36,541 nucleotides of DNA from Bacteroidota bacterium (GTDB lineage: Bacteria > Bacteroidota > Ignavibacteria > Kapaibacteriales > UBA2268). Positions 1 to 36,541 of this stretch are shown piece after piece. The position numbers were made by a program, and so were the translations under genes. The notes under the pieces were generated by a model. That model worked only from the letters and a program-made list of their open reading frames with translations, ran no database searches and was not told the origin of the DNA. How positions within the stretch are numbered: the stretch's first letter is position 1; the number at the start of each line of letters is the position of its first letter. The stretch is taken from positions 1 through 36,541 of the forward strand of contig JAFRQN010000311.1 in NCBI GenBank assembly GCA_017428585.1, written 5' to 3'.

Positions 1-896
1 CAATAGGAGTTGGAGGAGTTCCAAGAGGACGTATTATAGAAATTTATGGTCCAGAATCCTCTGGAAAGACAACTATTTGTCTACATGTTATCGCAGAAGC
101 TCAAAAGAAGGGAGGTATAGCTGCTTTTATTGATACCGAACATGCTTTAGATATTAACTATGCTCAAAGGTTAGGAATTAATTTGGATACTTTATTACTT
201 TCCCAACCAGAATTTGGCGAACAAGCCTTAGAAATAGTAGAAACTTTAGTTCGTAGTAATGGAATAGATGTCATTATAGTTGACTCTGTGGCAGCTCTTA
301 CACCACGTGCAGAAATAGAAGGCGAGATGGGAGATGCACAAATGGGTTCGCAAGCAAGATTAATGTCGCATGCTATGCGTAAATTAAATGCTGCAATAGG
401 AAAATCCAGAACAACTGTTATCTTTACCAATCAATTACGAAGCAAAATCGGAGTATTTTATGGAAGTCCTGAGACAACTACAGGTGGAAATGCTTTAAAG
501 TTTTATGCTTCAGTTAGAATGGATATACGTAGAAAAGATGCCATAAAGGAAGGAAACGAAACAATTGGAAATAGAGTTCGTGTTAAAATTGTAAAAAACA
601 AGGTTGCTCCTCCATTCAGAGAAGTTGAATTTGATATTATGTATAATGAAGGTATTTCAAAAATAGGAGATCTATTAGATATTGGAACTGAATATGGATT
701 AATTCAAAAAGGTGGTTCATGGTATACATACGGCGAAGAAAGAGTACAAGGACGTGATTCTTTAAAGAAAATTTTATTAGATAATCCAGAATTACTTGCT
801 AAATTAGAAGCAGATGTAAGAAAAATATTAAATGAAAGCCGCAGTTTTAATATAAATAAAAATACTAATCCTGCAAACACAACAAATCGTAATTAA
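1..896 (+). CDS. recA: Recombinase RecA, 5'-truncated by the window edge (frame starts at nt 3)
   Basis: Translation from nt 3 reads [24 protein letters not shown] (Walker A) and runs into tracked ORF 183..896, which contains [37 protein letters not shown], the canonical RecA core. Stop TAA at 894-896. Confidence 0.95.
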
Positions 897-929
897 TTTT
901 AGTTTTATAATTAATAAAAATATAATAAT

Positions 930-3374
930 ATGTCAAAAAAATCTATTATTTATGTATTATTTTTGTTTTTAGTTAGTGCTTTAACAGCACAAGCTGCAAA
1001 CAAAGATATTATTGTAACAGATCCGACTGGTGGTGCATTCCGTGGAATTATTGATACAAATAAAAACACAACACAATTTAATTTTTGTGAACCGAAGGTA
1101 AATGTTTATTCAGCTGATAAATATTTCGCACCATTATCTTTTAAAACAAAAAAGCAATTAACCTCACAATTATTAGGTAATTCTTTTAATGTTCTATCAA
1201 CATTGAGTAAAACAAATTTACTATTTCCTGCTGAATTTTTTGCATTAAAAGTAAATGCCAATTCTTCTACACTCCATTATTACAGCATCGATTATCAATT
1301 AGATAGTAAATGTAATCAAGCAATAAATATTGCACCAAAATGGATGCGTAATGATTTGCTCTTAAAATTCAGAGAATTAAGAAAAAAGAAATCAGGATAT
1401 GATGCAATATATGCTCAAATCATTCTTGATGCTGCAAAAGAAAATACAAAATATGTTGATGAAGTAGCTTTTTTAGTAGCTCATACTCCTATCGAAATAT
1501 TATCAAGATCTGATATTATAAGCAATAATGATATGAAAAATTATATTGCTGATGTAAAACACATTTACAATGTAGCAGATTCTTTAAAATATGTTCGTAT
1601 CGTAGAGCATGGAGATTATTCAACAGGAGATTATTATACAACAACAGAATATAGATATAAACCAAGTCCTTCTGCAAGTCCTGTTTGGGGAGCAATTCCT
1701 TATGAAATATATTATTGGTATGTTGTACATCCACAAATTTATCAAGAGTTAATACAATATACTGACAATCCTTCTTTTACAGAACAACGTACTTGGGGAT
1801 ATTCATGGCGTGAATTTTATTGGTCTAATCCAGATCCTGCTCATAATTATATGCCTGTAAATCAAAAAAATAAAATAGGAGAAGTTGTTTCAATACCAAG
1901 ACTTGGTGAATTAATGCAAAATCCTGAAATACTATTTGACAGAAAATATGATTTACTTCATTTTGGAAGAGCATTTAATGAAACTACAAATACAGCATTA
2001 GATGTACTTGGAAATTGGTGTTCTCGAGCAGTACCAGGCGATCCAAGTGATAACAATTACAGACCAATTGCTCCTAATCAAGTTTTAACACATCATAGAG
2101 GAAGATGTGGAGAAGATACTCAAGTTTTGGTTGCAGCAGCACGTACTTGTTTAATTCCTATTATTGCAAGAATAACTCATTGCGAAGATCACGTATTTGG
2201 CGCTGTTTATGACATAGATAGATGGCAGCATTTTGAATTTTTCCGTGGCGGCCTTGCACAAAGCGGATGGGGTTGGACACATTTAAGCAAATCAAGCACA
2301 TACGAAGAATTAGCTCCTGATTATTGGATAATATCTACAATAAATGGTATGCGTCCTGATGGTTATGCTTATAATCATACTTCTGTTAGTAATGATCCTT
2401 ATACAAAAACTTGTGAATTAGTATTTACAGTAAAAGATGCTAATGGTCGTCCTATTGATGGTGCTATGATAAATTTACATGGTGTTCCTTATTGGCGAGA
2501 TACTGTATTTAATAGTGTTCAATATACTTATTCTTTTAGCGCTTTCACTGATAAAAATGGTGTTGCACGTATAACAGCAGGTGATGGAAAAACTTATTTG
2601 TATAAAATTTATCATTCTGGATTTACTAATGGACAATATCCTAAAGATACTCTAAGTTTTAATATTGCTGTTGGAAAAGTTTACGCAGGAAAATTAATTG
2701 GAAAATCTGAAGCTGGAAAAGTTTATGAACAAAATATTGTTATATCTGATTATAAAATCCCTGATTATAACATAACAAAAAACAACTATATTGAATCAAC
2801 TAAATATGCTTTAGAAATAAATATGAAAGCAAATGACATACTTATGAGTCAAAATAATGGCAGAACATTTGCTTATTGGAATCCTGATAGTGCTGGATAT
2901 ATGAAATATTTCGTTGTTGACCAAAACAACTTCGATAAATTACAAAATGGTCAAGCATTTGAAGTATATTCAGAATTTAATTATCAAGATAATGGTACAA
3001 TACAAATACCTATTCCTAATAATACAACAGATTGGTTTGTTGTTTGCAGCAATAGATTATCAACAAGACAAGCTCAACTTGTAGAATTTGAAGCTAATTT
3101 AATTGAAGGCGACTTTAGTTATTCAAGCGTTGAATCAGAATTTGTTAAAAATTGTTCTTTCTATCCAAATCCATTTAATTCTTATTGTAAGATCTCTGTT
3201 CCTTCAGGAGCAAGTTTAGTAGAGATTATTGATATTAATGGAAATACATTATTCTCTACAACAGAAACAGAATTTAATTGGATACCAGATAATACAATTA
3301 ATCAAGGTGTATATTTTGTTAGAGCAAAAATAAATAACAGATACTACATAGATAAAATTATTTATAACAAATAA
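930..3374 (+). CDS. Secreted transglutaminase-like protein with a T9SS C-terminal sorting domain
   Basis: Signal peptide MSKKSIIYVLFLFLVSALTAQA. Transglutaminase-like Cys/His core GRCGEDTQVLVAAARTCLIPIIARI...EDHVFGAVYD (nt ~2090-2240). CarboxypepD_reg-like strand VFTVKDANGRPIDGAMINLHG. C-terminal Por_Secre_tail-like FYPNPFNSYCKISV...GVYFVRAKINNRYYIDKIIY. Confidence 0.7.
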   Translation: MSKKSIIYVLFLFLVSALTAQAANKDIIVTDPTGGAFRGIIDTNKNTTQFNFCEPKVNVYSADKYFAPLSFKTKKQLTSQLLGNSFNVLSTLSKTNLLFPAEFFALKVNANSSTLHYYSIDYQLDSKCNQAINIAPKWMRNDLLLKFRELRKKKSGYDAIYAQIILDAAKENTKYVDEVAFLVAHTPIEILSRSDIISNNDMKNYIADVKHIYNVADSLKYVRIVEHGDYSTGDYYTTTEYRYKPSPSASPVWGAIPYEIYYWYVVHPQIYQELIQYTDNPSFTEQRTWGYSWREFYWSNPDPAHNYMPVNQKNKIGEVVSIPRLGELMQNPEILFDRKYDLLHFGRAFNETTNTALDVLGNWCSRAVPGDPSDNNYRPIAPNQVLTHHRGRCGEDTQVLVAAARTCLIPIIARITHCEDHVFGAVYDIDRWQHFEFFRGGLAQSGWGWTHLSKSSTYEELAPDYWIISTINGMRPDGYAYNHTSVSNDPYTKTCELVFTVKDANGRPIDGAMINLHGVPYWRDTVFNSVQYTYSFSAFTDKNGVARITAGDGKTYLYKIYHSGFTNGQYPKDTLSFNIAVGKVYAGKLIGKSEAGKVYEQNIVISDYKIPDYNITKNNYIESTKYALEINMKANDILMSQNNGRTFAYWNPDSAGYMKYFVVDQNNFDKLQNGQAFEVYSEFNYQDNGTIQIPIPNNTTDWFVVCSNRLSTRQAQLVEFEANLIEGDFSYSSVESEFVKNCSFYPNPFNSYCKISVPSGASLVEIIDINGNTLFSTTETEFNWIPDNTINQGVYFVRAKINNRYYIDKIIYNK

Positions 3375-3384
3375 TTGAAAATAT

Positions 3385-3422
3385 AAAAAAAAAGACCTAA
3401 GTAAACTTAGGTCTTTTTTTTA
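3385..3422. terminator. Bidirectional intrinsic terminator between convergent genes
   Basis: A-run, stem agacctaag (3393-3401), loop taaa, stem cttaggtct (3406-3414), T-run. Lies between the stop at 3374 (+) and the stop at 3432 (-). Confidence 0.6.
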
Positions 3423-3431
3423 TTTATATGA

Positions 3432-5627
3432 TTAGAATATATTTATAGCAACCGTTAAACCTGCCATAACTATAGAAACCATACTCATTAATTTTATCAA
3501 TATATTAAGAGATGGACCAGAAGTATCTTTAAAAGGATCACCAACAGTATCTCCTACAACAGCTGCTTTATGTGCATCTGAACCTTTACCTCCAAAATTA
3601 CCTTCTTCTATGTATTTTTTCGCATTATCCCAAGCGCCACCTGTATTTGACATAAAGACAGCTAAAACAAATCCAGTTCCAAGACCACCTATTAATAATC
3701 CTATTACACTGGCAACACCTAAAAAAATGCTGACAAAGATAGGAACAATAATAGCCAATAAAGCAGGCAGTATCATTTCTCTTTGAGCGCCTTTTGTTGA
3801 AATCTCAATACATTTCTCATAATTAGGTTCTGCGTTACCTTCTAATATTCCTTTTATTTCTCTAAACTGTCTTCTAACTTCCTGCACCATATTTTCTGCC
3901 GTTCTACCGACTGCATTCATTGTTAATCCGCAAAATACAAAAGCAAGCATAGAACCTATAAAGATACCTGTTAAAACCATTGGATTCATTAGATTAACAT
4001 TATAATAATTCATCATATCATACATAGATGCTTCATGAATATTTATTTGTGTACCCATAAATTCAATTGTTTCCTCGCCTAATCTTAAAAGACCTATTTT
4101 TATTTCTTCAATATATGATGCTAATAAAGCCAATGCTGTAAGTGCAGCAGAACCAATAGCAAATCCTTTGCCAGTGGCAGCTGTTGTATTGCCTAATGCA
4201 TCTAATGCATCTGTCCTAACTCTCACTTCCTTATCTAATCCAGACATTTCTGCATTTCCTCCTGCATTATCAGCAATAGGTCCATAAGCATCTGTTGCTA
4301 ATGTAATGCCTAATGTAGACAACATACCAACAGCGGCAATACCAATGCCGTAAAGTCCCATTCCTATGTTTGAAATATTCCAATTAGATGCAAATAAGAA
4401 TGAAAATATAATACCTACAGCAACAGCAATTACAGGAATAGCCGTTGATAACATACCAGTTCCTATTCCAGATATAATAACCGTTGCAGGTCCTGTTTTT
4501 GTGGATTCTGCTATTTTTTGTGTTGGTCGATAAGATTGAGAAGTATAATATTCTGTCGTTTTTCCTATTATAATTCCTATTAATAATCCAACTACAACAG
4601 AAAATGACAACCCAAGATAATTTTCAATATTAAGAAAATATAATATCAAAAAAGAAGAAACAGCAATTAAAACTGCTGCAAAATGTATTCCTCTATTTAA
4701 GGCTTTTAATAATTGTTTTATTTCTGCTTTATCATTTTTTGTTTTTACAAGGAAAATACCTATTATAGATAATAAAATACCAATTGACGCAATAAGCATA
4801 GGTGCTATAACAGCCTTGTACTGCATCTCACATCCAAATATAGAAAATGCAGAAGCTCCTAAAGCTGCTGTTGCTAAAATAGAACCACAATAAGATTCAT
4901 ATAAATCTGCTCCCATACCTGCCACATCACCAACATTATCACCAACATTATCTGCTATAGTTGCTGGATTTCGTGGATCATCTTCTGGAATACTATTTTC
5001 TACTTTACCAACCAAATCTGCACCAACATCGGCTGCTTTAGTATAAATACCTCCTCCTACTCTTGCAAATAATGCTTGTGTAGAAGCTCCCATTCCAAAT
5101 GTTAGCATTGTAGTTGTAACTACAATCAATTTTTGTGTACCTGTAACATCATTTACAAAACTATTTAATATTATATACCAAATAGAAATATCTAATAATC
5201 CTAATCCTACAACAGTCAGTCCCATAACTGCACCACTTCTAAAAGCAACTTTTAAACCTGAATTTAAGGATCGAGTTGCTGCATTTGCAGTACGAGCTGA
5301 TGCTAATGTTGCAGTCTTCATACCAATAAATCCTGCTAATCCAGAAAAGAAACCGCCTGTTAAAAATGCAAAAGGCACCCATTCATTTTGAACGCCAAAT
5401 CCATAAGCCATTATTGAAAATAAAATAGTAAGACAAATAAAAACAATCAATACTATTTTGTATTGCTGTTTTAAATATGACATTGCTCCTCTACGTACAT
5501 AAGAAGCTATTTGCATCATTTTGTCTGTTCCTTCACTTTCTTTTAACATCTGTCTAAAGAAGAAGAAAGCTGCCAATAGAGCCAATATTGCTGCTAATGG
5601 AATAAAATAAAATACGAAAGAAATCAT
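3432..5627 (-). CDS. hppA: Membrane-bound cation-translocating pyrophosphatase (M-PPase), K+-dependent signature
   Basis: Hallmark motifs GDNVGDNVGDVAGMGADLYESY, GPIADNAGGNAEM, GNTTAATGKGFAIGSAAL and DTVGDPFKDTSGPSLNILIKLM. Polytopic hydrophobic profile, 731 aa. Confidence 0.93.
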   Translation of the reverse strand: MISFVFYFIPLAAILALLAAFFFFRQMLKESEGTDKMMQIASYVRRGAMSYLKQQYKIVLIVFICLTILFSIMAYGFGVQNEWVPFAFLTGGFFSGLAGFIGMKTATLASARTANAATRSLNSGLKVAFRSGAVMGLTVVGLGLLDISIWYIILNSFVNDVTGTQKLIVVTTTMLTFGMGASTQALFARVGGGIYTKAADVGADLVGKVENSIPEDDPRNPATIADNVGDNVGDVAGMGADLYESYCGSILATAALGASAFSIFGCEMQYKAVIAPMLIASIGILLSIIGIFLVKTKNDKAEIKQLLKALNRGIHFAAVLIAVSSFLILYFLNIENYLGLSFSVVVGLLIGIIIGKTTEYYTSQSYRPTQKIAESTKTGPATVIISGIGTGMLSTAIPVIAVAVGIIFSFLFASNWNISNIGMGLYGIGIAAVGMLSTLGITLATDAYGPIADNAGGNAEMSGLDKEVRVRTDALDALGNTTAATGKGFAIGSAALTALALLASYIEEIKIGLLRLGEETIEFMGTQINIHEASMYDMMNYYNVNLMNPMVLTGIFIGSMLAFVFCGLTMNAVGRTAENMVQEVRRQFREIKGILEGNAEPNYEKCIEISTKGAQREMILPALLAIIVPIFVSIFLGVASVIGLLIGGLGTGFVLAVFMSNTGGAWDNAKKYIEEGNFGGKGSDAHKAAVVGDTVGDPFKDTSGPSLNILIKLMSMVSIVMAGLTVAINIF

Positions 5628-5863
5628 AATTTTATGAAATTAAATATGTTTATATAATTAGTTATTATACAATTTTAATCTATTGTCTAATATTATAATA
5701 CGATATTTTTATTATTTATTAACATAATTTTTACTTTTTATAGCATTTAAATATAAAATAATTAATAAAAAAGTTAATTTATACTTTATAATGAACAAAA
5801 ACTATTAGTTCTTCTAATTTATAAACAGACAAATTATATTATTGTTTTTTTATAAATTATTGT

Positions 5864-5871
5864 TAATTTTG
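5864..5871 (+). promoter_or_regulatory. Candidate Bacteroidetes-type -7 box TAATTTTG upstream of asnS
   Basis: TAnnTTTG match at 5864-5871, 25 nt upstream of the ATG at 5896. A partial -33 element (aTTG, 5841-5844) lies 19 nt upstream. Confidence 0.3.
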
Positions 5872-5895
5872 TAAAATGAATAAAAAGTTTATTAA

Positions 5896-7260
5896 ATGGG
5901 ATTTTTAATTATGTCACCGTATAAATCATTTAGATATATAGAAAACTTAGCTGACTTTGTTGGTCAGGAAGTAACTTTACGTGGTTGGGTACAAAACAAA
6001 ACTGGTAAAGGGAAATTACAATTTATCATTTTGAGAGATGGTACTGGAATATGCCAATGTGTTATTTTTAAAAATAATGTAAGCGAGGAATTGTTTGCTG
6101 ATGCAAAAACATTAACTCAAGAATCTGCTATAGAAATAACAGGAACTATTAGAGCTGAGGAACGTGCACCAGGTGGTTATGAAATGGATGTAACGGGACT
6201 AAAAATACACAGTATTTCAAAAGATTATCCTATTACTCCAAAAGAACATGGAGATGCTTTTTTAATAGAACACAGACATTTATGGCTGCGTTCATCAAGA
6301 CAGCATGCTATAATGCGTGTTCGTGCTGCAATAGTAAAAGCTATTAGAGATTTCTTTGATGGCAATGGATTTAAGTTAATGGATTCTCCTATACTTACTC
6401 CAAATGCTTGTGAAGGTACAACAACTTTATTCGAAACAAAATATTTTGATTTAGGCAGTGCATATCTTTCACAATCTGGTCAATTATATGCAGAAGCATC
6501 TGCATTAGCAATGGGACGTGTATATACTTTTGGTCCTGTATTCCGTGCAGAACGTTCTAAAACACGCAAGCACTTAACAGAATTTTGGATTGTAGAACCA
6601 GAAATGGCTTTCTTTGATCTTAATGATGATATGGATCTTGCTGAAGATTTAGTTGAATATATTGTTCAATATTGCTTGAAACATTGTCAAACTGAATTAA
6701 AACTTCTTGAAAGAAATATTGAAAACTTAGAAAAGATAAAAAGACCATTCTATAGAATGAGTTATTCTAATGCTGTTGATTGGCTTGTTGAAAATAAAAT
6801 TCCTTTAAAAAAGAAAATCGATGGAAAAGATGTTGATATTCTTCCATTCCCTTGGGGTGAAGATTTTGGAGCAGTACAAGAAGAAGCAATAATGGAACAA
6901 TTCGATAAACCTTGTATTATTCATAGATATCCAGCTGAAGTAAAAGCATTCTATATGAAACGTGATCCAGAAGATTCAAAAGTTGTATTGGCTATGGATA
7001 TGTTGGGTCCAGAAAAAGCAGGCGAAATTATTGGCGGCAGTCAAAGAGAAGATAATATTGACTTATTGACAGAAAGAATCAAAAAAGATAATCTACCAAT
7101 GGATGAATTCCAATGGTATTTAGATCTAAGAAGATTTGGTTCTGTTCCTCACAGCGGCTTTGGATTAGGATTAGAAAGAGTGGTAAAATGGATAACAGGT
7201 GCTTCACACATTAGAGAAGTTATCCCGTTCCCAAGAATGATATATCGTATAGTTCCTTAA
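5896..7260 (+). CDS. asnS: Asparagine--tRNA ligase (class IIb; alternative start ATG at 5911)
   Basis: Class II motif 2 FRAERSKTRKHLTEFWIVEPEMAF, the GGSQRE signature, and motif 3 GFGLGLERVVKWITG. N-terminal OB fold (VTLRGWVQNKTGKGKLQFIILRDGTG). The E-P-E context and GGSQRE favour AsnRS over archaeal-type AspRS. Confidence 0.82.
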   Translation: MGFLIMSPYKSFRYIENLADFVGQEVTLRGWVQNKTGKGKLQFIILRDGTGICQCVIFKNNVSEELFADAKTLTQESAIEITGTIRAEERAPGGYEMDVTGLKIHSISKDYPITPKEHGDAFLIEHRHLWLRSSRQHAIMRVRAAIVKAIRDFFDGNGFKLMDSPILTPNACEGTTTLFETKYFDLGSAYLSQSGQLYAEASALAMGRVYTFGPVFRAERSKTRKHLTEFWIVEPEMAFFDLNDDMDLAEDLVEYIVQYCLKHCQTELKLLERNIENLEKIKRPFYRMSYSNAVDWLVENKIPLKKKIDGKDVDILPFPWGEDFGAVQEEAIMEQFDKPCIIHRYPAEVKAFYMKRDPEDSKVVLAMDMLGPEKAGEIIGGSQREDNIDLLTERIKKDNLPMDEFQWYLDLRRFGSVPHSGFGLGLERVVKWITGASHIREVIPFPRMIYRIVP

Positions 7261-7314
7261 TATTTAATTGAAATCTTTTTATATTATATATTTTTAATAA
7301 AAATTAATAAAATT

Positions 7315-8796
7315 ATGACAAAATTCAAAAATTACATTGATGGTAAATGGGTAGATGCTGTTTCAGGAAAGACTTTTAAGAATATTTCTCCAGCAAACCA
7401 AAATGATATAATAGGTGAATTTGCCTTATCAGATAAAGAAGATGTTGAATTAGCAGTAGCTGCTGCAAAGAAAGCATACGAAAAATGGAGATTAGTTCCA
7501 GCTCCAAAACGTGGTGAAATTATGCGTAAAGTGGGTGATATCTTTACAAGACGTAAACAAGAACTTGCAAAGATAATGACAAGAGAAATGGGAAAACCTA
7601 CTTTTGAAACTGCTGGTGATGTTCAAGAAGCTATCGATACAGCATATTATGCTTCATCAGAAACAAGACGTCTTTTTGGTACTACTGTTCCAAGTGAAAT
7701 GGACAACAAGATTAATCTTGCTTTCCGTACTCCTATTGGTGTTGTAGGCGTTATTACAGCATGGAATTTCCCTATAGCAGTACCATCATGGAAGATTTTA
7801 CCTGCTATTGCAGCTGGTAATACTGTTGTATTTAAGCCATCAAAAGATGCTCCTCATTCAGGTGTTATTTTTGCAGAAATAATGGAAGAAGCTGGTGTTC
7901 CTGCTGGTGTGTTTAATGTTCTTTTAGGCAAAGGTTCTATGGGTGAACAAATTGTACGCCATCCTGATGTAAAGGTTATTGGCTTTACAGGTTCAACAGA
8001 AATTGGCTGCCAGCTTGCAGAAATTTGCGGTAAATTAAATAAGAGAATATCACTTGAAATGGGTGGTAAGAATGCACAAATCGTAATGAATGATGCTAAT
8101 TTAGATTTAGCTCTCGATGGTGTACTCTGGGGTGCTTTTGGTACTACAGGACAAAGATGTACAGCAACTTCTCGTTTAATTTTACATAAAGATATCTATG
8201 ACAAATTTATCGATATGTTAAAAGAAAGAGTTGTTAAATTAAGAATTGGCGACGGATTAGATCCAAAAACAGAAATGGGACCTGTTATCCACATGCAATC
8301 ACTTGAAAATTGTGAAAGAATCGTAAAAGTTGCTCTTAAAGAAGGCGGTCGATTAATTTGCGGTGGTAAACGTGTTGCTGATCCTGCATTAAAAGATGGT
8401 TGTTTCTTTGAACCAACTATTATAGCAGATGTAAACGAAAACCATACATTATTCAATGAAGAAGTATTTGGTCCAGTTTTATGTGTTGCTAAAGCAGATT
8501 CTTTTGAACATGCAATTGCACTTCATAATCATTGTGAATATGGATTATCAGGCTCTATCTATACAAAGAATGTAAATTGGGCTTGGGAAGCTACTCGCGA
8601 CATGGAAGTAGGTATTTGTTATGTTAATTCTCCTACAATTGGTGCAGAAGCTAATATGCCGTTTGGCGGTATCAAAGGTACAGGCAATGGAAATCGTGAA
8701 GGCGGTTGGACTGCTTTTGATATCTTTACAGAATGGAAGACTGTTTATTTTGATTATTCAGATAAATTACAAAGAGCTCAAATAGACAATCACTAA
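7315..8796 (+). CDS. NAD(P)+-dependent aldehyde dehydrogenase family protein
   Basis: ALDH motifs VVFKPS, FTGSTEIG, LEMGGKNA, catalytic Cys context GQRCTATSR, and EEVFGPV. Length 493 aa. Confidence 0.9.
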   Translation: MTKFKNYIDGKWVDAVSGKTFKNISPANQNDIIGEFALSDKEDVELAVAAAKKAYEKWRLVPAPKRGEIMRKVGDIFTRRKQELAKIMTREMGKPTFETAGDVQEAIDTAYYASSETRRLFGTTVPSEMDNKINLAFRTPIGVVGVITAWNFPIAVPSWKILPAIAAGNTVVFKPSKDAPHSGVIFAEIMEEAGVPAGVFNVLLGKGSMGEQIVRHPDVKVIGFTGSTEIGCQLAEICGKLNKRISLEMGGKNAQIVMNDANLDLALDGVLWGAFGTTGQRCTATSRLILHKDIYDKFIDMLKERVVKLRIGDGLDPKTEMGPVIHMQSLENCERIVKVALKEGGRLICGGKRVADPALKDGCFFEPTIIADVNENHTLFNEEVFGPVLCVAKADSFEHAIALHNHCEYGLSGSIYTKNVNWAWEATRDMEVGICYVNSPTIGAEANMPFGGIKGTGNGNREGGWTAFDIFTEWKTVYFDYSDKLQRAQIDNH

Positions 8797-8817
8797 TTGT
8801 TATAATAACATAAAGTA

Positions 8818-8852
8818 TAAAAAAAAGAGACTGAAAAGTCTCTTTTTTTTAT
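8818..8852. terminator. Bidirectional intrinsic terminator between convergent genes
   Basis: A-run, stem aagagact (8825-8832), loop gaaa, stem agtctctt (8837-8844), T-run. Lies between the stops at 8796 (+) and 8873 (-). Confidence 0.6.
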
Positions 8853-8872
8853 ATATTTTTTATTTATACAGC

Positions 8873-11800
8873 TTAGTTAGATTTAACAAATTTAAACCAT
8901 TTATCTTTATCATTATTTGATATACAAACTGAATAAGTTCCAGTATTAAGATTTGATACATCAACAGTTACTGTATTATTTGAAAGCAGTTTGTCCTGCT
9001 TCAAAACTATATTTCCATTTAGATCATAAATCTTTATTGAAACTAATCCAAAGTCTTCTATTGATTCAAAAGATATTATATCTTCACTTGGATTTGGATA
9101 AATCATAATTGAATTATTTATATCTTTTTGTGCTATACTTGTAAATCCATCCAATACAAAAGAATATACAAGTCTTTTTCCAAAATCAGGATTAAATGTC
9201 TTTAATTTTTGACCTTCACTATCAACAATAGAAATAGCACCATTGCCTTGTTGAGTAACCATCCAGGAAGACAACCCATAATAATATCTTTCATCTGTTA
9301 CCTCTAATCTATAGCATCCGTTAGGCAAATCTGTTAAATTAAAGGTATATATTTTATTATTTGTATTTGCAGGAAGTGTTTTAACTAATTCATTTCTAAA
9401 ATCATAAATTTTTAATGAATAATCACTTGCACGAAGATTGCTTGTATATTTTATTTGAAAATCTGATTTGTTGTAAATATCTGGAATTTTGAAAATAGCT
9501 TTTCCTTGATTATTAGATAAATTTTCATCACCTTGATTATTAAGTGTAATAACTATTTCATTTTCATTGTTATTTCCTGTCCAGAATTTAGCATCATTTA
9601 ACATAATAGTTATAGTATCCAATGATCGAGGAGCGATACTTTTTTCTACAAAATGAGTTTCTTCTTCCACGCCATTTTTTAATACAACTTCAAAATTTTC
9701 AATTGCTTCATCAGAATTATTGCGTACAATAAAATTGACACCATTACAAATAGGATTTAATTTGCTGTAAATATCCTCTGTAGAAGGTGTAATTATTTTA
9801 TACAATTCTAAATCATTTTTATATTTAGCTTTGCCGTATTCCACTAAATGGAATGTTGCAACGTATGAACCTGTACCAATTTCTGGATATTTGCCTAAAC
9901 TATCAGAACTAATTTCGTAATTAAGAGCTATTTTGCGATCATCAGAAATATATTGTGTTAAATCAACTTCATAGTCATTTACTATATCACCAGGACACCA
10001 ACCTTCACGATTCAACATCCAAGTACCTCCCTGAGGCCATACTGGATTATCTGTACAATGTCTCCATATTTTCCATTCACCTGCTAAATCAAAATCATCA
10101 GGAGTTGGACCTGCATATATGTAATGTGTATTATCTAAAAATTCACAGCATTGAGATGGATGTGATGTATTTGGAACCATACCATGTCCAGTTAATCTAA
10201 CTTTTAATTTTATTGTTTCTGTTTCTGGCAGTAAACTTACAACAGCATCGCCTACATCTTCATCTTTTGCCAATCTGTTATAGCTATAGCTTTTACATGG
10301 TCCCCATGGTTCAGATATTCTTAATATATCTCTTAATGGCTCGCCTTTTATAAATAAAAATTTTAAATCTATTAATTCTTGATTATTATGAGCTTCTAAT
10401 TCTATTTCGCCTCTTAGATCATTCATATAATCCGTTACATCATATTCCCATTCAAATCCATTCTCGCCTAAAGATAAATTGATACCGTATGGAGTAATAA
10501 AACGTCCAATTTCATATTCAACTTTTTTAGGATAATGTTTTGTTTCATACTCAAACAATTTATCATCTACTACATATTCCTCAAAAGATCCTTCAGTCTC
10601 AACGGAATCTATCTTTTCAAGATTTGAATCATATATATATATTTGTTTCCCATATTTATGATCTATTCTTTCTACCTTAGGGTAGTTTCCATCTCCGTTG
10701 AAATATACTATGGTTGCAGGAGCCTGTTTGCGAAGTCTTTTTATAGCTTCTTCTTTTTTAGAATATTGGAAATCACCAGTATGTAAAACTATATTAGGAA
10801 TAAAATTAGTTTGTGTTGTTAAATTAGGTCCTGTTCTTGTATCGTATAATTCTGCTCGTCCAATAATATTAGCGTTAGATTTTATTACACCATGATTTTG
10901 AAGATAGAACGCACCTGCTTCATCGTCATTTAAATCAAGATTTATCAATAAATTTGATGATAAAGGATTATCTAATGAAATATCTTTTGAATACAAATCT
11001 ACAATTTGTTCTTCCTTTAAGTTTGTATTCCATACTCGTATTTTAGAAAAATCGCCATTTGTATTAGATGTTATATTTGTATCTGATAAATATTCTCCTT
11101 GACCTATTGCAAAATCAACTGGCAAATCATCTATAAAGCGAGGCATATATATAGTTACCCAATATTGATGATATTCCAATGCAGCAGGTTTTGAATTAAT
11201 AAATAATTTCAATACATCTTTACAAGTCTCACCATTACCATTATAAACAACTGCTATATGAGTCCATTCGTTTAGATGGATTGGTGAATTATTAGTAAAT
11301 GCATTTAACGAATGTTCGCCTTTTAAACCAATAGACATTGACATTGCGTTATCAGCATTAGGAGTATTCGCTGATATAACAACCTTATCGCCTAATCTAA
11401 AAATAACGCCTGCATCACGAAGTCTTACCCAGCCTTCAAAAGTAAAATGCTGACCGCCAGAAATAGATGGCAGATTTGTTGTATTAATCCAAGCATCATC
11501 ACCATTTAATCTAATATAATTAGAATTAGCTATTGTTATTGCAACATTTTTTGATGATGTTGTACCTCTAAAAACATTTTTTGATCCTTTAGTTGGAATA
11601 TATGATACATCAACAATAAGATTAGATGAACCATCATAAACAAAATCCTTTTCAAAGTCTAATGTTAATGTTTTTCCATCTTGACAATCTTCTTTGGTAA
11701 CAAATGTTTGATATACAACATCTTGATATTCTAAATTTTCATTATATGCTAATATTTGTTGTGTTAGCTTTTTAACAGGTGCAATTCTTATTCTTACATG

Positions 11801-12379
11801 TTCCATAGTATCTACTATAGAAGCATCAAATGAAATTTTACCAATTTTTGTACCTTCTTTTATACCCTGCTCAACCAATTCTTTATTAAATAATAAGAAT
11901 TGGTGTCTTGAAAAATCTTTTAATTCAACTTCTCCTGTTCCTAAAGCAAATTTTGTAATATTATCAGAAACACTTGTTGATTTAACATTTGAAATATTTA
12001 CCGTATCTATATTTGCTTCATCCTTAAAACTAAACTTAGTTCCAGGAACAGGTTTGTTAAAATTACCTAATGTACTTACAGGATGCTTGTAAATAGAAAA
12101 AGCATCTTCGCCAGTAGGCTTGTGTATTTTCATATATGCTAAATAATCCCATTCAGCACAGCTGTATTTATCATGTTCAGTTTTTGGATCACATTTTAGT
12201 CTGTATTTTGCAATTACACGTTGAAATTTTTCATTTGCATCTGGAAATTTAAACACTGCCTGACGCGTAAATATAGAATCAAATGTAAAAGTTTGAACTG
12301 TTACTGTATCGCCGCTATATACAAACAAAGGACATAGAATTAATACAACTATAAAACAAAGAAACTTGTTAATTTTCAT
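8873..12379 (-). CDS. Large secreted PNGase-F-like / LamG-domain protein with a T9SS C-terminal sorting domain
   Basis: Signal peptide. N-terminal module with KYRLKCDPKTEHDKYSCAEWDY. LamG-like block HFTFEGWVRLRD...WTHIAVVYNG...LKLFINSKPA (nt ~10970-11482). N-glycanase-C-like block LTGHGM...CCEF...WPQGGTWMLNREGWCPGD (nt ~9890-10312). C-terminal IYPNPSEDIISFES...GTYSVCISN T9SS tail. Confidence 0.65.
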   Translation of the reverse strand: MKINKFLCFIVVLILCPLFVYSGDTVTVQTFTFDSIFTRQAVFKFPDANEKFQRVIAKYRLKCDPKTEHDKYSCAEWDYLAYMKIHKPTGEDAFSIYKHPVSTLGNFNKPVPGTKFSFKDEANIDTVNISNVKSTSVSDNITKFALGTGEVELKDFSRHQFLLFNKELVEQGIKEGTKIGKISFDASIVDTMEHVRIRIAPVKKLTQQILAYNENLEYQDVVYQTFVTKEDCQDGKTLTLDFEKDFVYDGSSNLIVDVSYIPTKGSKNVFRGTTSSKNVAITIANSNYIRLNGDDAWINTTNLPSISGGQHFTFEGWVRLRDAGVIFRLGDKVVISANTPNADNAMSMSIGLKGEHSLNAFTNNSPIHLNEWTHIAVVYNGNGETCKDVLKLFINSKPAALEYHQYWVTIYMPRFIDDLPVDFAIGQGEYLSDTNITSNTNGDFSKIRVWNTNLKEEQIVDLYSKDISLDNPLSSNLLINLDLNDDEAGAFYLQNHGVIKSNANIIGRAELYDTRTGPNLTTQTNFIPNIVLHTGDFQYSKKEEAIKRLRKQAPATIVYFNGDGNYPKVERIDHKYGKQIYIYDSNLEKIDSVETEGSFEEYVVDDKLFEYETKHYPKKVEYEIGRFITPYGINLSLGENGFEWEYDVTDYMNDLRGEIELEAHNNQELIDLKFLFIKGEPLRDILRISEPWGPCKSYSYNRLAKDEDVGDAVVSLLPETETIKLKVRLTGHGMVPNTSHPSQCCEFLDNTHYIYAGPTPDDFDLAGEWKIWRHCTDNPVWPQGGTWMLNREGWCPGDIVNDYEVDLTQYISDDRKIALNYEISSDSLGKYPEIGTGSYVATFHLVEYGKAKYKNDLELYKIITPSTEDIYSKLNPICNGVNFIVRNNSDEAIENFEVVLKNGVEEETHFVEKSIAPRSLDTITIMLNDAKFWTGNNNENEIVITLNNQGDENLSNNQGKAIFKIPDIYNKSDFQIKYTSNLRASDYSLKIYDFRNELVKTLPANTNNKIYTFNLTDLPNGCYRLEVTDERYYYGLSSWMVTQQGNGAISIVDSEGQKLKTFNPDFGKRLVYSFVLDGFTSIAQKDINNSIMIYPNPSEDIISFESIEDFGLVSIKIYDLNGNIVLKQDKLLSNNTVTVDVSNLNTGTYSVCISNNDKDKWFKFVKSN

Positions 12380-12382
12380 ATA

Positions 12383-12967
12383 TTATTCGCTCTTTGATGG
12401 ATTATTTACTAATTCTGTAATAGCATCAAATGCTTCCTGCTCTAAGAGTCCGTTAGATTTAAAGAAATATGCTTTAAAAGAAACATGATTTTCAAAGCCG
12501 CTCATTTCTCCTCTAAGTTCCAAATTTATTTTATTATCACCTATTTCTGTAACAATAAATGTATACTGCATACGGCCGCTTGTCCAAACGCCTCCACGAA
12601 TAAATGGTGCATCAAGTGCATATTTTTGTATTGTCTTAAATATTTCTGACTCATTTTGAGAGAAAATACATAATTCTGAACGAACTATTCCTCTATGAGT
12701 TCCGTCATCTTGATCTCTTACTTTTGAATTTAGAATTTGACATGATAAATTGTTTTCAATAAACTTCTTGCAGGCATCGAAAACTGTTTGAAAATCACTA
12801 TCAAATTGTATTTCGTATTTTTCCTTATAATACTTTAATTTATCAGGAATTTTTTGTACACCCTCTTCTTCATCATCAGCTAATACAGCTGAATTTAGAG
12901 AAAAAAACAAAACTCCAATGAGTAATAAAGCTAATTTTTTTAAATTCTCGTAATATTGTGTTTTCAT
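12383..12967 (-). CDS. Hypothetical secreted protein, tightly linked to the downstream T9SS cargo gene
   Basis: 194-aa ORF with an N-terminal hydrophobic signal (LALLLIGVLFFSLNSAVLA). Its stop lies 3 nt before the ATG of the 8873..12379 gene. No family recognised. Confidence 0.55.
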   Translation of the reverse strand: MKTQYYENLKKLALLLIGVLFFSLNSAVLADDEEEGVQKIPDKLKYYKEKYEIQFDSDFQTVFDACKKFIENNLSCQILNSKVRDQDDGTHRGIVRSELCIFSQNESEIFKTIQKYALDAPFIRGGVWTSGRMQYTFIVTEIGDNKINLELRGEMSGFENHVSFKAYFFKSNGLLEQEAFDAITELVNNPSKSE

Positions 12968-13073
12968 AATACTACCTCTATTTTCCTATATTTATTAATA
13001 ATAATTTTCTTGTTTAATTTATATACGCAAATATATACGTAAATTAACAAAATTTTCATACAAAAACAAATAT

Positions 13074-13122
13074 AAAAAAATCCTAACAACTAAGTTTTAT
13101 TAATTTACTTAATTATTAGGAT
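13074..13122 (-). terminator. Possible intrinsic terminator after the OmpH/Skp gene
   Basis: Outer stem tcctaa (13081-13086) pairs with ttagga (13116-13121). Inner stem taagt (13091-13095) pairs with actta (13107-13111). On the minus strand this is followed by T7 (the A-run at 13074-13080). AT-rich and interrupted, so weak. Confidence 0.35.
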
Positions 13123-13143
13123 TAAATAAAAAAACAAAGAATG

Positions 13144-13695
13144 TTATTTATCGCGTTTAATCTTATCTATAACTCTGAAAGTTATATCTAATTTATTATC
13201 TGCGTATAAAACCATAGATGCATCTTTGCTAAGTACTAAACTTACGTTCTCACTCTTTGCAACTTCTTCTATTGCTTTTTTTACTTTTGCACGAATCGGC
13301 TCAAGCAATTTTTCACGTAATACTGCTAATTCGCCTGTATTACCAAATTTTTCTTGATAAAAAGAATTTAATGCTTGATTTTCTTTTTGCAATTTTTCTT
13401 CTTCTTGTTGTTGCTGTGCAACCTGCATCATTGATTTTTGTTTTTGATAATTTTGTACTTTAGTTTCTAATGCTTGCTGCATCTTAACTAAGCTATCTTG
13501 ATATTTTTGTCCAATTTCCTTTAATTGTTTATCTGCTTCGATTGCTTCTGGCAATTCTTTAACAATAGCTTCTACATCAACAACTGCTACGTTATTATTT
13601 CCAGAACCTGCAACTTTCTGTGCTGCAACTCCATTATTTGCAAAACACATACAAACTAAAAACATTAGAACAAGTCCAAGCAATGACTTTTTCAT
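13144..13695 (-). CDS. OmpH/Skp-family periplasmic chaperone
   Basis: 183 aa with a signal peptide. Long Q/E/K-rich coiled-coil arm flanked by beta segments (VAVVDVEAIV...; VSLVLSKDASMVLYADNKLDITFRVI), the typical OmpH layout. Confidence 0.8.
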   Translation of the reverse strand: MKKSLLGLVLMFLVCMCFANNGVAAQKVAGSGNNNVAVVDVEAIVKELPEAIEADKQLKEIGQKYQDSLVKMQQALETKVQNYQKQKSMMQVAQQQQEEEKLQKENQALNSFYQEKFGNTGELAVLREKLLEPIRAKVKKAIEEVAKSENVSLVLSKDASMVLYADNKLDITFRVIDKIKRDK

Positions 13696-13751
13696 CTATT
13701 TTCTCCAATCAAATATGAAATAAATGTATAAAATATTTTTCCTATAAAAAA

Positions 13752-13782
13752 CAAATATACGTATTTTTTTATTAAATACAAA
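13752..13782 (-). promoter_or_regulatory. Candidate Bacteroidetes-type promoter for the OmpH gene
   Basis: The minus strand reads TTTG (13779-13782) - N19 - TATATTTG (13752-13759). The -7 box lies 56 nt upstream of the ATG at 13695. Confidence 0.35.
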
Positions 13783-13787
13783 TTTCT

Positions 13788-13818
13788 TTTGTTTTTATAC
13801 TAGTTTTTTGTAACTTTG
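13788..13818 (+). promoter_or_regulatory. Candidate Bacteroidetes-type promoter for tRNA-Ser
   Basis: TTTG (13788-13791) - N19 - TAACTTTG (13811-13818), ending 18 nt before the tRNA 5' end at 13837. Confidence 0.4.
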
Positions 13819-13836
13819 CATTTAAGTTTTTAAACT

Positions 13837-13924
13837 GGAGAGATGCGAGAGTGGTTGAATCGGGCGGTCTCGAAAACCGTTGAAGGATTCTGTCCTTCCG
13901 AGGGTTCGAATCCCTCTCTCTCCG
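13837..13924 (+). tRNA. tRNA-Ser (anticodon CGA), class II with a long variable arm
   Basis: Acceptor GGAGAGA/TCTCTCC. Anticodon stem GCGGT/ACCGT with loop CTCGAAA. Long variable arm TGAAGGATTCTGTCCTTCC. T arm GAGGG-TTCGAAT-CCCTC. Discriminator G. A full CCA is not encoded (the next bases are CAA). Confidence 0.9.
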
Positions 13925-14062
13925 CAAAAACTTGATAGCTATTGCTTCAATAGCTTGCCCAATATCGTGATGTTATACGACATCGACTATTCGATACAAA
14001 ATTTCCGATTTGCTGGGATGTAATACACGTAATTTATTAATATTAATTAAGTAAATAGAACT

Positions 14063-15871
14063 ATGATTAATATAAGAAAACTTGAAGCAGAATTATGGGA
14101 GTCTGCTGACCTTCTCAGACAAGGCAGCAAGCTGACCAGCAACCAATATTGTATGCCAGTGTTAGCTCTTCTTTTTCTCCGTTATGCATATAGCCGATAT
14201 AAGAAGGTGGAAGAAGAAATTCTAAAGAATCGTCCTGTACGAAATGGTCGTGTTATGCCTATAGAACCCAGCGACTTTGCTGCTAAAAGTGCATTGTATC
14301 TGCCAAAAGAAGCACGTTTCGAATTTTTGGTAAATCTACCTGACAATATTGTACAAGCAGGATTGAAAAGCAAAGATGGACACGATATCAATTCATTGGG
14401 TGAAGCTGTTAATAATGCAATGCAGTTAGTTGAAGATCAAAGTGAACAACTAATCGGTGTACTTCCTAAGACTTATACAAGTTTTTCTGATGACCTGCTC
14501 CGTGAACTGCTTCGAATATTCAACAATAAAACTATTGATGAAGTAGGCGGTGATGTTATCGGACGCATTTATGAGTATTTCCTCTCCAAGTTTGCAAAAG
14601 CTGTTGCAAGCGATGACGGCGTATTCTTTACACCAAAATCTTTGGTAAAAATGTTGGTCAATGTATTGGAGCCTAAAAAGGGAGTTATGCTTGATCCTGC
14701 CTGCGGAAGCGGAGGTATGTTTGTTCAAACAGGTGATTTTATTAATGCTTCTGGTATGAATGCCAATACTAATATGACTTTCTACGGACAGGAAAAAGTA
14801 GAATATAATGCTCAGCTGTGTCTAATGAATATGGCTGTACATGGTCTGAATGGACGTATCGTTTCTGGAGATGAAGCCAATTCGTTCTATCATGATGCAT
14901 ATAATTTGGAAGGCAAATGCGATTATGTTATGGCAAATCCTCCTTTCAATGTAGATAAAGTAAAGGCTGAATCTGCCTCTGCTGCAGGGCGTCTTCCTTT
15001 TGGTTTGCCTGGAGTCAATGCTAAAACGAAAGAAATAGGCAATGCCAATTACCTTTGGATAAATTATTTCTATTCTTATCTCAACGATCACGGACGTGCT
15101 GGTTTTGTTATGGCAAGTTCTGCAACAGATAGTGCCAACAAAGACCGTGATATTAGAGAGAAACTGGTTCATACAGGTGATGTCGATGTGATGATCAGTG
15201 TTGGCAATAACTTTTTCTATACCCTGTCGCTTCCATGTTCTTTATGGTTCTTCGATCGTAACAAAAATAAGAACATTAGAGACAAGGTGCTTTTTATTGA
15301 TGCTCGCAATTATTATACAGTAATTGACCGTACCCTTAATGAGTGGACTGAATGGCAGCTTCGCAATCTGCAAGCCATCGTACATCTCTATCGTGGTGAA
15401 AAAGATAAATACATAAAACTTTTAGAAGATTATAAAGCTGTATTAGGAAACACTACTGCTGCATCAGCACAAGCTGACCTTGACCGCCAAAAAGCAGAAG
15501 CTAAAGAAGCTGTAACTAATGCCTCACGCAAGAATAAAAAACAAATTGAGAAAGAACAAAATGCTCTTATAGCAGAACTTGAAGATATGCTTGAAACAGC
15601 ACGCCAATATGAATGGTTAACAGAAAAATTTGGTAAAGATGGTATATATCAAGACATTCTTGGACTCTGCAAAATTGCATCCATTCAAGAAATTGAAGAG
15701 AAAAACTATTCACTTACTCCGGGTGCATACATTGGAGTAGCTGAACAGGAAGACGATGGAGTAAACTTCCAAGAACGTATGAATGAAATTCATGCTGAAT
15801 TGGCAAAATTGAACAGTGAAGCCAATACTCTGATGGAAGATATACAAAAAGCATGGGAGGATTTGAGATGA
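14063..15871 (+). CDS. hsdM: Type I restriction-modification system, DNA methyltransferase subunit M
   Basis: HsdM N-terminal helix bundle (LWESADLLRQGSKLTSNQYCMPVLALLFLRY). SAM motif I DPACGSGGMF. Motif IV NPPFN. C-terminal KNYSLTPGAYIG tail. Confidence 0.93.
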   Translation: MINIRKLEAELWESADLLRQGSKLTSNQYCMPVLALLFLRYAYSRYKKVEEEILKNRPVRNGRVMPIEPSDFAAKSALYLPKEARFEFLVNLPDNIVQAGLKSKDGHDINSLGEAVNNAMQLVEDQSEQLIGVLPKTYTSFSDDLLRELLRIFNNKTIDEVGGDVIGRIYEYFLSKFAKAVASDDGVFFTPKSLVKMLVNVLEPKKGVMLDPACGSGGMFVQTGDFINASGMNANTNMTFYGQEKVEYNAQLCLMNMAVHGLNGRIVSGDEANSFYHDAYNLEGKCDYVMANPPFNVDKVKAESASAAGRLPFGLPGVNAKTKEIGNANYLWINYFYSYLNDHGRAGFVMASSATDSANKDRDIREKLVHTGDVDVMISVGNNFFYTLSLPCSLWFFDRNKNKNIRDKVLFIDARNYYTVIDRTLNEWTEWQLRNLQAIVHLYRGEKDKYIKLLEDYKAVLGNTTAASAQADLDRQKAEAKEAVTNASRKNKKQIEKEQNALIAELEDMLETARQYEWLTEKFGKDGIYQDILGLCKIASIQEIEEKNYSLTPGAYIGVAEQEDDGVNFQERMNEIHAELAKLNSEANTLMEDIQKAWEDLR

Positions 15872-16128
15872 GAGAAAAAGACATGAAAAAACAGAAATTG
15901 ACATCATCAGTGCTTAAATCCATTATTCAGTATTTGTATCAGATAGTTAAGCAATTATATATTCAATACATTACAAAGAATAAGAGTATTTTATCTCTTT
16001 ATCCAATTATGTCCACATTGAGGACGCAATTAAATTGGTCTCAAAATAAACTACTTTTTAAAACTGAATATAAACCTACCATAAACAATTTAATTTATGA
16101 ATTTGTTACTATCGATGAATTGATATAA
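15853..16128 (+). CDS. Small hypothetical ORF (91 aa; alternative ATG at 15868) filling the hsdM-hsdS spacer; may be a gene remnant
   Basis: Open frame overlapping the hsdM stop by 19 nt and ending 19 nt before the hsdS ATG. Very AT-rich (15/60 GC in 15961-16020). No family recognised with confidence. Confidence 0.3.
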   Translation: MGGFEMREKDMKKQKLTSSVLKSIIQYLYQIVKQLYIQYITKNKSILSLYPIMSTLRTQLNWSQNKLLFKTEYKPTINNLIYEFVTIDELI

Positions 16129-16147
16129 AAAAAGAGGTTAATAAATA

Positions 16148-17368
16148 ATGAGTCAGTGGAATAAGGTGAAATTGAAAGATTGTTGTATAAAAATAGGCAG
16201 CGGAGCAACTCCAAAAGGTGGTTCTACTGTATATATAGAATCTGGAATTTCTCTTATAAGAAGTCAGAATATCTATAATTTATTTTTTGATTATAATGGA
16301 TTAGCACATATAACAAATGATGCTGCTAAAAAATTAGATAATGTAACAGTTTATGCAAATGATGTATTAATTAATATTACAGGTGATTCAGTTGCAAGAA
16401 CTTGTATTGTTCCCAAGGATGTTTTACCAGCACGAGTTAATCAGCATGTTTCAATAATTAGAACAGATAATAATGTTCTTGATGCTCACTACTTGAATTA
16501 TTGTCTAGCAAGTCCTTTCATGCAAGCATATATGTTAGGTTTAGCTGTAGGCAGGGGGACTTCGCGAAATGCAATGACCAAAAACATGATTGAGGAATTC
16601 GAAATTCCATATCCTCCATTGCAAACACAGCATAAGATAGCCGATATTCTTTCCCGCTATGATGCATTGATAGAGAACTATCAGAAACAGATAAAGTTAT
16701 TGGAAGAAGCAGCACAGAGATTATATAAAGAATGGTTTGTTGATCTTCGTTTTCCTGGATATGAAAATACACAAATTGTTGATGGCATACCTGAAGGGTG
16801 GGAAAGGAAGAGTATAAGTGATATTATTAATCTGCAAAGTGGTTATGCATTTAAGAATTCAACTTTTGATAAAAAAGGGAAATATAAAATAGTAACAATT
16901 AAAAATGTTAAAGATGGTTTTTTTGATGGAAATAATGTTAGTTATATTAATTCGATTCCAAGCAAGATGCCAACTCATTGCATATTAAATTCGGGTGACA
17001 TATTATTGTCTTTAACAGGGAATGTCGGTAGAGTATGTATGGTTATTGGTAAAAACTATTTACTAAACCAACGAGTTGCGAAATTAAAATCTGCTTATAC
17101 TGCATATACATATTGTCTTTTCAGAAGTAAAGATATGTATGATGAAATTAATAATCTTGCAAATGGAGTTGCCCAACAAAATGTTAGTCCAATCAGAATT
17201 GGTGAATTAAAAATATTGGTTGCAAATGATGTTATTATGAACTTATTTGAAAAAATTACTGGCAACTATATATCTAATATATTACAAATTAATCATCAAA
17301 TATGCCTCTTGACTGAAGCTCGTGATCGTTTACTTCCAAAGCTGATGAATGGTGAAATAATTGTTTAA
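16148..17368 (+). CDS. hsdS: Type I restriction-modification system, specificity subunit S (two target-recognition domains)
   Basis: Central conserved region IPYPPLQTQHKIADILSRYDALIENYQKQIKLLEEAAQRLYKEWFVDLRFPGYE. C-terminal conserved helix LLTEARDRLLPKLMNGEI. Two variable TRDs. AGAGG Shine-Dalgarno-like sequence at 16134-16138. Confidence 0.9.
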   Translation: MSQWNKVKLKDCCIKIGSGATPKGGSTVYIESGISLIRSQNIYNLFFDYNGLAHITNDAAKKLDNVTVYANDVLINITGDSVARTCIVPKDVLPARVNQHVSIIRTDNNVLDAHYLNYCLASPFMQAYMLGLAVGRGTSRNAMTKNMIEEFEIPYPPLQTQHKIADILSRYDALIENYQKQIKLLEEAAQRLYKEWFVDLRFPGYENTQIVDGIPEGWERKSISDIINLQSGYAFKNSTFDKKGKYKIVTIKNVKDGFFDGNNVSYINSIPSKMPTHCILNSGDILLSLTGNVGRVCMVIGKNYLLNQRVAKLKSAYTAYTYCLFRSKDMYDEINNLANGVAQQNVSPIRIGELKILVANDVIMNLFEKITGNYISNILQINHQICLLTEARDRLLPKLMNGEIIV

Positions 17369-17375
17369 TATTTAT

Positions 17376-18353
17376 ATGGCAAATAAAATGGCAAAATTTA
17401 AAGATATAAAAGATTATATTATTCGTTCAAGCGATAAAGAACTAAACAAAAATTTTGAGAAAGAAAAGAATACTGAGAAAGAAAAGAATAATAAGTATTA
17501 TTATCAAATAGGTTCGCTTCAAAAAGGTTCATCTTACTATAAATACCTCCCTTATAAAAGAGCTCTTGAATGTTTAGAAAAGAGTATAATTACATTTGTT
17601 GAACCATCGAGCTGGGATGATACATACGAAAGCTTGTATTACGAAGCTGACTACGACAATGTTGCTCCCGAATACAAAGAACATCCTAGACTTTTTGCTA
17701 CTTGTGTAACTAATAAAAAATATGATGAAGCAGCTTGGCGGATCTATTCTGAACAAGACAAAACCTGTGTTCAATTTGAAATAGATAGATTCAATTTTCG
17801 TTACCAGCTTCTAAAAGCTATCAAGGACAAAGATCGTATTTACGAAGGAGCCGTTCAATATCTTTATAAAGGTTATATTGAAAATATTTATAAGAAAAAA
17901 CTAAAAAACAATAAAAATGAACCCGAGAAAGATAATTCTCTTTATAAAAAATTTATATCTAATGAAAACTATTTTACTAGAAAAAATTATCTAAATTTGT
18001 TATTACTAAAAAGAAGGGATTTTATTCATGAAAATGAAACTCGTTTTTTTATTATAAGGAAAAAAGATATTGAACATGAAGCAAAAAAAGCTATTAAAAT
18101 ACCAGATGGGATCAATAATGATCAAAAAATACCAAAAGGAAAATTATATATATTGAAAAATATTAGGTGGATTGATATAATAAAAAGAGTAACTATAAAT
18201 AGAAGCAAAGATAGTGAGGAATTCAAAAAATTACAAGAAATTATCAATAAAACAATAGATAATAGTGAGAAAGATAAAAAAAATAAAGATATAGAACTAA
18301 TTCCATATTCTGTTTATGGAGAAAAACAAGATAGAATTAAAATTGAAGCATAA
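17376..18353 (+). CDS. DUF2971-like hypothetical protein embedded between hsdS and hsdR
   Basis: The first ATG is at 17376; the tracked start at 17361 is a TTG. Motifs YYKYLPYKRALECLEKSIITFVEPSSWDDTYE, RLFATCVTNKKYDEAAWRIYSEQDKTCVQFEID and LLKRRDFIHENETRFFII match my recollection of the DUF2971 pattern (YxY...F..Ps.fnDp.E / fC.s...mW..Y....Gvc.eF / K..w..E.E.R). Lys/Asn-rich flanks. No Walker A. 7-nt gap after hsdS, and the stop lies 2 nt before the hsdR ATG. Confidence 0.75.
   Translation: MANKMAKFKDIKDYIIRSSDKELNKNFEKEKNTEKEKNNKYYYQIGSLQKGSSYYKYLPYKRALECLEKSIITFVEPSSWDDTYESLYYEADYDNVAPEYKEHPRLFATCVTNKKYDEAAWRIYSEQDKTCVQFEIDRFNFRYQLLKAIKDKDRIYEGAVQYLYKGYIENIYKKKLKNNKNEPEKDNSLYKKFISNENYFTRKNYLNLLLLKRRDFIHENETRFFIIRKKDIEHEAKKAIKIPDGINNDQKIPKGKLYILKNIRWIDIIKRVTINRSKDSEEFKKLQEIINKTIDNSEKDKKNKDIELIPYSVYGEKQDRIKIEA
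17457..17492 (+). repeat. In-frame 18-bp tandem duplication (2 copies, 17/18 identical) inside the DUF2971-like gene
   Basis: gagaaagaaaagaatact (17457-17474) followed by gagaaagaaaagaataat (17475-17492), encoding EKEKNT-EKEKNN. Confidence 0.9.
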
Positions 18354-18355
18354 TT

Positions 18356-21300
18356 ATGCCAAAAGAATATAGCGAAGACCAACTGATACAGAAGAATACA
18401 GCCGATCTAATGAATGAATTAGGCTGGACAAGTATATATGCATACGAAAAAGAGACATTAGGCAAAGACGGCACTTTAGGACGTAAAACATACAATGAAG
18501 TGCTGCTGATTCGTCATTTTCAGCAGGCACTAAAACGTTTAAATCCTTGGATAGATGATAAACAGCAGCAGGAAGCAACAGAGAGTATGACAGAACATAT
18601 CAGCTCTCAAACACTTATGCAGATTAACGAGCAGAAATATCACTTGATTCGCGATGGTATTCCTGTTAAACGAGTCAAACCGAATGGTGAAACAGAAGAG
18701 GTGCGTGCTAAAGTCATCGATTTCAATTCACCAGACAAGAATGAATTTATCTGTGTACGTGAATTGCAGATACATGGCTCAATTTATCGTCGTCGTGCTG
18801 ATATAGTTGGTTTCGTAAATGGCATTCCTCTTCTTTTTATAGAACTGAAGAATCACGATGTAGAAGTGATAGATGCTTTTAACCAGAACTACCGAGATTA
18901 TCTTGATACAATACCACATCTGTTCTATTATAACGCTTTCATTATTTTCAGCAATGGATTGGAAGCCCGTGTAGGTACAATAGATTCAAAATGGGAATTT
19001 TTTCATGAATGGAAAAGATTAAAAGAAGAAGATGCTGGCAGTATTGAACTGTCAACCATGCTAAAAGGCATCTGCAACAAAGAAAACTTTCTTGACCTTC
19101 TGGAAAACTTTATTCTTTATGACCACAGTGAAGGAAGAACAGCTAAAATCCTTGCCCGCAACCATCAATATTTAGGTGTAAATCAAGCAGTAGAAATGTA
19201 CCGTAAACGTCAATACTTGAATGGAAAACTTGGAGTATTTTGGCATACACAAGGTAGCGGCAAAAGCTATTCAATGTTGTTCTTAACACAGAAAATACGC
19301 AGGAAATTTGAAGGTTCGCCAACGTTCCTTGTTCTAACAGATCGTGATGAACTAAATAAACAAATCAGCAGTACATTTGAAAATTGTGGTTTATTAAGTA
19401 ATGACGCTAAAAAATATATTGCAGGCAGTGGATATGATCTAAAAACAAAATTAAAAGGAAATCCATCATTTATTTTCTCATTGATTCAGAAATTCAACGA
19501 TGCCAATGCAGAACCTATAATTCCTGATCATGATATTATTGTAATAAGCGATGAAGCTCATCGAACGCAGAACGGCATCTTTGCCGAAAACTTAATGCAT
19601 ATTCTGCCGACTGCTCATCGTATAGGTTTTACAGGTACACCTCTGTTGTCAAATGACAATATAACTGCCCGCACTTTTGGCGGCTACGTTAGTATATATG
19701 ATTTCAACCGAGCTGTAAAGGATAAAGCAACAGTGCCACTTTTTTATGAAAATCGTGGAAAGAAAATACAAGACTTGAAAAACCCTGAAATTAATGAGGA
19801 AATAGCAGCAGTTTTAGAACAAGCCGGCGATTTAGATGCTTCACAACAGGCCAAGCTGGATCAAGAATTTTCAAAAGAGGTACATATATTAACTGCAGAA
19901 AAACGTCTGCGTTTAATAGCTAAAGATTTTGCACGCAATTACAGCGATATTTGGACATCTGGCAAGGCTATGTTCGTCTGCTATAACAAAGTAACATGTG
20001 TTAGAATGTATAACTATGTGCAGGAGTATTGGCAGGAAGAGATAAAACAGCTGGAACACCAAATAGAAAAATGTAAATCTCAACAAGAAGCACAAGAAAT
20101 GCATCGAAAACTGACCTGGATGAAAGAAACAGATATGGCTGTAGTGGTTTCTCAAGAACAAAATGAAATACAGACTTTTCAAAAATGGGGTCTTGACATC
20201 AAGATACATCGTGAAAAGATGGAAAAACGTGAACTGGATAAGGAATTCAAAGATGCCGACTCAACGCTGCGTATTGTATTTGTATGTGCTATGTGGCTGA
20301 CAGGATTTGACGTAAAGACATTATCTTGTCTCTATATCGACAAACCTATGAAAGCTCATACTTTAATGCAAACCATTGCTCGTGCCAATCGTGTAGCGGA
20401 AGGGAAAATAAACGGTCTAATTTTTGACTATATTGGAATGGTAAAAGCTCTTCGTAAAGCATTGGCTGACTATACAGCTAATAAAGAAGCTGGAATTGCA
20501 GGAACCGATCCAACTATAGATAAAAAAGATTTAATTAAACAGACACTTGAAGCCATTGTACTAACAACAGATTTCTTGAAAGAACATAATTTCAATTTAG
20601 AAGATCTGATAAAAGCTAAAAATATCAATTTCAATATACTTTCTCTTTTGAAAACTGCTGCCAATGCTATGTGCGAATCAGCTGAAATTAGAAAAACATA
20701 CTGTACTTATGCATCACGACTATTAAATCTTTGGAAATATCTCGATCGTGAAGATATCACAGCTGAAATGAAACAGCAGAAAGATGCTATTCAAGCTATC
20801 TATAAAGAATTGCAAAAGAAGCGAAAACATGCAGACACGACGGATTTAAGTGTTGCTATTAATGAAATTATAAATGATTATCTGGAAATAGAAACTGAAA
20901 ATTTAAATGATAAGCCAAGCCGTCGTTTCAATATCAGCGAAATAAACTTTGAAATTTTGCGTCTTGAATTTGCGAATAGCAATAGAAAGAATTTAATACT
21001 AAAAGATCTTCAAGAATTGCTGCAGGAACGCATAAATAAAATGCTGGTACAAAATCCATCACGCATTAATTTCTACGAAAAATATAAAAAAATAATTGAA
21101 GCTTATAATAAAGAACAGAATCGTGCAGCAATCGAAAAAACTTTTGAAGAATTAATAGAGCTATCGAATGAACTGACAGAAGAAGAACAACGTTATATAC
21201 GAGAAGGTTTTGAAAATGACGAACAACTATCAATGTACGACATTCTGATGAAAGATGATTTAAGCAAGAGCGAAATCAAAAAACTTAAGAAAGCAGCGAT

Positions 21301-21502
21301 AGAACTGCTTGCTATAATTAAACAGAAATTGGAAGAAATGGATCATCCTTTTGATAAACAAACTACAAAAGCAGAAATTAAAGTTACTATCAAAGAAACG
21401 CTTTGGAATAAACTTCCTGATAGCTACTCTGAAGAAATCATACCACAATATATAGACAGAGTATATAACTATGTCAGTCAGCACTATGGCGGTGCTGCAT
21501 AG
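18356..21502 (+). CDS. hsdR: Type I restriction-modification system, endonuclease/translocase subunit R
   Basis: N-terminal PD-(D/E)xK nuclease (ADIVGFVNGIPLLFIELK). SF2 helicase motifs HTQGSGKS, VISDEAHRTQ, FTGTP and QTIARANRV. Long helical C-terminal domain typical of HsdR. 1048 aa. Confidence 0.93.
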   Translation: MPKEYSEDQLIQKNTADLMNELGWTSIYAYEKETLGKDGTLGRKTYNEVLLIRHFQQALKRLNPWIDDKQQQEATESMTEHISSQTLMQINEQKYHLIRDGIPVKRVKPNGETEEVRAKVIDFNSPDKNEFICVRELQIHGSIYRRRADIVGFVNGIPLLFIELKNHDVEVIDAFNQNYRDYLDTIPHLFYYNAFIIFSNGLEARVGTIDSKWEFFHEWKRLKEEDAGSIELSTMLKGICNKENFLDLLENFILYDHSEGRTAKILARNHQYLGVNQAVEMYRKRQYLNGKLGVFWHTQGSGKSYSMLFLTQKIRRKFEGSPTFLVLTDRDELNKQISSTFENCGLLSNDAKKYIAGSGYDLKTKLKGNPSFIFSLIQKFNDANAEPIIPDHDIIVISDEAHRTQNGIFAENLMHILPTAHRIGFTGTPLLSNDNITARTFGGYVSIYDFNRAVKDKATVPLFYENRGKKIQDLKNPEINEEIAAVLEQAGDLDASQQAKLDQEFSKEVHILTAEKRLRLIAKDFARNYSDIWTSGKAMFVCYNKVTCVRMYNYVQEYWQEEIKQLEHQIEKCKSQQEAQEMHRKLTWMKETDMAVVVSQEQNEIQTFQKWGLDIKIHREKMEKRELDKEFKDADSTLRIVFVCAMWLTGFDVKTLSCLYIDKPMKAHTLMQTIARANRVAEGKINGLIFDYIGMVKALRKALADYTANKEAGIAGTDPTIDKKDLIKQTLEAIVLTTDFLKEHNFNLEDLIKAKNINFNILSLLKTAANAMCESAEIRKTYCTYASRLLNLWKYLDREDITAEMKQQKDAIQAIYKELQKKRKHADTTDLSVAINEIINDYLEIETENLNDKPSRRFNISEINFEILRLEFANSNRKNLILKDLQELLQERINKMLVQNPSRINFYEKYKKIIEAYNKEQNRAAIEKTFEELIELSNELTEEEQRYIREGFENDEQLSMYDILMKDDLSKSEIKKLKKAAIELLAIIKQKLEEMDHPFDKQTTKAEIKVTIKETLWNKLPDSYSEEIIPQYIDRVYNYVSQHYGGAA

Positions 21503-21523
21503 AATAATTTTTCCTTTAAAACA

Positions 21524-21558
21524 AAAATAAGGCATTTATACAAATGCCTTATTTTATT
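21524..21558. terminator. Bidirectional intrinsic terminator between hsdR and the convergent LysM gene
   Basis: Stem ataaggcattt (21527-21537), loop atac, stem aaatgccttat (21542-21552), flanked by an A-run and a T-rich tract. Confidence 0.6.
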
Positions 21559-21575
21559 ATTTATAGTTTATTTAA

Positions 21576-22373
21576 TTATAAACCTGGAGTAGTTGCTGCT
21601 GCTTCAGCTGCTGCAGCTTGAGCTGCACGTTTTTTTCTCCAATATTTTCTTTCTGCTTTTGATTCGTCATCTGTTTTTGGACCAGCAGGAGGAACCTTTA
21701 ATACTTGACCTGGATGAATTATATCAGGGTTGCGGATTTGGTCAGTATTAGCCTGCCATATTTTTGGCCATTGGAATGGATCACCGTAGATTTCCATCTT
21801 ACCAGAAATGTTCCATAAACAATCACGATCTTGTGCCCAAGTACCTACTGTATAACCAGAAATTTTCTTTTCTCTGTATAATCCTTTAATTTCTCTTGCA
21901 AGATTTAAGATTCTATCATAGAATTCTGGAATAACAGCTAATTTATTACCTCTTAATGTATTTAATTCAGCTTCTAATGCTTCTACATCGCTGCGTCTAT
22001 CAGCAAGTTCATCATTTGATAAAACTTTCATCTGTCTAACCTTGCCTTCGAGTACACCAAGTTGTTGACGGAAGTAATCGAGATCAGATTTAGTAGCATT
22101 ACATAATTTTAAGATTTCTTCTTCACAATCGTTATAACTTTGTTTAATGTTAACAATTTGTGCTTCAATACTATTTCTATCTTGTTTAACACTTTCAAGA
22201 TTTTTATTTAAAGCATCTACTTTTGATTGATATAAATTAATGCGGGCATCAGCCTCATCACAAGATAATTCCAAATCTGGCTTACTTTCTGGAGGTGGTG
22301 GAGGCAATTCTTTTGCATCAACAACATTTAACAATAAAACAAAAGATAAAAGATATATAAATAAATTCTTCAT
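21576..22373 (-). CDS. Secreted coiled-coil protein with a C-terminal LysM peptidoglycan-binding domain
   Basis: Signal peptide and a PPPPP linker, then about 130 aa of heptad-like coiled coil. LysM-like YTVGTWAQDRDCLWNISGKMEIYGDPFQWPKIWQANTDQIRNPDIIHPGQVLKVP. Basic/Ala-rich tail. Confidence 0.8.
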   Translation of the reverse strand: MKNLFIYLLSFVLLLNVVDAKELPPPPPESKPDLELSCDEADARINLYQSKVDALNKNLESVKQDRNSIEAQIVNIKQSYNDCEEEILKLCNATKSDLDYFRQQLGVLEGKVRQMKVLSNDELADRRSDVEALEAELNTLRGNKLAVIPEFYDRILNLAREIKGLYREKKISGYTVGTWAQDRDCLWNISGKMEIYGDPFQWPKIWQANTDQIRNPDIIHPGQVLKVPPAGPKTDDESKAERKYWRKKRAAQAAAAEAAATTPGL

Positions 22374-22390
22374 TTCAAATTCTCCTATAA

Positions 22391-22696
22391 TTATGGTTCT
22401 ACCGTATAATCAGGCCAAACATTAGGCCATTGTGACAAACGAAGTCTTACTGTATTACGTTTTTCGTTACAATCATCTGCTTCAGCTTTTCTTGCTTGAA
22501 GCTCCTTGTTAAGTTTTGCACGTTCATTTTGAACGTTTGTAATTTCAGTGTTAATTGATTTTTCCTGACGTCTTAAATCAGCAATCTTACCAAGTTGTTC
22601 ATCTGTAATTTTACAAGAGCAGCTTGTTATTATTACACTGCTGGCTAAAACAGCAATATAAAAAGATGCACTGGAGACAATTTTCTTTATTTTCAT
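22391..22696 (-). CDS. Small coiled-coil lipoprotein (hypothetical)
   Basis: 101 aa. Signal peptide ending in the lipobox-like VIITSC. Coiled-coil segment LRRQEKSINTEITNVQNERAKLNKELQARKAEADD. 17-nt gap to the downstream LysM gene. Confidence 0.6.
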   Translation of the reverse strand: MKIKKIVSSASFYIAVLASSVIITSCSCKITDEQLGKIADLRRQEKSINTEITNVQNERAKLNKELQARKAEADDCNEKRNTVRLRLSQWPNVWPDYTVEP

Positions 22697-22952
22697 AAAA
22701 GCCTCAAAAAATTAAATTTTTAAAAATTATTATTAAAATTATTATTTGCTCTCTTTCTTTTTGTTTAATTTATTTAATGTAGTAAATACACATTTTACAA
22801 ATATACAAAAAATATACAAATAAAAAATTAAAATTATTCTAATTTTTTGATTAATAAAAATATTATAAATGATTATTATGCTTTTTCTTTTTATACTAAA
22901 ACCTTATTAAAACAAAAAATAAAAAAAAGTTGTTTTTATCAAATACAATTTG

Positions 22953-22960
22953 TAATTTTG
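22953..22960 (+). promoter_or_regulatory. Candidate -7 box TAATTTTG far upstream of the PpiD-like gene
   Basis: TAnnTTTG match at 22953-22960, with gTTG (22929-22932) 20 nt upstream. This would imply a leader of about 140 nt before the ATG at 23105. Confidence 0.25.
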
Positions 22961-23104
22961 TAGTTTTCATATATATAATATTGTAATTAGCAATAGAATT
23001 GGCAGACTCTACTGATTTTTGTTTCTTTTCTACACTAATTACATAAAAAATAAATCAAATTGAAAATAATAATATTAAATAAATTAAAATTGGAGTTCGT
23101 ATAA

Positions 23105-25279
23105 ATGGGAACTATTGAACGTATTCGTCAGATATCACCTTATGCTTTTATAGCATTTGCAGTAATATTTATACTGTTTATGGTGCTTAGTGACAATATT
23201 TCATCATTAACATCTTCTGGTGGTGAAAGTATACAAACTGCTGTTATTGCAGAAATAAATGGAGATAAAATTTATTATAAGGATTATGAAGAACGTGTAA
23301 GACAACGTATAGAACAAATGAGAAATAATCCTCAAACCCAAGATCAAGAAATTGACGACCAAAGCATTCGTACACAAATATGGAACGAAATGGTTGATGA
23401 AATTTTATTAAATCAAGCTGGGAAAAAATTTGGAATAACAGTAACAGACGAAGAAATAGCAGATATATTAATTGAAAATCCACCTGATTTTCTAAAACAA
23501 TCTTTTACTGATACTGCTGGCAATTTTGATAAAAATTTATATTTAGAATTAATCACCAATCCAGAAAGATTGATTTATTATACAGGACAAAATCCTGATG
23601 AATTAGATCCTGAAGAAAAAAATAGACAAATAAATAATTTTAGAAATGAAATAGTAAATGTTACTGAATATCTTAAATTGCAAAAACTTAATGAAGCAAT
23701 GGATAACACAATCAAAGCAGCATACGCTATTTCATCACCAAGTTATGTTGAAGAAAAATATATAAATAATAACAGTACTGCTGATATTAATTTCATATAC
23801 TTAGGTATTGAATCTGTAAATGACAGCATTAATGTAACAGATAAAGAAATCGAAGAGTATTACAATGCTCATAAGGGAATGTACAAAACTAAAGAAAATC
23901 GTAGAGTAAAAACTTTAAGTTTTGATTTCTTACCTTCAAAGGATGACTCTAATAGAGTAAATAAACGTGTAGAAAAAGTTACTAATGAATTAAATGCTGC
24001 AACAACAGATTTAGAAAGAGACAGTATTTTTGCAATAAAAATGAATGAATATAGTGGAGTTGAAAACGATTGGAAATTAATTCAAGATGTTCCTCCACAA
24101 ACAGCAGCAGTTTTAGCAGATATTCCAACAAACTCTGTATTTGGTCCTGTTCCTATGATGGATGGTGTACATTTTTATAGAGTTGATGGAAGACGCCAAG
24201 GTGAACAAGAAGTTGTAAAAGCAAGCCATATTTTAATAGGTTTTGGCAACAATAAAGATAGTGCAAAAGCAGAAGCAAATAAAGTATTATCATTAGCAAA
24301 AAAAGGCAATTTTGCAGAATTAGCATCTAAATATTCTGAAGATAAAGGATCAGCTGCACAAGGTGGTGATTTAGGATATTTTGGAAAAGGCAGAATGGTT
24401 CCTGAATTTGAAAAAGCTGCTTTTGGTGCTCCTGTTGGCGGAGTTGTAGGACCTATCGAATCTCAATTCGGTTATCATATAATAAAAGTAACAGATAAAA
24501 GATCAGAAGAAATAAAATACAGCGAAATTATGTTTGCACCAACAATTTCAGGAGCAACAAAAAATAAAATTAAACGCGATGCTTACGCTGCTATGAAACA
24601 AATAGAAGAAGGCGTAAATATAGATACTTTAGCTGCTAAATTAGGCGTTAGATGTGATGAATCTCACTCTATACAAAAATATCAACCTTTCCAAGGTTCT
24701 ATGTCTTTATCAAACAAGATTTTTGAAGCAAAACTAAATGATGTATTAGCTCCTCAAGAAATTAGCAACAATTACGTTGTTGTTTGTCAAGTATCTAAAA
24801 TAATAAAAGATGGAATTACTCCTCTTGAAGAAGTTAAAGAAAGTGTATCTTCAAAAATAGCAAAGATTAAGAAATTAGATATATTGAAAAAGAGAATGAA
24901 TGAAGTATATAATTCTGTTAAGAATTTAAATACTTTACCATTGGATAGTGCAGCATCGCTACCATACGATGTAAAAGTATTCAATACACAAATAAATAAT
25001 AATGGTGCAATCCAAGGTGCTCCAACAGATCACATTGCAACAAGTGCTATTTTCAACAATCTAAAGGTTGGAAAAATCAATGAACCTGTTCGTGGAAGCA
25101 ATGGATACTTTATCGTTGAATTAAAAAATAAAACAATGGCAAGCATAAAAGATAAAAAAGATATGCAGGATGCTGATGTTGAACAATATTCAAGAAATTT
25201 ATTCAATACTTGGTTTAGCAACTTTAAAGCTGAATCTAAAATCGTAGATAAACGAAGCAAGTATTATGGTGAATATTAA
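23105..25279 (+). CDS. Membrane-anchored periplasmic peptidyl-prolyl isomerase / chaperone (PpiD/SurA-like, parvulin domain)
   Basis: N-terminal TM anchor (YAFIAFAVIFILFMVL). SurA_N-like region. Parvulin rotamase domain ASHILIGF...GGDLGYFGKGRMVPEFEKAAF...GPIESQFGYHIIKV. Confidence 0.85.
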   Translation: MGTIERIRQISPYAFIAFAVIFILFMVLSDNISSLTSSGGESIQTAVIAEINGDKIYYKDYEERVRQRIEQMRNNPQTQDQEIDDQSIRTQIWNEMVDEILLNQAGKKFGITVTDEEIADILIENPPDFLKQSFTDTAGNFDKNLYLELITNPERLIYYTGQNPDELDPEEKNRQINNFRNEIVNVTEYLKLQKLNEAMDNTIKAAYAISSPSYVEEKYINNNSTADINFIYLGIESVNDSINVTDKEIEEYYNAHKGMYKTKENRRVKTLSFDFLPSKDDSNRVNKRVEKVTNELNAATTDLERDSIFAIKMNEYSGVENDWKLIQDVPPQTAAVLADIPTNSVFGPVPMMDGVHFYRVDGRRQGEQEVVKASHILIGFGNNKDSAKAEANKVLSLAKKGNFAELASKYSEDKGSAAQGGDLGYFGKGRMVPEFEKAAFGAPVGGVVGPIESQFGYHIIKVTDKRSEEIKYSEIMFAPTISGATKNKIKRDAYAAMKQIEEGVNIDTLAAKLGVRCDESHSIQKYQPFQGSMSLSNKIFEAKLNDVLAPQEISNNYVVVCQVSKIIKDGITPLEEVKESVSSKIAKIKKLDILKKRMNEVYNSVKNLNTLPLDSAASLPYDVKVFNTQINNNGAIQGAPTDHIATSAIFNNLKVGKINEPVRGSNGYFIVELKNKTMASIKDKKDMQDADVEQYSRNLFNTWFSNFKAESKIVDKRSKYYGEY

Positions 25280-25314
25280 TAAATTTAATTAAGAATATTA
25301 ATTAGATTCATTAT

Positions 25315-25353
25315 AAAACAAAAAACTCATCATTAGATGAGTTTTTTTGTTTT
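25315..25353 (+). terminator. Intrinsic terminator after the PpiD-like gene
   Basis: Stem actcatc (25325-25331), loop atta, stem gatgagt (25336-25342), then a T7 run. Confidence 0.6.
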
Positions 25354-25471
25354 AAATAAATCCTTAATCTTTTATTCAATTAAATTTTTATTTTATAGAA
25401 TCATATTTTTTTTGTAAATTGTATTTATTAAATATAGTTTATCAAAATTTTTTAAATAATTATAAAATTTT

Positions 25472-27496
25472 ATGGAGCAAAACAATTCTACTATTAATGC
25501 CAAATTACCAGAAAATGCCCATAGAGAATTAAAAGAAGGCGAAATATACAACCCTGTAATGCCTGCAGAGTCAAAATTCGCTGAAATAACTCCTTGGTCA
25601 GTATGTATGGGATTATTGATGGCAATTATTTTCTCTGCAGCTGCTGCCTATTCTGGATTAAAAATAGGACAGGTATTTGAAGCTGCAATCCCAATTTCAA
25701 TTATTGCAGTTGGTGCTTCTGCTGCACTAAAGAAAAAAAACGCATTAGCTCAAAATGTGATTATTCAATCAATAGGAGCAAGTTCTGGTGTTATTGTTGC
25801 TGGTGCAATATTTACAATACCTGCACTTTATATTTTACAAGCAAAATATCCAGAAATAGAAGCTAATTTTGTCCAAATATTCTTTTCATCTCTCTTTGGT
25901 GGATTCTTAGGAATATTATTTTTAATTCCATTCCGTAAATATTTTGTCAAAGATATGCACGGTAAATTCCCATTCCCTGAAGCCACTGCTACAACAGAAA
26001 TACTTATCACAGGTGAGAAAGGTGGATCTCAAGCAAAGATTTTAATATTTAGCGGACTTTTTGGTGGAATATTTGAATTTTTAGTTTCTACATTACATTT
26101 ATTCGCAGATACATTTTCAACCCGTGTAATTCCTATAGGTGCTGCTCTTGCTGATAAAGCAAAATTAGTATTTAAGATGAGCGTTTCTCCTTTAGTTTTT
26201 TCTTTTGGATATCTTATAGGATTAAAATATGCTACAATTATATGTGTAGGTTCTCTTTTATCATGGTTTGTTTTTGTACCGCTTATTAATGAAATAGGTG
26301 AAATATTTTTAACATTATCTGCTGGTACTGCAGCAAATCCTTTTGCAGCAATGTCTCCAGAAGAGATATTTAGAACATTTGTTCGTCCTATTGGAATTGG
26401 TGCAATTGCAATGGCAGGTATTATTGGTATAGTTAAATCTTCATCTGTTATTGGTTCTGCTTTTAAACTTGCTGTATCAGGATTAGGCAAAAAAGGTACT
26501 AAAGAACTTAAACAAGAAGAACCAAGAACTAATAGAGATTTAAAAATGACAACAATCTTGTTATTATCATTTTTAACTATTGTTGCTATTTTCATTTTCT
26601 TATTAGTTGGTGTAAATATCACTCCATTCCAAGCAATTATTGCCTTGATAACTCTTGTTGTAATTTCATTCTTATTTACAACAGTAGCAGCAAATGCAAT
26701 AGCAATTGTTGGTTCTAACCCAGTTTCTGGCATGACATTAATGACATTAATTTTATCATCATTTATTCTTGTAGCAGCAGGATTAACTGGTCCTTTAGGA
26801 ATGATGAGTGCATTAATTATTGGCGGTATTGTTTGTACAGCATTATCAATGGCTGGCGGCTTTATTACAGATTTAAAAGTAGGATATTGGTTAGGAACTA
26901 CTCCTATTAAACAAGAAAAATGGAAATTCCTTGGAACATTATTATCTGCAGCAACAGTTGGTATTGTTATCTACATATTAGGTGAAGCATACGGTTACGT
27001 TCTTACACCAGAAACTCCAAATCCATTAGTAGCTCCTCAAGCTAATGCAATGGCAGCTGTAATAGAACCTTTAATGCTTCCAGGTGCAAAAGTTTTCTGG
27101 ATACTTTATATTGTTGGTGCTTTGCTTTCATTATTATTAATGTGGATAGGCATACCACCTCTACCATTTGCACTTGGAATGTTTATTCCTCTTGAATTAA
27201 ATACTCCTCTTATTGTTGGTGGTATTTTAAACTATTTTATGAGCAAAGAAACAAAGAAACAAAGCAAGAAATTGGCAGAAGCAAGAACCGCACGTGGAAC
27301 ATTAATAGCATCAGGTATGATAGCAGGTGCTGCAATATTTGGTGTAATTGGTGCTTTATTATTATTCTTTAATATTAATTTAGATACACATCTATTTGCA
27401 AACAATCAAGTTGCAGGCGAAGCAGTTGCAATAGTTGCATTTATTATACTAATTGCATACTTTGTATGGGATGCTCGTCGTGCTAAAGAAGAATAA
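25472..27496 (+). CDS. OPT-family oligopeptide transporter
   Basis: 674-aa polytopic membrane protein with OPT-like blocks: EITPWSVCMGLLMAIIFSAAAAYSGLKIGQ, FPFPEATATTEIL, NPVSGMTLMTLI, DLKVGYWLGTTP. Confidence 0.88.
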   Translation: MEQNNSTINAKLPENAHRELKEGEIYNPVMPAESKFAEITPWSVCMGLLMAIIFSAAAAYSGLKIGQVFEAAIPISIIAVGASAALKKKNALAQNVIIQSIGASSGVIVAGAIFTIPALYILQAKYPEIEANFVQIFFSSLFGGFLGILFLIPFRKYFVKDMHGKFPFPEATATTEILITGEKGGSQAKILIFSGLFGGIFEFLVSTLHLFADTFSTRVIPIGAALADKAKLVFKMSVSPLVFSFGYLIGLKYATIICVGSLLSWFVFVPLINEIGEIFLTLSAGTAANPFAAMSPEEIFRTFVRPIGIGAIAMAGIIGIVKSSSVIGSAFKLAVSGLGKKGTKELKQEEPRTNRDLKMTTILLLSFLTIVAIFIFLLVGVNITPFQAIIALITLVVISFLFTTVAANAIAIVGSNPVSGMTLMTLILSSFILVAAGLTGPLGMMSALIIGGIVCTALSMAGGFITDLKVGYWLGTTPIKQEKWKFLGTLLSAATVGIVIYILGEAYGYVLTPETPNPLVAPQANAMAAVIEPLMLPGAKVFWILYIVGALLSLLLMWIGIPPLPFALGMFIPLELNTPLIVGGILNYFMSKETKKQSKKLAEARTARGTLIASGMIAGAAIFGVIGALLLFFNINLDTHLFANNQVAGEAVAIVAFIILIAYFVWDARRAKEE

Positions 27497-27519
27497 TAAA
27501 AAGATTTAATTTATAACAA

Positions 27520-27553
27520 TAAAAAACGAGATAATTATATTATCTCGTTTTTT
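27520..27553. terminator. Bidirectional intrinsic terminator between the OPT gene and the convergent NlpC/P60 gene
   Basis: A-run, stem acgagataat (27526-27535), loop tat, stem attatctcgt (27539-27548), T-run. Confidence 0.55.
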
Positions 27554-28136
27554 ATTTGTTTATTGTACGAATTCCCGCATAGTTGCTGGCAAAAACACCT
27601 TGCTTAAATGATTGTTTAACAACTCCTAACGATGATGAAGCATGTATCATCATATCATCACCAACATAAAGTCCTACATGATATATTTTATCATTTTTCT
27701 TAAAGAATACAAGATCACCAACACGAGGATTATTTGTAGGGAAAGAATTTAAATATTGTTCATACGATGTACGAGGAATAAATTGACCAAGTTCAACATA
27801 TACAGATTTAACAAAACCGCTGCAATCTACACCATCTCTTGTATCACCACCATATTTATACTTTACACCAATCCAACTCTCTGCTATTTTTTTTATATAA
27901 TTATCAGCATCTGAATATGTACCTGAACCCGATGGCAGTTTATCTTTTTTTAATTTTACTTGACTTTTATTTTTTTTAGTTTTGACTTGCTTTTCTGTTT
28001 TAGTTGTATCAACTGAATAATAAGAATAATATTTATAATTTAAATCACGTTTTGAAGTAAAACGGATAGATGGTTCACATGCGATCAAAAATATTATTAA
28101 TAAAAATAATGTATTCTTAACAAATTTATTATTCAT
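27552..28136 (-). CDS. NlpC/P60 (C40) family cell-wall peptidase lipoprotein
   Basis: Lipobox LIACE. Catalytic Cys context GVDCSGFVKSVY. His context IYHVGLYVGDDMMIHAS. The tracked start at 28139 is a TTG; the ATG is at 28136. Confidence 0.85.
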   Translation of the reverse strand: MNNKFVKNTLFLLIIFLIACEPSIRFTSKRDLNYKYYSYYSVDTTKTEKQVKTKKNKSQVKLKKDKLPSGSGTYSDADNYIKKIAESWIGVKYKYGGDTRDGVDCSGFVKSVYVELGQFIPRTSYEQYLNSFPTNNPRVGDLVFFKKNDKIYHVGLYVGDDMMIHASSSLGVVKQSFKQGVFASNYAGIRTINK

Positions 28137-28159
28137 CAATAGAAACTATATTAATTACA

Positions 28160-28167
28160 CAAATATA
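28160..28167 (-). promoter_or_regulatory. Candidate -7 box (minus strand TATATTTG) upstream of the NlpC/P60 gene
   Basis: The plus strand reads CAAATATA at 28160-28167, 23 nt upstream of the ATG at 28136. Confidence 0.25.
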
Positions 28168-28209
28168 CTATATGTATAATCTATCAAAAAATATACCAAA
28201 TAACATATA

Positions 28210-30741
28210 TTACATTGATGAATAAGCATCTATATCGATTTTAATAGTTACATCTTTGCTGGAATCAGTTTTATAATATCTTTCCAATGTATTATTTATT
28301 GTATTATGCAAAATTCTTCCTCCGATATCTATAGCCTTTATATCTTTGATAATAATTTGCCATCGATATTTATTGTTTAATTTTGTCAATGCTGCAGGCT
28401 GAGGAGGATAAACAATTAATGCTTTGTGTCTATCTATCAAGGAATAGAATATATTAGCACTATTTTTTAGTTTTAGTTCATTGTCTGATACAAACTCTAT
28501 TATACAAAAACGTACAAAAGGAGGAAATAAAGCATCCTGACGTTTTTGTAATTCTAACTTATAAAAATTATTAAAATCTGACTTTGCTGCATTAATTATT
28601 GCATAATTATCTAAATTATATGTTTGTATTACAACTTCTCCTAATAAATCTTGACCACGCCCAGCACGACCTGAAACTTGAGAAATTAATTGAAAAGTTC
28701 GTTCAGCAGCTCGAAAATCTGGAATATTTAATTGTACATCTGCATCAATTACACCTACTAATGAAACTCTATCAAAATCCAATCCCTTTGCCACCATTTG
28801 TGTTCCTAATAAAATATCAGTTTTCCCCTGTGCAAATGATTCCAAAATTTTTCTATAATTATCTTTTTTTTGAGTGGTATCTAAATCCAGACGATCTATT
28901 TTAGCCTCAAAACCACTTTCTAATAATATATTATTTAATGCGTCTTCAATTCTTTGTGTTCCTGAACCAAACTTTTCCAGACCTTCATGGCCGCAAGAAT
29001 CACAAAATTTTGGAACAGGTTGTGAGTATCCACAATAATGACATTTCAATTCATTAGTAACCTGATGATATGTAAGAGAAGTCGAACAATTCTTACATTG
29101 CGGAACAAAACCACAGTCTTCACATTCTAAGAAACTTGCATAACCTCGTCTATTTTGAAATAAAATAATTCCTTCGTGTTTCGATACTTTTTCCTTTATT
29201 TTATCAATAAGAATAGTAGAAAATCCATTAAAATATTGGCCTGACCTTTTCGCAGATCCAATATCAACAATCTCTACCTTAGGCAAAACAGCTTTATCAA
29301 CACGATTTTTTATTTCTAATAATTTAATTTTATTTAAATGTGTATTATAATAACTTTCTAAAGAAGGAGTAGCAGACCCTAAAACAATTGTTGCATGTTC
29401 CAGCATTGCTCTATATATCGCAGCATCCCTGCCATGATAATACGGCAATTGAGAATCCTGCTTATAAGACGTTTCATGTTCTTCATCAACAATGATTAAT
29501 CCTAAATTATCTAATGGAGTAAACAATGCTGATCTTGCACCAATAACAATTTTTGTCTTTCTATTTAAAACAGCACGCCAAGAATCATATCTTTCAGCAT
29601 CTGACATTTTACTATGAAAAACAGATATTATATTAGGGAAAATTATATTAAAACGATCTATTAATTGTGGAGTTAATGATATCTCTGGAACCAACAATAA
29701 AACTGTTTTATTTAATTCTAAAGCTTTTTTTATTGCATGAATATAAACTAAAGTTTTTCCACTGCCTGTTATTCCATGTAGTAGAAATGGAGCATATTCA
29801 TTTTTAGCAATATTTTCATTTATAATATTAACACAATTTAACTGCTCATCTGTAAGCGGCAGTTTGCTTTCATCCTTAAAAGCTAAACTTGTAGTTTGGT
29901 TGAAAACAGCACTTCGATTTATCTCTTCTTCACTTACAGTTACAAAACCTTTTTTTTCTAAACTATTGATAGCAGATACACTTTTAAATAACTTTGATAA
30001 TTCAGCTGTAGGAACAGGATTGTTTTGATAGTTATCAAACAAATATGCTAATAATTGTGATTGCTTTTGCGTTGATTTACGAAGATTTAATAAATTGATA
30101 GTTTCTGTTAATAATTCTTTATTACTAAGAAGTTTTTCAGCGATTTTAACAACTTTTTGTTTTTTTTCTTTAATCTTTACTTTATGCTCTATTTCAAATT
30201 TTATTAAATCATGATTTAATAAAAAAGTTATGTCAGATCTTATATTTTTTATATTACAATATTCTTGAATTTGTTCTATCGTAACAGATTCTTTTGCAGT
30301 TAATAATAACTGCATTATTTTTATTTGATGTGAATTTAATATTATTTTTTTTAAAGTCGTTATATCAGTATTAAAAATAAATTTAAATACAGATTTAGGC
30401 AGGATATTATTTGGAATCGCTGCTTTTATAGTCTCTCCTATTGGCGAAAAGTAATAACTTGATATCCAAATTAAAAATTTTAGCATATTTTCAGAAAATA
30501 TAGGCTTAATATCCAATATTTCTGAAACAGATTTAATTTCCGAGACATTCAGTTCTTTATTTAAATCTTCTAAATTGTTAGATTGATCTATTACAACACC
30601 CGTAAGTTCTCTTAATTTACCTTTCCCAAATGGTACATTAACTCTACAACCTTTATAATTTTCATTATTCCCAACATAAGAATATATAAAAGTTTTATGC
30701 AATGGAACAGGCAATGCAATTCTTAAATAAATTAAATCCAT
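28210..30741 (-). CDS. priA: Primosomal protein N' (replication restart helicase PriA)
   Basis: Walker A GITGSGKT, DEEH box (IIVDEEHE), Cys-rich zinc-binding insertion (CEDCGFVPQCKNCSTSLTYH...CHYCGY...CDSCGH), and motif VI SGRAGRG. Confidence 0.92.
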   Translation of the reverse strand: MDLIYLRIALPVPLHKTFIYSYVGNNENYKGCRVNVPFGKGKLRELTGVVIDQSNNLEDLNKELNVSEIKSVSEILDIKPIFSENMLKFLIWISSYYFSPIGETIKAAIPNNILPKSVFKFIFNTDITTLKKIILNSHQIKIMQLLLTAKESVTIEQIQEYCNIKNIRSDITFLLNHDLIKFEIEHKVKIKEKKQKVVKIAEKLLSNKELLTETINLLNLRKSTQKQSQLLAYLFDNYQNNPVPTAELSKLFKSVSAINSLEKKGFVTVSEEEINRSAVFNQTTSLAFKDESKLPLTDEQLNCVNIINENIAKNEYAPFLLHGITGSGKTLVYIHAIKKALELNKTVLLLVPEISLTPQLIDRFNIIFPNIISVFHSKMSDAERYDSWRAVLNRKTKIVIGARSALFTPLDNLGLIIVDEEHETSYKQDSQLPYYHGRDAAIYRAMLEHATIVLGSATPSLESYYNTHLNKIKLLEIKNRVDKAVLPKVEIVDIGSAKRSGQYFNGFSTILIDKIKEKVSKHEGIILFQNRRGYASFLECEDCGFVPQCKNCSTSLTYHQVTNELKCHYCGYSQPVPKFCDSCGHEGLEKFGSGTQRIEDALNNILLESGFEAKIDRLDLDTTQKKDNYRKILESFAQGKTDILLGTQMVAKGLDFDRVSLVGVIDADVQLNIPDFRAAERTFQLISQVSGRAGRGQDLLGEVVIQTYNLDNYAIINAAKSDFNNFYKLELQKRQDALFPPFVRFCIIEFVSDNELKLKNSANIFYSLIDRHKALIVYPPQPAALTKLNNKYRWQIIIKDIKAIDIGGRILHNTINNTLERYYKTDSSKDVTIKIDIDAYSSM

Positions 30742-30752
30742 GCTTTATTATA

Positions 30753-31529
30753 TTATTTTAACAATTTAGACAATGAAAAATTATCTATTGCATCTTTTGC
30801 AGCATGCTGAGCAGCAATTTTTTTTGATGAACCTTTTCCAGAACCAAGAAAAATATTATTTATATATACTCCTATTTGAAAAACTTTATCATGATCTGCA
30901 CCAGTTTCATCTAACAACTGATAAATAGGCGTATCAAAATTATAGGAAAGTAATAATTCTTGCAGCTGCTTTTTGTAATTCTCATCTGTTTGTACTGCCT
31001 CAGAGAAAACATTTATTATATTGCAATAAATAAAATTAGCAGCCTTGTCAAGTCCAGAGTCAATATATATAGCAGCTATAACAGCTTCTACAACATTAGC
31101 TAATATAGAATCAGTTTTTTTACTTAATAATTCTTTTTTTGCTCCATAACTCAGTATCATAAATTTTTTTATTTCAAGATTTTCAGCTACTCTTACTAAT
31201 GTTTCTCTTTTTACTAATCTGGAACGTATTTCTGTTAATTCGCCCTCTGGCTTATTCTTATATTTAGTAAATAAAAAATCTGATATTATAAATTCTAATA
31301 CTGCATCACCTAAATACTCTAATCTTTCATTCGAAATAACATCTTTTTTTATACCAGCAAAAGAACTATGCAAAAAAGCCTGCTCAAATATTTCAATATT
31401 ATTAATTCTAATGTTTAAAATAGTTTCTAATTCTTTTTTTACTTCATCATTAAAGATGTTATTTCCCTTAAAAATTTCTTTTATATTATCCTGATAATTT
31501 TGTCTAAATAAAAAACCTATATATTCCAT
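30753..31529 (-). CDS. rnc: Ribonuclease III
   Basis: RNase III signature ERLEYLGDAVLEFIISDFLF. Second acidic cluster LANVVEAVIAAIYID. C-terminal dsRBD (GSGKGSSKKIAAQHAAKDAI). Confidence 0.9.
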   Translation of the reverse strand: MEYIGFLFRQNYQDNIKEIFKGNNIFNDEVKKELETILNIRINNIEIFEQAFLHSSFAGIKKDVISNERLEYLGDAVLEFIISDFLFTKYKNKPEGELTEIRSRLVKRETLVRVAENLEIKKFMILSYGAKKELLSKKTDSILANVVEAVIAAIYIDSGLDKAANFIYCNIINVFSEAVQTDENYKKQLQELLLSYNFDTPIYQLLDETGADHDKVFQIGVYINNIFLGSGKGSSKKIAAQHAAKDAIDNFSLSKLLK

Positions 31530-31532
31530 ATT

Positions 31533-31748
31533 CTATTTTTTTTCAATTGAGTCTTTTATTTCTTTTATAGGAGATTCTATTTCTGATCCAATATCATTTA
31601 TTTGCTGCTTTAATTCAAACTGAGCATCCTTAACTTTTCGCATTCCCTTCCCTAACATTTTCATAAGCTCTGGCACTTTTTTAGGACCAAACAGCACTAT
31701 TATAGCAAGAATTATTACAACTAATTCACCACCGCCTATATCAAACAT
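31533..31748 (-). CDS. tatA: Twin-arginine translocase TatA/TatE family subunit
   Basis: 71 aa. MFDIGGGELVVIILAIIVLFGPKKVPELMKMLGKGMRKVK is the canonical TatA TM helix plus amphipathic helix. Confidence 0.85.
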   Translation of the reverse strand: MFDIGGGELVVIILAIIVLFGPKKVPELMKMLGKGMRKVKDAQFELKQQINDIGSEIESPIKEIKDSIEKK

Positions 31749-31757
31749 AATCTTCCT

Positions 31758-32921
31758 TTATATATTATTTTTATTTGTCCATTGATATTTTATAACAATA
31801 AACAGCAATGCAATAATAGTTGATACCATAAAAGCAAGGACAACCATTAAAGTTTTATGAGGTGCAGTAGGAATTTCAGGTAAATTTGGAAAATCTAACA
31901 ATTCAACTTGTGAAATATCTCTGCTTGCTTGTAACGCATCTTGATGACTTTGTGTTTCTAAATAAAGCAATACTTGTTCATATATTTTTTTATCTCTATA
32001 TAAAGCCGTATACTCCCGCATTAATTCTGGAATATCAGAGAAAGGAATAGAAAAATTATCATTTTTAAACATTCCACCTGACTGAGCTTTATCATACTGC
32101 TTTTTCAAAAAATCAACTTTTGACTGTAATTGTTTTACTATTACAGATGATGGTGAATATTCTTCTAACGCTGCTTTTAATTCTCCTTCAGCAAGCATTA
32201 ATTCAGAACCCAAAGTAACCTGTTGAGTTAAAAGAGATTTAGTTTGTTCTTCAATTTCTAATACTTTATTTTCTGATTGAAATTTTCTTAATTTTATCTC
32301 TATAGAATCCAATTTAGTTCTATATTCACTGGTAGCTTTCTCTGAATATTCTAAAGATACTTTTGCAGCAACAATTGAACGAACTTTAACTATAGAATCT
32401 AAAGCAGCAATAGCAGAATTAGCCATATCTTGAGACAATTTAGAATATTTTAATTTTTCATTGCCAAAAGTAAAAAAAGGCGATTTTACAACAGCAGCTA
32501 AATAAATTACACCACTTTTATCTATTGTAACATCTATCGATTTTTGTACTAACAATATTAGCTTTTCATGCTTTAATTTAGAATACTGCTTCCTTTTTTT
32601 CAACTTACACTTATCTATTATGTATTCAGCAACACCTCTGCTATTTATAATCTCTGCATAAACTTGACCTTGATTGGTTTGCGGAACCATACCTATAGAT
32701 AAAGCACCACCACCGCCTGAAAAGTTTTTTAGAAAAGAAGACAGTCCATTTCCACTCTCTGCTTGTCTAGGTGGAAATAGAGAAGCTTGTGATGTATACT
32801 CAACTGGCATAATAAAACTATAGACTGCAACTATACCAGTAAAGATACAAACAAAACAAATAATAAAACGTAATTTTTGTTTATATAATCCTAATATCTT
32901 TTTTAAGGATAGTTCTTCCAT
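31758..32921 (-). CDS. Wzz/GumC-like polysaccharide chain-length determinant protein (no kinase domain)
   Basis: N-terminal TM helix followed by a Wzz-like YTSQASLFPP segment, a long periplasmic coiled coil, and a C-terminal TM helix (LMVVLAFMVSTIIALLFIVI). Confidence 0.7.
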   Translation of the reverse strand: MEELSLKKILGLYKQKLRFIICFVCIFTGIVAVYSFIMPVEYTSQASLFPPRQAESGNGLSSFLKNFSGGGGALSIGMVPQTNQGQVYAEIINSRGVAEYIIDKCKLKKRKQYSKLKHEKLILLVQKSIDVTIDKSGVIYLAAVVKSPFFTFGNEKLKYSKLSQDMANSAIAALDSIVKVRSIVAAKVSLEYSEKATSEYRTKLDSIEIKLRKFQSENKVLEIEEQTKSLLTQQVTLGSELMLAEGELKAALEEYSPSSVIVKQLQSKVDFLKKQYDKAQSGGMFKNDNFSIPFSDIPELMREYTALYRDKKIYEQVLLYLETQSHQDALQASRDISQVELLDFPNLPEIPTAPHKTLMVVLAFMVSTIIALLFIVIKYQWTNKNNI

Positions 32922-32937
32922 ATTTTTCTAAATTTTG

Positions 32938-34596
32938 TTATTTAACCGTTGCAATAATAACTGCTATCATTGAAACTATAGGAGATAAAACTGTTAATAT
33001 AGTAGTAACTACCTGCATAAAGTCTATTTCCGTTTTTGGTGGAACAGATATATTATCTCCAGGTTCTAATTTATATTTTTTTGTTTTTGAAGCTAAAAAT
33101 TGTTCACCACCTCGTCTTTTATTAACAGTTGTCTCGCTTTCATCGGCACGATAAGCAAATCCTCCAGCAGCATTGATGTAATCCATATATGTAAAATCGC
33201 TGCGGTATTTTACAAAACCTGGATTTACTACCTTACCCTGAACATTAATAAACCCTGTTTTTATAGGAACAATAATTGAATCTTGTGAAATCAACGTAAT
33301 GTTATCATCAGAATGTTCATCAGCAACTATTTTTTCAAAATCAATAGACATTCCACCCTTTTTTTCTCTTACTCTGGATTGGAAATATCTAAATTCACTT
33401 TTACTCATTTCTGAAGGAATGGTACGATATAAACGTTCCATCTCTAAATCTTTTTTCTGCAGTTCTTCCTGCCTAATAAACTCTATATTAGTAATATCTG
33501 CATCCTTAGTAAATCCACCAGCTCGACGGATTAAATCACTAACTCTATCTACATCTTTTTCTATAGAATATCTACCAGGATATTTTACTTCACCTAATAT
33601 AACAGCATAGTGTATTTTTTGCCAATCTGCTTTCGTACGTACATAAACTCTATCCCCAGAATTTAACAAGAAATCATCATCATAAGACTCAGAAGATGTC
33701 ATTATATTTTTCCATTTTGTTAAATTCAATAATTGTGTATTAAGACCAGTTGGCGTCCATTGTACATATTCTACAGAATCTAATAATGCAGATTCAAAGA
33801 AACCTAATCCAAATCTAATCAAGGTTGATAAAGAATCACCATTAACAAATTCAACTTCACATGGTGCAGGAACATCTCCTTGAATTGATATTATTTGTCT
33901 TTCTGAAGCAAGAGGAACAACAATATGATCTCCACCTTCAACATACGGATTTGAATTAATATCACCTAATAAATAAAACTTCAATAAATCAACCTTACAC
34001 CTTTCATCTGTTTTATTGCGTATTAAAGTTATATTTCTAACAGATGCAGAATCTTTCAATCCACCAATACGTTCTATAATTTCAGAAACTCTATCTGTTG
34101 CAGTAGCAGGAACTACTGCTGACTTTACAGCTGGACCAGAAATATTAACTTTAAATTTGCGAATATCACTTAGAGCAACATTAAAGCTTTTATATACTCG
34201 TGATACTCTCTCTTTTATTATATCGTATGCTTCTGATAATGTTTTGCCTGATATATATACTCCGCCTATTCCGTCTATCAATAAATGTCCATCTGGAGAT
34301 ACTCTTATTTTTAGCTTGCCTGTTCGTTCTTTTGTAAGAACAGAACTTTCAAAAACAATTGTAAATTCATCTCCAGCTCCAACAATATATTTATTAGGAT
34401 CTATTTCTTTATCGATTATTCCATAGCTATCAGTTGCCAATTGTTGAGATATTTCCTTTGAAACAGTATCATAATCTTTCTTATCAATACCTGTTATTGA
34501 TTTGTAATTAATATGCGCATCCAAATAATTAGTTGTTATAACACTTAAAACAAAAACAACTAATAATATGTATTTGATTCTTTTTATTCTTTCCAT
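32938..34596 (-). CDS. Polysaccharide export protein (Wza-like, Poly_export plus SLBB repeats)
   Basis: Signal peptide. Poly_export-like YIVGAGDEFTIVF...VSPDGHLLIDGIGGVYISGKTLSE. Repeated SLBB-like units (GEVKYPGRYSI..., GKVVNPGFVKY...). C-terminal hydrophobic helix. Confidence 0.8.
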   Translation of the reverse strand: MERIKRIKYILLVVFVLSVITTNYLDAHINYKSITGIDKKDYDTVSKEISQQLATDSYGIIDKEIDPNKYIVGAGDEFTIVFESSVLTKERTGKLKIRVSPDGHLLIDGIGGVYISGKTLSEAYDIIKERVSRVYKSFNVALSDIRKFKVNISGPAVKSAVVPATATDRVSEIIERIGGLKDSASVRNITLIRNKTDERCKVDLLKFYLLGDINSNPYVEGGDHIVVPLASERQIISIQGDVPAPCEVEFVNGDSLSTLIRFGLGFFESALLDSVEYVQWTPTGLNTQLLNLTKWKNIMTSSESYDDDFLLNSGDRVYVRTKADWQKIHYAVILGEVKYPGRYSIEKDVDRVSDLIRRAGGFTKDADITNIEFIRQEELQKKDLEMERLYRTIPSEMSKSEFRYFQSRVREKKGGMSIDFEKIVADEHSDDNITLISQDSIIVPIKTGFINVQGKVVNPGFVKYRSDFTYMDYINAAGGFAYRADESETTVNKRRGGEQFLASKTKKYKLEPGDNISVPPKTEIDFMQVVTTILTVLSPIVSMIAVIIATVK

Positions 34597-34716
34597 ATTT
34601 ACAAAAATACAAAAAAATTATATATATTAATTATTCAAAAATAAAAATATATTTATGATTGTTTTCTTTTTTTTTAGTATTTTGCATAATATAATAATTA
34701 TAAATAAATAATATTT

Positions 34717-34724
34717 TAATTTTG
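34717..34724 (+). promoter_or_regulatory. Candidate -7 box TAATTTTG upstream of leuC
   Basis: TAnnTTTG match 40 nt upstream of the ATG at 34765. No clear -33 TTTG at the expected spacing. Confidence 0.25.
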
Positions 34725-34764
34725 CTATTTATCTATTTATTAATATAAAATATCAAATTAAACT

Positions 34765-36054
34765 ATGGGTCAAACAATTGTTCAAAAAATATTAGCACGT
34801 GCAGCTAATAAAACAAGTGTAGCGGTTGGAGAAGTAGTAGAACCAAAGATTGATATAGCAATGTCTCATGAAAATGGAGCATTAGTATTAAATCAATTTC
34901 TTGAAATTTATAAAGGCATAGGAGCAACTCCAAAAGTTTGGGATAATTCCCGTATTGCTATTATATTCGACCATCGTGTTCCTGCTGAAAGTAAAAAGAC
35001 AGCAACAAATCAAAAGAAATTACGTGAATTTGTAAAAGAACAAGGTATCACAAAATTTCATGATATCCGAGGAGATGAAGGTGGAATATGTCATCAAATC
35101 TTAGTAGAGAATGGATATGTTTTGCCTGGTTCTGTTGTTGTTGGTACAGATAGTCATACTACAACACACGGTGCTATGGGTGCTTTTGCGTTTGGAATTG
35201 GAGCTACAGAAATGGCTGCTGTTTGGTCATTAGGTGTTGCTTTAAATATAGAAGTCCCACCAACTATTAAAGTTGTTGTAAATGGCAAATTGCCAAAATG
35301 TATTACTTCAAAAGACCTAATTTTATATTTAATTGGTAAAATTTCTGCACAAGGTGCAAACTTTAAGGTTTTAGAATTCCATGGTGATACAATAAAAAAT
35401 ATGCCTATATCAGAAAGATTAACTCTTTCTAATATGAGTGTAGAAGCAGGTGCTACAAGTGGAATTATTCCAGCAGATGAAATGACAGAAAAATATTTAA
35501 GAGAAACTGCAAATTATACAGGTAAATTCGAACCTGTTTTAGCAGATGATGATGCAGAATATGATCAAATTATCGAAATCAATGCTGAAGAATTAGTACC
35601 TCAAATTGCTTGTCCTCATACTGTAGACAATGTTAAACCTGTTACTGATTTATTAGGATTGCATATAGATCAAGTTGTTATCGGTTCTTGTACAAACGGT
35701 CGTTTAAACGATTTAGAAATAGTTGCTAATATGCTTAAAGGCAAAAAAGTAGCAAGAGGAACAAGACTTCTTGTTTTCCCTGCATCTTATAAAATCTTAA
35801 AAGAAGCTATTAAACGAAATTATGTATTGGATTTAATTGAAGCTGGTGCAGTAGTTATGAATCCAGGTTGTGGTCCATGTCTTGGTATACATCAAGGAGC
35901 TTTAGGAGACAATGAACGAGCATTAGCAACTACAAACCGTAATTTTAAAGGCAGAATGGGAAATCCTAATTCTGAAGTTTATTTGTGTTCACCTGCAGTT
36001 GCAGCAGCATCTGCATTAAATGGATTTATCACTGATCCAAGGAGAGAAAATTAA
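34765..36054 (+). CDS. leuC: 3-isopropylmalate dehydratase large subunit, short (archaeal-like LeuC/HacA) form
   Basis: Aconitase-family motifs DIAMSHE, VVGTDSHTTTHGAMGAFAFGIGATE, GSCTNGRLNDL, NPGCGPCLG and NRNFKGRMG. 429 aa. Confidence 0.88.
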   Translation: MGQTIVQKILARAANKTSVAVGEVVEPKIDIAMSHENGALVLNQFLEIYKGIGATPKVWDNSRIAIIFDHRVPAESKKTATNQKKLREFVKEQGITKFHDIRGDEGGICHQILVENGYVLPGSVVVGTDSHTTTHGAMGAFAFGIGATEMAAVWSLGVALNIEVPPTIKVVVNGKLPKCITSKDLILYLIGKISAQGANFKVLEFHGDTIKNMPISERLTLSNMSVEAGATSGIIPADEMTEKYLRETANYTGKFEPVLADDDAEYDQIIEINAEELVPQIACPHTVDNVKPVTDLLGLHIDQVVIGSCTNGRLNDLEIVANMLKGKKVARGTRLLVFPASYKILKEAIKRNYVLDLIEAGAVVMNPGCGPCLGIHQGALGDNERALATTNRNFKGRMGNPNSEVYLCSPAVAAASALNGFITDPRREN

Positions 36055-36055
36055 T

Positions 36056-36541
36056 ATGGCAACTGTTATTTATAAACTCGGCGATGATATTTCAACTGAT
36101 ATAATCTATCCTGGTAGATATATGGCAACTGTTTTGCCTACAGAAACTCCTGCTTTCGCTTTTGATGATATCAAAGAACTAAATGAAATGCTCAAAAACA
36201 ATAATAATGATCAACAACGAGTTATTGTTTGTGGAAATAATTTTGGTTGTGGTTCTTCAAGAGAACAAGCAGCTTCTACATTAAAAGGACATAATTTAAT
36301 TATGGTAGCAAGAAACTTTGCAAGAATATTTTTGCAAAATAGTATTAATCTTGGCTTACAAACTGTTATATGCCCAACAATAGAAGCAAATGTAGGTGAT
36401 GAATTAGAAATTCAAGATGGAAAAGTATTAAATAAGACAACAGGAAAATCCTTTGATACAATTCCACTTCCTCCTGCACGCCAAGCTATTGTTAATGCAG
36501 GCGGATTAATTCCATATACTCAAAAAAGATTAAAAGAAAAA
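36056..36541 (+). CDS. leuD: 3-isopropylmalate dehydratase small subunit, short form, 3'-truncated by the window edge
   Basis: ATG at 36056, 1 nt after the leuC stop. Translation MATVIYKLGDDISTDIIYPGRY...GNNFGCGSSREQAASTLKG...ARIFLQNSINLGL shows the aconitase swivel-domain motifs. The frame stays open to nt 36541. Confidence 0.85.
   Translation, partial: MATVIYKLGDDISTDIIYPGRYMATVLPTETPAFAFDDIKELNEMLKNNNNDQQRVIVCGNNFGCGSSREQAASTLKGHNLIMVARNFARIFLQNSINLGLQTVICPTIEANVGDELEIQDGKVLNKTTGKSFDTIPLPPARQAIVNAGGLIPYTQKRLKEK

Follow-up and report, generated by a model that had tools for sequence, protein, structure and literature searches.

A divergent DUF2971-like gene at the hsdS–hsdR junction of a type I restriction–modification operon: a candidate abortive-infection effector

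The gene lying between hsdS and hsdR in a type I restriction–modification (RM) operon of a Bacteroidota bacterium (GenBank assembly GCA_017428585.1, contig JAFRQN010000311.1; 'the window' below means the whole 36,541-nucleotide stretch that was analysed) is real, is a member of a conserved family that recurs in the same hsdS–hsdR slot, and is part of a cargo that has been shuffled on a conserved hsdM/hsdR backbone. Its product, judged by sequence, is a divergent DUF2971-superfamily protein, in the subfamily that PADLOC lists as phage-defence candidate PDC-S31. On balance, we are inclined to regard it as an autonomous abortive-infection effector, ADP-ribosyltransferase (ART)-like, that travels in the operon as exchangeable cargo, and its family, its genomic context and the literature all make a defence role, probably of the abortive-infection kind, the best reading of it, much as a first-pass annotation of this DNA had proposed.

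The open reading frame (17376–18353, forward strand) was confirmed to encode 325 amino acids, and its packing is exactly as first described: the hsdS stop codon (17366–17368) is followed by 7 nt and then the ATG at 17376, while the stop codon at 18351–18353 is separated by 2 nt from the hsdR ATG at 18356. The public gene call (P0001) uses a second ATG, at 17388, to give 321 amino acids, and in alignments the N-termini of homologues ('MA[KT]..FK') fit this start at least as well. On the same strand are hsdM, for the methyltransferase subunit (14063–15871, 602 amino acids; Pfam N6_Mtase, 7.1e-75, and HsdM_N, 4.7e-13), hsdS, for the specificity subunit (16148–17368, 406 amino acids; Pfam Methylase_S, 2e-30, in two stretches), and hsdR, for the restriction/translocase subunit (18356–21502, 1048 amino acids; Pfam SWI2_SNF2, 1.5e-63, HSDR_N, 1.3e-42, ResIII and a T1R_D3-like domain). 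HsdM is 66–85% identical to its counterparts in related loci that carry a homologue of the gene, and HsdR 68–80% identical to those of related loci; HsdS is just 33–56% identical to the HsdS proteins of related operons, as expected from its variable target-recognition domains. The operon is flanked by housekeeping genes.

The gene thus occupies the X position of an hsdM–hsdS–X–hsdR arrangement, which is that of prrC in the EcoprrI locus of E. coli, a correspondence already recognized in the first-pass annotation; the tight packing implies co-transcription. A consensus scan revealed no terminator-like sites between hsdS, the gene and hsdR, which is consistent with one hsdM-to-hsdR transcript (although not proof of it), and the same approach picked out a terminator-like palindromic hairpin with a 14-bp stem at the end of the operon (21524–21555). 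A scan for sigma-70 promoters, which is uninformative for a Bacteroidota genome, gave fewer sites than did shuffled controls.

A further open reading frame, of 91 amino acids (15853–16128, forward strand), is found in the hsdM–hsdS gap. It has weak matches to PADLOC PDC-S02 models (best 7.5e-5) and, by BLASTP, just a short 'L(R/A)T(Q/K)L(N/S)WS' match, while a full DUF1016/YhcG gene encoding 362–377 amino acids is present in the hsdM–hsdS slot of related operons (L003, L019, L035, L037 and L047). We tentatively suggest that the small frame is probably the decayed remnant of such a DUF1016/YhcG (PDC-S02) gene.

The GC counts originally given for three 60-nt stretches (12/60 in the gene, 30/60 in hsdM and 27/60 in hsdR) are exact, and the gene as a whole is AT-rich in comparison with hsdM and hsdR (GC 0.258, versus 0.384 and 0.353), but the window overall has a GC content of only 0.308. 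Low GC was considered as a mark of foreign origin for the gene, a notion that is reversed by GC3 values: those of the gene (0.17) and of hsdS (0.20) are in line with those of host genes (0.12–0.18), and it is hsdM (0.29) and hsdR (0.28) that are compositionally atypical.

The description of the gene as an orphan could not be sustained. A word-indexed search yielded 59 homologues and an exhaustive profile search 2,920 clusters at 50% identity; homologues cover 96–99% of the length of the protein, the closest sequence in the databases searched being at most 52% identical to it. The PADLOC model for PDC-S31 (PDLC04993) matches amino acids 44–241 at 1.3e-20 (71.8 bits), and all 124 sampled relatives also match it. 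Assignment to DUF2971, suggested from motifs in the first-pass annotation, holds by way of relatives and not by a direct match: residues 121–224 align with positions 2–89 of the 89-position Pfam model (PF11185), but at 17.8 bits (E 0.0087), below the gathering score of 22 bits, so that membership has to be argued through the family. The same model is matched weakly by 70 of the 124 relatives at E<=0.01 (best 6e-6), and precomputed PF11185 matches exist for P0007, P0047, P0051 and P0059. The last of these is related to the window protein at 5e-8, and shares 52% and 38% identity with plasmid-encoded proteins of Vibrio and Klebsiella that RefSeq annotates as 'DUF2971 domain-containing protein'. 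No NCBIfam model matched the gene product, and there was no direct match between it and the DarT or AbiGi models in Pfam and PADLOC. An N-terminal SLFN/AlbA_2 nucleic-acid-binding domain is present in 39 of the 124 relatives.

The three motifs quoted in the first-pass annotation are present, at amino acids 54–85, 106–137 and 211–227, and they lie in a conserved catalytic-type core (amino acids 46–235; 17511–18080, forward strand) that is predicted, from conservation, the extent of the PDC-S31 match and Foldseek comparisons, to be ART-like. Across 124 family representatives W80, D82, E85, C110, Y162, K212, E219, E221 and R223 are invariant, and K56, Y57, P77, W121, Y124, C131 and R213 are at least 90% conserved. 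The catalytic motifs of ARTs are a His or Arg (motif I), a Tyr or S-x-S (motif II) and a Glu or Q/E-x-E (motif III), on strands beta1, beta2 and beta5. The segment H218-E219-N220-E221-T222-R223 (18027–18044, forward strand), in which E219, E221 and R223 were invariant in both alignments (A1 and A2), is a candidate for motif III, and E221 begins a strand (221–227) in the AlphaFold2 (AF2) model; an ExE at the beginning of a strand is the usual form of ART motif III, and we infer that E219-x-E221 plays this part. For motif I the candidate is K56, on strand 53–59, a position occupied by Lys, His or Arg in the family (mostly Lys), and for motif II the candidates are C110-x-T112, on strand 107–112, or else Y124 or Y162. 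The Tyr of motif II and the ExE of motif III that have been described for the DUF2971 family (PMC12522546) are both present, with Y124 and Y162 as candidates for the Tyr.

No Walker A motif occurs in the window protein, as originally stated. The accompanying statement that there is no HEPN Rx4-6H motif is literally incorrect, since R213–H218 satisfies an Rx4H expression, but it stands in substance, because most of the wider family has Tyr in place of H218 and the model shows an alpha/beta rather than an all-alpha fold.

The AF2 model of the window protein is confident (mean pLDDT 87.8, pTM 0.87), and it alters the picture of a core between Lys/Asn-rich, low-complexity tails. Homologues align over both ends, and the model orders the N-terminus (pLDDT 76–92) as well as residues 255–300 (pLDDT 93–96), poor modelling being limited to about residues 240–255; the idea that the ends are low-complexity junk was rejected in view of this order and of the extent of homologue coverage. 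Residues 255–325 (18138–18350, forward strand) form a C-terminal alpha/beta module that is kept in a clade of proteins of about 329 amino acids whatever their genomic context, with W265 at least 90% conserved. This module is possibly regulatory, or a sensor.

When the model was compared with the PDB using Foldseek, three of the four best matches were to DarT (7omx, 7omw and 7omv), with TM scores of 0.42–0.47 normalized to DarT; the best had an E value of 0.4 and a probability of 0.38, and none was significant. KptA/Tpt1 recurred (rmsd 3.8 Å over about 100 columns, probability at most 0.28), as did cholera toxin A, which also has the ART fold. Neither the whole model nor the core alone gave any PDB match at E<=0.001; with the core-only model (amino acids 40–237) DarT was lost, leaving just weak matches to KptA/Tpt1, and alignments A1 and A2, used as profiles against all PDB sequences, found nothing meaningful. 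A structure search of BFVD revealed phage-encoded proteins of similar fold (E 6.6e-4). DarT is the toxin of the DarTG system, an ADP-ribosyltransferase acting on thymidine in single-stranded DNA. The window protein resembles it in being placed closest to it by Foldseek and in its proposed defence role, but has large helical inserts and, at motif I, mostly Lys in its family instead of His, and its operon has no DarG-like macrodomain antitoxin.

With every PDB match non-significant, no profile link to a solved structure and Lys prevailing where motif I should have His or Arg, one might suppose that the protein is a defence effector of some other chemistry, with W-D-E, C, Y and K-R...E-x-E-R making up the active site of a nuclease, an NADase or an enzyme that modifies nucleotides, or else a site that binds without catalysis; the related AbiGi, too, is without significant structural matches according to a FEMS review. 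We think this improbable. The sole family to recur among the top matches with non-trivial probability is that of the ART-fold proteins (DarT, KptA/Tpt1 and cholera toxin A), the ExE motif is placed as ARTs place it, and two independent papers assign the ART fold to DUF2971 (PMC12522546; PMC11381338). In the first of these, DUF2971 is a predicted ART of the HYE clade that has ExE as its motif III and resembles DarT and AbiGi (PMC12522546).

The earlier view that DUF2971 has no assigned function is therefore outdated, the more so because one such protein has been validated experimentally. Aristaios, a 316-amino-acid DUF2971 protein of the Lactococcus plasmid pUCCL641 (pUCCL641_199; Grafakou et al., 2024, PMC11381338), needs only its own cloned gene to protect, has an Abi-like phenotype and acts against the transcription of phage (PMC11381338; PMC13064643). 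Like the window gene, it is a single gene for a DUF2971 protein of about 320 amino acids with a predicted ART-like fold, a likeness that is at the level of the Pfam family only (tblastn of the window protein against a plasmid collection gave no Lactococcus match); unlike it, Aristaios is carried on the plasmid of a Firmicute, and it is not reported to be RM-embedded. What qualified genes as PDC candidates was 'guilt-by-embedding', their location inside operons for type I RM, BREX and DISARM (Payne, Hughes, Fineran & Jackson, 2024, bioRxiv 10.1101/2024.01.29.577857), and this is just how the window gene is placed (hsdM–hsdS–ORF–hsdR); it is because it is so often found in such operons that the family is listed as an anti-phage candidate. 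Published phage-challenge data for PDC-S31 were not found, and it is a candidate only; Payne et al. (2024) did, however, observe defence with seven of nine Hma-embedded candidates that they put to the test, which supports guilt-by-embedding in general.

A survey of homologue neighbourhoods, as the first-pass annotation had recommended, revealed a strong association with defence loci. In about 19 of 44 non-redundant loci (about 43%) the homologue is in the hsdS–hsdR slot, both flanks being visible in about 10 of the 19 (a scan of genome contigs with a narrow back-translated pattern gave three loci, and a metagenome scan was far more productive). In this slot the homologue is always either directly upstream of hsdR or parted from it by other cargo alone. 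Five homologue loci follow a PDC-M62A/B pair (a TPR–ABC ATPase and a PtuB-like protein, together Septu-like), and further homologues adjoin NACHT, RES or UvrD/GajB-like genes. Other neighbours include ABC-F, ion-channel, ATP-grasp and NusG-like genes, or are in MGE-like loci with HTH_3/ImmA genes, and about a third of contexts have no obvious defence neighbours. The operons concerned bear other defence cargo as well (DUF1016, PDC-S02; Fic, PDC-S72; McrBC; HD-CE/HATPase). The hsdS–hsdR junction of this one conserved operon lineage thus behaves as a cassette slot, in which DUF2971-like genes, some with AlbA_2 domains and some lacking them, and Fic, McrBC and HD-CE/HATPase modules are swapped.

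From all this, we envisage the gene product as an anti-phage effector that is complete in one protein and works by abortive infection. The conserved core (K56/Y57; C110-x-T112, Y124 and Y162; E219-x-E221 followed by R223) would be an NAD+-using ADP-ribosyltransferase-like domain related to DarT and AbiGi, which on infection would modify nucleic acid, or possibly protein, so as to block phage transcription or replication. Since the operon contains no antitoxin gene (macrodomain or NADAR), we propose that the parts on either side of the core, a helix at the N-terminus and the alpha/beta module at the C-terminus, may keep the protein auto-inhibited. The gene would be exchangeable cargo where hsdS meets hsdR in a type I RM operon lineage of the Bacteroidales, and its co-transcription with the restriction genes would provide a layered defence. 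For the lodging of an independent defence module in a type I operon there is a precedent in TgvAB, a type IV system inside the type I RM operon of VPI-2 in Vibrio cholerae (PMC11411939), which gives complementary protection without needing HsdR; it differs in being a two-gene, GmrSD-like nuclease system with no homology to the window protein.

Autonomy is favoured by the NJ tree, which has nested clades that have left the RM context, and by the lack of correlation between divergence of the gene and that of HsdR (Spearman rho -0.11, p 0.38). The same tree has RM-embedded members throughout, so that the association looks ancestral, and this leaves room for a functional link with the restriction enzyme. 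The notion of an RM guardian is well established (PrrC and PARIS), and the first-pass annotation had suggested that the protein fires when anti-restriction proteins disable restriction: it would be held latent on HsdMSR, to be freed by an Ocr-, ArdA- or Stp-like protein and then kill or arrest the cell. The shared prrC slot, with its gaps of 7 and 2 nt, and the proportion of homologues found in that slot would suit such a role, and the 68–97% conservation of HsdR and HsdM across the embedding operons means that a common docking surface could exist. Nothing that was observed supports this suggestion directly. Of the non-redundant loci more than half, among them those of the clade closest to the window protein (which adjoins PDC-M62 or stands alone), are outside type I operons, in contrast to PrrC, which is reported to be almost exclusively embedded in them (Payne et al., 2024); the gene and HsdR do not co-diverge; no context-specific domain distinguishes embedded from non-embedded members; and Aristaios works as a lone gene. 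Nor is there any similarity in sequence or domains to PrrC, in which an N-terminal ABC-ATPase (with Walker A) is joined to a C-terminal anticodon-nuclease domain: the ABC-ATPase is absent, DUF2971 was the sole Pfam family to be matched, and PADLOC models for PrrC/RloC gave no match at E<=1. The protein could be an obligate guardian in the manner of PrrC, then, but this is less well supported than its being an autonomous effector, and we consider it unlikely.

The shuffling of cargo independently of its backbone might instead be the mark of a selfish or addiction toxin, or of a non-defence passenger, that is mobile, stabilizes its host locus and gathers in the hsdS–hsdR hot-spot without conferring phage resistance. 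The mixed contexts described above (from ABC-F to HTH_3/ImmA neighbours), the encoding of similar folds by phages and the frequency of DUF2971 proteins on conjugative plasmids would all be in keeping with this. On the other hand, no partner antitoxin is visible, bona fide defence genes are strongly enriched next to the homologues, and the measured anti-phage activity of Aristaios and the success rate of the Hma-embedded candidates both speak for defence, so we give this explanation little credence. Slightly less credible still is a new, non-PrrC class of RM guardian, in which an ART-like enzyme docked on and silenced by the HsdR/HsdM of the Bacteroidales lineage would be freed by a phage DNA mimic or anti-restriction factor to ADP-ribosylate nucleic acid, with a Septu-like ATPase as the sensor to which its PDC-M62-linked relatives were re-wired; if it were true, the family would provide a movable effector able to be coupled to one sensor complex or another.

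A real and conserved gene in this position is of interest, but it is not new, the arrangement having already been catalogued in PADLOC as PDC-S31, and nothing here is unexpected given the published work on guilt-by-embedding; the value of the finding is therefore confirmatory and practical rather than conceptual. The Bacteroidales of gut and rumen are poorly covered by experimental work on defence systems, and the locus offers a compact natural test case of whether PDC-S31/DUF2971 proteins defend, and do so by ADP-ribosylation, and of whether an effector lodged in a type I operon works by itself or, like PrrC, reads the state of the restriction enzyme. The cassette-slot behaviour of the hsdS–hsdR junction should also be useful for the mining of further defence genes.

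The ORF (17376-18353, forward strand, 325 aa) is tightly packed into a type I restriction-modification (RM) operon, as the first-pass annotation described: the hsdS stop codon (17366-17368) is followed after 7 nt by its ATG, and its TAA (18351-18353), 2 nt on, by the hsdR ATG at 18356. Pfam identifies HsdM (N6_Mtase, 7e-75) and both products flanking the ORF, HsdS (Methylase_S, 2e-30) and HsdR (SWI2_SNF2, 2e-63; HSDR_N, 1e-42), and its placement in the hsdS-X-hsdR slot of the anticodon nuclease PrrC therefore stands. In the public annotation the gene (P0001, 321 aa) starts at the next ATG, 17388, which the 'MA[KT]..FK' N-termini of homologues suit at least as well. A scan found no terminator-like site within the operon; after hsdR there is a terminator-like hairpin (21524-21555), a palindrome with a perfect-looking 14-bp stem, which lies before a convergent minus-strand gene (21576-22373) and scores as bidirectional.

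The three motifs on which the protein had been called DUF2971-like could be placed at aa 54-85, 106-137 and 211-227. Its own match to Pfam DUF2971 is sub-threshold (E 0.0087; 17.8 bits, the gathering score being 22; aa 121-224) and a search of NCBIfam gave no match, but the PADLOC family PDC-S31 (PDLC04993) is clearly matched (1.3e-20, aa 44-241). Nor is it an orphan, as had been supposed: a word-indexed search returned 59 homologues, all metagenomic and most of about 329 aa, 43-52% identical over their full length, and 1.84 billion representatives, searched exhaustively with a profile, yielded 2,920 clusters at E<=1e-3 (1,293 of them at E<=1e-10). All 124 sampled representatives match PDC-S31, and 70 of them Pfam DUF2971 (E<=0.01); 39 have an N-terminal SLFN/AlbA_2 domain and two have TPR fusions. 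The homologue P0059 (5e-8 to the ORF protein) shares 52% and 38% identity with RefSeq 'DUF2971 domain-containing proteins' of Vibrio and Klebsiella plasmids. The PDC-S31 match, the DUF2971 matches of relatives and the link through P0059 together mark the protein, on sequence grounds, as a divergent member of the DUF2971 superfamily, barely reached by Pfam's short model of 89 positions. The PDC families of PADLOC are those of Payne, Hughes, Fineran and Jackson (2024; bioRxiv 10.1101/2024.01.29.577857); these authors gathered genes that lie inside type I RM, BREX and DISARM operons, curated 145 candidates, and report PrrC to be embedded almost only in type I RM. The hsdS-ORF-hsdR arrangement is already catalogued as PDC-S31, and the ORF adds a quite divergent new member to this listed PDC-S31/DUF2971 family; our literature search found no functional test of PDC-S31.

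The AlphaFold2 model is confident (mean pLDDT 87.8, pTM 0.87) and poor only at about aa 240-255; it has a strand and a long helix at the N-terminus and, at the C-terminus, an alpha/beta module (aa 255-310, pLDDT about 93-96). As these terminal elements are ordered and homologues align across 96-99% of the length, the Lys/Asn-rich tails cannot be dismissed as low-complexity sequence. A HEPN Rx4-6H motif had been reported absent; the expression Rx4H does in fact match R213-H218. HEPN was nevertheless rejected, since most of the wider family has Tyr in place of H218 and the fold is alpha/beta. The proposed search for a hidden catalytic fold gave recurring matches to the ADP-ribosyltransferase (ART) fold, but none was significant. 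With the full model, Foldseek found nothing significant in PDB; three of the top four matches, themselves non-significant, were to Thermus DarT, a ssDNA ADP-ribosyltransferase toxin (E 0.4-0.5; TM 0.42-0.47 normalised to DarT). Numerous KptA/Tpt1 entries and cholera toxin A, which also have the ART fold, came next and are likewise non-significant. A core-only model (pLDDT 82.9) gave no sharper signal, losing DarT and keeping KptA/Tpt1 (rmsd about 3.8 A over 100 columns, probability <=0.28). Sequence-profile searches against solved structures (PDB) gave no match, and a structure search of BFVD found phage proteins that are uncharacterised (best E 6.6e-4).

The function of DUF2971, regarded in the first-pass annotation as unassigned, is no longer wholly unknown, since remote homology and modelling have placed it in the ART superfamily, in the HYE clade near DarT, AbiGi and Tox-ART-HYD1, with a poorly conserved motif I, a strictly conserved Tyr in motif II and ExE as motif III (PMC12522546). 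Across the 124 representatives W80, D82, E85, C110, Y162, K212, E219, E221 and R223 are invariant, and K56, Y57, P77, W121, Y124, C131 and R213 at least 90% conserved. In the model, K56/Y57 lie on strand 53-59, C110-x-T112 on 107-112, and E219-x-E221 opens 221-227, a predicted placement that would suit ART motifs I, II and III. By the searches above the ORF protein is a candidate member of the ART superfamily; on the literature its membership is plausible.

Loci carrying homologues came from exact-protein look-ups, a genome scan (three loci, in uncultured Bacteroidales/Prevotellaceae MAGs), a metagenome scan (51 loci) and a viral scan (14 weak matches); ORFs were called, neighbours labelled by BLAST against reference proteins, and homologues merged at 90% identity. 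About 19 of some 44 non-redundant loci have the homologue between the hsdS and hsdR of a type I operon (in about 10 both flanks can be seen), with HsdM and HsdR 66-85% identical to those of the window; homologue-to-hsdR gaps are consistently 4-15 nt. Five lie downstream of a PDC-M62A/B pair (TPR-ABC-ATPase plus PtuB-like). Part of the remainder adjoin a NACHT NTPase, a RES-domain protein or a UvrD/GajB-like helicase, and others have plainly non-defence neighbours (ABC-F, ion channel, ATP-grasp, NusG-like) or MGE-like surroundings.

Some of these neighbourhoods recur. PDC-M62A (TPR and AAA_15/21 ABC-ATPase, PtuA-like), PDC-M62B (PtuB-like) and a PDC-S31 homologue form a tight same-strand array (L001 2576-8990; L014 3125-8987; L017; L020; L077 2989-7993), which could be one three-component system and not two adjacent ones; in L077 another type I hsdR lies immediately upstream of it. 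A protein of about 300 aa without Pfam or PADLOC match (cluster c12) recurs just upstream of the homologue (L027 569-3296; L025; L026 3307-5188), and in L027 two tandem homologues flank it. Schlafen/AlbA_2-fused DUF2971-like forms also occupy the hsdS-hsdR slot (L084 6016-7440; L010 7443-8930; L041 3289-4506; L047 7404-9029).

Further cargo occurs in the same operon lineage: DUF1016/YhcG (PDC-S02) between hsdM and hsdS, Fic-HTH (PDC-S72), McrB-like plus McrC, HD-CE/HATPase and, downstream of hsdR, GmrSD_N genes. A McrB-like AAA_5 GTPase, McrC and Fic-HTH (PDC-S72) lie between the PDC-S31 homologue and hsdR in L041 (4570-9203), L040, L045, L046 and L048, and up to four cargo genes occur inside a single type I operon. 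In L010 (11760-14854), whose operon also has an HD-CE plus HATPase gene, hsdR is split over two ORFs of 314 and 743 aa; the restriction subunit may have been frameshifted or pseudogenised and its cargo kept. In the window itself, the 276-nt hsdM-hsdS gap holds a 91-aa forward-strand ORF (15853-16128) with weak matches to PDC-S02 (DUF1016/YhcG PD-(D/E)XK nuclease; best 7.5e-5). As a full-size DUF1016 gene (362-377 aa) fills this slot in related operons, it looks like a decayed remnant, in which case the operon would formerly have held a second embedded gene.

The three 60-nt GC counts behind the claim that the ORF is far more AT-rich than its neighbours were reproduced exactly, and the claim holds against hsdM and hsdR (GC 0.258 versus 0.384 and 0.353), but the window mean is 0.308, and at third codon positions the ORF (GC3 0.17) and hsdS (0.20) resemble the surrounding housekeeping genes (0.12-0.18), and it is hsdM (0.29) and hsdR (0.28) that stand out. 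The part foreign by composition is therefore the conserved hsdM/hsdR backbone and not the ORF, whose low GC (GC1 0.37, GC2 0.23) reflects its Lys/Asn/Ile/Tyr-rich composition. The flanks of the operon in the window are housekeeping (H+-PPase, aminoacyl-tRNA synthetase, aldehyde dehydrogenase, OmpH, SurA-like, OPT transporter, PriA, T9SS-sorted proteins), and the operon is therefore a solitary insert, not part of a defence island, in a low-GC Bacteroidota host; T9SS (Por_Secre_tail-type) C-terminal sorting domains on two large proteins (930-3374 and 8873-12379), with a GC of about 31%, indicate the same host. The nearest HsdM/HsdR relatives are in uncultured Bacteroidales/Prevotellaceae MAGs from rumen or gut. 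In an NJ tree without bootstraps, RM-embedded members occur throughout the family; those linked to PDC-M62 make up a single nested clade, and several clades from other contexts are nested too. Over 66 operon pairs, ORF identity (34-79%) and HsdR identity (71-97%) are uncorrelated (Spearman rho -0.11, p 0.38), which indicates cargo that has not co-evolved with any particular enzyme. Together with the GC3 mosaic, these patterns suggest that hsdS and cargo have been traded as cassettes between flanking hsdM and hsdR genes that are conserved, the window operon (14063-21502) being a compositional mosaic.

What, then, might the protein do? The defence-effector role proposed in the first-pass annotation is retained as probable, given the frequent type I embedding and the precedent of Aristaios, a lactococcal DUF2971 protein acting as a single-gene Abi-like system (PMC11381338); PrrC and TgvAB (PMC11411939) are precedents for independent defence modules inside type I operons. 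The more specific proposal, a PrrC-like guardian coupled to the type I enzyme, seems unlikely: its slot is identical to PrrC's, family members are often, and it seems ancestrally, embedded in type I operons, and the hsdM/hsdR backbone is conserved, but many family members live outside RM operons, ORF and HsdR do not co-diverge, no domain is specific to the RM context, and Aristaios is active as a single gene. We think it equally improbable that the protein has a non-ART chemistry, or that it is a selfish toxin or passenger. On balance we favour, with modest confidence, an autonomous, auto-inhibited single-protein abortive-infection effector with an ART-like core, carried as swappable cargo. 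Such a core would use NAD+, probably with nucleic acid as target, in view of its resemblance to DarT/KptA and of the one-third of relatives that have AlbA_2 fusions. The ORF would be transcribed together with the type I genes and provide layered defence, and the window operon offers a clean system for testing the biochemistry of the PDC-S31/DUF2971 family.
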